A stretch of 63,948 nt of DNA, counting the filler, from Lenisia limosa (taxonomy: Eukaryota > Protista > Breviatea): the NCBI GenBank assembly GCA_001655205.1. It is 11 parts of 11 records of this genome, joined end to end, with 100 filler letters (N's around TTAATTAATTAA, not from the genome) between each part and the next. Parts side by side here need not be neighbours in the genome. Positions count along the whole stretch, not along the records: positions 43,707 to 52,079 come from LPNZ01009223.1; 10 more parts are not named here. One strand, written 5' to 3'. Shown here one piece after another: positions 1 through 63,948 of the stretch (positions are counted from its first letter, which is position 1; the number at the start of each line of letters is the position of its first letter). Below the pieces are notes generated by a model. The model had not been told where the DNA came from, searched no databases, and saw only the letters and a list, made by a program, of their open reading frames with translations. Made by a program: the position numbers and the translations under genes.

Positions 1-149
1 CCGGTTTTTGTGGACGGGGATATATATATTTGACAAACCTCTTTATTTTGAACATTTTTGAACATTCCATTGATTCCATTGATGTCAAGTTTTATTTTAA
101 ATTTAAATTTTCCGTTTAACATCAAACAGCCACGATATTCCGTTAACAT

Positions 150-231
150 CGCATTGATATTTTCTTAACAAATTTTTAACGTTTTAATACCTGCATTGAT
201 ATTTTCTTAACAAATTTTTAACGTTTTAATA
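150..231. repeat. Direct tandem duplication, ~43-bp period
   Basis: gcattgatattttcttaacaaatttttaacgttttaata occurs twice in tandem. Confidence 0.85.
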
Positions 232-249
232 TCTGCTACTTTAATTGTC

Positions 250-512
250 TTTGTAGATGATGGCGATAATCAGCTCAAGTCCTATTTACGTGGTTTGTTG
301 CCATTGGCTTATCCCCAATAAATTTCCATCCAGTTGCAGAAAACTGGGGTGTGATGTAACTTGTTAAATCCACATCTTTCAGACAATATCCATCATGTAT
401 TGAACTAAAAAAACTGTTTTTTACATTATAGGGCCCATGGCAAACAATGCAGGTTTTCCAGATAACAAAGCGTCAGCAATTGCTTTCAAGGTTTGAGGGA
501 AGCTGTTTACAC
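250..512 (-). CDS. Partial multi-exon gene, unknown product
   Basis: Minus-strand exons FPQTLKAIADALLSGKPALFAMGPI and ISIHDGYCLKDVDLTSYITPQFSATGWKFIGDKPMATNH join in frame across a 20-nt GT-AG intron (405-424). No family recognised. Confidence 0.55.
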
Positions 513-612
513 GGAGTTAATAGGGTGAATTGTCTATCAAAACTATGAGTTATTATTAGACTTCGCTCTCTCTTCTCAATAAAATTTTTTTTTTAATACA
601 TCAAAAGTTAGT

Positions 613-3600
613 ATGGGCTCAGACGTATTTGTTCGTAAAGGACAATTTTTACGTTTGATAAAAGTCTTATCCTTGACATACACCTTCTTACTTTGGCAGG
701 AAGCAGGGACGTACGGAGGCACACTCTACGATATGGATACATCGCAAGTCTTTGGCGACTCTCCAGTGATCATGTCAACATGTGGAAATATTGCGGTAGC
801 TTTACACCGTAAGAAAAGGGATACAGAGGTGATCATTTATTCAACTCAGTTTGCCGAAGTATTTAAAGATTGATTACCTAATGATAAAACACTGGGGTAG
901 AAGTAGTTATCTTATTGAGCTGTTTCAAAACGTTTCATTTTCTGTCTTAATTTACCCCAGTGAATGGATCTGTTTCCTTTTTTGGATCTCAATATGGGTA
1001 CACACTACCTCGCCCGGATTTGAGCATTCTCAACTACAAGGTCATCAATCGCGTAATAGGGTCAACTTACCAAGGCAAAACAATTATGCTGTTCACAGGT
1101 ACGTGCTGGATTTACCCGCAATAATATCAAAACTGCCAACTTGAATTTAAATCCTAAAATTTGAGAATCATACATATTGTTTACACAGTGTAGTAGATGT
1201 GATATTATGGTACATAGTTCTTTCCATCTATTCCAAATATGAGTCTGTTCTTCGATGAATATCCTTTGTAGACAGGGCTTCTTACTTGATTGACACCAAC
1301 GAGTACACCGGCAAGTTTGGCATTTACACCGGAGTGTCGGACAAATGGAACATATTTGTGAGCTAAAAGCTTCTTCTGCTTGAGCTTTTTAGTCCATTCT
1401 TATTAATTTACCTCTGGTAATTAATTTTCCATAATATTACTTCATGTTCAAAATTACAGTTCCTAAAGTGGCACTTGTAACAATGTCATATTCATAGCGT
1501 CACTTCAAATTCAAAAATAATTTCTCATTATTTTCGCATGACCTACTTATCACCTATATCCTCAGGAGGTCCAAAAGTCAAAATTCGACAATGAGCGCCT
1601 TGTTCATGGAGCGTTTTATGGGAATGAGGCAATTATGTTGACAGGTGTGTGATACTTTTTCCGTGTTTTATTGTTTTCACTGTTAACAAATGTTGGTAAC
1701 AGCTTACTCTTTATGGTGATATGATTCAGATAAAAATGTCATGCGATTTAACCACTCAAGAAACTAACTCCATTTGGGTTACTACTAGAAGTGGGAGTGA
1801 TGTCAATTACTGCTGGGAAGCGGCTGTGAGCTATAAGTTCACCAAGATACCCAAGGTATAGGTCAAGTCATTAACACTTAATACACCTTATTATTACCAA
1901 GATGTTTCATGTCTGATTGTTTAAAATCCCAATCCCCTCTCCCACTTACAGACGGGGAGATAAAGGGTGCCTACCGTATGGTTTCTAATTCCATTTAGGA
2001 CTCGTATTCCTCAGTTTTGGACCCTTCAGATGAGATTGTCGACGTTTTCGTTACCACTAAATCCAGTCTTTTCTTAACAAGTAAGAGCTGCTGGTATTTC
2101 CCAGAGCAAATTATATCATATGATCATAACGTTAATGTCAATCTTGAAATGGACTACCTGATTAGTTGTTTGAAAGAGTTACTCAATGTATCCTTGAAGT
2201 AAATTTTATGTTAAATAAAATCGTTATACAGAGAAATCAATAAGGATAGATACCTTATGCTCTGCGCAGCACACACAATAGTGTCGACTCAAATTATTAT
2301 GAATGCTTTTACAATTGTCCATCAGTCATTGACCCTTTGCAGAGTTTGGGAAGGTTCTTGCGTGCGGCCCTGGGATCATTAAGGATGAGTCGTCGTGCTT
2401 CTTGGAGGTCACAACTGACCCCGCTAAAGCAACAGCATTCGGCTTCTTTATCCCTGAGTGGTTTATCGTAAGAGGGCAAGATCCTCATATATATACTTAG
2501 TTTTGTTCATTCGAACTGCAATGCAGGTATTATTTTTAAAATAAATATAATATATATATCATAGGCTGCTACTACGCATCCGCATCTCTCGGTTCTGTTT
2601 TATTGTGTTTGCTTTACCAAAAAAAATATAGTATATGTATTCTCGTACGACTTCTAGGCTCGTGTTCCCTTAACCTACCCGTATTACCACAGAACGACAA
2701 CCTTGCCCCCGATGACCGGGGCATAATAGGTTTTGACGGGTTGCGAATGGCCTACAGCGGCTTCCAAACTCCGGTCTTCAAATCGGGTAGGGATCGGCAT
2801 TGTAGACCACACACTCAATATAAGAGGATTTGTTAAGGAAAACAAAGACAAGCTACAGACGGCTGTCTTAAATACCCTTCATTCTGCTATATAGTTGCCA
2901 CATTGTTTCTCATACACCATTCCTTACTTCTTGATTCTATTCCTTACTAATTATGTAGCTAGTGGACGTGTTTTGCAGTGTTTCTCCGAGCAACTGCAGT
3001 ACCCTTCCTTCCCTGCATGGCGCACCTCAGTATGCGTCGTGTTTATATTAGACAACATCTTCTTCCTGAATCAAAAAACTGTCTTTTAATAATATAGATT
3101 ATATGGTATGCTATGCATATCGATATAGCATATTAGACATGAATTATTACATAATACATAAAAGTATTTTGTATAATCTACGATATCATATCATATGTAA
3201 TTAGATTATTTATGTTTGGTATTTTACGGATATTGTATATGACGTGTTTAAACAAATGTGAATACAGGGTTGTAACCGTCATACAAACACGTCTCACATT
3301 TCGTTGCATTTCAGTATGGCTGACCAATATATTTCAGCATCCCTTTGCGATATGACTTCCTGCTCTCACAATGTAGCGTTTTGAAAACATGTACTCGACC
3401 GTTCTTGATGGTTTGGACTTCCTTCCAAATAGATACCTTGCGGTCATGAGTGGGAGGGGCTGGAGCGTTCAGAAAACAGATAAGTATCTAATCACATCAT
3501 ATAGTTTCTTGAATTAAATATATCATTCAGATGGTATAAAGACTATATGATTCCCAAAATAACAATCCAAAAACCTCCCAGAACCAGTTAAAAAGATGTT

Positions 3601-6600
3601 ATTAAAGAGGTTAATTTCTGATAATGTATTCTGTGATCCTCATCCCCCAGATAAAAACGGAAGCAATCTTATTTACGACTTTGATTTTTTTCCCCAAGAA
3701 GCTTTGGAAGGTTTGTTGATATCATAACGGAATTTTCGTGTTGTTTTTCGTCGTCATCGATCTTCTTCACCTCCCCACCTTGCAACTCAACTCCCCTCTG
3801 ACCCGTCAGATACTTCGGTCCCCGTTACTATTGGCTTCAATGCCACTATTCTCGGCCACATTAAACTGTTCACTGCAGGTGTCATGAAGCTACATTGCAT
3901 GTACGCCTTTACCACAATTGTTATATCATCCACTTTTACAATGCAAAGAAACTGGAGAAGTTAAGGATTAGCATATCATTTATGCACTATCAAAACTTCC
4001 GTATCATATTGACTGAAGAAAAAGACTCCACTTGTTACTCACACCTTAGGTTTGATAACACTCCTTCACTCGCCAGAGTAAGTCCTAACGGGGAAATAAC
4101 CTGTGACCTTCCTCCCCAAACGTCTGACGTGACTAAGGTTGAACTTCTTTTCAAGGTTTGTCAAAGCAGCCCACTCTTTACGTTGGCATTGAAGAGAATC
4201 TACATACAGTACATATGATGTTACTCCAGTAAAAATCAAAGCAAATTCTAAGATAGATAGACATGGGACTTCACATCTGTTTTCAAACAACAGGAGTATA
4301 TTGATAAATATTTTGTATTAGTTTTGGCACTTTTATTGAACAAACACGTTTCTATATTTGACCCCCTAATCGCAATAGGGACGTAGAATCCGCCACATCA
4401 ATCCACGAGGATTCGCCATCAAAAGGATTGCCCACACCGTTGAACTGGATGACCTTAGTTTTTGGCCTGGTCGAAACGTCACAATAAAAGGAGGGGAATT
4501 TGTGGGTAATGTCACTGTTAATATGGTGGTGAGCGGCAAGTTTGATATCACTGCAAACGTGACTGTTGTCAATGCGACGCTTTTGGAGTTCACAGTTCCA
4601 AATGGCCTTCAAACCTACCCTGGACAGATGAGTGTAGTTTCCAAATTTGGGTAGGTAGGACTCTTTTTGTACTCCATGGATAGCGATAAAGACTTTTTTT
4701 GTCCAATATCGAGATTATTTTCACCTATTTATTTTTTTATGACCATTTAGAATGCCCTATTGTCCCGCGCAGAAAAATCGCATTTTCGCGGGATTTTCGC
4801 AGGAAAACAGTATTTTGGAGGATTTTTGCGGCGCTTCGCACCGCTCTGCACCATTTTATTTACCATTTTTTTTGTTGTTAAAATGTGAAACATCACCAGG
4901 TTTTGAATATTTTTTCGCTGCACGGGTAAATAGGGCATTTTTAAAATTAATATACATGTATATACTATATGCTGTCTGATTGCTGTTGGTTTTTTGTTAT
5001 TGATTTCCATTTACTTGTTCAGCGGAAATACCTATCAATCAGAAGACCTTTTGGTCAACTATTTTGAGGTTGGTGAAGCATTATTGGATACCATATATTG
5101 GGCTTGGGCTTCTCTTCGATCCCAAAAAGAATAAACTGCTCAATAAATGAGTATTTTTTCTTTGAGACAAATTAAAAGTAAATATTGGTTGAGTCAACCT
5201 TTCATCATTCAGCCTGCCTACATTACAGGCATCAACCCCGGGTCCATAGTGGCTAATGCGATTCCGGCGTACATCGATATTCAAGGAGCCAACTTCCCGA
5301 AAGCAAGCTCTATCGTTTGCTGTGTTCAAGGTGAGGTTTATCATTTGCTGGCTCATTTTATATGAAAAGGAGAAGTCTCGTAACTGCTGTTTATACATAT
5401 GTTTATTTGGTGGTTAGACCTTGTGCCTTGTTGAAAGCAAGAGTCATAAATCAAGGAATAACATGGGAGTAACTAAATCCTTTCCTCCAATGCCGACCAC
5501 TTAACCACGTATTGCAGAGTAATAAAGGGACTTGTCAACTCGCGAGCGGACTTTTTCCATAGCAAATCCGTAGCTCTCTGTAGAGAAATGCCATTTTCTA
5601 GTTCCAAGTACCCTTCACCCTTCATCTTCCAACGTTACCTTTATAGACAATTGTGCTGATGCTGAATACTTGAGCCAGGTGCTGGTCCTTTGCCCATTAC
5701 ACCCGTCACTTGCCTCTCTATGTTGGCTGCTGATATGACTGATATCTTTTTATACTTTTACATTGTCATATTTGCTGTATAGCGTCATCGAAAAATGAAA
5801 TTGCAATTCTGTTAGTGCTGGTCTATTTTACAAGGATAGTTATGTTTTATGGAATAAAAATTGTCGAAACAATGAAGTGTAAAAACAGTCACCAAACTCA
5901 ATTTAACATTTAAGATAATTGGTTATCGAGGATTGATTCGGAATTTTAGTTTTACACAACTAAATCAACTTTTTGACAACTTCATCTCCACAACAGTTTC
6001 CGCTGAAGTTACATTGACATTCGACAACACAGTGTTCCTTAAGTCTGACACGGTTTTGACCATCATAAGTTGGCAGGGAATCGGCTATAGCCCACATGAA
6101 TTACATGTAAAAATGTCCGTATAATATGTTTCCTTCCATTTTACCTTTTCTTTTATGAGGAGCTTATTACATCAAATCTCACTCATCGATGAAGTCTTTT
6201 GAATCTCCACTAAACCCCCAGGAACATTTACCCTGGAAGCGATTTCAACGTTTCCTTTACAATCGAGGAACTTTTGGCCGCTTGAGCCTCCTCCTCAGTT
6301 CAGAGTGGGCCGGTTTTGTGCTGTTTTATTGTCGATTGTGGTCAAAAGAGGCAAACAACCATTTTTGTCCCAGTTTTGGAGGAGCCATATCTCTAAAATT
6401 TATGTATTTGAAAACAGTTAGGTGATGTGATAAGTACACTATTATATATATATATAGTTAAAACCGCGAACATGATTAAAACCGCGAACAAAAAGGAGGC
6501 TTTTCTTTCAATTTTTGAGCCAATACGCTCCTTATTTACGCCTCTTTCGCATTTTTTGCAAATTATCGCCCGAAACACTCCTTTATACAGGGTTTTATTC

Positions 6601-9600
6601 AGAAAATAGGCAGGGGTATCAACATACATGCAAAATACCAAATTCATGGTACTTCAATTGTTCATGCGAAATACATTAAAAACACTGATTATGGGCCTAG
6701 TATTGTCCCTGCGATAAAGTGAAGACGTTCTTGCACCATCAGATTTGATTTTTTTTCCACTCTTGAGTAACCTAGAGACATTTAAGTAGAGAATACGAGA
6801 CAAATAGGGCAAAAAATGAGCGTAAATTTCCCATAAATGGGCGAAAATATGATAGAAGATGTTAATAAATCAAGCGAATTTGACTCTTACCTTGTGTGCC
6901 GTTCCAAACGGTAAATGGGTTATTGACGCAGTATATACCTTAATCAGACGTCTATTTCGTCCATTGGCTCTATTATAGAGACTGAACAAGGAAAATTCTT
7001 GAAAAAACCGTTACAAAAGTACCTCAAAACCACTACATTTTCTCCAAAAATGGACTTCAGATTCGAATTCTCCTTAAAAAATCGCGTTTCTATGTTCTGA
7101 AAGAGGGGGGTTTCAAAAAATATTTTCGCGTAAAGGAAACTGGGTGACCCCGNNNNNNNNNNTTTTCTTATTTTTGCTCAAAAATTCTTTGTTTTGATGT
7201 TATTGATAGTCTAGTACTCAAAACTGCCAAATTTCACACTAAAAAGGGTGTTATTGAAGCGATTTATGTCGATTTTTGGCTTGTTCGCGGTTTTAATCAT
7301 GTTCGCGGTTTTAACCACCAACCTATAGGACAATAGGATGACCTGCGTTTTTATGATGCCATTAAATTCATTCTATTGTCAAAGTCGTCAAAACCTAACG
7401 CAAAACTGAATTTATTGGTATTGCATTTTTGCGGGTTATCTCCTGTTTGAGTAAAGTTGTTTGGGATATCATATGTATATATAAATAGTCCGTGTCTTTG
7501 TAAAGATATTTCTCGTTTTGATGTACCAGTCAGTATTAACACAATACAACTAACTAAATATCTAGTTTTCGTGGATTTATTGGTAAATGCGATATTTTTC
7601 GGATCGAAGTGAAGAAGTATTTTTTCTTTTTTATTAACCGCTTTTAGCTCATTGACTCTCTGTCCGGACGACCCTCAACAGGTATGTTTGGTTTTCAAAG
7701 GTTTAATCTATTTATTTTTTATTTCGTATTGGTTGTTGCCTTAAGCTAATAATGAACATCCACCCAGGCGTTTCCTTACGTCTTAGATCTCCATATAGTC
7801 AAGGCCAGTATTGCACCTTCACCTTTGTCTTCTGACGGTGAGGAGGAATGGGAATGGGGAAATCAAGTTAATTAATTTCATGAATATGGCCGTAGAGTTA
7901 AGGATTACCAGAGTATGACAGGAAAAAGATATCCTTTTCACATACTGCTGCATATGATACCATGTATTCCATAATCATATTCTTGGGCTTCACTCCGATT
8001 CAGAAAATGACTGCATTTCTTGATAAATAATTGATATAGTATCTACTAAACGTGATGGTGTGAAGGCTTCGGCCAGATAATAACCTTAATTTTTATTTCT
8101 TATTGCTATATGTATATATATACGATAGGTGTTTAAATAGTATTACTATCTTTTTTGTACCGAATTGATTCCCTATACATCATATGCATATCATATGTAT
8201 GTATATCGATATGTGTAAAAAGGCTCGGGTTTTTGTTCGACGTTACCCTGCAGGCACCAGGGCGATCCTGAGTAATGGAACAGCCGTCTTCTCTGAATTA
8301 CTGTGAGTTGGGAGGGGATAATAAAGACTCATTTTTAAAACTAATTTCAAAAACAGAATAAGTTTAGTCCTATCAATTGTTTAATTATCCTCTCAGTTAC
8401 AATGTTTTGTTTACCGTTTTAGTGTTTATCTGGAGCAAGACATTTCCTATGAGGTATGATATTTTTCCGCTTCAACACCTTCAGTCATTTGCATAATAAT
8501 ATCCTGTATGATATGCACAATATAGCGGATTATATGACAATGATCGCTGATAGTTACATAGCATGTATAGTATGTGATGATGGTATTTAGCTCCACCCAC
8601 AATGGTTACAATTTCACCACTGTTTAGGTCACCTTTGAGAGCGACTCTGCTCTGAACACTATTTCGACTGTAGGCTGTCTATCCCCCCTTCACCAAAGGA
8701 ACTTGAAGAGTACATGTGTTATGTCATTTCTGCAATTTTCCTACCTACACTCCCTCTCCTTCTTTATCTCTCTCTCTCTTTAACTCCTTACGTACCACTT
8801 CCTTACAATCTAAAAATGATTTTTGGAAGTAATGTTTCTTTTATCTCCCACGGAATTTATATCTTGCCAACTCTGACACCCCCAGACAATTACAGCAGCG
8901 TCTTGCTCGTCAATTTCCCCCGGGACAATTGAGACCAATAACGACTGCAGCTGTCCTTTGGGCATGACCTTTGACGACGACTATTTATGTGTCCCTTGTC
9001 CTGAAAAGTGAGTAGTGCGGCCCTTTATACCCTCGTATAATGGCAGTGGGCCCCTGGGGGTAGAGTTCTATTTAAATTGGTGTAATCTTTTTTCTCAATT
9101 ATGGATTTGACTGCGGCAGTACGTACCGATCCGATCTCAATGAAGTGAAGTGTGTTCTCTGTCCAGATGGCAATTCCAGTCCCGAGGGGTCTGTCTCAGC
9201 TTCCAATTGCTCGTGTCTCCCTGGCTTTGTTGATGTGGATGGTGAGAGGTGATGAGCATTGTAGAGTGGTGAGCTATGGTACGAAAAAGACTGTCAAAAT
9301 ATTGATATAAACCGTCCTTATTTGGGCTCAATTGATGAGCGTTTTGTAGTGACGTTTGATGAGTATTGTGGATGTAAATTGTGACGAGTGCTTAACAATG
9401 TGCAAATTAGACAGTGCATGTGTTACGCCTTGATATGAATATGCTTTCCTTTTGAAAATCTGTCACGATGTGCATCAGTCATTACGTATCAAAATTGCAC
9501 TTGATTTTATAACGTCATGTTTACAACCCGTAAACCTCCCTCTTGCTATTCAATCTTCTTATTTGCATTAACACAGATATTGATATTGAATGTACAAACA

Positions 9601-12600
9601 TGTATTTGAACAAAGTGCACATAAAATATAGCAACCCCATCATCAAGTAATTTTTATACTCACCCCCAGGTGAGTGTGTGTGTTCCAAAGGAAAGTACCC
9701 TTCAAGTCTCACCTGCTTACCATGCCCTCGAGGTGCAATGGGGGCAAAAATCTTGTTTTTTGTTTTGTTTTTCAGAAAAGTCCTTGTGGAAGCAAGGATC
9801 ATTAATCCAATGTTTTTGTTAATATAAACTATCCTTTGTTGGTAAAAATAATAAGTATTCAGCTAACTCAATTTTGCTCACATCAATATCAAACTAAAAA
9901 ATGTTATTTCAAAGCTGAGTTCCCCCAAGTTCAATTCACCCTTGTTTTTGACAGTCATGTGGTTGCATAGCCTCAAAAATAATGGTTCACCCTTGTAGGA
10001 AGCTTCAAGACTGACGACAGTGATGGACTGTGCACGCTGTGTAGGGACGTGTACGGCGATCTTGCGTCCACAGTAGAAGACGGAGCAACTTCCATGGACG
10101 ACTGCGTGTATGCAAAGGGCTGTGATTCAAGGGGGGTCTGAAGAGAGAGCTAAACCAGTCACACAAGTACACTGTATATTTGAGCCCGCGGTAGTTTGTA
10201 ATCAATTTAGCTGTGAGTTTGGTATGGTGCTGGATCCAAGCGCAACAAATGCCACATGTGTGTGCCCCCCAGGATCGTATTACGACCCTAGTTCACCAAG
10301 TAAGCTATTATGCTGTAATCTACAAATTGAAATTGAATGCTGCCAACTCTATATGGTCATTAAATATGCCAATACAAGTCCATTCAAATAATTGAGAAAT
10401 TAAATTTAATATTTGAAGTGATACATATCATATTATAGCGAGAACTATGTTTTTTTTTTCTATTTTTCCAAAAAGATTATGCACGGAATCCTACTAATAA
10501 ATATGCTTAATGAACTTAACGACTTAAATGCAGCTAATAAAGCCACATCTATGAACTACACAATGTCGTTTCGAGTGTCCATTAATTTCTGTCCATCCAT
10601 CATCTTCGCAGCGCTGAAGTGTCAGCTGTGTGACTTCAATGGATTCCTTCCGACCTTCAGTCTTGCAACTGAATGCCACCCTTGTACTGAAAACAGCCAG
10701 ACAAGCCTACCAGGGAGTACTGATGGTGAGTGTCTTCATGGGCGTGGATGCTGAGATAATGAAGGTGATGGTAAGAAAATAAATAAAAGCTAATATTTTT
10801 GTAAACATACAGTACATACATTACATACAGATGTTTTCGAACATGGTCAATCAGTTTACTAAGGTACACATATTATTATGTATTTAAACTATGGGTTGAG
10901 TAGAGATAATGTGAGTGGTGCTTTTTTCTGGATAATAAGAGTAATGGTACGCATTTTTCCTTGATTAGGATTAGGGCTTCACTTTGGTTCGAAAAAATTT
11001 ATCAGTTTATTTTTTTTCGAACCAAAGTGAAGCGCTGGATAAACTCAATACGCAAGATACCTTTCTTTGTAGTTGAACAACTTGGGTTACCATGTCAATA
11101 TTATTTTTTTTATGAGTTACTTACCACTTCAAGCCTCGGATTGTCGCTGTTTATCGAATTTTGCGGCAGTTGAGGATGAATGCACTGCTTGTCCAACAGG
11201 TGGAATGTGCCCAGGTAAGGGGGTTTGCTGGGTGGTATGGGAGGGGTAAAAGAGATTTACGCCCAAAAAAGGGGCTTAAATGAGTTTTATCCTTGACCTG
11301 AAGGTTACAGAAAAAGGGGCCATAAAGAGAGAAGGAGGAGAGTGAATAGAGCATATTATGTATGATGGGGGGTATTCTTGATTTTTATGGTATATTTAAT
11401 GTGAGTTCTCAACCATTTAGGGGGTATTGCTGCCCCAGAAGCGAGCTCTGGTTTCTTCCCTCTTGATGAGGTAGGTAAAGATCATGAATATAAAAGTTAC
11501 TTTGGCGAAAGATTGGCATTGTCCTCTATTTTTTCTCTCCATCCTCCGCTGCAGCCACACACATACCTAACACTCCCCTCACAAAATTACCAGCTTTCCA
11601 CTAATCCTTAATCCCCCATTAATATCCTCGGGTACCCCCATTAGTATCCTCGGGTACCCCCATTAATATCACCGGGTACCCCCATAATATCCCCAGTCCA
11701 CGTCATTCGTGTCATGTCCGAACGCCGCCGCATGTATAGGGAGCGGCCACTGTGCCGACGGTTACGAGGGCTTCGTGTGCGGCGACTGCCAAACCGGGTG
11801 GGGGGTCATTTTCTCTGTGTTTTTTTCTTTGCTGTACCAGTCAACTGCCGGATATGTATGATCCTAGTTTCAACAGAGACTTTACTCTCTATGATACTAG
11901 TTTCAACAGAGACTTTACTCTCTATGGTCGTAGTTTCAATAGAGACTGTACTGAAACAAAGGGGGATAGAGTGTAGAGCTGTGGGGAGAAGTGATGGTAC
12001 AATTGGGCTATTGAGTATGGGGGGATGATGTAAGGAGGGTTATTACTCCTTTTGATCAACAGAATCCTGAGTGTATCCCATAATAATTACAACCCTTATT
12101 TCATTCTTTGGAGCAAGAAAACACTTTAAAGCAAAAAATATATATAATATAGCGATAATTTCCATATCCCCCGTACCGCTCTTCTCGTAATACCAGTTCT
12201 CATAGTACCCGTTATCATAGAACCAGTTATCATAAAACGAGTTCTCATTACACCAGATACTACCGCATAGAGAACGAGTGTCGTAAATGCCGAACATACT
12301 CCAACATTCTTCTCCCTCTTCTTGGAGTGATAGGTCAGTAGGTCTTCATGGATACGATGAAATGTCGATATTACATTGATTATTGATACTAATAATGCGA
12401 TTTATATTGAGGATTGATTAATTAATTGTTTGTTGCAATCTAAATCACTTGGGACTGCAAGGAGTTATTTGGGTGATAATATCAATGATTTATTGATAGG
12501 TGATTATTTTTCTATTATAGTACAAGTAATAGCAATGATAGATCGATATGTATTATATCATAAAACAAACATATGATATTCCTTATTTACCCCAAACAGT

Positions 12601-15600
12601 GGTTCTTGCGATTGCGATTATTTTTGTTTCATCACTCAATGCCTCAACTACGTCCAAGTTTGCCGCATTGAAAATCTTCGTTTCCTTTGCTCAGGTTAGA
12701 GGAATGACTTTGGCATGTTTTGGCTTTCTAGGACCTTTTAGTACACATTTATGTAATACATCATCTTTGCAGATCATATGAGACAAATCTAGCAATTAAC
12801 ATAGTATTGTCTATAGCTATATGATATGTACAATATGTCTAAGCTTCTACACAAATTAAATGCCATATTTTTAGTTATATTACATATCTTATGTATTTGG
12901 AGACATTGCTATAAATATAGACTATAAGATGTGAGTATTTTTCCCAAACAACTTTACTCAAGCAGGAGATAACCCGCAAAAATGCAATACGATCGATTAT
13001 ACCAATAAATTCAGTTTTGCGTTAGGTTTTGAAGACTTTGACAATAGAATGAAGACGGATTTGATTTATATGACATCTGAATCTAGCCCCTAACCTCCCA
13101 GGTGACCTCCATCTACTCCGGTATGGACCTCAACTGGCCTGCCGAAGTCAAGGCGGTTATGAACGTTATGGCCGCATTAAACTTCAACGTTCAGGTGGGC
13201 ATCATATATCATGAGATTGGAGGATTTATGTTCCCATATAACCACGATTACTTGTACAAAACATAGTGCTAAGACTTTTCCCAGAAACCATGATGATATT
13301 AATTTTCCATCATATTTGCCCCTGAGAATTGACGCATCAGGTGACATCACCTGAGTGTTCAATCCAAGGCCAACTAGGATTCCAGCACATGTTACTCATC
13401 ACGGTGAGATGAAGAGTAACTTTGATCTGTTTGCCATTCTTATGATTAGAAAAGATATGATATCGGTCTGTTTCTTTTGATCAGATTTCAAGGAATTAAT
13501 CCTTCCGTCATAACTAATACACTTGTCCAAGTTGTTGTAATTCATTGTGATATTTATTCTTTTTTACTCCCCCTGAATTTTAATGAGCCATTTAATATAG
13601 TCTTGCCAGAATAGCATTATATAATACCCCTGAACATTTCACTTGCAATAGTTACAGATATACTTGACATTTTTTTCACTTTGGTAATCAATTAAAAGAT
13701 TTTTACCCCTTTTAAATTTATCAAAAAAAACCCCAATTGTCAATCACGCATTCAGTTGGTTATGCCGATTGTGATGCTTCTAACTGTTGGCATTATCCAC
13801 ACGGTGATTAGGATCATTGCACAGCCCCCTCCAACTCAAGGCCTCAGTAGCAGTCAAATACTCAAGTGGGGCAGAGCATTTTACATATATCAGAGGATGA
13901 GTTTTGTACATATGTATTTAAAGGGTTATGTGTTTTATCTATGTTATTCACCTGTCATGCACTCCCATTCACCCTCCCCCCAGTGCTGCGGGAGTGCGGA
14001 CAGTGTGCACTTTGGCCATGCTGCTGTACCTGCCGCTGTGTTTCGCTGTTCTGCGCTACTTCGACTGCACAGACCAGGGCCATGGCGTATACACCCTGGA
14101 TGCGCGTGGGGGGGGGGTAATAGTATGCGCGTGGGGGGTACTCTTGATGTTTGTGGTGTTGTCAAGGGGGAGCCTCAATGATAAATAGATATTTTAGCGA
14201 TCTTAATTAGGTCATAGTGACGCCCTCGTCACACATTCAGAGCCCTCAATAGAATGCTGGCAATCCGAGCACCTGTCATGGCTTCCTTTGGCCTTAATCG
14301 GCGCATTGGTGTACGTCGCTGCTATCCCTCTTTTAGTCATGGCTCTTCTCATCAGCCGATCTGATGTGCTATATGAAGATGAAACAATGGCAAAGTTTGT
14401 CCCTTTTATATACAGTGTATTTAAATTCTTGAAACTTGGATATATGACTCATTGATAGAATGAGTATTGCATATTTTTAGCACATTTAATTAAGTATATA
14501 GTGATGCAAAGTGCTTACGCTACATTCTCTAATATATTTTGTTGACTACAGTGAAATATTCTTGTTCTTTTTTATACTTGACCTAAAGACATAAACTTGT
14601 CCTCACACTCTCACCCAACCAGATTTGGCGTGCTTTACACCCGATTTGTCCCATCAGGGCTCAGTCAGTTCTGGGAATGTGTTATTTTCCTGCGTTCCTT
14701 CCTCCTCGTTGCTACCCTGCTAATATTCGGGTCTAGACCTGAACTACAGGTTTGAGAGGGTGGGGTGGTGAGGTGGTTTGGGGGTGTTACTTGGGTTTGT
14801 AAAGGCATGGTATACCTTACATGGTCAATTTTATTGACATTTATCATGAATGTCCGCTATCATTAGCTCACATTTTCATTGACCGTTCAAGGCGTCACTA
14901 GCTGCGTTTGTGCTGGTCATTATTATGACGGTGCAACAATACACCAAGCCTTACATCACCAACCAATTCAATAAATTGGACTCTCTCGCATCTTTTGTAA
15001 GTTGGATTGTTTTTTCTTGTTTTATGAACAGAAATTACGGAAATGTCACTCAAACATACTTTGATATGCATATCTTTTAATTTAATTACCTCACCCACCA
15101 GGTTAAAAAAAACTCAAGCACTCACCATTTTTAGGTGAACATTATGACGATTGTCTGTGGGATGACCTTCTATCTCTACGCCACACATGGACACATTCGA
15201 ACGCTCTTCACGGTCATAGCACTTACAACGTTGACAGCCAATTGCATCGTGCTGGTGGCTTCAGTTGTAATGGAGTTGATAAGGTGAGTTTGGTTGTTTA
15301 AAGTGATGCTTCTGATGCTAGTTTTTTTTTCAGGCATATTTGAATATTGTTGTATATTTAAGAGCCTTATCCACTGTGAATTCCTTGTGTCTTACTTGAC
15401 GAAGACTACTGGCCTGGATTTTGTTTGGTATTTTATTATCAAGCCTTAATCAATGTTTTGCAAATGTTTAGCTGAGTTTGCTTTGTATATCATATTAATT
15501 GAAATTTATCCCCCCCTCCTGGTTGATCTGTCAAATGCCTCTTGGTGCATTTTTCTTATTGTTTTTTTGGCGGATTACAAGGAAGACTGTATTTTTGAAA

Positions 15601-16036
15601 AACCATCTAATGATGCTTTGATTTTAGTTATATAACTACATTTATGTATTATAATATATATATATTACATAGTAGTTTACCGAATTAACTATTTCAGGCC
15701 GCCTGATCTTTTGAATATTGCGCAGCAAGGCCAAAAAGGTATTTTGAAACCATTTTTCATTACATATTCTGTAATGGTTTTGTTTTCTTAATATTTTCAG
15801 CGACAGAAGATTCTTTCTCTCCAATGTCAATGGAAACTTTAGTTGAATAGGCGCTTTGATTTGGATTTTACTATGTTTTATTATTTTATTTTTTTATCAG
15901 ATGGGTTGGAATACAAAGGCTGACGGGAATGAACAAGCTAAATTGCCACATTCTTGATAACAATTGTTTTAAAACAGATAGGGTTGTTTTTCAACCCACC
16001 AATGTCCAAATGGAATCTTGCAAGCTAGTTATATAA
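613..16036 (+). CDS. Large receptor-like membrane protein: IPT/TIG-like repeats, Cys-rich (GCC2/GCC3-like) repeats, EGF-like linker, ~9-TM C-terminal domain; about 40 exons
   Basis: Chain of GT-AG exons. TIG-like: GRNVTIKGGEF...VTVVNATLLEFTVP (4379-4650) and PAYITGINPGSIVA...IDIQGANFP (5212-5330). Cys-rich: CSCPLGMTFDDDYLCVPCPE, SPEGSVSASNCSCLPGF, CVCPPGSYY. Linker: CADGYEGFVCGDC. TM region: LKIFVSFAQVTSIY..DLNWP..., YFDC...PSIECW, FGVLYTRF...FWECVIFLR. The start codon and last exon (15901-16036) are less certain. Confidence 0.8.
4751..4939. mobile_element. MITE-like element (~190 bp) in an intron
   Basis: Imperfect ~28-bp terminal inverted repeats: aatgccctattgtcccgcgcag at the left, ctgcacgggtaaatagggcatt at the right. 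Confidence 0.7.
6457..7315. mobile_element. Non-autonomous DNA transposon (~860 bp) with 35-bp TIRs, intronic
   Basis: GTTAAAACCGCGAACATGATTAAAACCGCGAACAA at 6457-6491 and its exact reverse complement at 7281-7315. No internal transposase ORF seen. Confidence 0.85.
7345..7480 (+). repeat. Dispersed repeat family D, copy 1
   Basis: attctattgtcaaa...cctaacgcaaaactgaatttattggta...gcgggttatctcctg.ttgagtaaagttgtttggga; an inverted copy lies at ~12942-13065. Confidence 0.85.
8046..8105 (-). repeat. Short interspersed family B copy
   Basis: Reverse complement of the core atctggccgaagcc.tcacaccatcacg. Confidence 0.75.
10974..11035. mobile_element. MITE family A, minimal hairpin copy
   Basis: gggcttcactttggttcgaaaaaa...tttttttcgaaccaaagtgaagcgc; almost entirely TIR. 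Confidence 0.8.
11613..11696. repeat. ~22-bp tandem repeat (about 4 units) ending at a splice acceptor
   Basis: cccccattaatatcctcgggta units followed by cccag. Confidence 0.85.
11858..11952. repeat. 33-bp tandem repeat, about 3 units
   Basis: atgatcctagtttcaacagagactttactctct units with no spacers. Confidence 0.85.
12942..13065 (-). repeat. Dispersed repeat family D, copy 2 (inverted)
   Basis: Near-identical reverse complement of 7345-7480, in another intron of the same gene. Confidence 0.85.
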
Positions 16037-16099
16037 CCTTCGTTCCTCCCCTCCATCTCAATAACAATGGAGTGCAAGGGTATTTGAGTTTTATTTTTT

Positions 16100-16595
16100 G
16101 TCAAATCGACTTGGCAGCTCTGGACGCGCAGATCATCCCGCTTCCAATATACAACAACGTTAAATAAACCATGAAAACAAAACTATTTTAGCAATCTCTC
16201 CTCAAAATTGAACTCCAGGCAGGTCAGGAGTGCTGAAAGATGGGGGAATGTCTAAAACAGATAAAAGAGCGGACAACTGGTCACAGAATAATTTATAGCT
16301 TTTCAACAAGATTAAAATTCGGAGTAAGACGAGCATTATTCATATCAGTGCTTTTAAAACCAGAGTGAACCGTACACAACGTACACCTTGAAAAAAGTAA
16401 TAATAATATCAGTAAATATAACCAAAGCATACCCATAACGAGGTGACCTTCCTCAGGGTGTCCACAAGATAGGCTTCTTGTCTCTTCCAGTCATTAGTGA
16501 CTATGGTGTTGAGACGCTCCACGAATGCCACACCGGATGTAGACCTTTACCATGTTAGTTTGGGGGAAAGCAGGAGGAACGTTCTCCTCAGTACA
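16100..16595 (-). CDS. Partial multi-exon gene, unknown product
   Basis: Minus exons CTEENVPPAFPQTNM, RLNTIVTNDWKRQEAYLVDTLRKVTSLW and ALLTCLEFNFE with GT-AG boundaries. Confidence 0.45.
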
Positions 16596-16764
16596 CTACG
16601 TCAAAGCAATAATACATTTCAATTTCTTATGGAAAGAAAAATTAAAACCTCATCCACCAAACTGAAGAGACTCTCTCAAAGTCGCTATTATTCATTCAAA
16701 TATAATATAGGTGACTATACATGAACGCGAACACTCCCATGAACGCGAACGCTTTTTAGAAACA

Positions 16765-16863
16765 NNNNNNNNNNNNNNNNNNNNNNNNNNNNNNNNNNNN
16801 NNNNNNNNTTAATTAATTAANNNNNNNNNNNNNNNNNNNNNNNNNNNNNNNNNNNNNNNNNNN
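16765..16863. other. Artificial contig spacer N-TTAATTAATTAA-N (first of 10)
   Basis: Six-frame-stop linker at 16809, 21786, 36195, 43651, 52124, 54319, 56574, 60206, 61559 and 62789. Confidence 0.97.
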
Positions 16864-16878
16864 NCCCCCCCCCCCAGG

Positions 16879-19140
16879 CCCCAGCATGCTATGACTGGGC
16901 AGGACCTGCTGAGATTCGTGCCACCGAAGAAGATGCAACTATGTTGCTACAGTGGGAAGGGGTTCAATGTTATTGAAATGGGAGCCTCATAAATATCGAA
17001 ATTTTCACGGCCTTTTTTTCTACGGAAGAAAGCCCTTTAGATCATATGAATTTAGTGCTTTTCAACTGCTTGCCTACATTCAACTTGGACATTGAGTAGA
17101 AATGAGAAGTAACACAAGGAATTATCTGGCCTAAGCCGTTGACACCATCACGCTAATATACTATTGGATTATAGGACACTGTAATATATATTCACCCAAA
17201 CATTTATTAATGATTAGCTTTTTGTTCATTATTGGTCAGCTTTTTGCTTATTATGTTTCTTCATTAATGTTCAGCTCCCTCACCTTCAACTTGGACCACA
17301 CGCATCACGCCACTGTCCGCCTAGTTGATAATCCCGGACTTATTACAGAGGTGGGGGGAGGGTCGAACGATTTATCGAGAAATTCAGTGTTTTTCGAACT
17401 GAAGTGAAGCCCTATTGGTAAGCCAAATAGTTTGATATTTATATTCCTTCTTATTGAGGGGGAAAGCCCTGAGACAACAAATTATCTATAAATTATTATA
17501 ATTGTTGTCCAGTGGTGGGGGGGGGGNNNNNNNNNNNNNNNNNNNNNNNNNNNNNNNNNNNNNNNNNNNNNNNNNNNNNNNNNNNNNNNNNNNNNNNNNN
17601 NNNNNNNNNNNNNNNNNNNNNNNNNNNNNNNNNNNNNNNNNNNNNNNNNNNNNNNNNNNNNNNNNNNNNATAATTAGATAGTAATTTATATTCCTTCTTA
17701 TTGACCTTTCAGTTCGGACTGTACACCACCAATCTTGATGTGGTTGTTGCAATCAGCACAAATAACCTCAAGAAAGTTGGGGGAGGGTTGCTGGGAAAAG
17801 TGAGTTGAAAAGTGAAGGAGTGGAGAGGGGATTTACATTTCCCTACAAAATTTTCATTATCTGCTGAATATGACCTTCTTTCCAAGTAGGGCTTCACTTC
17901 GGTCCAAAAAATACCGGTAAAACATCGATAGTTTTCGAGGATTTATCGAGAAATTCAGTCTTTTTTGAAACGAAGTGAAGCCCTACTTCCAAGAGGGTGA
18001 TTGCTTGAGAATAAGGAAAATATAGTGATGGTAGTCTTAATGATAAATCAGATTATCGCTATCGCCCTTTTTAGCAAACCAAACCAACTAGAAATTATCT
18101 TTTTTTTTTTTTTATTGCACATGCCTCCCAAACCCTCATCANNNNNNNNNNTCCTCGATAAACATTGGAATTTCAATCAATATTCTCCTTTTTGATAGAG
18201 AAACCCTCATCACCCGCTCGCTCTCCCTTCCCCGGACATACTGTCATAAATCTTCAATAAATTCTCAATAAGCATCGATATTTGGACCACAGCTATATCC
18301 TCGTCACCCCCTCCCTCGGGCTTTGCTTGTTTTTTTGTTATCAACCCTTGTGTGTTGCCNNNNNNNNNNNNNNNNNNNNNNNNNNNNNNNNNNNNNNNNN
18401 NNNNNNNNNNNNNNNNNNNNNNNNNNNNNNNNNNNNNNNNNNNNNNNNNNNNNNNNNNNNNNNNNNNNNNNNNNNNNNNNNNNNNNNNNNNNNNNNNNNN
18501 NNNNNNNNNNNNNNNNNNNNNNNNNNNNNNNNNNNNNNNNNNNNNNNNNNNNNNNNNNNNNNNNTATGATATGTAAGGAGGGGGTTAGAGTATATGATAT
18601 CCTATGTATAATATAATAATCATAAAAATTCGTAGCTGGGGATGCACGCAGAAAGTTGTCAGCAAATGATTGGTGAATTCCTTCGCTTACCTCCCCCCCC
18701 CCCCCAGGATGANNNNNNNNNNNNNNNNNNNNNNNNNNNNNNNNNNNNNNNNNNNNNNNNNNNNNNNNNNNNNNNNNNNNNNNNNNNNNNNNNNNNNNNN
18801 NNNNNNNNNNNNNNNNNNNNNNNNNNNNNNNNNNNNNNNNNNNNNNNNNNNNATAAATTGTCCAATTTCACGTACATACTGGAGTGTTGGGATGCGGTGC
18901 TTCAGAAGTGACTGGCCTGGGCTTTGTTAGTTTTGCTGTTTCAACCCGCGTGTGTTGCCTGCCAACATATTTGTTTTTGGGCTTTTTGTTTTGTTTTCTA
19001 AATTATCGAAATTTATTCCTTCTCCCCCCTCCAGGATCAACACGGATAAAATCACACATTCTTTGTCCGAAATTGCGGACTTACCATCACGCTGGCAGCT
19101 TGGTGCAGCGGTGTACAAACCAAATAGTTGGGGGATGAGG
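16879..19140 (+). CDS. Multi-exon gene fragment(s), unknown product
   Basis: Exons SLTFNLDHTHHATVRLVDNPGLITE, FGLYTTNLDVVVAISTNNLKK, GDARRKLSAND and INTDKITHSLSEIADLPSRWQLGAAVYKPNSWGMR, separated by repeat-rich introns. Confidence 0.45.
17102..17193 (+). repeat. Short interspersed family B copy
   Basis: atgagaag...atctggcctaagccgttgacaccatcacgc...attggattat...ttcacccaaacat. Confidence 0.8.
17365..17412. mobile_element. MITE family A, right half
   Basis: tttatcgagaaattcagtgtttttcgaactgaagtgaagccc followed by ta. Confidence 0.75.
17889..17983. mobile_element. MITE family A, full copy (95 bp), TA flanks
   Basis: ta-GGGCTTCACTTCGG...CGAAGTGAAGCCC-ta, with internal ccggtaaaacatcgatagttttcgaggatttatcgagaaattcagtc. 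Confidence 0.9.
18878..19034 (+). repeat. Family C element ending at a splice acceptor
   Basis: ggagtgttgggatgcggtgcttcagaagtgactggcctgggctttg...tcaacccgcgtgtgttgcc...cccccctccag, then an exon. Confidence 0.85.
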
Positions 19141-19224
19141 TATATTATATGATGATGCACATGTGTATATGATATATAATATCATACTGTACATGATGTA
19201 GTATATGATATCATCATATTATTA

Positions 19225-19344
19225 GGGCTTCGTGCAATTAATTGAAAAATTTGATGAATATTGGAAGTGAGATCTTGAACTCCATACACTTTAATTTCAA
19301 ATTTTGTCTGTCAATTTCGTCAAACAGTTATTTGCACGAAGTCG
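19225..19344. mobile_element. MITE family H (120 bp), TA flanks
   Basis: ta-gggcttcgtgcaattaattg ... cagttatttgcacgaagtcg-ta; imperfect TIRs that share the GGGCTTC end with family A. Confidence 0.7.
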
Positions 19345-19546
19345 TACTTATTAGTATAGTATATAATATAGTATATTAAAATTACAAATAGTGGGGTGGC
19401 GGAGTATCAGTTTAGCGATTGTTTGCAATAACCTTGCTCCAAGACTGCTTGAATAACCTTGCCCTTAGACTGCGCTTTGAACTTTGTTGTCGACCCAAAT
19501 TTCAAGGAGTCTAATGACTACGCTGAAGTGAGGGGTTATATGAACC

Positions 19547-19876
19547 AAAATCACATACCCACAATCGCATACCCACAATCGCATACCCACAATCGCATAC
19601 CCAAAATCACATACCCANNNNNNNNNNNNNNNNNNNNNNNNNNNNNNNNNNNNNNNNNNNNNNNNNNNNNNNNNNNNNNNNNNNNNNNNNNNNNNNNNNN
19701 NNNNNNNNNNNNNNNNNNNNNNNNNNNNNNNNNNNNNNNNNNNNNNNNNNNNNNNNNNNNNNNNNNNNNNNNNNNNNNNNNNNNNNNNNNNNNNNNNNNN
19801 NNNNNNNNNNNCCCAAAATCACATACCCACAATCGCATACCCAAAATCACATACCCACAATCGCATATCCAAAATC
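19547..19876. repeat. 14-bp minisatellite, centre masked
   Basis: ccaaaatcacatac / ccacaatcgcatac units on both sides of the N run. Confidence 0.9.
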
Positions 19877-19962
19877 GCACCTAGGGGTATGAATTTATAG
19901 GAATGTGAAGGGGATGATCATACACTACACTACTACTCATTCACTTGGGATAGTATGACTAA

Positions 19963-20041
19963 AGCTTCACTTCGAAAAAGACAGGTAAAATATCGATAGT
20001 TTTTGAGGATTTCAGTCTTTTTTCGAACCTAAGTGAAGCCC
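19963..20041. mobile_element. MITE family A copy with internal deletion
   Basis: agcttcacttcgaaaaagacaggtaaaatatcgatag...tttcgaacctaagtgaagccc. Confidence 0.8.
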
Positions 20042-20242
20042 AAATTATGACAACAATAATATGGAATTGAAGAAATTTGTGGGATTCTCAAGTACCCTAT
20101 AGGAATCCCAAGTCGCTGTGCTGTAGTTTCATACTGTTGTTTTACAGTTGATAACATCACAATCAACACAGTGTAGAAAGCCCAATATCATCCTAATGCC
20201 ATAATTAAAAAACTGTCCAAATAATCATCAATCATCATCTAA

Positions 20243-20331
20243 TGATTGAGTGAATAAATATTATACTATCATTCAGTATCTGGGTGTGGAGGGCTTCGGC
20301 CAGATACAAACCTTGTTTTGTATTTCTCATT
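20243..20331 (-). repeat. Short interspersed family B, full copy
   Basis: Reverse complement reads aatgagaaat...aaggtttgtatctggccgaagccctccacacc...tttattcactcaatcatt. Confidence 0.8.
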
Positions 20332-20791
20332 GCCATTAGTATATATAGTTAGAGACTTCTTTTTCAGGATATTACTAACACCAACTCTCAATTTACAAGC
20401 AATACATTCACAACTTAAACTGAATCTCATACATTCACGGTCATAAATTTTCGTATCTAATCTTATAACTAAAATCATAATAGTCCTTTTGACCGATTTA
20501 GTTCACGATTGATAACACCAACATGCCTTGCGACGACTCCAAAAAGAACTCCGGCTTTTCCCAAGGATGTTGGGGGGGGGGTGGAATGAGATACATNNNN
20601 NNNNNNNNNNNNNNNNNNNNNNNNNNNNNNNNNNNNNNNNNNATTATATAGCGATATGATACTGGTAGTTTGCTTTTATGTTCAAAAAACAAGATGTATT
20701 TTCAAGTAGGCGGAGTAATGGGATGAGAAGCAGGTTTTTTCTGTATAATTCATACATTTTTCATTTTGACCCAATTTCTATCCCCTCCACC

Positions 20792-20854
20792 ACTACGCTG
20801 AAGTGATGGGATGCGGTGCTGCAGAAGTGACTGGCCCGGGCTTTGTTTGTTTTG
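20792..20854 (+). repeat. Family C element, 5' part (rest masked)
   Basis: ctacgctgaagtgatgggatgcggtgctgcagaagtgactggcccgggctttgtttg. Confidence 0.85.
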
Positions 20855-21373
20855 NNNNNNNNNNNNNNNNNNNNNNNNNNNNNNNNNNNNNNNNNNNNNN
20901 NNNNNNNNNNNNNNNNNNNNNNNNNNNNNNNNNNNNNNNNNNNNNNNNNNNNNNNNNNNNNNNNNNNNNNNNNNNNNNNNNNNNNNNNNNNNNNNNNNNN
21001 NNNNNNNNNNNNNNNNNNNNNNNNNNNNNNNNNNNNNNNNNNNNNNNNNNNNNNNNNNNNNNNNNNNNNNNNNNNNNNNNNNNNNNNNNNNNNNNNNNNN
21101 NNNNNNNNNNNNNNNNNNNNNNNNNNNNNNNNNNNNNNNNNNNNNNNNNNGCAACAATCGATATTAATAAATGTACTTTCAAGGAACAGTGTTGTCCAAC
21201 CTCTGGCAAAATTCGAGAAAATCGTTTTTTCATTCCTCTGGCAAAATGCGAGAAAATGTTTCTCTCATACTTCTAGCGAAGTTCGAGAAAATGACCAGTG
21301 AAACTGGCGCCACTGACGCATATGAAGGTGGAGGGGGAGGGGAAACTGGCGCCACTTTCACGTATGCAAGAGT

Positions 21374-21595
21374 TCAGAAGCGACTGGTCCAGGCTTTGTT
21401 TATTTTGTTGTTTTCAACTCTCGTGTGTTACCAGCTATCAGAGTCGACTTTTGNNNNNNNNNNNNNNNNNNNNNNNNNNNNNNNNNNNNNNNNNNNNNNN
21501 NNNNNNNNNNNNNNNNNNNNNNNNNNNNNNNNNNNNNNNNNNNNNNNNNNNNNNNNNNNNNNNNNNNNNNNNNNNNNNNNNCCTTCACCCCACAG
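21374..21595 (+). repeat. Family C element (partly masked) ending at a splice acceptor
   Basis: cagaagcgactggtccaggctttg...ttttcaactctcgtgtgtt, N run, then ccttcaccccacag and an exon. Confidence 0.7.
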
Positions 21596-22025
21596 TCGAA
21601 GGGGGAAAAGTTGTTATCCCTCCCCCGGACCTTGACCTGATCTTCACGGTACTCGACAACCCTATCACCGTTCCCGCCCATCTCAAGGCAAATCTCCTGG
21701 TTTGTTTTGATAATTTTATCGGCCAATCCTTTAGTTTATGGNNNNNNNNNNNNNNNNNNNNNNNNNNNNNNNNNNNNNNNNNNNNTTAATTAATTAANNN
21801 NNNNNNNNNNNNNNNNNNNNNNNNNNNNNNNNNNNNNNNNNTCCCTTCCTCATTTTTCAGGAGAGCGTCCAGACGTGACACTCGTGTATGCCTGGCCACC
21901 AAATTTTTTGGACGGGAATCCGCAAATTATATCATATCGTATACACCTTGCTGTCATCTCATTTAACAAAAATCTTTAACCCATAGGTGTTCCATGCTGA
22001 CTTGAGTGACGAAGATTTCGAATAG
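21596..22025 (+). CDS. 3' exons of an unknown gene, possibly spanning a contig spacer
   Basis: VEGGKVVIPPPDLDLIFTVLDNPITVPAHLK; ERPDVTLVYAWPPNFLDGNPQIISY; VFHADLSDEDFE*. Confidence 0.45.
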
Positions 22026-22550
22026 GTCTTTGAAGAGAGGTATTTAATGTTTCGAATTTTAATGTTTCCCCCCAATAATATTGTTCCACTTTTTTCCGAG
22101 TGGAGTGTTTTCATTTATTTCGTCGGATTTCTTGACCTTGAAAAGAGAATACTTCTATCAATAAATAAGCAAAAATCAGAACCATAAAAATCAGACCATA
22201 AGAATACCATACATATTACCTTGTCTGTATAGAGAAATTGAGCTTGCGCGGATAAGTCATTGTGAACGTTTCCGGTTCTGAAACGTAAGAAACGCAGACA
22301 ACAAAAAAAAAAGATTCTTTTGAAATGTACTGCTGAANNNNNNNNNNNNNNNNNNNNNNNNNNNNNNNNNNNNNNNNNNNNNNNNNNNNNNNNNNNNNNN
22401 NNNNNNNNNNNNNNNNNNNNNNNNNNNNNNNNNNNNNNNNNNNNNNNNNNNNNNNNNNNNNNNNCACTGAGCAACACATCAAGATCACCCAAGCACACAC
22501 ACGAAAATGAGAAAGAAAAAAAGGCAAAAAAACAAAAACAAAGATCAGTT

Positions 22551-24697
22551 TTAGACAATCGAAGCCGAAAAGCTCGATTTGACTTGGCCCTGAGAACCCT
22601 CCCACAAAGAGTCCTTGGTAACACCAATGATCTGCTGAACCGTGTGAAGTCGCTTCTCTTTGTCGAGGCCTCTCAGGGGGTTTTGGCATGCGTCCTGTGG
22701 TATGAGAAGAATGGAATGTGCCGCAGTTCGTACATTATATTAGTGAAAGCTGTTGTCTTTTATCCTAATTACCCCCCCCCCCCCNNNNNNNNNNNNNNNN
22801 NNNNNNNNNNNNNNNNNNNNNNNNNNNNNNNNNNNNNNNNNNNNNNNNNNNNNNNNNNNNNNNNNNNNNNNNNNNNNNNNNNNNNNNNNNNNNNNNNNNN
22901 NNNNNNNNNNNNNNNNNNNNNNNNNNNNNNNNNNNNNTTTCGGTTCAAAACAAAAGACTTCCTCGACAAATCCTCGAAAATTATTGATAATTTACCGGTC
23001 TTTTTCTTACCGTAGTGAAGCCCTAATGATTCTCAATTCTACCCCCCTCCAACTTGCGAAATCGAATGATCCTCAGGAGGCGAGCGATCACTTCCAGCCA
23101 AGAGCGTGGAGATGGTGACAAACAGGGCGCTTTCAACCGTGAAACCTTGAACGTCGTCGATGGGAACGCCAGGAGTGGGAGCGTCACAGAACAGGATGTC
23201 TACGGCGTCACGACAAGCCTCGAGTTTGGAGTCCGACGGCAGGTGGACTACACTGGCGATGGAGGGTGTTAGAAGGAGGAGAATGGAAGGGCTTCTTGCT
23301 CTGCGATACACCGCCCACAGCCGCGTGAAGATCCAGATCTGTCTTCGGACCCCCAGAAGAGGAACTGTGAGTCGGAGTAATCCATAGAACCGCCGGATAA
23401 ACTCCTCCGATGTTGGAACGGCGAGGGGGTTGTCAGTGACGTGTAAGTATGCAGAAAGGGCAGTTATCGGACTGAGTGGCATCGATTCGACGGCTTGGAG
23501 AGCCGGCAGGATCAGGTGTCTGAACACGGCATCTCCGGTGTCGGTGGCACTGATGATGCTGAAGGCATGCTCGAACGAGGCAGTGAGGATACGTGACGTG
23601 TTTATGGGGGCGGACAGGATATACCACAGAAGTCTGCAACAGTAGTTCTTGCTGCTTGTGAACGGGACTTGCGCAGAAGCCTCAGAGTTACTCAGCGAGC
23701 ATGCTAGTTGCAGAATAACTGCAGAGTAGTGCGGAATATTTTCGGACACCATGTCAACCACAAGTCTGTCGATGATTGCAGCTGGGGCCTCAAGGCCAAG
23801 GACTTTCTCCTGGGGGAGAATGGTGGCGTTGGTTTGCATAGGGGTTATGATGACAAAACACTTTTTGAAGAGGTGAGCGGCAATTTCGTGGGTGAATTTA
23901 TTGGCAGGCATTTGCTGGAGACGATCAAAGACTCGGAAGGCAAGTGACGGGTTTGTGGACACAGTGAATTGAACAGTTGGCAGTTGTGCGAGGGACATTA
24001 GCAGGTGGGAGTGCATGCTGACAGCCGTCTGCTTCCTTATCACTGCAGTGACTTTGTTCAGGATGAACGCAATTCCATCGCGGCCGATCGTGTGCAGAAA
24101 CACAATGTCAAGTTTGAGCACCATGAAGGACACTACAAAGTAAAACTAGTCCACAAAGTCAAATACAAATTTTTTTTAAAATATTTTCTATCAACAATGC
24201 AGCTTACACATAGAAATATAGAAGGAGTCTGCAAAGGTTTCCATGTCAAAACAGGCAGAAAACACGTCAAAGAGCTATGTGGTGAGTGTTAAATTTGAAA
24301 CGTCTTCAAAGAGGCATTTCAAAAAAAAAGAAGAAAAAAAAAAGAAGAAGAAGACACATACGCAAAACCCACAGATACAACTCCGAGATGGACTGCTTCT
24401 TTAAATAGGGCTGTTGCAAAGTGAATTGCCTTGTCAGTAGCATAAAACGCCTGTATAAGCCCCTAAAACCGGTAAGAGATTTATAAAAGTAGAAGACACA
24501 ATGATACATGAGACTTTAGGACTACGGTTTAATACCCCGGTGGGGGAGGGGGGGGGGTAAAAAACAGTGGCAAGAAAACGAAACAATTCTGCTCAGCTAA
24601 TTAGAATGTATTCCTAACACAAAGTCCAGAAGAGGAAGTAGGGTAATAGTCGCAAGACCAGCAGCCCCACGTCTCCTGTCGTGAAGGATGTACTACA
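22551..24697 (-). CDS. Alpha-helical (ARM/HEAT-like) protein of unknown function
   Basis: Phase-consistent exons: ~24697-24620, ~24470-24365 (GLYRRFMLL...LWVL), a ~1.08-kb exon 24133-23054, and a last exon 22694-22551 (DACQNPLRG...SIV*). Start codon not located. Confidence 0.7.
22938..23023. mobile_element. MITE family A copy in the intron of the minus-strand gene
   Basis: ttcggttcaaaa...tcctcgaaaattattgataatttaccggtc...gtagtgaagccc-ta. Confidence 0.85.
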
Positions 24698-24785
24698 ACT
24701 GCGGATTATGTTCTTCTCTTTTGAATTTTTTTTCTATTTTTGGTTTTGGTCCGGGTATTCCCTTCTTTGAAGCTTCTGTTCCCAG

Positions 24786-26263
24786 CCCGTGGATGAAGAA
24801 GTGGTGGAAGCCGTTCGCCATTTTGGGGACAAAACCGCAACGATGCCGGTATAGTATATGGTTTTAGTCCCAATACTTAGATGTTGTTGCACTGTTTTTT
24901 CACAGGGATCAAGTCTTAATGTGATGAGTAGTAAATCACCTTCAAGCTACCGACACAATCCCGGGTGTGAGGTTTGGGGACCAAGATCCCAAAGGGAGGA
25001 GCGTTAATCGTCAACATGCCAGGAGGCCACTCGGGTTGTGTGGTTGGAGTGGAGATTATGTAGTATGTATTATTGTCTTTGGTTTTGCCTTCGACCCATG
25101 CCGTCAACCGGCTCTCCACTCAAGGACAGAAAGATCTTCTAAATGGGTCGTGGACGGGAGACTCGGTGCTTTTTATAAGCAGGTTTTCGAAGCTGATGAT
25201 GTCATGTATAATTGTGAGAATAGTATCCATACCCAGCTTCCGCATGATAATACTGATCTATGGAATGTCAACTTCAATTCAGAGATTACAAAAAAAATAC
25301 TATTTTCATACTATTTATGGTGATACAAAATGACATAGTATATAAATGATTACGTCTATAATGCTCTCACTTTGTAGTCCCTCAAAACTCTGTTACAGGC
25401 GATGGAAAATGTAAGTATCAAAGCCCACACAACCCATGGCATTGGGGGATATGCCTTTTCTGATATCAATCAGAAGCTTCTTTTCTTAGAACTGGATGAC
25501 GGTGGTACGCTTTCATTGCCTTCGCCATAAAAACCATGGGCGGTTCAAAACTGCTAATGCTATTGCGAGGGCTTCACAAACAAAATAACACCGTTCTTAT
25601 TCGTTCAATTTCCTTGGTAACACAAGCCGTAGCAGAGATCTCAGATTGTGAATGCAAAGCTTACATACGTATTACCGGATGCTAATTGGTAATGAGGAAT
25701 AGAGGGGGCAGGATACATCGCTGTATGATGCACACCACACAATGTGGTATCCTCTTGAGGTTTGGGTAACTGTCGTGTCCTTGCCAAAAAAGAAAAAAAA
25801 AAGGAAAACAAAACAGAAATGGTGGAGATAGTCTTACTTGATTGAGTTGTTTGACTTTCCCCATCTCAGCGGCAGATCTTAGAGAAGACAGCATTGAAAA
25901 AAGTGCTCTTCTAGAAACTGTTTGAGAAAAAAAAGCTAATTTAGCACACAACTCAGCATAATTAATAGTGAATTGGTTTTGACTCTAAAACCCAGTTGAA
26001 CCCACTGCGCTACAGTGGAGTGGCCTGAAGCCTCCGTAGGTGAACATATTAGGATGGTGCTCGCGTTGTCTATGCAGTCCCTCCTTGTCAGGTCAGAGCT
26101 ATAGAAACACAACAAAACAGTTGGATAGCTTGGTAAACGCTTACATAAGAAACTTCAATAATATATGAAATGATAGGAGGGGGGGGGGTGAGTTTAAATA
26201 AACATACAGTTTTGCAGGATGTTGGAAGAACATTACAGCACACTGGAGCATGGCTGCAACGGT
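24786..26263 (+). CDS. Multi-exon gene; the N-terminal visible part resembles a CinA/MoCF-type molybdopterin-binding domain
   Basis: Spliced PVDEEVVEAVRHFG...PTQSRIPKGGALIVNMPGGHSGCVV resembles the CinA motif Q..LP..A..I.N..GT..G. Later exons: SLKTLLQAMEN, KLLFLELDDG, VEWPEASVGEHIRMVLALSMQ. The first half of the domain was not found. Confidence 0.35.
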
Positions 26264-26719
26264 TTGTGAAGAGTCAGAATCTGCCAGATTAAAACATCAA
26301 GGTTCTTTCGAGAACAATAAATCTCCCACCTCGTCGAAAAAAATAAATAACAATAGTTCAAGACTCATAGTGTGTGATACAGTCAAGATGAAGACAGCCC
26401 CAATAACCGAGAGAAGTAAGGAGGGACAACAAGCCGCTTTTGGCAATGCTGACTACCTTGTCTGGCCCAGGCTGTGGGGGTATCACGGACGGTTCAAAAA
26501 GATAATCCATCAGGAGTTGTTTGACAATAATTATTTAATATCATATTTCAACGAACGTATTATTCCATTGCATAGATTCAAAAATGTCCGTATCAATTTC
26601 AATTTAACACATTGAAGAACAGGGAAGGGGGAAGGTACAAAACACAAAAAAACGAAAGACATAAGCCATGTGATAAATATTATGTAAAACACGAAGACAA
26701 TTATCAATAATATGGTTGA

Positions 26720-29700
26720 GACAGTATCATACAGTCTTGAGCTTGTTTTTGTCAGAAATGTTTGGAATGAAGACAACGGCCTTCTTGAGATTAGCTGTCA
26801 GCTGGAAGGTAAAGGAAGCTTGGAACTTCAGAAGGTTGAACACGAATTCCCAAACGCCCTCTCACTTTGGGGGCAGCAATTGAGAAGCTTTGGATGATAG
26901 TGCATGACATAACTGGTTTGATCTGGAGGGTGAATTCAAACAAAGCCTCAGAAACTATTCCCGTTTGGTACAGTATGACGAACCTCTTGTGTGGTGTGGG
27001 TTGTCGTGGAATGGGAGCTGAAGAGAGAGTTGTGGAAGGTCTGCCGGCTTCGAGTGGGGACAGGGACGTCCGGTCGACTTTGGGGTGACTGTTTAGGTAA
27101 ATACTCTATTGGATTGTCATTATTATTCTAAAGGAGAGAGTGTAATCAGTAAGTCATAATTTATAATTAATAGTATTGAAGCCAAAAAAAAAAAAAAAAA
27201 NNNNNNNNNNNNNNNNNNNNNNNNNNNNNNNNNNNNNNNNNNNNNNNNNNNNNNNNNNNNNNNNNNGTGAAAGATCTGCTCACATGGACCATAGGGACGT
27301 CAGCAGCCAAGGGGCATGCAGCGTTCATAACACAGAGCGTGGATGCGGTCCATACTGAAGAGGCAATCGCTGCACCCTTCATAGTAAATATGAAGGAGGC
27401 AAATTCTATGAAAAGAATGACGAAGTGAAAATCATATAAAACACATCAAAAATAGAATTATTTCTTTAGTAAAAATCCTTTGGTACCTTTTTCTTACTAT
27501 TTCATTATGGAAATTGACCAGTATCCGACCACCTTAAGAGAAGGCAGTAAGCAAGTCACCAGTTTGGAATGTGTCGCATTGATGAACTGAGCCGGGAGGA
27601 CCATTCGCTCATACACAAGGCACTTCATATCGAAGAGTGCCATGACGGAAAACGAACACAGAATCCGGCTGAAGATAGACCTAAGCTCTGGAGTTGGCCC
27701 CATGAACGGAAGAAGTACTTGTGTAGCCTTGAAGCAACATGCTACAATGTCCAATGAAGCAAGAACCTGAATGGTCAAAGAATCAAAGGCTGAGCGGAAT
27801 TAACAGGTGATCTTTTGAACTTCCCCCGCCCATGCTCACACTGCCGATATTGGGAGTGGGATACTGGAGGAAGGTTTGAAACTCGGGGAAGAAGTTGTTG
27901 ATAGTGGCGTTGGCCATTCGGATGAGGAGGTCACATATTTGACTGACATGCTGGCAACTCGCCGCCCTTCCTGCCAGCGATGCAATCTGTTTTGGTGAAA
28001 AGATGTGTATCATCAATTCCTGGGGCCTGTTATGAATGATCTCAAGCAAAGCCAAATTGGAGGGTATTGACCACAACCCACTCTGAGTAGAACACCACAC
28101 GGTTCAGTGGAAATTGCCCACGTGACCCCGTCTTTGTAATGCAGTCTCTCTTTGAGGCTGAAGGGCATCTCTTCATAGAGCGTGTCACAGATGAAGCGGT
28201 TGGCCGCCTACAAGGGTAAGTGTGGAGTGTTTTAATGATGAATACTACCACGGATACTAATCCATCAAGGATACATAGTGGGTAAAACAAAACCAAAACA
28301 CACTCTAATTGAACATCGAGTGGATATCTTCAACTTGATAAACCTTTATTTGTTTCTCAATTCCCCATATTTTAATGACCCCCCCCCCCTACATTTCCAC
28401 CTTCTCTGGTTTTGTCCTGAAGCGTTGTCAGGTTCTTTTGGAGTGTAGTCATCAAATGCGTCATCCAAATTCCACAGACGAATGAGACCACTGAAGATTC
28501 CTGTCAGGGAAGATGTTACAGACTATTTGGAACAAAATAATGAGGCTTCTTCTTTACATATATCATATCTATATTTTCATTGAGATGCTTATAAATGGTA
28601 AAAGTAAGACGCAGGTACAATAAACATGGAATTCGGTTTTCCTTTTATACTTTTTAGCTTATCAAAATGGTCAATACTCACTCCCACCAACCAGAGCAGC
28701 AGCAATGCTGACTTCTTTGCTTGTTACGAGAAACTCGAAAACATTCTGGGAAATGTAAACAGGGGTGAGGGTGAAAGAAGAGCTGCTGAAAGTGGGATGG
28801 ATAAAAACAGTCCAATTCCCACCTCAAAGGCAGGAAAGAGGTCGATATCTGAGACAGCTGGACCCTAAATTGTAAGAAAAAAACACAAAAAAATAAAATA
28901 TAAAAACCCTCCGAAAACATCGAAAAAACCACATTTGGATTCCAACGGATATCTCTCATCAGTTAGTCAGCATATCTTTCAATCGAATATTCTGGGCAAA
29001 CACCCAAATTAAAACACCTGCATACCGACAAAAGACCTTCACCAGGAAAAAGAGTGGAATGAATGGGTGGATTATCTGAAAATAAAAAAAACAGGTAAGA
29101 TATCTGTTTATTTGGGGTAGAAGTAAATCCCTATGAGAATAAAGCTCTCTCACCATGGAAAAGAAGAGCAGTTAAACTATTGAAAGAAGATGCCGCTCTG
29201 AACCGTTAGTAATGACAAGAGAGTTCCAAAAAGAGCATGACTGTGGAGCTAATCTGCTAGTCAACGAAACGCACCCAGCAGTGGACATTGTGGGGGCGGT
29301 GTGGCCATGGAGGCGAAAAGAAACACATGGTTCTGCTGACACTGCATTGGGCGCAGCAGACATCTGAATCGAAGTAAATTGCAACAAGAAACAGTATTAG
29401 TAGTGTGAGCAGCGCCACTAGAACTCACCAATTCGGCGGCAGCTTTGAGGGAATGACCGAAGCCGTTGCTCGCAACCAGAGACGATATGACCTGTGGTGT
29501 TCAGCTTTAAATGACACATTTTGGTTTTGTGACAAACACTAGGATTGTGTTTTGGTTTATATTGTCAAAACAGGAACATTTCAAAAGCAAGAGCAGAGCC
29601 GAGACGCACCCAGTGAGACTTGACGAGGCTCTTGACATCCAGGCCTAAGAGACCGCGGAGGTCGCTGGTTGTGTCCCAGAAGTCGCCACTCAGCCTATTC

Positions 29701-32700
29701 ATTAGGGCACACTTTCAAATGAACACAAAAGAGTATTAAAACACGGTTTATCTGACCAAAGCCCTTCATACGTTTATCGAAGACATGATTGAGATCATAC
29801 ATATTGGGTAGTCCAGCCCACTCAGAGGAAGTCAGCGGGCTTGTCAATCCCATTGGCGGCTGGGGCGGCGGCACTGGAGGCGGCATTACATCCGGGCTTG
29901 GCACCAATGGAGGGGGAGAGGCGTTTGGGGGAATGTTAGGGGAGTCCATTGTGAGAGCCACGGGGGATTCTTCCGGGGATATCTGGGCTATGTCCACAGG
30001 TTGGGGTGTGGAGTTCTGCGAGACTCCTTCCTGTGGGGCTTTGCCCTTCGGTTCCAACTTGCGTGGAGGGGTCACTGTAATAGTTATATAAATGCAATGG
30101 TTACTGCATACGATTCCCTTGCGATCATTAGAGTTAGTTTGAAATAGGCCCATTCAATTGACCCACATTCTTCGGACATTCTGGGCACTTTGGCCTCAGA
30201 AGCAGGTACAAACATATCAGAAGTATTCGGACATCTTTTCCTGAGTCTTTCCTGAGTTGATGCCTCTGAGGAATCCAGTGAGATGGTGCTGAAGAAATAT
30301 AGCTATGTTTCTTAAAAACAATTCGTAACTATCTGTCTAAAGCGATAGTATTAGGCTGACTGAAGCCAATAATACCATCATATGAAACAATTCGGCATTT
30401 GATGACTGCACATACCAAAGCTGGGAGGAGTCGGAGAGACAATCGCGAGGCTCAGAACCACCGGGGTGACTTTGAAAATCTACAAAAGATTAAATCACAG
30501 GTATTGTATTCCTCCCATTGATTATTTACTATTAAAAACAGAACAAAAAAAGTCTAAATTAACCTCAGCGTACCAGGGAAATAATTGGCGACAATTGGGC
30601 CTTCCAGAGGTTGGATTCCTGGTACTTCCTGCTGACAAACTGGCAAGATTTCAAGAGAACCTCAATGTTGATCGAGAAGGCTGTAGTATGGGCCTGGAAA
30701 GGGGTTAGTGCATCAAACTACAAATACTCTTCTAGCTAAACTTAATATTCTGAGTCTACCTTTGGTCCTACAATAGTTTGTTAAAGACTGTCAACCATAA
30801 TCATAACCCTGCCTGTCTTCAGTTTCTCGAGAAATCCAGACATATGATAAAACAATAGTATACAGTGACCAGGATATGTCTTGACCTCTCTTTTATCATA
30901 TTGCAAATCAGTCAAGACTCATCCATATATGATACGATATTATATATATTTCAGGACCGTTGAAGCCTCCCACCGCGTTAGTCAGTACGGCCGCGCGAAT
31001 GGTGCTTCCATAGTCTGCCGTATAGAGGCGGTCAATGAGGACAAACAAGTCAAGGTGGAAGAGGGTTTGCATGAGACCCACAAAGGGCTTCGTAGCGAAC
31101 AGCTACATGCGTTATCAAACGTGACCTGGATACACTGTAGTGGCTTTCAACACGAGATAAACACTCGGGATTTATTTTAATAATACACCTCAATCATAAC
31201 CATTGATTGACAAAAAGACGCAATTGTCGAAGCCCCTCCCCACATCAAGACCCTCGACGGCCTTGGTAATGAGACAGTTGAGGCTCTGACTCGCAACAGA
31301 GAGCGACACTGACGAGCCCTCCATCATCAGCAGCATGAGCTTCAGGAGAACGTGCCTATGATGGGTGTGAGTCAGACTCGAAAAAGAAAAGTGAAATATC
31401 GATAATTTTCGAGGTTTTATCAAGAAATCCAGTCTTTTTTTGAACCGAAGTGAATCCCAAGGTGTGAGGGATGAAACAGTGAATACTCGGATATGGTGAT
31501 GGAGGTGCAAAAAGTGAATTAGAACAGTAATAAAATACAGATGGTTGACTTACAGAACATCAAACTCAGAAAAACAACACAAGACAAAAAAGCCAGATGC
31601 AGAATATGGTGGGATATTCTTATAATCCGGGTTAATTTACGAATTATAGCTTCGCCCACCCAAGAGGAGGCGACCTATATGAGAATTGCGTCAAGCACCA
31701 AGACATCACATCTTCCCTGCGATGTTAAAATGTGGCCTGCATCTTATTCCTCTTAATCCGCATTTACCATAAATCGAACATTTCCTTCCCCTTTAACCGC
31801 ATTTATCAAAAAAACTTTCTCTCCTACCGTCTCAAAACACCTTCATTCGCAACCATGTACATCAGAAGCCCAGTGTGATGGAGGAGTTTGGAGAGAATCG
31901 AGCCCTTCCGGTCAGTATATGTGTCCCAAATCTTGGTGCAGCTCTGTAGAATCAATGAATGACAGAAGGGGTTCTTACGTGTTTATACTTTTATGTTATT
32001 TTTGGATACACACACTGCATAACTGACTTCCTCATTGGTGTTGTCAACATTATTGTTGTTATCAATGAAATGAACCCGCCGACATCCAAAACACTCTCAA
32101 GACTTGCAAGGGACTCGCCACTTGTGCGGTCACCTGCGGAGCCGAGATGCGGTATCAGTTTGTCAAAGAGCTCGCTGATGGTCGAGAGAATCTGGAGGGT
32201 GTGTAGGGGGGGGCGTAAAATTGGAAAATTTATGAAACAAAAAAGCCCAAATCAACTCTATTGGCTGACAACACGTAAGGGTTGAGAACAACANNNNNNN
32301 NNNNNNNNNNNNNNNNNNNNNNNNNNNNNNNNNNNNNNNNNNNNNNNNNNNNNNNNNNNNNNNNNNNNNNNNNNNNNNNNNNNATGATATCCTTCAAACA
32401 TTTCTTGAAATTGACTGGGACAGATCATGGGCAATCTCCTCCTGGTCCTAAATTACGATAAGTAAGCGTCAGAAGAAATATGGTCCATTTCAGAGTCAAT
32501 TTGTTGGAACAATAGAAGCGGTACTCACCTCTTGGCCAGCATCAAGAAGGCGCGGCTTGAGTCCGGTCCTTCGCTGTGACAGCACCGCCTTGATCAACCA
32601 AGAACCGCGCTCATTGGAGACACCGGAGTCATAAATCAGAGAAATCAGCCCAGCCGGTGAGATTGAGCTGGGGATACTGTCGATGTCGGAGAGCGGAACG

Positions 32701-34190
32701 TTTTCTACCAATTGCTGGGGATGGAGTTATTCATAATTGGTTTGTTGGCTGGTGTCTTAGCAAATATTGGGCTCTCATTTCATAGAAAAAAGAGACTAAG
32801 TGTCAAAGAACAGATCCTATGATGTGTGTCACTGATGAGAGAACAGATCCTATGATGTTTGTCGCTGATGAGAAAACAGATCCTATGATGTGTCTCTGAT
32901 GAATCGCATTATTGACGCTATCCTCGCAAACTTTCATCCAAGCAGCTTCACCAATCTTCATATCCTAGAAGAATGAAACATATCATAAATACCGTTTTTC
33001 AAACTATCAAGTATGTATTTGAACGGAGTCAGTAACACAGTGGACGAAATGACAGTATCACCAGACCACCTTGATGGGAGGGTATGGCCTGTCATTTGCA
33101 GGGTCGTTGAGCATGGCTTCGTAACGGGCTTCCAAAATCCGCTTTGTCATAGACTGCATGCTCGAAAGCGTTTGTTTGTGGCTACGGTGTGAGATAACTC
33201 TGCGCGTCAAATACACTGTACATGAGCTATCCATACAATCTTCAAGATAGCGAACTATCAATCATGAACCTTCGCACCTGTCATGAGCAAGATGAAACGC
33301 CGCTTTCAACGAGGTCATTTCACCCTTGAGCTGGAAAATATGTCAGAAACGAGAAATGGAATCGGGATGCTTTCACACAGAATTGTCAAACATTATTTAT
33401 CCGTCCCACATTGCCAGGTCTGTAGCGGTAGCCATGTTGAACCAGTTCCGCCGTCATCTGTCAACATAAAAAACAAATATCCTTCCACTGTGGTATAGGC
33501 GGTCAAATATCGCACGAGGTGGGAAAAGAAGTATCGCAATTTGTTCTAGATTTCTCATGTGTATTTCTCTTGTTCAATAGTAAAATGACGCAAAAGGGTA
33601 TTTGAATAACATATTCCAGAAGTCGCACTTTGAGTTCAGGCGCGTCGGACGTGAGGTAGTCATATCCTGGGGGACCAATGGCTAATGCGTCAGTGTTGCC
33701 ATCAAGATCACTGTTGCCGCTAGTTTACTCAGTAAGCCCCACCTTTGAAGGGTCCGCCCGCAGGAATAAGAAAGGGCTGTGAAGGAGGCACCTTTGTTGC
33801 GGCTTTGTGTTCCTCTTCCAGCCTGGACAATCAACAAAATTGGAAGGTGCAGAAAAATGAAAGACAGCGTACTCTTTGGCTTGGCGGGAGTTCCTGTATG
33901 ACATATTTTACACTTCTACCAATTTGAACTATTAGAAGAGGTCAGAACGTGCTACAGTCGCTGGAAACGATCACATTCTCATCAATAAAAGGCGATACTT
34001 CAACAATTCCTTGGGCTATAGGTTCAAAAAATATGAGGAGGAATAAAATTTCAGTAACAGGAAGGGAAAACGGATTCAAATGTTCCAAGTGTTCAAAAAA
34101 TCCAAATTAAAACAAATCCAATCAAAACTAATCATTCCTTTTTTACATGATTTTGCTGCTCCTGCTTGCCTTTTGCCAACAATTGTTCTA
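26720..34190 (-). CDS. One or more large multi-exon genes: helical regions, a Pro-rich segment and WD40-like motifs
   Basis: Many GT-AG minus exons, e.g. FEARYEAMLNDPAND, ILSTISELFDKLIPHLG, PFVGLMQTLFHLDLFVLIDRLY, a Pro-rich exon at ~29760-30075, LHGHTAP, GLIRLWNLDD, VLASLDIVACCFKATQVLLPF. Gene boundaries unresolved. Confidence 0.6.
31393..31458. mobile_element. MITE family A, right part
   Basis: gaaatatcgataattttcgagg...agtctttttttgaaccgaagtgaatccc. Confidence 0.75.
32192..32292 (-). repeat. Family C element ending at a minus-strand acceptor
   Basis: Reverse complement: tctcaacccttacgtgttgtcagccaatagagttgatttgggc...ttttacgcccccccctacaccctccag, then exon ILSTISEL. Confidence 0.85.
32808..32901. 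repeat. 33-bp tandem repeat, about 3 units
   Basis: agaacagatcctatgatgtgtgtcactgatgag units. Confidence 0.85.
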
Positions 34191-34210
34191 TTTATCTGAT
34201 ATAAGAAAAC

Positions 34211-35673
34211 ATGGGAATCGATTTCAGGGCAGCAGATGTGGGTTTATCCCTCGCATTGACTTATTTTCTTAGGCAAACGACTTGTCAAAGATACAGAGCT
34301 GCAACCTTCTCTGTCTACCGTTTGTCAAAACCCAAATAATGCTTTATTCATATTCCAGGGAGAATTATCAGTTGAAGTACTACTTGTACCATATTCTCTC
34401 ATGGCCAGGACTTTCCCAGTGTGCGATCGAAGATGGCAAAGTTGTAGGGTGAGCTGGGAACAGATGATGCTGTTTTCTGATAATATGGCATTTAAGGAGT
34501 GACTCAAATATATATTGGATGTGAATGATGAAAAGATATAACCTCCCCCACTTACAGACACAATCTCTCAGCATCTGACCTTTCTGTTTGTTCAACATAT
34601 GCATGGATATATTTTGTTCTTTTGTTGTTCTATAATTTCCCAATTGTTACCCACCCACTCACCTGCAAAAAAATATCACAAAGGAGAAGATAGCAAACTA
34701 AAACCTTTTATGAAATTTTTTTGATGTTTTATGAAAATAATTGTCTGTGTTCGGATTAGGGTATTAAAGAGATCGTTTGTTTTACTCATTTCCCCAAGCT
34801 GTTAGCTATTTGTGTTAATAATACCGTAGGTACGTTCTTGCCAAGCTGGATGAAGACACAAACAACGGACATATCACATCAGTGGCCGTTATAAGGTTGG
34901 AGTTGGATGAAACAGGCTGAAGTGAAGCCGATATTAGGATTGGTCAGGATTACATACAGGTTTAGACTGTGTCTCCCCCACCATTACCCCCCCCCCTCTC
35001 TCTCTCTCTCTTTAGTAGACGAATGTGAGGAGCAGCTTTTTGATCGCTATACACCCTCATAATCTTACTTCTCCTTTTACCATATTTATAATGGTATTAC
35101 GATATATTTTTGTGGTGCTTCTATGGGGTCTGGTACCAAGCTTGCCACCAATCTGTTGACGATTGTTTATTGTCACGTAAGTCAGATAATGCAGTTATCT
35201 TCCCCTATAATATTATACCGTATCTCCGGATTAGGATGATCAAAAGGACCAAATTATCGAGTATATTTCAAGAAACACAAGATCTTTTGACAGAGTCCTA
35301 AATGACCAGGTCGCACCGCAAGCTTGGCATTGCCACCACCCTCATGCGACTGGCCCAGACCGCCATGTCCGAACTCTTCGCCGCAAAATACGTGACCCTC
35401 CATGTGCGTTACAGCAATCGCGCAGCCTTCCAGCTGTACCATCATTCCTTGGGCTACGAGTTTGTTTCTTGGTTGTAACGCAGGCAATTGGCAATTGAGA
35501 AGGCCTACTATGGTGATGATGAGGATGCGTATCAAATGAGGCTGGATTTGACGATGGAACACAAAGCTCTTGGTTTGTTTTGATCCTAACAAGAATGTAT
35601 GAAAAAGAGCAAAAGCAGGAAGCCTGAACGGTTGAACAAGTTCAAGGATGAGGCGGCAAGAATGATGGAATAG
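34211..35673 (+). CDS. NAA10: N-alpha-acetyltransferase 10 (ARD1, NatA catalytic subunit)
   Basis: Seven spliced exons give [41 protein letters not shown]...[35 protein letters not shown]...[42 protein letters not shown]. The last intron/exon (35573-35593 onward) is less certain. Confidence 0.95.
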
Positions 35674-35855
35674 CTTATGGTCTTCTAATGTACATTACTT
35701 TCTTTTAGGCAACTTGTGAATACCATGCATGAGCACAATCATTGCGTTGCATTCTTTTTTCACGCTAGGAATATGATATGATTCCCAAAATTTCTGATGT
35801 GGACGGCTTGATCATATTCAAACTTTTCCCTCATTTCTTTACTACCTACCACGAA

Positions 35856-38460
35856 ATGTCTTCGTCTCTAAAATTGCAGAGGTGTGACACAAGAAAGCAT
35901 TAACAGAATTTCCGAACTCCTTCCAAGAATCAAGACAAAAATGGAACTAATACATTTAAGAAAATGCCCACTATACAGACCGAATAAATACAAGAAAGAA
36001 AGGACTAGCGTTTTTGCTGGCCAAGTTTGATGGCGTTGATGATGGAAACCATAGGGTCGTCTTCTGTGAAGGAGTAAGTGGTCCATATATATACATGTAT
36101 ATATATCATATAGTAATGAGAAAAAAAATAATAAGGTTGTATCTGGCCGANNNNNNNNNNNNNNNNNNNNNNNNNNNNNNNNNNNNNNNNNNNNTTAATT
36201 AATTAANNNNNNNNNNNNNNNNNNNNNNNNNNNNNNNNNNNNNNNNNNNNCCCCCCCCCTCCAACCGTGTCGAAACTTCTCAGCAGTGGTTATGACGTTA
36301 GTTGGAGTCTCCAATGCGCTAAAACGGTGAATCATTTGTTGTTTTTTGAGAGAAGAGCTACTCTAAATGTAGTTTTGAAGAAATACTTGACCTCCCATAC
36401 CCTGTTCCTCTAAAAATATGTAGGTATTATTTCAGCGTCTGCAATTTAAAAATTATGAACAATATATAATATATCATATATAAAAAAAGAAAGGTTGATT
36501 GTAAATAGTACAGGCTATTTTCAAAAACTCTCACCTGGTTCTTAATTTCGAGTTATCCGCGAAGGATGTGGCAGGGCGTTGCCCTAATTAATCAGTAAAA
36601 AAGGAGGGGAAATAAAAAAAGGCTCTGACCGAATCCGTCCACACCATCACACTTCTAATAATGAAGGAAAAATGTCGAAATTTATCAAAGGTTGATAAGT
36701 ATACCCCTCTCCCACGCATAGAAATGGACAAGTCATGTACTAAGATTATCCAATATCGTTTATAAGCGCGATAGTGTGGACGACGTCGGCCAAACACAAC
36801 CTTGTTTTATTTCTCATATAGTATGTACTTATTTGGTACTTCGCTTTCAGCTCCAAAGCAATACGCCACCCATAGAAATGAACAATACTCCCACCCATAG
36901 ACGTAGACAGGCCACGCGATTTGAGGCGTGTGGAAAACTTGGAGGAGGATTGCGCCGTCGTATTCGGCCGAAGAAGCGGTTCTGCGGATTAAAATGGATC
37001 GAAACTGTATGCATTGATTTGAAACGATAGTAGAAGCCTGCTTTCAAGCAGTTTGTAAACAGAAAATGTATCAGATTAATTAACGAAAAATAGGGTTCCT
37101 TGGAGCGATTAATGCACCTTCATCCATTTTGTATTGATAATGACTAGATATCAATATTTATCGGATTTATCCATTTATCGAGAATTTAATGGGGGATTCG
37201 GTCTTTTTTGGGACCGTAGGGAAGCCCTGACAAAGTTGACATTGAGAATAGAGTATTTGAGTGATTCACGGTCAATATGGCGAGAAATAAAGAATAACAT
37301 TCTTCGGATTTCCAAGACAACTCCCATTCCCTGCTTAAAACCCATATATATATCAAGGCTCTCCCAAACCCATACTCCCGCTCCCATAAATAACCCCCAT
37401 TCTACACACAGGTACCCCATTCTACAGCCGGGTACCATCATGAGGCCTTTCATCAAGGGCGGCAAACATCGACTGACCCGCCAAAGCGGACCGGTTTAAA
37501 CCCCTAATTTGGTAATTTCATAATTTCGTGATTTTGAGATTGAGAGGGGGGGGAGTAGCTTCTCTTTCAGTTTCAAAAGAAGGATTATCAGGGGGCGATT
37601 GGCGATAAATATCAACATTATGAGTGAAGCTCAAGTTGAACCCTGATTGGTGATGTCTTGAGGATTCGAAATCCTCGAAAAATATTTACCCAATATTTCT
37701 TAATAACAAAATTTAATTGATTCCAGGGACATAATAAGCCCTCCAACTTATTTGACCGTTTGGTTGGTGTGGGAGATCTAAAACAGTAAAACTAAGAGAC
37801 ATGATTGAAAACGGCTATAATAATATGTCTATGTCTGACCGAAGGCGTCTACTCTATATTATACGTATATTGGCTATTGAGTATATCGATATATCATATT
37901 CATATGCACTTGTATAAAGTTACTGTTTTAGTTCTCATTTCAACATACTGTTATCCCACAAAATATATTATCAATTAACTACAAAAGTTAATGTTTCTAT
38001 TACGAGAACTATATCGCCCTTTACCCCTGGGATTTTGACATTTTGGAAGCCTTGAACTCAAGTTCCCACGCTGCCAATTCTCGACCCTTGTCTGCAACGT
38101 GAAAACAGAAAAAAGTTAGCTCTAAAAATACATACACAGTGTATACTATATAATATCAAATATTATATACAGCTGAATAACTTTAGGATATCAAGTATCC
38201 TTTGTCTCCCTATGCGAAGAGATGAGAAATAAAAAAATCTGGCCGAAGCCGTCCACACCATCACGTTTATCAGAGAAAATGGATTATTGTACAGTATTTA
38301 TTCACCCAATCATTTGCCTGACAACTCCACACAGCTTTCTGTGTGCCTCCCCAGCATACATGTACCTTTGCCTCAACACAAAAACCCAGATAATACGATA
38401 GATAAGATATCATATCATAGTATCTGTACATAATATGGCTACAAACGAGATCCATGTTAG
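35856..38460 (+). CDS. Multi-exon gene of unknown function, probably spanning the spacer at 36195
   Basis: Exons FDGVDDGNHRVVFCEG; VWKTWRRIAPSYSAEEAVLRIKMDRN; YPILQPGTIMRPFIKGGKHRL; GHNKPSNLFDRLVGVGDLK. Confidence 0.4.
36116..36150 (+). repeat. Family B copy truncated at the contig end
   Basis: aatgagaaaaaaaataataaggttgtatctggccga then N. Confidence 0.7.
36610..36660 (+). repeat. Family B degenerate copy
   Basis: aaataaaaaaaggctctgaccgaatccgtccacaccatcac. Confidence 0.65.
38222..38313 (+). repeat. Family B full copy
   Basis: atgagaaat...atctggccgaagccgtccacaccatcacgtttatcag...ggattatt...tttattcacccaatcatt. Confidence 0.85.
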
Positions 38461-38799
38461 TGGTCAGTGTATTCAAAATATGTGCATATATGTGCTTTGT
38501 TTTGCTTTGTTGTTGTATTATTTCTTTATTTTTACATCTTAATCAATTCCTGCACCCAATAGTTATCAAATTTCCCTTGATTTTGTCAAATCCCTCTCCT
38601 GCCACCCTTCCCCTTTCATATTTTTAAACAAAATTATCTAAGTTGTAAGCTTCCTAATTTCCACCCCTCAGCATCTAAATTTCTTCAATGTTTTGTTTTT
38701 GGAATGCATCCAATTGGTTTGGTTTTTAAAACCCCATTTTGTGCCATGAATGGGAAATGCATTATGATATATATATTATGTTTTTAGCCTTATTGCAAG

Positions 38800-41700
38800 C
38801 CCGCGTTGATACCCACCATAATCTTCGAACGTGAGAGATTGTGCCCCCTTCTTGGTCTGTGATGGGGATGGGTACTTCTTTGCAACTGAAGACATGTTTA
38901 GTTCACACGTGTGAAAATGATCCAAAAAGATATTACGATAAAGAGTAGCTGTATCTTTAGTCATGTCTGTGAAAGTGAAAAATAAAATCCTGTAACCATC
39001 AGACTCTAAAAATGACAAGCAACTGAAAAAGAGATTTGTCTTCTTATTCTGTAGAACAAAAAATGGTAGAGGGGAGGGGTAGTTTGAAGCGATATGAATA
39101 AATATGATGAAAACGAGAAGATCAAGTTATCATGAGACAATGAAAATCTAAGCAACATCTCAAAGACTTTGATATACTACTTGAGCTTCACTTCGGTTCG
39201 AAAAAGGCCTCGAGAAATTTTCATATTAAGAATGTGCAGATTGTGGAAAGAACATGTTTCTAAGCATCTGAGGCATATACCTTAGAATATAAAAATAAGA
39301 AAAAAAAAACAAGGTTGAATAGCAATAGACGCCGGTAAAATATCGATAGTTTTCGAGGATATGTAGAGAAATTCAGTCTTTTTTCGAACCGAAGTGAAGC
39401 TCTTTATACACAAAAAAACTTCTAAGAAACTAAATCCAAAACAGTCTGAAACACAGACGTGAGCATGGAAATGTGTTTATGGTATCACTATGTATTTGAT
39501 TATTAGTTTATCTATATGATATCATATATTATTTCTCCTGTTCAAAAAAAAAAATACATAGAAACAAGGACTATACTCTCAACCATCAATATTGAGAACC
39601 TCTTAATTGCATTGGAACAGGGCTTCACTTCAGAACAAAAAATTCCGGTAAAATATCGATAGTTTTCGAAGATTTTTCGACAAATTTAGTCTTTTTTTGA
39701 GCCAAAGTGAAGCCCTAATTGGAACAGTATTCGAAACCCATTCACTCCAATAAGCATTGTGAAACAAATTCAGTATTTTCGGGCAAAAAGAGCCAAAATC
39801 CAGCGTTACTACATACCCGAAGTGGACTGGGTGGCTGACAGAGGTTTCGGAGAATCCCATCTGAACTGTAAATTTCTTATGTGTACCTATCCACCAGTGA
39901 TATGATCATATGTTAACCCATATCCACCAGTGATATGTATGTTTATCCATTTGTGATATGTATGCTAACCCATATCCTCCAGTGTAAATACATGCCGATA
40001 GCTGGGGCAAAAGTGAAAAAAACGTGTGTTTTTGGTTCCCGACAAAAAAGTTTTTTTAAAAAAACGGTGGAAATAGACTCTGAAATGAGAAGAAAACTTT
40101 ATTCCACTACTTATCCGTTTGACTGTATAATAATATGCATATAATTATCTATATCGATATATATAGATATCATATAATATATATATATACAATGACTGTG
40201 ATGTCCTGATACGCCGGATATTCAGCTTTGTCTTTAGTCAATCGTGTCAGAACTTATCGCTGTCACTATAAGAGCACAATATGCATTAAATTGTACGTCA
40301 TAAGAAATATGATACTTATGAATATGATGAAGAAGACAGATCTTCAGAAAGATGGAAGAATGTACATGTATCTTATGAGGAACAAAATTAAATATTATTT
40401 GAAACAGACAACGTATGCAATCAAAGTACAATAATGGTGTTAGTGCTATTTGAAATAGAGTGTCAATATTCAGTTTAAGAAAATGTACCGTCATACCTAT
40501 TTTCCCCTGTTTGAGGCCTCAAACGAACGGATGAAATGTCGTCCTCGGCTTCATTTAAGGGCATTGTGGATGGCCGTGTGTCTAGAAAAGTAAATAGAAC
40601 TATCAATAAAAGCTGCTATGACTTTGTTTATGGTATTGAAATTGCTTATGGTGCTGATGATTATGATATTGAAGAGACTATGTTTTGGTGTTGAAAAGGC
40701 TCCAACCAAAACCTCACAATACGATGCAGATACCCGAGGTAGTGTACCATTCGGGTTTATTTTGTATCTCAAAACCAACAAGGCCCCTTAACGCTGATTA
40801 AACTTTTGTTTCTTGGATACAATCCCCCTTCCCAGATTTTGACCATTATTTCCCCTTTTGACCATTATTTCCCTTTTTGACCATTATTTCTTGGGATAGT
40901 ACAGCCCCTTCACAGATTATGATGTTCAAGCCCCCCCCCCCCCCNNNNNNNNNNNNNNNNNNNNNNNNNNNNNNNNNNNNNNNNNNNNNNNNNNNNNNNN
41001 NNNNNNNNNNNNNNNNNNNNNNNNNNNNNNNNNNNNNNNNNNNNNNNNNNNNNNNNNNNNNNNNNNNNNNNNNNNNNNNNNNNNNNNNNNNNNNNNNNNN
41101 NNNNNNNNNNNNNNNNNNNNNNNNNTAGAAGCTTGATGGTGTGGATGGCTTCAGCCGGATAAGAAACAAAAATCAATAAAATAAAATTGAAAGGTGGGGA
41201 TGCCTTTCCCACCGCCAGGGAGTTGGGGTTGGGTTGTGGGACTTTTTGAGATATGACAACTTTCAGCGGGTGATTTGAAGAGAGAGGAGGCTGGTGGCTG
41301 AGCTCTAAATGGATAAGAACAAAATAAAACACAACTCCTTCACCCACCCTCTCTCCAACTACGCTTCCCCATTAAAGGCTTATATTTGTTTTTGTGTTTT
41401 TGTCATCTGGTTTTTGTCTAGTTTTACCGTTATTGCTTTGTTTTTTAATTTGCTTGGAGTTTCAGATTATTTGGTTCGTGATTAATACCTTTACGCCAAT
41501 ATTCTTCATCAAAATTTCTTTCGTTTTACTCCCCCCCACCAGCTACAAGGTGATTTTTTGCTTTTGTCCACAATCTCCCCTCGCCAAAAACTTTCTTCAT
41601 ACCCCCACCCCCCTCTGACCTCCTTCAGAATGGGTGAGGCGCATCAGTCGATCATCGAAAGAAAGCTGAGACTGGGGAAGTATTAGATGAGAAATGAGTG

Positions 41701-42110
41701 TAAATATTGCCTAATTTAGGTAAATATGACATATTTAAGGTAACTAAAGCAAAATTCGAGGCAAATATGACATATTTAAGGTAAATATAGTGGGGAAAAG
41801 AATTCATCAAAAAAGAGTCAGAAAAAAAACAAAAAAAACAATATGACCCGCCCACCTTGACTTTTGCTCTGGGGCTGGTTTGCCTCCTTGGTGGTGTTTG
41901 GCTTGTCTATTGCAATAAGGCGAAAAGTTATTTTTGAGTTTATGATCACAAAACGGAAATTATACAGACAGGGAAACTAAATCGGATACTCACATCAAAT
42001 ATAGACCCCCTCAGACCACAACCATCATATTATCATCAGAGTACTGCTTGATCGGTTCTGAGGCAAGTTTGACCGGACCGCTCCAGGCTATTTTTGCAGG
42101 TTCTTCCCTA
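38800..42110 (-). CDS. Multi-exon gene of unknown function
   Basis: Minus exons PREEPAKIAWSGPVKLASEPIK; DKPNTTKEANQPQSKSQ; SQLSFDDRLMRLTHSEG; NEAEDDISSVRLRPQTGEN; FRWDSPKPLSATQSTS. Confidence 0.4.
39183..39402. mobile_element. Family A derivative (220 bp) with perfect 23-bp TIRs and an internal insertion
   Basis: GAGCTTCACTTCGGTTCGAAAAA ... TTTTTCGAACCGAAGTGAAGCTC. Confidence 0.85.
39620..39715. mobile_element. MITE family A, full copy
   Basis: gggcttcacttcag...ccggtaaaatatcgatagttttcgaag...gccaaagtgaagccc-ta. Confidence 0.9.
40836..40889. repeat. ~19-bp tandem repeat, 3 units
   Basis: ttttgaccattatttcccc units. Confidence 0.8.
41126..41185 (-). repeat. Family B copy
   Basis: Reverse complement: tttcttatccggctgaagccatccacaccatcaagc. 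Confidence 0.7.
41455..41542 (+). repeat. Family G element ending in a C-run plus AG
   Basis: tacctttacgccaatattcttcatcaaaatttctttcgttttactcccccccaccag; similar to 60770-60858 and 61890-61979. Confidence 0.65.
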
Positions 42111-43098
42111 GGGAATAAATCATTTGTCGTTTTTTTGGAATCCCATCAAACAATGTTGATCTGGGAATTCAGTTTGATGAATATATCCCTAAAAACAATG
42201 ATCATTTGTATGGATCTCTCAGTAAGTCGGTTTGACGATTTGAGGAAAATACAACAAGTACATTTCTATATTTTTAAAAAAAACCTTTTCGTAACAGGGT
42301 TTTTGTGTTTCGCTTGAATTATTATGTACAGCAGCAATAAGTCATGAAACGATTGAATAAAGATAAAGCTCAATGTCCATGTTATCATACACTAGGTGAT
42401 AGCATATCTAAATTGGGCTTTGTTTACCTGTTAATTTTCAAAACTAAAGATATACCCCACATGCTATCATTATACGACCCCCCCCCCCCCNNNNNNNNNN
42501 NNNNNNNNNNNNNNNNNNNNNNNNNNNNNNNNNNNNNNNNNNNNNNNNNNNNNNNNNNNNNNNNNNNNNNNNNNNACGGATATGGGTCGTGCAAGTTCTT
42601 CTGATATGGGGGGCTTTGACTTAGGGGCTTTGACTTGGGCAATAATACAAACATTTTGTTTGTATTTATCCAAGCTCTGCCCAGTATTGTAAACTATAAT
42701 AGCGCTATGAAGACTGGATGAGTGTATAATATTCGAAGATGATCGCAACAAGAATAGAAAACAGGATAGATCAACAGAGTAGCCCTACATTGTGCTTGGT
42801 AGTCTTTAGAGGTCCTTCTTTTTCATTTAATTTACACTAAAAACTGTTCAAAATCGAGCAATAGGAGGACAGAGAAGGTATGGTGTGTTTGAGAAGAGGC
42901 GGTTGAACTATTGCTTGACGACAATTTGGTAATTTTACAACTGTCTCGACTTGTTTAGGTTAATAATACTAATTAGAACTACAAAAAACCAAAAAATGCA
43001 TTTTTTTTCCGTTTTTCTGCATTTGATCTTGATCTACTTGCACTTTTTTTTGTTTTTTTTTGGATTTTCACGCCTCTTTCCTTCTTTCTCAGCTAATA

Positions 43099-43239
43099 AT
43101 GCCCCCCAAGAAGAGACAAACCTCGATCGTCGACATGATCAAGCCCAAGGACTCCAAGAAGCCCAAGAAGACTCCTGAATCTGAAGAGCAGACATCAGAT
43201 AAAGAGCTGAGCTATGCTACTTTGGAGTCTTCTATCATG
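43099..43239 (+). CDS. First exon of a lysine-rich protein; contig ends downstream
   Basis: ATG...MPPKKRQTSIVDMIKPKDSKKPKKTPESEEQTSDKELSYATLESSIM, then a GT donor. Confidence 0.65.
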
Positions 43240-43724
43240 GTTGGTTGGGTGATTTATTCTATCATCACTTTTTGGTCTTTTTAACTGTCATTTTCCACGC
43301 AATGATATGATACCTCATATCCCTCGTATGATAATTGACTGAAAAGTCTCAATGATACTCTGATACACTCGGGATAAACCCTCGAATAATCTGTAATGTT
43401 AATAAGCGTTTCTAGCATTTTTCGGGTTATTAGGGGGGGGGGGATCCCTTTTCAAACTCCGCTTTCATCTGGTTGGCGAATTTCGTGTTTTATTTGGCTG
43501 AAAAGGGGATATTACTGATCAACTTATAAAATAGAAAAATGCAACTTATCAGACACAAGAGGATATTGTCACTGGGTTTCTTTTATTCATTCGTCAAGAA
43601 GATATTNNNNNNNNNNNNNNNNNNNNNNNNNNNNNNNNNNNNNNNNNNNNTTAATTAATTAANNNNNNNNNNNNNNNNNNNNNNNNNNNNNNNNNNNNNN
43701 NNNNNNAAAATGTTCATTTGGCTT

Positions 43725-43790
43725 GTTTTCACAGATAGAGGAAAATTCACAGATATATGGACGGTGATAGAAATTTTTTTAAAAAAAATC
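43725..43790 (-). repeat. Family F repeat end
   Basis: Reverse complement of ccgtccatatatctgtgaattttcctctatctgtga, also at 46268-46335 and 48853-48912. Confidence 0.85.
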
Positions 43791-43819
43791 ACTTGATTTA
43801 ATTGATAATATCCTCCCAG

Positions 43820-43948
43820 TAGCTCGTCAGAACAAGGCTTCCCCCAAAAAGAAAGCTACCTCCCCCAAAAAAGCTACCAAAAGTATGTTACTTTGAAATG
43901 GTGTCGTTTTCTCATTTTGAATCGCCTGTCAAGAAGAAGGCAAAGTAG
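43820..43948 (+). CDS. Last exons of a protein with a histone-H1-like SPKK tail
   Basis: ARQNKASPKKKATSPKKATK, then KSPVKKKAK* if the 43883-43919 intron ends in TG. Confidence 0.6.
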
Positions 43949-44849
43949 CTTTTAGTCATCTTGTTTCCTTTTTTTCTTATGTTGTACATTATTCTATATT
44001 TTTTCCAGATTCCATTGCGTGAATGAGAAAATACCTCATATGGTTAAGTCCTATTCTGCTTTGTTGAGGGTAAATAATCTTAAACTGTTAATAGTGTATT
44101 TCTGTGCAGAGTTGATGTGTGTTGCAAGTATGATAATATTACTTTTGCTTTTCTTTCTTCATAAAACACTTGTGTGATATGTATATACCTTCAAAACTTG
44201 ACAACAAGGGTGCACTAGCCATAGAGAAGCCAACTTGAAGGATGAGAAGACGAAACTCATAAGCCAAGAGATAAGTAGTAAACTTGATTGAATACATACT
44301 GTTTTAACGGGATGCAAAAATCGATATAAGCAACTGATACAAGGGGAGACCAAAGTCGAAACGGTGGCTATACTTGACATCAGCATCAAGGAAAGGATTT
44401 GCGAGGGGAAGGAAACATCTAATTAACAACGATCAATCTGCAGACAATGTTTGAGTATCTATCTTGTTATATAGCCAGAAAAAAATACCATTTTGCTTGT
44501 AAAACAAACTGATTTTTAAAACTGAACTGGAGTGAACTGTGTCTCTTAGATTGTCTTAGAATACTTCTTTAAAAAACAGGAGGCTTGTCAGGACACTTTG
44601 ATTCAAATTTTTACTGAGATCTCCGAAATTTGTTCACTTTACTGCTCCCCCTCCTTCCTACCTTAATTATAATATCTTTTCCCTTAATCTACCCAAGCTA
44701 AACAGTGATTAAAAAAGAAAAATACAGAAAATTATTTCTTAAAACTGTCCACCGCAGGCCCTAAATCGTAGAAACTAAGTTACAAAATTTAATTGGACTT
44801 CCGCTTCTAGGTAAAGGTCAAAACGATCAATTCTTATCAATCCGAAAAG

Positions 44850-46240
44850 CCTTTGCAATGGGCACATGTGTCACTGGTAACAGAAATGAGAGATAATGAT
44901 GGAAGGGTAGCAAGTGTGAGACAATGGTTGAAGGAGTTTGAGAGCCGTCAGATGACAAACCAGGTTTGCTTTATCCCGTTGTGTTTTACCTCTTCTATTT
45001 TGCATCTTGTATACAGGGCTTCACTTCGGTTCAAAAAAAGACTGATTTTCTTGATAAATTCTCGAAAACTATCGATATTGTACTGGTCTTATTCGGACTG
45101 AAGGCCTTTGTATACTGTGCAGTAAATAACTAATCAGGTTTACCATTGTTGCTTGGTGTTATTTTTTAACATTATTTTCGCCTAAGCAAGGTCTAATTCA
45201 CAAGTCGTCAAGAAGCTAAAGATCATCAATTTGACTGATTCACTTATTGTTTCATGTCAGGGAGAAGAAGCAGGCTGCTGAGTAACTCAGCCGATTTCCC
45301 GTGGTGAGATGATCTGAGTCTCTGTGGACTCCCGCTGGTCGAATGTTTGGTGTCAAAAACTGAATGTCATGTGCCACTTTTCTAGAGATTTGGTTGGAAT
45401 TCAACTGATTCTCTCTACCATACTGGGAAAATGTTTGTTTGGATATAACGTGGCCTCAGCAGCTTTGGAACGTAGAATCTTCACTTATTTTTTCAAGTAT
45501 GATGATGGTTCTATCATAGTATGGAAAATGATTGTCCTCCAGGAGTTTGAATATTTGTTCGAATCAAATGGAAACTGGATCAGTCAGTATTCCGTAACCT
45601 GCATAGATGTCACTACTGGATTAAATGAAGGTTTGAAAGTGAAAAAATATATTATATTTTTGAGTGCGTTCGCCGTTGGTATCAATCTGGATGGTGCTAT
45701 CTTTCAACAGGTAATCAATCAACCAAGCTGATCATTCTACTAATTGTATTGTAAAAAGAGAGGGGGGGGGGGGAGAGAAAACACCTGTATTGCATGGGGG
45801 TAGTAGAATATATCTGGGGAGATCATCCTGTCAAGTATATTTGCAGGTTNNNNNNNNNNNNNNNNNNNNNNNNNNNNNNNNNNNNNNNNNNNNNNNNNNN
45901 NNNNNNNNNNNNNNNNNNNNNNNNNNNNNNNCAATCTCCCGCTCCTCGATTGACAAAAACACTTGATTGCGCTATTCAAAAGAATATCTTATTGTCAATG
46001 TGACCTGCACGGGCATTTTGGGTACAATCGTTCACGAAATTATACGGTTGCCGTGTGGCTTTTATATGTATGTTATGAATCTAAATCAGTTTCAAGATAA
46101 ATGTGTATCTGGTCGGCGATATATATGTGAGTCCTCAAATCTCCAAACATCATTCCAAATTCACCGGACACATCAAAACTCCCGGACAGCTTGAAGTTGA
46201 CACCTTGTAGAGGACAGATACAAGAGAAATGGACCTCCTA
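44850..46240 (+). CDS. Multi-exon gene of unknown function, possibly a beta-propeller
   Basis: Exons PLQWAHVSLVTEMRDNDGRVASVRQWLKEFESRQ; SNSQVVKKLKIINLTDSLIVSCQG; GSIIVWKMIVLQEF...YSVTCIDVTTG; AFAVGINLDGAIFQQ. Confidence 0.45.
45016..45106. mobile_element. MITE family A copy, intronic
   Basis: gggcttcacttcggttcaaaaaaagactgattttcttgataaattctcgaaaactatcgatattg. Confidence 0.85.
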
Positions 46241-46267
46241 ATGTTCCCCAACTTTTTTATTCCATTT

Positions 46268-46645
46268 TGAACATATCACACACCGTCCATATATCTGTGA
46301 ATTTTCCTCTATCTGTGATTTTTTTGAAATATACGGACAATTTTGATAAAAAAAATGGCATATATTAACTAAGAGAATTGTCATAACACTCTTGTTGCTC
46401 ACAAAAATGACAATNNNNNNNNNNNNNNNNNNNNNNNNNNNNNNNNNNNNNNNNNNNNNNNNNNNNNNNNNNNNNNNNNNNNNNNNNNNNNNNNNNNNNN
46501 NNNNNNNNNNNNNNNNNNNNNNNNNNNNNNNNNNNNNNNNNNNNNNNNNNNNNNNNNNNNNNNNNNNNNNNNNNNNNNNNNNNNNNNNNNNNNNNNNNNN
46601 NNNNNNNNNNNNNNNNNNNNNNNNNNNNNNNNNNNNNNNNNNNNN
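46268..46645 (+). repeat. Family F repeat (largely masked)
   Basis: aacatatcacac-accgtccatatatctgtgaattttcctctatctgtgattttttgaaata, followed by an N run. Confidence 0.75.
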
Positions 46646-46922
46646 TGTCAAAAATTCGTAAATTTGTTCTCCCGAAGGTCCCCCTCTTGCCTTTTCACAG
46701 GATTTTTAATTGAATCTTACCCTCTTTTTAGTCTTTTTTTTTCTCAAAAAGGGTGAATATCGTAAACAAAGAGATAAATTGCAGATTTGCTTGAGAAAAC
46801 CAGAATTAGCGAGAGAGAAAAAAAACCAGAATTTTGAACGGCCGCATATAGCAGATATATATGATATACTATATATACTATATATATCTACTTTTTCTGT
46901 AAATTCCACTGTCATGTTCTAG

Positions 46923-48823
46923 CTTGGATCAAGAGTTGTAGATTTTTCCTTGGGAGGTTCACTGAAAAGACGTTTTCCACTTAATAACTTAACACTCATG
47001 ACAACCTCAGGTGCAAAAGGATCCAAGGTTAATTTTTCTCAGGTACCATTTATTTCTCAATTTTTTTATTTTGATTTCTTGTCTTCTGGGTCAGCAAGAA
47101 CTGGAAGGTAGAAGAGTTCCTCGAATGGTAAACGGTAAAACTCTCCCTTGTTTTGAAGAGTATGACCTTGATGTGAGAGCTGGTGGGTTCATTGGTGACA
47201 GGTTCTTAAACAGTATATTTATTCCGATTTTTTTCAGGGGTGCGCCCCCAGGAGTACTACTTCCATTGCATGGCTGGTCGAGAAGGTTTAATTGATACTG
47301 CTGTTAAAACTGCTAATTCTGGTTACCTTCAAAGGTGTCTTATTAAAAATATGGAGGTGTGTATGCGTTTGATATTATTTTCTAGAGTCTTAGCGTCCAA
47401 TATGATGATACTGTTAGGGATGCAGATGGGTCTGTTATTCAATTCAGGTTTGTTCTGCGCTTCTTTTTTTTTTTTTGTGTTTACCAAATTCAGATATGGA
47501 GAAGACAGTATAGACGTAGTAAAATCCAGATGGCTGAAAGAATTCCACTTTCAGGCTTCTAATCTAGGGTCTGTTTCCACTAAGTATCAATTGGGACAGG
47601 TATTTTTCTTCTCTTGGGCTTCTGTCTCCGACTCTCTAGGTTAATGATTTAAAGAGATCCTCAAAATTATTAAAAGCTGGTCTAAGGAAACCTGAAAAGT
47701 ATCTCCCTGCTCTGTCACATTTAAATGTTTGATATATATATATATCATGTTGCCTTCTGGTCATATTGGAGCAGTATCCGAGCATTTTGCTTCTGCTTTG
47801 GACTTCTTCCTTCAAAGTGAATTTACTAATTATGGGTTTTTGTTTTGGTTTTTTTTTATGCAGCGAAACGTTTAGTCAAGAGGAATTTCGTTGGCTAATG
47901 TTTTCCAAGTATCACCAAAGCCTTGTACAGGCAGGTGAAGCTGTAGGACTGCTTGCTGCGCAATCAATTGGTGAACCTTCGACACAGATGACTCTGAATA
48001 GTTTTTTTTTTGTTTTATATAATCTGCGTTTCACCTTGCCGGATTTGGTGGTGTTAATGTTACCCTGGGAATTCCGCGTCTTCGGGAGATTCTAATGACT
48101 GGAGGAGAGAATCTCTCAACTCCTGTAATGACACTGCCGTTATTTAAATCGATATCAAAACATGATGTTTTTTTATTGTTGTTATTTTTTGGCGTCTTTA
48201 TTTTCTCGTAATCTCAAAAGGGTCTCCCTGTACAATGTAGTTGATCAAGTTTTTTCAAGTTCCCTAATTTGTGCTCGCTTGAAAAAAAAACAAATTTCAG
48301 TGAAATACTGTCAACGAAACGGTAATTTCTTCATTTATCTTGAATTTACATATTAATTGATATGATTCTTTTTGAGATATTAAATATCTTGATCTCTTTT
48401 CGCAAAAACACAACAAATTTTTGGTGTAATATATCATATGTTAGTCAGTGACCGTATTCAATAATGAGTACTTTATCGATATAGGCATATATGTTCATTT
48501 ATCATATACCCTCGGGAAAATGAGAGTCATATTTTTCGTTTTTGGGGAATGTGGCCTTTTAAACGGTTTGTGTGTTTTTGAGTAGAGTTGGTTTTGACCT
48601 GATTAGTTGCATTATGTTGAATTCTTTTTACGTAGCAACAAAACCTTACTTCTCCTTTTAGAAAGAATAGAAAAGAAACACTATAACTTAATTACGCCTT
48701 TACAATAGAAACTGAAACATCATATTGGACATCTTCTTGGCTCTGCTTCACTGAATTTTGTAGTAAGAAATGTTATTTTTCTGACGAATTTGCTTGAGAT
48801 CACCATTTCTCAAATTTCATCGG
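46923..48823 (+). CDS. POLR1A: RNA polymerase I largest subunit, central fragment (regions F-G); contains GT-TG introns
   Basis: Spliced: [162 protein letters not shown]. The GKTLP and [17 protein letters not shown] motifs match the Pol I type. Confidence 0.93.
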
Positions 48824-48852
48824 GTATAAGATAGCTCAATCCCCTCAGGAAC

Positions 48853-49290
48853 AACATATCACACCGTCCATATATCTGTGAATTTTCCTCTATCTGTGAT
48901 TTTTTTGAAATANNNNNNNNNNNNNNNNNNNNNNNNNNNNNNNNNNNNNNNNNNNNNNNNNNNNNNNNNNNNNNNNNNNNNNNNNNNNNNNNNNNNNNNN
49001 NNNNNNNNNNNNNNNNNNNNNNNNNNNNNNNNNNNNNNNNNNNNNNNNNNNNNNNNNNNNNNNNNNNNNNNNNNNNNNNNNNNNNNNNNNNNNNNNNNNN
49101 NNNNNNNNNNNNNNNNNNNNNNNNNNNNNNNNNNNNNNNNNNNNNNNNNNNNNNNNNNNNNNNNNNNNNNNNNNNNNNNNNNNNNNNNNNNNNNNNNNNN
49201 NNNNNNNNNNNNNNNNNNNTATATACCCTAATGAAAATGTCATATTTTTCTGGAAATTCGTCATATTCTTTCAAAACAACCATATTTTCA
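48853..49290 (+). repeat. Family F repeat (largely masked)
   Basis: Same 60-bp start as the 46268 copy, then an N run, then atataccctaatgaaaatgtcatattttt (motif also at 48503-48548 and 50068-50110). Confidence 0.75.
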
Positions 49291-49344
49291 AACAAATATC
49301 AGATTGTATGCTAATAACACGGGATAGGGGAGACAGGGGAGAGG

Positions 49345-49560
49345 GAACACTAGTTAGCCAACCTTCTTCTTCTTCAACTTGCTTTGAAACGTGTTCTTCT
49401 CTCATTAAATCGACAAAGAGGCCCTTGAGTGGGCGGTTGGCAACATTCAGGTATCACCAGGTTAGCTTGGCAATTCTTCATTTTATCATTAAAAGAACCT
49501 AATAAAGTCAAATAGAAGGTCAGCAGCTCAAACAAACTTTCGTCCAGAGCGATCACCCTT
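49345..49560 (-). CDS. Exons of an unknown gene, paralog 1 of an inverted pair
   Basis: GSFNDKMKNCQANL, 34-nt intron (49424-49457), then GLFVDLMREEHVSKQVEEEE. Confidence 0.5.
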
Positions 49561-49931
49561 CAAAACTCCTTGAACAAGGATTTTCTACTAAATAGCATAT
49601 AAGCATCCTTGAATCACTTAACAAGCGTTAAGCTTTGAAAAAAGGAGTGATTTTGTATTGGCAATTGTTTATTTAGCCTAACTTGTTACATTAGTTACAA
49701 AAAACAAATATGGGCGCACTTTTTCTTAAAGAAATGCGTCAAAACATCTCTAGAATATGCTGAAAAGATGCTTGGTAAGTAAAATTACGGTATACAGTTG
49801 CTCTTTGCAAGATCGGTATAGCTGGTGAAACCTAAACACCATNNNNNNNNNNNNNNNNNNNCATTTCCCTTAAACTATGACTTCCCATTTTCCGTCGGGT
49901 ATATATGATTGCTCATATTCCCTCTGCGCAG

Positions 49932-50500
49932 GCTTCTCGCGGAATGGCATTGGGCATTTTCTTGGTTGTTTTTGCGGAGGTTCCGAGGGACGAACGAGGC
50001 ATAGCCAAGTGAGAACCAAGGAACCTCCTTAAATCAATCGAAAATTTCCGAGGGATTATTGCATAACATATACCCTCGGGAAAATGAGAGTCATATTTTA
50101 CGTTTTGGGGTCTTTTTTTTTTTTTATCGCTCTGATCGAACTATTAGAAGCATTTACTGGACAAAGGGGATAAAGATGGTATTTGACCAAATTAGGTTCT
50201 TTTCATGATAAAATGAAGAATTGCCATGCTTACCTCGTGATGCCAACTCCCCTGAAAAGGGCCTCTTTGTTGATTTAATGAAAGAAGAATTTGTTTCAAC
50301 GCAAGTTGAAGAAGATCAGCTTTCGGAGAAAATTTCTTGTACCTGTGTTCCCTTCTTTTTCAAATAGTCAAATACGTTGCTTACATCGACAAAAGATAAA
50401 ACTAAGCGTCACCATGTCAGGTGCTTTGTTCATTTCTATGGTCCCTTAGGAAGGCCAGGAGGCGAGTTTTGGTAAACTATAATTTCCGTCCTCCAAAGCC
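49932..50500 (+). CDS. Exons of an unknown gene, paralog 2 of the inverted pair
   Basis: GSFHDKMKNCHAYL, 23-nt intron (50237-50259), then GLFVDLMKEEFVSTQVEED; upstream exon ASRGMALGIFLVVFAEVPRDERGIAK. Confidence 0.5.
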
Positions 50501-50972
50501 GCAATTGGGCGATTGTCAGTAGTTTTTTTTTTTTTTTTACCTCATTTGGCCATGAGCCATCACAGCACTGTGACTTTCACGATTTGATATATTCATATTA
50601 CATCACTGCAATACGAATGGTTCTGACCGAATAAAATAAGTAACCCCATACGACCCACCAAAAAGCTCTTCATATGAAGAGAAAGATTAAGTTTTCTATG
50701 TTCAGTGCCCCCGGGGGGCAATATGCACCAATCTCTTAAAAAAAAAATTATTCTTCTTGTTAACAAACAATCCAGATCTACTTTCGGACCTTGCTGGGTC
50801 TGAGGAGGCAAAAAAATCTGCTCACGGGCGTGCCAACTTAGTAGTAAAGGAAGTCTAGATTTCGAGACATACTAGCAAAAGGTGACAATGATGAGTATAA
50901 AAGCTAGATTGGGACATTTCAAATATTGTTGATTAGTAATAAAGTAATCAGTGCATATTATTTGTCCGACAA

Positions 50973-51955
50973 ATGGATAGAAGTACACCAGAAGAAGCGA
51001 TAAGGATGGAGACGAAAAGAATGGATGAAGATATGAGGATACTGTTGAAGAAGGTGAGGTTGATAAAAAGACTGAAGAAGAACGGAGGACGCACAGAAGA
51101 AGTGGCAGAAGATACGATGAAAGAAGATAATGAATGGATGAAGGAAGTAAGAAGAAGATGAATGAAGTAGGCATAGAAGGGACAGGAGACGTATTCCGCA
51201 TATTGGCAGGCATGGGAATGAAAGGTGAAGAAGCAATGAGGAAGTTGATGAAGAAAGCAATGAGAAGAAGATGGAAGAAGGCTGCAATTGAGAAGAAGTC
51301 GCTGAGAGAAGTGGTATGGATATGTGGAGGAAAAGAAGAGGAAGAGAAGAGTACCCGCAACTATTTGGAGAAAGAGAAGAAAGGAAGGAAGAAGATGAAG
51401 AACGAAAAGAGAGGGAGTTGAGGTTAAATGAAGAAGGAAGAAGGAAGAACGCAGAAGATAAAAGAAGATGCATGGTATGTGGAGTAGTAGGAGTAAGAGG
51501 TACTACTCACATACTGGAAGAATGCAAGGAAATGGAAGAAGAAAGAAGATGGATGGAAGAGAGAATATTGACCAGAATTGGAAGAGAAGTGAATGATTAT
51601 GATATGGCAAGAAGAAGGATGGACGAGGTTGTGAAGTGGAGAGGAGAAGAAGAGCTAAGAATAAGGACTAAAGGATGGTTTAAAGATAAGGAAAGAAGAA
51701 AAGAAGCAAGAAAGATGTATGCAAAGTGGAGGAAGAAAAGACAGAATGAAGAAGTATGGAAAAGAAGGCAGGAGGAGAAGAGAGAGTATCAAGATGAAGA
51801 TGAAGAGGAGGAGAATAGGAATATGGACGAAGAAAGAGAAGCAAGAGAAAGACGACAAGCTGAAGGAGAAGAAGAAGAAGGAGATTTTTTTTCTACCTCA
51901 ACTAGAATAAAATGAATCCAAAAAAAAGTCCAAAAAAAATAAAAATAAAATACAT
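50973..51955 (+). mobile_element. 5'-truncated, frameshifted non-LTR retrotransposon (ORF2 C-terminus with CCHC zinc knuckle)
   Basis: Intronless purine-rich reading frames: STPEEAIRMET...LKKVRLIKRL (typical post-RT motif) and CMVCG...TTHILEEC (C-x2-C...H-x4-C). Two frameshifts and an A-rich 3' tail. Confidence 0.75.
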
Positions 51956-52189
51956 AACGTTCGCAGGCTTCTCTGACCATCGAACAGGGAAAAATCAGTT
52001 TGTTCCAAGAGCCTATTGATTGCAAACTCTCTAAAAATCAAAAGTATAGTTGTATGGCAAAATTTTTAATAAGATTAGGNNNNNNNNNNNNNNNNNNNNN
52101 NNNNNNNNNNNNNNNNNNNNNNNTTAATTAATTAANNNNNNNNNNNNNNNNNNNNNNNNNNNNNNNNNNNNNNNNNNNNCAAACCAACC

Positions 52190-52963
52190 GCAAATCCTCC
52201 AGATGACACGGCTCTGGTTGGGCCGGATCCAAATCCACTGCGGTGTAAAACACAAGTTAATGATAAAAAATAAAATCAAGAAGCAATACACCATCTCGGT
52301 GAAAGAAATCCCAAATACAGGTTACATTTCATTATTTTTGATATCATCGCCCATAGCTTCATATTAGCGTTCCTTAATTCAAAACTATCAGCATATCGAC
52401 AACCTATTGATCTACAAAACCTGATATAAATGGCATTTTACACAAACCTAGGCTTAAGAGGGCCTTTGGGCTGACTTCCAAATCCAGCTAAACGGGTAAA
52501 TCTCGGAGGAACTCGGGATGTAAGAAGTCATAAGTCAAGAAGAAGCACATTACAAATTGGCATCTTTATTTCCACAAATAAACATGGATAGAACCTACAG
52601 TTCATGGTTCGTTGTGCCGGAGCCATGCCACCTGAATCATCATAATCTGTTGATAACAACACACACAAATAGGTAACCCAAATGGCGTAACACCTCGTTC
52701 CATCAAACAACGATCAGGTTGTTAACTGGCAATACGTTCCCTTTCTTCACGTACCCATGGATTGCAGGCGTTGTTTCCGCTTCTCAGCTTCAGCATTTTC
52801 GCGTTCTTTCAAGCGCTGTTGCCTGACCGTTGCACTGCTTGCTTGGGCTGGAGGGGAGCGGGTTAGCTGATTTCCCTCTTTAAATTTGAAGTTATAATAA
52901 TAAACAGCCCAAAATACTGATGCTTGCAGCCTGCGGTTCGTCAGACCCTTCTTCATAAAACAT
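52190..52963 (-). CDS. Multi-exon gene of unknown function, 5' part
   Basis: MFYEEGSDEPQAASI / TQASSATVRQQRLKERENAEAEKRKQRLQSM / DYDDSGGMAPAQRTMN / FPPRFTRLAGFGSQPKGPLKP, with phase-consistent GT-AG introns. Confidence 0.6.
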
Positions 52964-53229
52964 GTTTGTCGTTTTGTTCTCTTCCTTTCTCCTCTGATAT
53001 CACTCTTTATCACTTTATGTAACTTTCTGCTGTTTGGAGACAAAACAGGAAAGGACCAAGGTAATATTCGATAGTTTTCGAATAAAAATATCGGTCTTTT
53101 AGGCGTTCCAAAAAATTTAGCAGAGCATCACAGAGCATATATTTTGTCAGCCAACTCAACAACAACTCGAATTATTCCAAAGAAATCTAGATTGGTCGTC
53201 CTTAAGTTTTTTTTACGTGAACCTTAAAA

Positions 53230-53957
53230 ATGGTTTGTTAAGGTGTTACTATGGCCAATAGGCGCTAACCTTTATACAGTCAGTCATGGAGCATAATGGT
53301 GGCTCTGTGGTGGCGATGGTTGGTAAGGACTGTTTCGCCATTGCCACTGATTTGCGAATTGGAGAGAGGGTTGGTGCTTATTTTGCTATAAAAATGTTCT
53401 AACATCTTTTCTTTTTCCAGTTCGCCACAACAATGATGAACTTCCCAAAAGTCTTCCAAATGCACGAACGGTTGTATGTTGGCCTCCCAGGACTTGCTGC
53501 AGATACATTAGCCCTCCATGAGAAGCTCAAATTCAGAATGAACCTCTACCGTCTCCGTGAAGAGCGAGAAATGGAACCTCATGTCCTCTCTTCTCTTCTC
53601 AGCAACATGCTTTATGAAAAGAGGTAAATTAAGGCTGGTTTTCCTGGTTCAACGCGGCTAAGCATCCTCACCCTCTTAGGTGGGGTCCGTATTTCATTTC
53701 CCCAATCGTGGCAGGATTGACAAAAGAAGGCAAGGTAGGGCAGTTAAATATTTTAAGTTACGTTATTTCTTGTTGGGTATGAAAGAGCTTCTTTTCGGTT
53801 AAGCCTTCATTGTTGTGACAGGCATCTGACCTTATAGCCAATGATCAGTGGTATGGATCTTATTGGCGCTGTGGAGCACTCGAAAGATTTTGTTGCCTCA
53901 GGGACTGCAGAAAATGAGCTTATGGGTATCTGTGATGCCTTCTGGAAGCCGAACATG
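53230..53957 (+). CDS. PSMB3: Proteasome subunit beta type-3, 3' end missing
   Basis: ATG-only exon plus MSVMEHNGGSVVAMVGKDCFAIATDLRIGER..LYVGLPGLAAD..KLKFRMNLYRLREEREM..MLYEKR.GPYFISPIVAGL..PMISGMDLIG..DFVASGT..LMGICDAFWKPNM. Confidence 0.96.
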
Positions 53958-54486
53958 GTGAGCAACGCTTGATGCGATGACCGCATGCTCTCGATAATAA
54001 CCTGAAGACCAAATATTGCTTTAATAGAATTGACTATGTTACAATTTAATGCTAATGTAAAAACATTGTGTCTATTCTCAAATTATTTAACCACTTGCTT
54101 TTTCTCTACTTCCTTGTCATAATATTGCGTTGTTGTGAAGATAACAATATTCAATTACAAAATAGTTGTTGGGTGACGTAAAGTTGGTTTGTGCATTTGA
54201 AACAGTGTTGTGAACTTGAATGGAGTTTTAAAATCTGAGGAGTTGCTTTGTTTTTTGTTTATGTGTGTTTGTTCNNNNNNNNNNNNNNNNNNNNNNNNNN
54301 NNNNNNNNNNNNNNNNNNTTAATTAATTAANNNNNNNNNNNNNNNNNNNNNNNNNNNNNNNNNNNNNNNNNNNNTATTTTTGGAGGGTTTGAGGGAATCT
54401 TATTTTCTATTTCCTTTCACCTAATAAATCAATTTTTCTAACAATCAAAAATATACTGAATTTTCCAACCCCTCCTCTACCCACGC

Positions 54487-54696
54487 TTGATTGTTTACAA
54501 TACATGTATTTTTTTGGGAGGTATTGTTCCATCCTGTTACACCAAAGGTATTGAATACCCTGACGCTTCCTCAATTAACCGCCTGTACGCCCAATCTGTA
54601 AGCAGTCTCACCACATCTCTGCGTTTCGGAGGTGACTTCCTCGGGACGTTGGCGGAGTTTTCCGGGTTAAGCCCCGTAAATCATCTCAAGTATCAG
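54487..54696 (+). CDS. Divergent alpha-tubulin-like exon
   Basis: IEYPDASSINRLYAQSVSSLTTSLRFGGDFLGTLAEF aligns to alpha-tubulin IERPTYTNLNRLIAQ.VSS.TASLRFDGALNVDLTEF. Downstream tubulin exons not recognised. Confidence 0.6.
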
Positions 54697-55059
54697 GTAA
54701 GCTTCTTGAGCAGATTTGTTTAAAGGCGATAAGTTGTGTCTCGTGATACAGCAACAAAACTACGTTACTTCTACTGCTTTGTTTTTTGTTTTGTTTTTTC
54801 CTAGTTTTTTTTTTCTTTTCTTTTTTTGAATGTGTTTTTTTGTAACGTGATGCTTCATCCGTAAAACTCAATTTTTTGGCAATGCATAACAGATTAAATC
54901 ACCGTCGGGTATTTTATTTTGTCAATAATCCAGGTGATAAAATGTATCAGTACTGTTAACACTAGAACACTCAGTTCATCACATCAACAATCATCCGCAC
55001 CACATACTGGACAGCATTCACAAAGCTGTGTTTTTTAAAACAATACGTCCCTCTTACAT

Positions 55060-56215
55060 TAACGATGTTTGATTAATCCGGGGTGACACCTTCATACCAA
55101 ATATGCATACCACATAGCTACATATTATATTCATGTTAATTCATGTGCTTAGAGGAAAGATTCAAAGGAGGAAGTTTAGTGGAAACATACGTTAAGCACG
55201 GCGGGGATGTCGTCAATGACCATGTCGTTCTGGGGTCAAATAAGGGCTGATAAAGATGAAACAATAAAAAAAAAATACAATAAGATATATCACAAAGGTA
55301 AAGAAAGGACAATCACCAAAGGGTTAGTCTTGCCCCATTTTCACGAAATAAAAAGTTAAGGTCTGTTATGCAGATACAGTGAAATGGTGGGGAATGGATT
55401 TTGTCATTTTCTATTTTCCTTTGTGATGCATGATGGGAATTCTGTTGACGTACTGCTGAGACGGACGGAACGTCCATCAGAGTGTTCAATTGATCGAACG
55501 TCCCTCCTATCTCGGTGTCCTGGAAATATGATTAACAGGACATCATGAAAAGAGGAGGGAAAGTTCCATGGTTTTATGATACACAAAAAGGATTTAGTAG
55601 AAATACTTTTGATGACATCAAAATAAAAAAAATTGACTATTCTCTATGAAATACAATCTCAAAAAGCCACAATCAACAAAATTAATTGCCACATCTACCC
55701 AACAAACAATGGACGAAGACGCAATATCGTTGGAGAGCGAGGTGTTGTGCTGAGCAGTCAGATGAATACAACACTGACCGAAGAATAAAACTACAGGTAT
55801 TTTCAGTTTGATTGCAAAAATTATGAGGCCTCGGTATATCCTTAGGTAAAGCTAATGTATAATTATCCCCAAGTGCGTGTTTGTGTATCAATGAGAACGA
55901 TCCTAAAAAGATCGATATTTATATTTCGAGGACTAATCGAGAAGTCCAGTCTATTTTCGGACAGAAAGGACAAAAGCAAAGCAGAAATCTTTACAGAAAA
56001 CAAAGCAGTGCAAACATGCTCCTTGATCATGGCGGCCATGGGCGGGATCGGGGCATCTGGCAGTGATACCAGCATATCCGCAACAAGCAGACGCCCGTCT
56101 TGGTTGAGATAGTCAGAATGGAATCTTGAAGCGCAGTGATTTTTGTCCTTTTCATGCACCTTTTTGGTGTCATTGAAGAAAGCGGTGTGGAGTCTAAATA
56201 CAGCGTTCAGAGCTG
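55060..56215 (-). CDS. Multi-exon gene of unknown function
   Basis: Minus exons ALNAVFRLHTAFFND..NQDGRLLVADMLVSLPDAPIPPMAAMIKEH; DTEIGGTFDQLNTLMDVPSVSA; NDMVIDDIPAVLN. Confidence 0.4.
55906..55960. mobile_element. Degenerate family A internal segment
   Basis: atcgatatttatatttcgaggactaatcgagaagtccagtctattttcgg. Confidence 0.55.
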
Positions 56216-56657
56216 TCGCAAACACTTAATTTACAAGAAAAAAGCGTAATAATCGGCCATAAATCTCCTACGCCTTAAAAGAAAACGGCTTTATATGTAT
56301 TACCTATCAATATTATGACTTCAGCCATTACCTTTACCCCTCAGTTTGTTTTTGCTGATCCTCCAACCCTCAGGTCTGTGGCATGACTCCCTACCTCCGC
56401 TCATACCAGTCCGTCCTTGATACTCCCGAAATTATGGCTCAACCTTCAGAGGCGCTCAAGAACACCACTATGGAGATTGACCTTCTTTCGGGTGGGCAAA
56501 TAGAGTTTTTTTTTTGATGTATAAATAACNNNNNNNNNNNNNNNNNNNNNNNNNNNNNNNNNNNNNNNNNNNNTTAATTAATTAANNNNNNNNNNNNNNN
56601 NNNNNNNNNNNNNNNNNNNNNNNNNNNNNTACACCCCCCCCTCCCTCCCTCTCTCAC

Positions 56658-60058
<3,401 letters not shown>

Positions 60059-60107
60059 CTGTGTGTGGGTCAAAATAGTAAATCCAAAGCACATAAAATT
60101 TCGTGGA

Positions 60108-60111
<4 letters not shown>

Positions 60112-60150
<39 letters not shown>
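60112..60150. repeat. (AAC)n microsatellite
   Basis: About 13 AAC units. Confidence 0.95.
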
Positions 60151-60152
<2 letters not shown>

Positions 60153-60769
60153 AAAGTGATCNNNNNNNNNNNNNNNNNNNNNNNNNNNNNNNNNNNNNNN
60201 NNNNNTTAATTAATTAANNNNNNNNNNNNNNNNNNNNNNNNNNNNNNNNNNNNNNNNNNNNGGTGGATATTCTGATCATTAGATTTTGTATTTAGTATTA
60301 TTATTGGTATTTTGTTTTCCGCTCTCATTTCTCAGACACATCCCAAGTATCCGACCCCACTCGGTAAGTGGCTGTACTGTTTTCACCTTTTCGAGTGTAA
60401 TCACTGGAGAGTACCTGCGTCAAAAGTAGAGCTTCACTTAAATCCTCGATAAATCCTCGATAAATGCTAAATAAACTCTCTAAAAAGCTTTTAAAACAAT
60501 ATTGTATCAGGTTTTTGTAACCGAAAATGAGGCTCCCAAGAGAGCTGCGTAATATCATTGAATCAAAATCATGGTTTTAGCCCCCCACTGCCCTCATATG
60601 TCTCCGTTGCACCGTCCACCTCAAAACCCTGTGTAAGCGTTGGGAGATTTATGTATCCATTACACCGTCCGTGTCGTACTTTATGACATTCTGGTTGGTT
60701 TACACCCCCTCCCCTTTTTAATCCTTTGATGTGTTGCTGCCAACAGTGTTTATTTTGGCTTCTTTGTTT

Positions 60770-60858
60770 CTAAAATTGTCCTTGTTTCTGTGACTACTAC
60801 CTTTACGCCAGTATTCTTCATCGAAATATCCTTCGGTTCACTCCCCCCTCCCCTGCAG
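60770..60858 (+). repeat. Family G element ending at a splice acceptor
   Basis: tacctttacgccagtattcttcatcgaaatatccttcggttcactcccccctcccctgcag, then an exon. Confidence 0.7.
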
Positions 60859-61514
60859 GAGCCCATCTCCGGTCGCACAATGGGAACTTCAGGTAAAAAC
60901 GACCCACATGGTAAGAGGCGGTTAGAGCTTTTGGGAAGATATCGATTTCTTGAGTTTCTAGTATTTCTCAAATATCTTGAATTTCTCATATTTCTTGACT
61001 CATATTTCTTGAATTTCTCATATTTTTTGAATTTCTTGAATAATCTCTCTACCCCCCACTATACATTATTACCCCCAGGCCGGAGAGGACGTCCGTTTTC
61101 CTTCGGGCCACATGGGGCTGTTATGACCGTTCCCAACGCACAGGTGGGAGCGTCCTCGGTTTTTTGAGGGGTTTTTGTTGGGGATGTGTGGGCCAGATAA
61201 TATAGATGGTGAATTAATGTTATTCTCTAATCCAGCATCTTTCCATAAGCATGCTGTTATGGATAGCCAATAGAGTTGATTTTGAGCTTTTTTTTTGTTT
61301 AATAAATTTTCCAATTTTACCCCCCCCCCCCCCAGATAAATGCCCCACATACAGTGGTTCAATTCGAGACCTACAGCCTTCTTGCTGAGACTGAAGTGTC
61401 AAAGGATCTTCAGAAAATGATGAAGCCTCCAACAGTTAAGGATAAGGACCACTTAAGAACCATGTTTGAAGACACCGCTGCCGGACTTAGTTCGGCCGAC
61501 CCCGGAACGGAGGA
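60859..61514 (+). CDS. Three phase-consistent exons of an unknown gene
   Basis: EPISGRTMGTS / GRRGRPFSFGPHGAVMTVPNAQ / INAPHTVVQFETYSLLAETEVSKDLQKMMKPPTVKDKDHLRTMFEDT. Confidence 0.6.
61262..61335 (+). repeat. Family C 3' half ending at a splice acceptor
   Basis: agccaatagagttgattttgagc...aaattttccaattttacccccccccccccccag. Confidence 0.85.
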
Positions 61515-62448
61515 NNNNNNNNNNNNNNNNNNNNNNNNNNNNNNNNNNNNNNNNNNNNTTAATTAATTAANNNNNNNNNNNNNNNNNNNNNNNNNNNNNN
61601 NNNNNNNNNNNNNNACATTTTCTCAGATGAACTGAAATTCGTATACAGTCTTGTACCGTCATAGCGTTTTACCCTTTCCAGGCCCATGAAGATTCGGAGA
61701 AGAATCGAGCGTCAATACAGCGCCAAAGGAGACAAAAGAAGGGATTCGTGGGGGGTGGGATAGGAAAATTGTAATATCATATCATACTGTGTGAAAAAAG
61801 AAAAAAAATGGAAAAAACAAAATAAACAGTTAATGGGGGGAGGGTATGTCTGAAAGAACAAGAAATGTATTTCAAATATTTCGTTTTTACTCCCCTTCCC
61901 GTCTCGTGTTATTGCTTTTTTTTTTTTTGGAGTTTCATATTATTCGTTTTCATCATCGAGATTTCCTCCCCCCTGACAGATGGGGCTTTTTGTTTNNNNN
62001 NNNNNNNNNNNNNNNNNNNNNNNNNNNNNNNNNNNNNNNNNNNNNNNNNNNNNNNNNNNNNNNNNNNNNNNNNNNNNNNNNNNNNNNNNNNNNNNNNNNN
62101 NNNNNNNNNNNNNNNNNNNACCCCCTAATCAACCTAGCCGATGCCACTCGAGTTTGATGCTCCCATCCCCACAATCACTCAGAACCCTGTATAAAGCACC
62201 CCTACCCGTGCCGCTTCTGGACTTGGCTCTTCGTTTAGCTGTTTAGCTTTCATTTGTTATTTTGATTTAGTGTTTTCTGGTACATATGGCTGGTAAGTCT
62301 TACTGACAGAAATCAATTTCCCTTTGAAGAAAAGTCAGTGTATATTAAACATATCATATTCAACATAATCCAAAGCTCCGCATTACATAAACCAAAAGAA
62401 AGAAAGCCACAAGACAAATAAACGGTACTAAAACGTGACGCGGCCCTA

Positions 62449-62529
62449 CTACGACAGGTATTGACGCAACACACCAACAGTGAGCGTGTTAGGCGACGTC
62501 ACATGGGGTGTGAGCGTGGGATCGTCAAC
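62449..62529 (-). CDS. Terminal exon of an unknown gene
   Basis: VDDPTLTPHVTSPNTLTVGVLRQYLS*, directly after an AG acceptor. Confidence 0.45.
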   Translation of the reverse strand, partial: VDDPTLTPHVTSPNTLTVGVLRQYLS

Positions 62530-62652
62530 CTTTGGCCCGGCCTGGGCGGTGAAAATTAAGATAAGATAACACACCAGGGTTGAGAACAACAAAACAAATA
62601 AAGCCCAGGCCAGTCCCTTCTGCAGCACCGCATCCCATCACTCCAGCGTAGG
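62530..62652 (-). repeat. Family C element in the sense orientation just upstream of an acceptor
   Basis: Reverse complement: ctacgctggagtgatgggatgcggtgctgcagaagggactggcctgggcttt...tctcaaccctggtgtgtt. Confidence 0.85.
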
Positions 62653-63011
62653 GGATGCCAAACAAAAATTTTGACATTATCCTTAGCTCTCTTTGTACAG
62701 CTATAGCACAATCAAATGACAAGAGACACGGGGGGGGGGGGGGGNNNNNNNNNNNNNNNNNNNNNNNNNNNNNNNNNNNNNNNNNNNNTTAATTAATTAA
62801 NNNNNNNNNNNNNNNNNNNNNNNNNNNNNNNNNNNNNNNNNNNNTATATCTACCCCTAGCACGAGTTCATCAATAAAGAAGCTTGAAATGGCCTCAAACG
62901 CCACGTCTACGCCATTTATGCTCATTTCCGCGTCTTCAAATCGGATCTAAAGATGTGATTAACAAGAATATGCTCACAAGATCTAAAGATCTCATGTTGT
63001 GATATGACTAA

Positions 63012-63087
63012 GGCTTCACTTCAATCCAGAAAATGACCGAACTTCTCCAGATAATTTACTGATCTTTTTTGTACAAGCGTGAAGCCC
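63012..63087. mobile_element. Degenerate MITE family A copy
   Basis: ggcttcacttcaatcc...gcgtgaagccc. Confidence 0.65.
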
Positions 63088-63196
63088 ACAGTAATCTTCA
63101 TGTACCCACAAAAAACTCCATAATAGATAGTATGATCCTTGTTTAAAAAGACTACAACAAAACCTCCAAAACTATTCTTCCTTCGCCCCTTCTTGA

Positions 63197-63298
63197 TCCA
63201 CTACAATCACGATCTTATTCATCCACTACAATCACGATCTTATTCATCCACTACAATCACGATCTTACTCATCCACTACAATCACGATCTTACTCACC
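63197..63298. repeat. 25-bp tandem repeat, 4 units
   Basis: atccactacaatcacgatcttattc units. Confidence 0.9.
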
Positions 63299-63681
63299 CC
63301 TAAACTAACATTAATCTTAATTCTTCATCTGAACATATCATATAATGATCTTCATTAAAACCCACACCCAAACCCACAGTAATCTTCTTCGTACGCATTA
63401 TGCCGAATTTGTTGTGCTTTTTCACATCAAAAGTAACCACCGCTGCGAGGGGTCAAGTACTTCGGAGATGAAACGGTGTTTCTTGGGTTAGTACACACCC
63501 AGGTTATGATGTATTCGAATCCAATTTCAAGTTCGAGAAAAGGGGTCTGTGTAAGGCTAACCTCGATCCGAAATATCGATATTAATAATATGGGCTTTAG
63601 AAAAAGGCCAGTGGCAATAGAAATAATGTTCAAGGATGAATCCAGAAACAGCAGTGCTTTTTATTTCAATTGTTCATTTTT

Positions 63682-63758
63682 TCGTGTGTTGTCAGCCAAC
63701 AAAGTTGATTTGGGCTTTTTTGTTTCATCATTTGTTCATTTTTACCCCCCCCCCCCAC
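63682..63758 (+). repeat. Family C 3' half
   Basis: cgtgtgttgtcagccaacaaagttgatttgggcttttttgtttc...ttttaccccccccccccac. Confidence 0.8.
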
Positions 63759-63948
63759 GTTGCTGCTCCAAACTTGGTACGGTCATCCATTGCTCGCCAT
63801 GATCATCATCGGAATCGGAAGGCTCAGAAGGATTGCTATCCGAATGTTCCATCATATTCTGTCTGGTCAGTATGGGGGGGGGCACAACTAGGGCTTCCCT
63901 ACGTTAAAATATCGATATGATAACTATGTGTATGCTGGGGAGGCACGC

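Follow-up and report, generated by a model that had tools for sequence, protein, structure and literature searches.

Candidate GT-TG introns among the ultra-short, T-rich introns of an RNA polymerase I largest-subunit gene fragment in the Lenisia limosa assembly

In Micromonas, 34 introns of the BOC1 region end in TG or CG instead of AG, and ESTs have validated most of these acceptors (PMC3879977). Throughout the Mamiellales, the introns of this region are small, AT-rich and numerous within a gene, and lack recognisable signals or a branch motif; they occupy housekeeping genes of a low-GC, transposon-bearing region, the introns elsewhere in these genomes being canonical (PMC3491373). Two classes of Micromonas introner elements, IE-B and IE-D, also have GT-TG ends (PMC3879977), and TG 3' splice sites have been described in human U2-type introns (Szafranski et al. 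2007, as cited in PMC3879977). TG acceptors are uncommon, but examples from some green algae are already on record. A first-pass annotation of the DNA analyzed here had regarded them as normally rare exceptions; rare they are, but this view missed the published precedent of the TG and CG acceptors in the BOC1 introns of Micromonas (PMC3879977).

Here we analyze a window of 63,948 nucleotides, the whole stretch of joined parts from the Lenisia limosa assembly GCA_001655205.1, in which one part (positions 43707-52079, from LPNZ01009223.1) is a scaffold with four N gaps. The only recognisable gene in this part encodes RPA1, the largest subunit of RNA polymerase I, and lies on the + strand at approximately 46923-48321. 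The closest known match to the nine introns of this gene are the BOC1 introns of Micromonas, Ostreococcus and Bathycoccus, which are shorter than 75 nt, contain less than 43% GC, occur many per gene and show no conserved signals, all of which holds for the RPA1 introns, taken together, as well. The confinement to low-GC DNA, with ordinary introns elsewhere in the genome, is a further likeness, represented here by one low-GC gene only. However, the RPA1 introns are shorter (25-46 nt versus 40-65 nt in BOC1), TG acceptors account for four of the nine introns of a single gene as opposed to 34 introns in all of Micromonas, the GC content is far lower at RPA1 (35% for the locus, with a GC3 of 0.31), and the genome is rich in both introns and repeats, whereas those of the Mamiellales are compact. 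With the IE-B and IE-D introners and the human TG sites, the four RPA1 introns share the GT 5' end and the TG 3' end and would share removal by the major spliceosome; however, the introners are long repeated elements of 100 nt to 6.5 kb, whereas the RPA1 introns are unique and tiny. The human cases are reportedly few, and most of them are alternative sites with an AG nearby, whereas the TG introns of RPA1 would have to be constitutive, and in an essential gene. The ultra-short introns of Dicyema japonicum, myxobolid Myxozoa, Paramecium, Stentor and chlorarachniophyte nucleomorphs are similar in size (15-30 nt), in their reduced splice-site motifs and in the proximity of the presumed branch A to the 3' end (PMC13644364, PMC6543705, PMC6736024), but these introns have been reported as GT-AG (annotation pipelines assume GT-AG), and the shortening in these organisms is genome-wide, whereas in the present case the introns of other genes measure 43-327 nt. 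Because of these ordinary-length introns, Dicyema japonicum (36.7% GC, 49% repeats) and the myxobolids, whose introns fall below 30 nt, were not retained as candidate sources.

The RPA1 exons were located by tblastn with four full-length homologues and with a profile derived from 29 full-length RPA1 sequences; one of them, in addition, matches the RPA1/RPA190 chains in PDB with an E value of ~1e-13. The tblastn and profile searches covered profile positions 858-1225 of RPA1 and nothing else, and found no RPA1 exons in the 3.2 kb upstream and the 3.7 kb downstream, so that ~370 of the ~1650 residues are present at the locus. When the nine introns, four with TG and five with AG acceptors, are removed, a stop-free RPA1 segment of ~350 residues results that is collinear with its homologues, scores 573.8 bits against the profile, and aligns end to end, without large gaps, with residues 905-1260 of Geosiphon RPA1 (56.6% identity, 349 versus 356 residues). 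Both the identification of the gene as RPA1 and the intactness of its exons, as proposed at first pass, are thus borne out. The best long matches to this RPA1 come from early fungi and aphelids, and the best single-exon matches are chlorophyte-like (for example, a contig of GCA_011766145.1); two RPA1 trees likewise disagree, one pointing to the green lineage and the other to a position near the fungi, with a long branch. Cluster names, Rfam and tRNA scans, Pfam searches of the flanking ORFs and the Atlas yielded no placement either.

Copies of a single MITE border the RPA1 segment upstream and downstream (Table 1), and the scaffold gaps and the ends of contigs coincide with them. An AT repeat occupies 46853-46894, ahead of the first exon. 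An independent SPAdes contig, NODE_3418 of the ENA metagenome assembly ERZ3820729 (L001), is 100% identical to the window over positions 46646-48907, although it may have been built from the same reads, and contains a full copy of the MITE at its positions 2478-2930, with terminal inverted repeats of ~45 nt. Because the contigs break at MITE copies, the joins on either side cannot be trusted, and the exons of RPA1 that are missing here probably lie beyond these copies.

Table 1. Exons and introns of the RPA1 fragment and flanking MITE copies, in window coordinates.
Feature	Position	Strand	Remarks
MITE copy	46270-46645		upstream intron or flank; spans scaffold gap 46415-46645
RPA1 exon	46923-47042	+	profile positions 858-897; tblastn, four homologues; TAG acceptor immediately before, at 46920-46922
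Intron 1	47043-47073	+	31 nt, GT..TG, phase 0, without AG
RPA1 exon	47074-47212	+	matches PDB RPA1/RPA190 chains
Intron 2	47213-47237	+	25 nt, GT-AG, phase 1
RPA1 exon	47238-47356	+	tblastn and profile
Intron 3	47357-47385	+	29 nt, GT-AG
RPA1 exon	47386-47447	+	tblastn and profile
Intron 4	47448-47493	+	46 nt, GT-AG
RPA1 exon	47494-47599	+	tblastn and profile
Intron 5	47600-47639	+	40 nt, GT-AG
RPA1 exon	47640-47726	+	poorly conserved stretch; alignment with Geosiphon
Intron 6	47727-47752	+	26 nt, GT..TG; least certain of the four TG introns
RPA1 exon	47753-47835	+	profile positions 1072-1097
Intron 7	47836-47863	+	28 nt, GT-AG; in-frame TG also 3 nt upstream
RPA1 exon	47864-48000	+	ends with invariant motif (..MTLN) and first base of Thr codon; tblastn and profile
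Intron 8	48001-48026	+	26 nt, GT..TG, phase 1; no shift of the boundary possible
RPA1 exon	48027-48166	+	trigger-loop region; tblastn and profile
Intron 9	48167-48191	+	25 nt, GT..TG
RPA1 exon	48192-48321	+	profile match to ~48275; 3' end not fixed; candidate donor GTAATT at 48322
MITE copy end, same family	48853-48912		contig end before gap 48913-49219

All nine introns begin with GT and lack an internal AG; at the 3' end, five have AG and four have TG, so that AG is not universal in this position. For the four TG introns, the coordinates, the lengths of 31, 26, 26 and 25 nt, none of which is divisible by 3, the GT start, the TG end and the absence of AG are all as claimed in the first-pass annotation. 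Its count of at least six GT-AG introns, on the other hand, holds for five complete introns, the others being represented by an upstream AG acceptor at 46921-46922 and the candidate GT donor at 48322. The nine introns are packed within ~1.4 kb and have a pooled GC content of 26% (up to 45% in intron 5) and a T content of 47-76%; they share no motif, and a search of all nine detected no consensus branch-point motif. In each of them, the last A is located 4-10 nt from the 3' junction, which follows the first G past this A in seven introns and the second G in two; TG dinucleotides farther upstream, such as that at position 29 of intron 4, go unused. Intron 4 also displays a 7-nt direct repeat, AATTCAG, with one copy before the donor and the other at the intron end.

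Intron 1, with its TG acceptor, and intron 2, with an AG acceptor, coincide in position and phase with GT-AG introns of L002 and L008, both of which are GC-rich and chlorophyte-like contigs, and a GT-AG intron in L003 lies 1 nt from the position of intron 8. Because of this coincidence in position and phase, intron 1 is an ordinary, old spliceosomal intron with a changed acceptor.

Whether a TG acceptor is needed was assessed by listing, for each of the four introns, all in-frame, stop-free GT/GC-AG introns between the neighboring introns and scoring the products on the RPA1 profile. The best canonical substitute costs 71 bits for intron 8, 36 bits for intron 1, 17 bits for intron 9 and 9 bits for intron 6. 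These costs bear directly on the possibility that the introns are spliced at the next downstream AG or at other sites, giving variant or nonsense transcripts, with the TG junctions left unused. At introns 1 and 6, splicing at the next AG would indeed produce in-frame deletions, of 7 and 10 residues, respectively, and intron 6 could be replaced by a 20-nt, A-rich GT-AG intron at 47680-47699; because this substitute costs just 9 bits, intron 6 is the weak case, and it also has a second in-frame TG 3 nt upstream of the assigned end. However, the deletion at intron 1 takes out the conserved ISCLLGQ, and at introns 8 and 9 the first downstream AG causes a frameshift. The constraint is tightest at intron 8, where the invariant MTLN-T-FH demands a Thr codon split as A|...|CG, which makes a shift of the boundary impossible (TFH follows MTLN in nearly all of ~120 RPA1 homologues); here, one has to go 62 nt downstream to reach the next AG, which lies out of frame, and with each stop-free canonical option the essential TFHLAG..GIPRLRE motif is lost or replaced, which costs at least 71 bits. 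Introns 1 and 9, by comparison, tolerate a 1-nt shift of the boundary, to GG..TT or TT..GG. Splicing at canonical sites alone thus seems improbable to us. The earlier claim that the conserved protein is restored only by splicing at TG is, as judged from the bit costs of the canonical substitutes, strong for introns 1 and 8 and moderate for intron 9, but weak for intron 6; in other words, the need for a TG acceptor appears well supported for three of the four introns and plausible for the fourth.

Every sampled word of the locus occurs in the contig set of run X1 (share 1.00), although the assemblies and X1 may share one read set. Run X2, which consists of polyA 'metatranscriptomic' RNA, contains 0.52 of the sampled words, compared with expected 31-mer shares of 0.566 for a transcript that has lost all nine introns, 0.72 for one that keeps the TG introns and 0.94 for an unspliced one; the observed share fits full splicing and would also fit a TG-retaining transcript at ~72% coverage. 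In large protein collections, an exhaustive HMMER search with exon 2 and further searches with a five-exon profile and with exon 8 yielded no transcript-derived protein of this organism; the only 100% matches in these collections are two genomic ORFs (P0001 and P0282). Scans of JGI metagenomes for the MITE core and for the exon 8/9 junction with a gap of 0-30 nt were blank.

The genomic context of these introns was explored through an ORF inside the MITE, which was used to retrieve three further contigs of the same assembly (L004, L005 and L006). These carry the MITE at 85-95% identity over up to 445 nt, along with a second short repeat that is also found in L001, and because two repeat families are thus common to them and the RPA1 locus, they derive from the same genome or a very close relative. 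Stop-free models were obtained for a TM9SF/EMP70 gene with 9 introns of 53-259 nt (exon order checked against Pfam profile positions), an SLC45-like transporter gene with 10 introns of 43-224 nt, and a CZIB/DUF866 gene with 2 introns of 308 and 327 nt. All 21 introns of these genes (43-327 nt) are GT-AG, and the difference in the frequency of TG acceptors, 4/9 in RPA1 versus 0/21 in the three other genes, is significant (Fisher p = 0.0046). The first-pass proposal of a spliceosome that routinely uses a relaxed −2 position is therefore not borne out. GC3 is 0.31 in RPA1, compared to 0.73-0.80 in TM9SF and 0.48-0.70 in the SLC45-like transporter gene, and the overall GC content is ~35% at the RPA1 locus and 39-43.5% in the other three contigs. 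Contig coverage is 84 for the RPA1 contig, against 31-35 for NODE_11, NODE_304 and NODE_1650. It is thus in a gene of low GC content, and in introns that are ultra-short and rich in T, that the TG acceptors occur, an association based on one low-GC gene fragment.

The exons of RPA1, ~1.1 kb in total, contain neither a stop nor a frameshift and retain every invariant motif, including the trigger loop; because they have done so at a GC3 of 0.31, purifying selection would be needed to explain their integrity. This bears on the interpretation of the locus as a silent or decaying partial copy of RPA1, with a working gene that has ordinary introns elsewhere and with the TG ends representing broken acceptors. 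The presence of just ~370 of ~1650 residues between MITE boundaries, and a GC3 and intron style that differ sharply from those of the three other genes, are in line with such a copy. However, the missing exons are accounted for by the contig breaks at the MITEs, damage to four acceptor A's that leaves the coding frame untouched does not resemble neutral decay, and a drift of GC3 from ~0.7 to 0.31 without selection would have wrecked the frame. Moreover, the word share in the polyA RNA run is close to the exonic share, and the nearest RPA1 relatives in the collections reach only 57% identity for long ORFs and 78-82% for single exons, the latter from other samples and organisms; when another copy of RPA1 was sought, non-exhaustively, within the sample itself, the best single-exon relatives likewise came from other samples and organisms. 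We consider a decaying copy unlikely, in agreement with the first-pass annotation, which had argued against random error and pseudogene decay; the intact exons, frame and motifs and the agreement between contigs speak for this position. Sequence or assembly error, ciliate-type removal at the DNA level, and non-spliceosomal excision of the IRE1/XBP1 or euglenid type are highly improbable. A length of 26 nt does recall the XBP1 intron and the smallest segments eliminated in ciliates, but two assemblies agree on the sequence, the X1 contig set contains every sampled word, and a T run precedes just one or two of the four TG ends, which argues against homopolymer miscalls. Ciliate internal eliminated sequences are not matched either, given that border repeats at the four TG introns measure 0-1 nt, with no TA or pointer repeats, and that the segments are present in all assemblies. 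The CNGCNGN motif of IRE1-type (XBP1/HAC1) introns occurs solely at exonic positions 47298 and 48134, at no intron border; the U12-type donor [AG]TATCCTT and branch site TCCTTAAC are likewise found at no border, the lone [AG]TATCC at 47774 being exonic; and both euglenid-type introns and stwintrons are ruled out from the sequence. All four segments begin with GT, as do their GT-AG neighbors.

A more difficult question concerns the rule that the acceptors follow. The first-pass annotation emphasized that the same −2 base recurs four times; this is true but carries little weight because, with 59% T in these introns, the probability of four T's among four non-A bases is ~0.23 by composition alone, so that the data do not demonstrate a requirement for TG specifically. 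It is conceivable, even if we doubt it, that any base is allowed at −2 and that the sole requirement is a G at −1, the first one past the branch A, the T's simply reflecting intron composition. In all nine introns, no more than one other G separates the last A from the acceptor G, which is compatible with this rule, as is the use of CG acceptors in the BOC1 introns of Micromonas (PMC3879977). Against it, TG is the most common non-AG acceptor in the human and Micromonas data (according to papers cited in PMC3879977), and four cases are too few to separate the two rules.

On balance, we consider it probable that the four TG introns are real, U2-dependent introns of a functional RPA1 gene in which an AG-to-TG change is tolerated near the branch point; we infer both the use of these junctions in the mRNA and the underlying mechanism. 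The A at −2 of the 3' splice site pairs with the branch adenosine in post-catalytic spliceosome structures, and certain yeast prp8 alleles, which are 3' splice-site fidelity mutants, suppress UAG-to-UUG changes; by analogy, these observations suggest a way for U at −2 to function in the second step. Under the proposed scenario, the eukaryotic genome would be of mixed composition, with RPA1 in a part of it that is low in GC and rich in transposons, and the introns of this gene would have shrunk to 25-46 nt, mostly T, with the last A, 4-10 nt from the 3' junction, as the likely branch point. Given such a short distance between the branch and the 3' end, the second catalytic step might take the nearest G, and U at −2 could be accepted in place of A if it still contacts the branch adenosine. 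An AG-to-TG change would then be survivable in such introns and could have been fixed in four of the nine.

Far more tentatively, the genome might combine two splicing regimes, with GT-AG introns of 40-330 nt in the GC-richer genes and a T-rich class of 25-31 nt in the low-GC compartment. Possibly, the 3' end of the short introns would then be set by the distance from the branch, at the first G, with ~40% of these introns lacking an AG, in a host outside the Mamiellales, a proposition that we likewise regard as doubtful. If the reading with two regimes is true, a BOC1-like dual architecture would be either convergent or much more widespread, and nature would offer a system in which essential genes are spliced constitutively with no need for AG recognition.

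If the TG junctions are confirmed, an essential gene relies on four constitutive non-AG acceptors, a frequency that, to our knowledge, is far above any other, special cases such as Fritillaria and euglenids aside. The system would come with an internal control, since other genes of the same genome use AG only, and it would become possible to ask what licenses the skipping of AG: intron length, the distance from the branch to the 3' end, or T-richness. Gene finders that insist on GT-AG would break or lose such genes, so that the low-GC compartments of such genomes are probably under-annotated.

In the gene for the largest subunit of RNA polymerase I (RPA1), a 7-nt direct repeat, AATTCAG, flanks GT-AG intron 4 (intron and upstream repeat: window 47441-47493). 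It precedes the donor and recurs as the final 7 nt of the intron, so that the intron's borders could slide by up to 7 nt with the mRNA unchanged. In L003, from a JGI metagenome, RPA1 (GC 43%) carries a GT-AG intron (10285-10345) that splits the Thr codon following MTLN in phase 2, 1 nucleotide away from the phase-1 GT..TG intron 8 of the window. Either the intron slid by one base, or it was gained independently at a hotspot.

The surroundings of RPA1 contain three copies of a MITE family within 8 kb. The elements are about 450 bp long, are bounded by terminal inverted repeats some 45 nt in length (CACCGTCCATATATCTGTGAATTTTCCTCTATCTGTGA), and also occur in L004, L005 and L006, contigs of the ENA assembly ERZ3820729 carrying TM9SF/EMP70, SLC45-like transporter and CZIB/DUF866 genes. 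Because scaffold gaps and contig ends fall at the copies, joins across them are unreliable. The ERZ3820729 contig names give a coverage of 84 to NODE_3418 (L001), which carries RPA1, and of 31-35 to NODE_11, NODE_304 and NODE_1650; this excess may come from the high-copy MITE parts, or may represent a true copy-number or compartment difference of the RPA1 region.

MITE copies and poly-C + AG intron ends
Feature	Sequence	Position	Strand
MITE copy	window	43707-43777	
MITE copy	window	46270-46645	
MITE copy	window	48853-48912	
MITE copy	L001	2478-2930	
MITE copy	L004	3007-3446	
MITE copy	L005	10319-10447	
MITE copy	L006	5432-5840	
Poly-C + AG	L006	7958-8000	
Poly-C + AG	L006	8353-8480	
Poly-C + AG	L005	11590-11604	
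Poly-C + AG	L004	about 12600-12625	-

Near RPA1 there is also a foldback element (window 49368-50315) whose inverted arms, each about 145 nt long and 83-88% complementary, enclose a spacer of about 665 nt, and a 47-nt repeat is common to 48500-48546 and 50064-50110. An ORF at 51316-51915 (+) encodes 199 residues, rich in Glu, Lys and Arg, with a CxxC..HxxxC-like stretch and without a Pfam match. The ESM Atlas includes a sequence identical to it from residue 53 on, which was therefore gene-called in a MGnify assembly; the ORF could be low-complexity or transposon-related.

Several introns end in 10-14 C followed by AG. In both CZIB introns, the C run and AG are embedded in copies of one short repeat (..AGGCTTTTTTGTTTCA..), which suggests repeat-borne, introner-like 3' ends. 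In L004-L006, poly-G/C stretches 10-14 nt long are frequent, and could be either real or artefacts of two-colour chemistry.

Composition and gene architecture are strongly heterogeneous within this one genome (L001, window 46923-48321, compared with L004 10216-12469, L005 11017-12805 and L006 7958-8679). Whereas RPA1 has T-rich introns of 25-46 nt and a GC3 of 0.31, TM9SF has introns of 53-259 nt with GTAGG or GTGAG donors and a GC3 of 0.73-0.80, a contrast that is a BOC1-like dual architecture.

What the first reader, a model, noticed from the sequence alone, without database searches (positions are those of the whole stretch)
48001..48026. Cleanest GT-TG case: the junction rebuilds the invariant QMTLNTFH motif
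The exon ends CTG AAT A, the intron is gttttttttttgttttatataatctg (26 nt, no AG), and the next exon starts CG TTT CAC, so A+CG gives Thr and [15 protein letters not shown]. The first downstream AG (cgggag) gives the wrong frame and a stop, so there is no canonical solution. The end taatctg puts a putative branch A 5 nt from the 3' end, the same spacing as ctaacaag in the candidate last NAA10 intron.
Basis: partly seen in the sequence, partly recalled or inferred. Interest (0 to 1): 0.85.

Follow-up and report, generated by a model that had tools for sequence, protein, structure and literature searches.

The report
Tiny GT...TG intron in RNA polymerase I gene
A 26-base insert that splits an invariant motif of the RNA polymerase I largest-subunit gene is most likely a real ultra-short intron that ends in TG instead of the near-universal AG, and three more introns of the same gene do the same, which would mean this organism's splicing machinery has relaxed one of its most conserved rules.

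Summary
At 48001-48026, a 26-nt T-rich segment (GT...CTG, no AG inside) interrupts the trigger-loop motif QMTLNTFH of an RPA1/POLR1A gene. Removing exactly these bases joins A+CG into the Thr codon and restores the motif. No frame-preserving GT/GC-AG solution exists within 45 nt.

The insert is real DNA: an independent ENA contig is 100% identical, and a DNA-like run holds all sampled 31-mers. A polyA RNA run holds only 7 of 14 words across the site. Exon-only RNA predicts 8.2 and unspliced RNA predicts 14.

A nine-intron model gives a 385-aa ORF that aligns end to end with RPA1 homologues (50-56% identity). Five introns end in AG. Four end in TG (31, 26, 26 and 25 nt), each at a site where the only AG alternative deletes conserved residues or breaks the frame.

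Best reading, at about 0.8: U2-type ultra-short introns with a UG 3' splice site. Frameshift, translational bypass, IRE1-type excision, U12-type splicing, assembly error and pseudogene are each disfavoured.

I found no published report of frequent GT-TG introns in any lineage. The organism is unidentified; its RPA1 groups with fungi on a long branch.

The parts
46923..48321 (+). Visible part of the RNA polymerase I largest-subunit gene (RPA1/POLR1A): 10 exons and 9 introns, about residues 900-1290 of a full-length homologue. The 3' limit of the last exon is uncertain (48321-48350).
   Evidence: Pfam Rpb1 domains 4 and 5. PDB hits to RPA1/RPA190. The spliced model gives a 385-aa ORF that aligns as one HSP at 50-56% identity with RPA1 homologues.
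47864..48000 (+). Exon upstream of the finding. It ends ...[10 protein letters not shown] plus the first base (A) of the Thr codon.
48001..48026 (+). The finding: a 26-nt insert, GTTTTTTTTTTGTTTTATATAATCTG, read as a phase-1 ultra-short intron with GT at the 5' end and TG at the 3' end. GC is 15% and there is no internal AG.
   Evidence: Identical in contig L003. The RNA run lacks about the expected number of intron-overlapping 31-mers.
48021..48022 (+). Candidate branch-point adenosines (positions -6 and -5 from the 3' end, within TAATCTG).
   Evidence: Inference only. All nine introns have an A 5-11 nt upstream of the 3' end (read).
48020..48022 (+). TAA stop in the reading frame of the downstream exon, inside the insert. 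It blocks any frameshift on the T10 run from producing a continuous protein.
   Evidence: Three-frame translation and sequence.
48027..48166 (+). Exon downstream of the finding. It starts CG (completing the Thr codon), then [46 protein letters not shown].
48087..48088 (+). First AG downstream of the insert. It is unusable as an acceptor: wrong frame, early stop, and loss of 20 conserved residues.
47043..47073 (+). Second TG-ending intron (31 nt, GTACC...ATTTTG). The in-frame GT-AG alternative (47043-47094) would delete the conserved ISCLLGQ.
47727..47752 (+). Third TG-ending intron (26 nt, GTTTGATATATATATATATCATGTTG). A 23-nt variant ending at 47749 also ends in TG but leaves one residue more than all homologues. 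The GT-AG alternative (47727-47782) deletes [11 protein letters not shown].
48167..48191 (+). Fourth TG-ending intron (25 nt, GTTTTTTTATTGTTGTTATTTTTTG). It gives HD|[10 protein letters not shown], with an 18-residue spacing equal to that of homologues. The GT-AG alternatives (48178 or 48181 to 48220) shorten the segment by 5-6 residues.
47213..47237 (+). Canonical GT-AG intron, 25 nt.
47357..47385 (+). Canonical GT-AG intron, 29 nt.
47448..47493 (+). Canonical GT-AG intron, 46 nt. It contains an unused internal TTTTTG about 30 nt from its 5' end.
47600..47639 (+). Canonical GT-AG intron, 40 nt. Its boundaries rest on frame only, because the region is poorly conserved.
47836..47863 (+). Canonical GT-AG intron, 28 nt.

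Best explanation
The 26 nt at 48001-48026 are a genuine ultra-short (U2-type) spliceosomal intron of the RPA1 gene. It has a normal GU 5' end and a non-canonical UG 3' splice site. It is excised so that A (48000) joins CG (48027-48028), giving the Thr of the invariant trigger-loop motif QMTLNTFH.

It is one of at least four such GT...TG introns (25-31 nt) among nine introns in this stretch of the gene. In this organism, therefore, the 3' splice site of tiny, T-rich, AG-less introns can be YUG as well as YAG.

Shown: the segment is in the DNA; only its exact removal gives the conserved protein; no canonical solution exists; polyA RNA contigs carry the flanking exons but roughly the exon-only share of 31-mers.

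Inferred: the removal is spliceosomal. An A 5-6 nt upstream of the 3' end serves as branch point. The second step accepts the first suitably spaced Y-U/A-G downstream of that A. The terminal G would keep the G(+1)-G(-1) contact known from spliceosome structures, and U would replace A at -2. This last mechanistic point rests on my general knowledge of spliceosome structure and was not tested here.
For: (1) Sequence and frame. (2) Pfam profile positions 92 and 94 flank the insert, so one residue is missing; one search shows the same in an alignment. (3) There is no frame-preserving GT/GC-AG pair within +-45 nt. (4) QMTLNTFH is intact in 330 of 334 homologues. (5) The nine-intron model gives a 385-aa stop-free ORF that aligns as one HSP with homologues, without gaps at the TG junctions. 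(6) At each of the three other TG-ending introns, the AG alternative deletes conserved residues. (7) Intron-like composition: GC is 15-19% in the TG introns against 40% in exons, and introns are 59% T overall. (8) DNA confirmed: contig L003 is 100% identical, and the DNA-like run X2 holds 1.00 of the words. (9) The RNA run X1 holds 0.50 (7/14) of the words over 47931-48096. The exon-only expectation is 8.2, unspliced RNA would give 14, and one exon alone would give 4.1 with P(>=7)=0.07. Over 46900-48700 it holds 0.43, against an exon-only ceiling of 0.47-0.48. (10) Two distant homologues (L001:4288-4345 and L002:1848-1922) have a canonical GT-AG intron in the same Thr codon, one nucleotide downstream.
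Against: No transcript-derived protein of this organism is in the protein databases. The k-mer evidence rests on 14 sampled words and cannot fix the exact junction. A TTTTTG inside the 46-nt AG intron is not used productively, so TG alone does not define a 3' site. The first ~900 residues of RPA1 are not in the piece, and the 3' continuation is only weakly detectable, so I cannot show that this locus encodes the full functional gene. All DNA evidence may derive from one sample.
Confidence: 0.8

Rival explanations
1. This locus is a pseudogene or defective allele whose 3' splice sites mutated from AG to TG. The functional RPA1, and the RNA detected, would come from another copy.
For: The N-terminal ~900 residues of RPA1 are absent from the piece. 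The gene segment is flanked by repeats and scaffold gaps. The RNA words cannot be assigned to a locus.
Against: The 385 codons carry no stop or frameshift and are 50-56% identical to homologues. Four independent A-to-T changes exactly at position -2 of four introns, with no other lesion, are very unlikely. The RNA run matches the exons of this locus word for word. A probable next exon lies about 2.6 kb downstream on the same strand.
Confidence: 0.07
2. This is a sequencing or assembly error: the true acceptors are AG (for example AATCAG), or the insert is an artefact.
For: Two of the four TG ends follow T runs (ATTTTG, TTTTTTG), where a base-calling slip is conceivable. Both assemblies may derive from the same reads.
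Against: An independent SPAdes contig at about 84x coverage is 100% identical over 2.26 kb. Run X2 holds all 14 sampled words. The TG at 48025-48026 follows C, and the one at 47751-47752 follows GT, so neither sits on a homopolymer. An error would have to hit the same position of four introns.
Confidence: 0.04
3. The insert stays in the mRNA and is dealt with during translation (ribosomal frameshift on the T10 run, or a hop), or it is removed by a non-spliceosomal nuclease/ligase route like the 26-nt XBP1/HAC1 intron.
For: The insert contains a T10 slippery run. It has the same length (26 nt) as the XBP1 intron, and its 3' boundary reads CUG|C.
Against: A TAA at 48020-48022 lies in the target frame, so a frameshift in the T run terminates. 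A hop from AAT to the downstream AAT lands in the wrong frame. Read-through would put about 9 foreign residues into an invariant catalytic motif. The 5' boundary AAUA|GUUU does not fit the IRE1 CNG|CNGN site, and the fold has no twin hairpins (z = -1.4). Three other inserts of the same gene share GT...TG ends, which fits one splicing rule and not four recoding signals. The RNA contigs lack about the intron's share of words.
Confidence: 0.04
4. It is a U12-type (minor spliceosome) intron, a class known to tolerate varied terminal dinucleotides.
For: Surveys report non-AG 3' ends among U12-type introns (PMC1557818, listed).
Against: The 5' end GTTTTT lacks the RTATCCTT consensus, and no TCCTTRAY branch site is present. 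At 26 nt it is far below known U12 intron sizes. Four of nine introns being minor-type would be unprecedented.
Confidence: 0.02

Closest known systems
Ultra-short canonical introns of dicyemids and myxobolid myxozoans (also Paramecium, Stentor and nucleomorphs)
   Same: Length is 25-31 nt. Dicyema introns are 26.2 +/- 1.9 nt (PMC2222250), with a median of 27 nt (PMC6543705); myxobolid medians are 22-27 nt (PMC13644364). The 5' signal is minimal (GT plus little else), introns are dense, and there are weakly conserved A residues shortly before the 3' end.
   Different: Those introns are described as ending in AG, and their annotations used canonical-only predictors. Here four of nine end in TG. 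The host may not be an animal: its RPA1 groups with fungi at 93/94 support and carries AGFGG instead of the animal AGRGEM, although an animal placement is only borderline rejected (p-AU 0.056).
Sporadic GT-TG introns in human, Drosophila and plant annotations
   Same: The terminal dinucleotides are the same, and a U2-like context is presumed (PMC4176328, PMC4528330, PMC1557818).
   Different: There they are isolated exceptions among 10^5 introns. Here they are 44% of the introns in one essential gene, all ultra-short and lacking any AG.
Lineage-wide non-canonical splicing in tunicates (Fritillaria, Oikopleura), Amoebophrya, and euglenozoans/diplonemids
   Same: A whole lineage departs from the GT-AG rule. 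In tunicates this is linked to a changed U2AF (PMC13326754; also PMC7789003 and PMC12621601).
   Different: Those lineages use other boundary pairs (AG-AC, GA-AG and so on), often with extended base pairing or transposon origin. Here the 5' GT is kept and only the A at -2 of the 3' site is replaced by T.
Yeast 3' splice-site mutants (UAG to UUG) and second-step fidelity factors
   Same: The change is A-to-U at position -2 with the terminal G kept. From my own knowledge of the splicing literature, not checked here, such mutants retain some second-step activity and are suppressed by PRP8 alleles.
   Different: Those are engineered, inefficient substrates. Here UG would be a natural, constitutive site in an essential gene.

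Membership tests
U2-type spliceosomal intron | GU at the 5' end | tested here: met
   GT at 48001-48002, and GT at the 5' end of all nine introns of the model.
U2-type spliceosomal intron | AG at the 3' end | tested here: not met
   The intron ends CTG (48024-48026) and has no AG inside it. Three other introns of the gene also end in TG. This is the point of interest: it works like a U2-type intron but breaks this rule.
U2-type spliceosomal intron | Branch-point adenosine upstream of the 3' site, followed by a pyrimidine-rich stretch | tested here: inconclusive
   A residues lie at -5/-6 (48021-48022). All nine introns have an A 5-11 nt from the 3' end, and introns are 59% T. No lariat data are available.
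U2-type spliceosomal intron | Absent from mature mRNA, with exons joined exactly at the boundaries | tested here: inconclusive
   The polyA RNA run holds 7 of 14 sampled words across the site (exon-only 8.2, unspliced 14), and 0.43 over 1.8 kb against an exon-only ceiling of 0.47-0.48.
U2-type spliceosomal intron | Removal restores an uninterrupted, conserved reading frame | tested here: met
   A+CG gives Thr and restores QMTLNTFH. The 385-aa model aligns end to end with homologues.
U12-type (minor) intron | 5' consensus /RTATCCTT and branch site TCCTTRAY | tested here: not met
   The 5' end is GTTTTTTTTT, and no TCCTTRAY occurs in the 26 nt.
IRE1/RtcB-type unconventional intron (XBP1/HAC1) | Both cleavage sites lie in 7-nt loops (CNG|CNGN) of twin stem-loops | tested here: not met
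   The 5' boundary is AAUA|GUUU. The predicted fold is one weak hairpin with z = -1.4.
Programmed ribosomal frameshift or translational bypass | An open target frame after the slip, or matched take-off and landing codons that restore the frame | tested here: not met
   TAA at 48020-48022 lies in the target frame. The downstream AAT (48021-48023) lands out of frame.
RNA polymerase I largest subunit (RPA1/POLR1A), the host gene | Rpb1 domains 4 and 5 with the trigger-loop motif; best matches are Pol I rather than Pol II or Pol III subunits | tested here: met
   PF05000 and PF04998 hits. The best PDB matches are RPA1/RPA190 chains 7aoc_A, 4c2m_A and 7ob9_A. Identity to named fungal RPA1 proteins is 50-56%.

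The most novel reading that the evidence does not exclude
In this organism UG is a regular, constitutive 3' splice site. A large fraction (tens of percent) of its ultra-short introns genome-wide would be GU...UG. That would imply that AG recognition by U2AF35 and second-step proofreading have been relaxed or re-tuned, and that canonical-only gene prediction has systematically mis-annotated its genes. If the host really is a fungal relative, it would also be the first intron-dense holomycotan lineage with introns of about 26 nt.
Probability: 0.5. Interest if true: 0.85.

Novelty: new variant of a known kind. Interest (0 to 1): 0.66.

Why it matters
The terminal AG of introns is among the most conserved signals in eukaryotic gene expression. 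A natural system in which nearly half the introns of an essential gene use UG would give a direct handle on three questions: how the 3' splice site is chosen in introns too short for a normal branch-point-to-AG scan, what the A at -2 contributes to the second catalytic step, and how U2AF35 co-evolves with its target. There is also a practical consequence. Gene predictors and spliced aligners that allow only GT-AG, GC-AG and AT-AC would break or truncate genes such as this RPA1, which has no canonical solution at 48001-48026. Proteome completeness and intron statistics for this genome, and perhaps for other ultra-short-intron genomes, may therefore be biased.

Tried and rejected
There is therefore no direct read evidence.

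(3) I looked for a transcript-derived protein of the same organism. I searched by words from the upstream exon among proteins of 66-210 aa, by HMMER against 1.8 billion representatives with the downstream exon, and by profile searches with scaffold sequences for 221-703 aa and 584-1858 aa. A local BLAST followed. Only the genomic read-through ORF P0001 is from this organism. P0121 looked promising but is a duplicated plant protein.

(4) The spliced junction is absent from the JGI metagenome contigs. The exon itself is absent too, so this negative says nothing.

(5) My first hand-drawn model had a 47-nt intron at 47817-47863, which broke the frame. It is replaced by the 28-nt intron 47836-47863.

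(6) Alignment A1, made of all exon fragments, was misaligned and discarded.

(7) I first suspected a dicyemid or myxozoan host because of the intron size and a GC of 36-37%. The RPA1 tree and the AGFGG motif point instead to fungi, and an animal placement is only borderline (p-AU 0.056). The host is left unresolved.

(8) Mikrocytids are excluded as host, because their introns are 16-17 nt.

(9) A ciliate-style IES was rejected: there are no TA boundaries, no in-frame TAA or TAG in the exons, and the neighbouring introns are spliceosomal.

(10) Rfam found nothing in the piece. Pfam and the ESM Atlas found nothing in the flanking ORFs.

(11) Literature searches for GT-TG, GU-UG and non-canonical splicing in dicyemids, orthonectids and aphelids found no description of this phenomenon.

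Full report
THE OBSERVATION

The sequence at 47985-48040 reads CAG ATG ACT CTG AAT A / gttttttttttgttttatataatctg / CG TTT CAC CTT GCC GGA. The lower-case segment is exactly 48001-48026 (26 nt). It starts GT, ends TG and has no AG inside.

- The upstream exon translates to ...[15 protein letters not shown] and matches Pfam Rpb1 domain 5 up to profile position 92.
- The downstream exon ([23 protein letters not shown]...) matches from position 94, so exactly one residue is missing.
- The best solved-structure matches are the Pol I largest subunits of S. pombe, S. cerevisiae and human.
- Joining A (48000) to CG (48027-48028) gives ACG, which is Thr, and restores QMTLNTFH. That motif is intact in 330 of 334 homologous proteins I retrieved.
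- The boundaries cannot slide, because the flanking bases differ.
- The first downstream AG (48087-48088) gives the wrong frame, an early stop, and loss of 20 conserved residues.
- Enumerating donors and acceptors within +-45 nt found no frame-preserving GT/GC-AG pair.

IS THE DNA REAL?

The protein search returned the genomic read-through ORF (P0001). Its contig, a SPAdes node of an ENA assembly at about 84x coverage (L003), is 100% identical to the window over 43715-45849 and 46646-48907, including the insert, and 98.8% identical over 45932-46414. It also closes two of the window's N gaps. A DNA-like run (X2) holds 0.91 and 1.00 of the sampled 31-mers. The two assemblies may share reads, so this rules out an assembler artefact but not a library-level one.

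THE GENE AROUND IT

Using homologues as a guide, I built a model of ten exons and nine introns between 46923 and about 48350. It gives a 385-codon ORF without stops. The ORF aligns as a single HSP, at 50-56% identity, with RPA1 proteins of many organisms, with no gaps at the critical junctions.

Five introns are GT-AG (25, 29, 46, 40 and 28 nt). Four are GT...TG, and none of these contains an AG:

| Intron | Length |
|---|---|
| 47043-47073 | 31 nt |
| 47727-47752 | 26 nt |
| 48001-48026 | 26 nt |
| 48167-48191 | 25 nt |

For the three additional TG introns an in-frame GT-AG alternative exists. Each alternative would delete conserved residues: ISCLLGQ at the first, [11 protein letters not shown] at the second, and 5-6 residues at the last, which would break the 18-residue spacing shared with homologues. 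The intron at 48001-48026 has no canonical alternative at all, so it is indeed the cleanest case.

Introns are 26% GC and 59% T, against 40% GC in exons. All nine lengths are non-multiples of three.

RNA EVIDENCE

The k-mer index gave indirect evidence.

- Over 46900-48700, the polyA RNA run X1 holds 0.43 of the sampled words. An RNA containing only the model's exons could hold at most 0.47-0.48.
- Over 47931-48096, which is 70 nt of each flanking exon plus the insert, X1 holds 7 of 14 words and X2 holds 14 of 14.
- The expectations for that stretch are 8.2 for exon-only RNA, 14 for unspliced RNA, and 4.1 if only one exon were present (P of 7 or more = 0.07).

The RNA therefore carries both exons but not the words that overlap the insert. 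This supports removal but cannot fix the exact junction. No transcript-derived protein of this organism exists in the protein collections searched. The JGI contigs hold neither the junction nor the exon.

COMPARATIVE EVIDENCE

Two distant homologues from metagenomic and Logan contigs have a canonical GT-AG intron in the same Thr codon, one nucleotide downstream. These are L001:4288-4345 (58 nt) and L002:1848-1922 (75 nt). An intron at this spot is therefore not unusual. Only its 3' end is.

ALTERNATIVES

- **Frameshift on the T10 run.** It would run into a TAA (48020-48022) in the target frame.
- **Translational hop from AAT to the downstream AAT.** It lands out of frame.
- **Read-through.** It would put about nine foreign residues into the trigger loop.
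- **IRE1/XBP1-type excision.** The length, 26 nt, is the same. However, the 5' boundary does not fit CNG|CNGN and the fold shows no twin hairpins (z = -1.4).
- **U12-type intron.** The consensus sequences are absent.
- **Pseudogene with four acceptors independently mutated A-to-T and no other lesion.** This is very unlikely, but I cannot exclude a second locus. The first ~900 residues of RPA1 are not in the piece. The continuation is detectable only weakly, about 2.6 kb downstream at about 50988-51074.
- **Base-calling error.** It is conceivable only for the two TG ends that follow T runs, not for CTG at 48024-48026.

MECHANISM (INFERRED)

All nine introns, whether they end in AG or TG, have an A 5-11 nt from the 3' end. 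In the finding these are A48021 and A48022, at -6 and -5. The 28-nt AG intron has its only non-terminal A at -6 and skips the TG that immediately follows it. The 46-nt AG intron skips an internal TTTTTG that lies upstream of its A-rich stretch.

This fits a 3' site defined as the first Y-(A/U)-G a few nucleotides downstream of the branch A. It does not fit TG being recognised wherever it occurs. The terminal G is kept and only position -2 changes. From general knowledge of spliceosome structure, the terminal G is the contact with the 5' G in the second step.

THE HOST

Intron sizes and GC content resemble those reported for Dicyema and myxobolids (PMC2222250, PMC6543705, PMC6736024, PMC13644364). 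The RPA1 segment, however, sits on a very long branch inside the fungal cluster (93/94 support). It carries AGFGG, like the fungal AGFGA, where animals and plants have AGRGEM. Forcing it to group with the two animal sequences costs 16 log-likelihood units (p-AU 0.056). I leave the lineage open.

NOVELTY

The papers I could search mention GT-TG only as a rare exception in human, fly and plant annotations. The ultra-short-intron papers describe AG ends from canonical-only annotation. I found no description of a lineage with frequent GU...UG introns. I cannot exclude that the genome paper of this unidentified organism mentions it.

I rate the finding a new variant of a known kind. My confidence is 0.8 that the intron is real. 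I put about 0.5 on UG being a common 3' site genome-wide.

Noticed in passing
window 47043-47073, 47727-47752, 48167-48191: Three further GT...TG introns (31, 26 and 25 nt) occur in the same RPA1 gene. Each lacks any AG and each is needed to keep conserved residues. That makes 4 of 9 introns non-AG.
   Followed up: yes
window 47212/47238 (junction of the 25-nt GT-AG intron 47213-47237): The canonical junction A|...|GG gives Arg (AGG) at a position where six homologues all have Gly (FLTGI against FLNRV here). Keeping Gly would need AG...CA boundaries. This is either a real substitution or another odd splice.
   Followed up: partly
all nine introns, 47043-48191: None of the nine intron lengths (31, 25, 29, 46, 40, 26, 28, 26, 25) is a multiple of three. 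The chance of this is about (2/3)^9 = 0.026. It recalls the selection against 3n introns described for Paramecium, where retention must trigger a premature stop.
   Followed up: partly
window 47448-47493: The 46-nt GT-AG intron contains TTTTTTTTG about 30 nt from its 5' end. This looks like the 3' ends of the TG introns, but using it would break the frame. TG is therefore not sufficient, and position relative to the A-rich stretch seems to matter.
   Followed up: partly
window 43729-43766, 46281-46318, 48862-48899; L003:15-52, 2492-2529, 2889-2926, 5146-5183: A 38-63-nt repeat, in both orientations, sits at contig ends next to the N gaps. Contig L003 shows that the 82-N gap (45850-45931) is really 7 nt and the 231-N gap (46415-46645) is really 305 nt. 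Another repeat pair lies at 48500-48550 and 50064-50110.
   Followed up: partly
window 50988-51074 (+) and 51292-51912 (+): There is a weak match (E about 4) to the RPA1 segment that follows the last modelled exon. After it comes a strongly purine-skewed, K/E/R-rich 207-codon ORF that could be the charged insertion of RPA1. This suggests an intron of about 2.6 kb filled with repeats and a gap. It is not established.
   Followed up: partly
window 44413-44327 (-): A weak RPA1-like stretch (SFPSQILSLMLMSSIATVSTLVSPCISCL, E 0.2-0.9) spans the exon junction ...SQ|ISCL without the 31-nt intron. It could be a decayed retro-copy, or it could be chance.
   Followed up: no
L001:4288-4345 and L002:1848-1922: Two GC-rich, unidentified eukaryotic contigs carry a canonical GT-AG intron in phase 2 of the same Thr codon of QMTLNTFH, one nucleotide from the position in the window. 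Many fungal-like contigs instead have an intron after FHFAGFGA.
   Followed up: partly
window 43707-46900: No trace of the first ~900 residues of RPA1 (domains 1-3) appears upstream on either strand, by tblastn with a full-length homologue. ORFs there have no Pfam or Atlas relatives. The 5' part of the gene must lie beyond the piece.
   Followed up: partly
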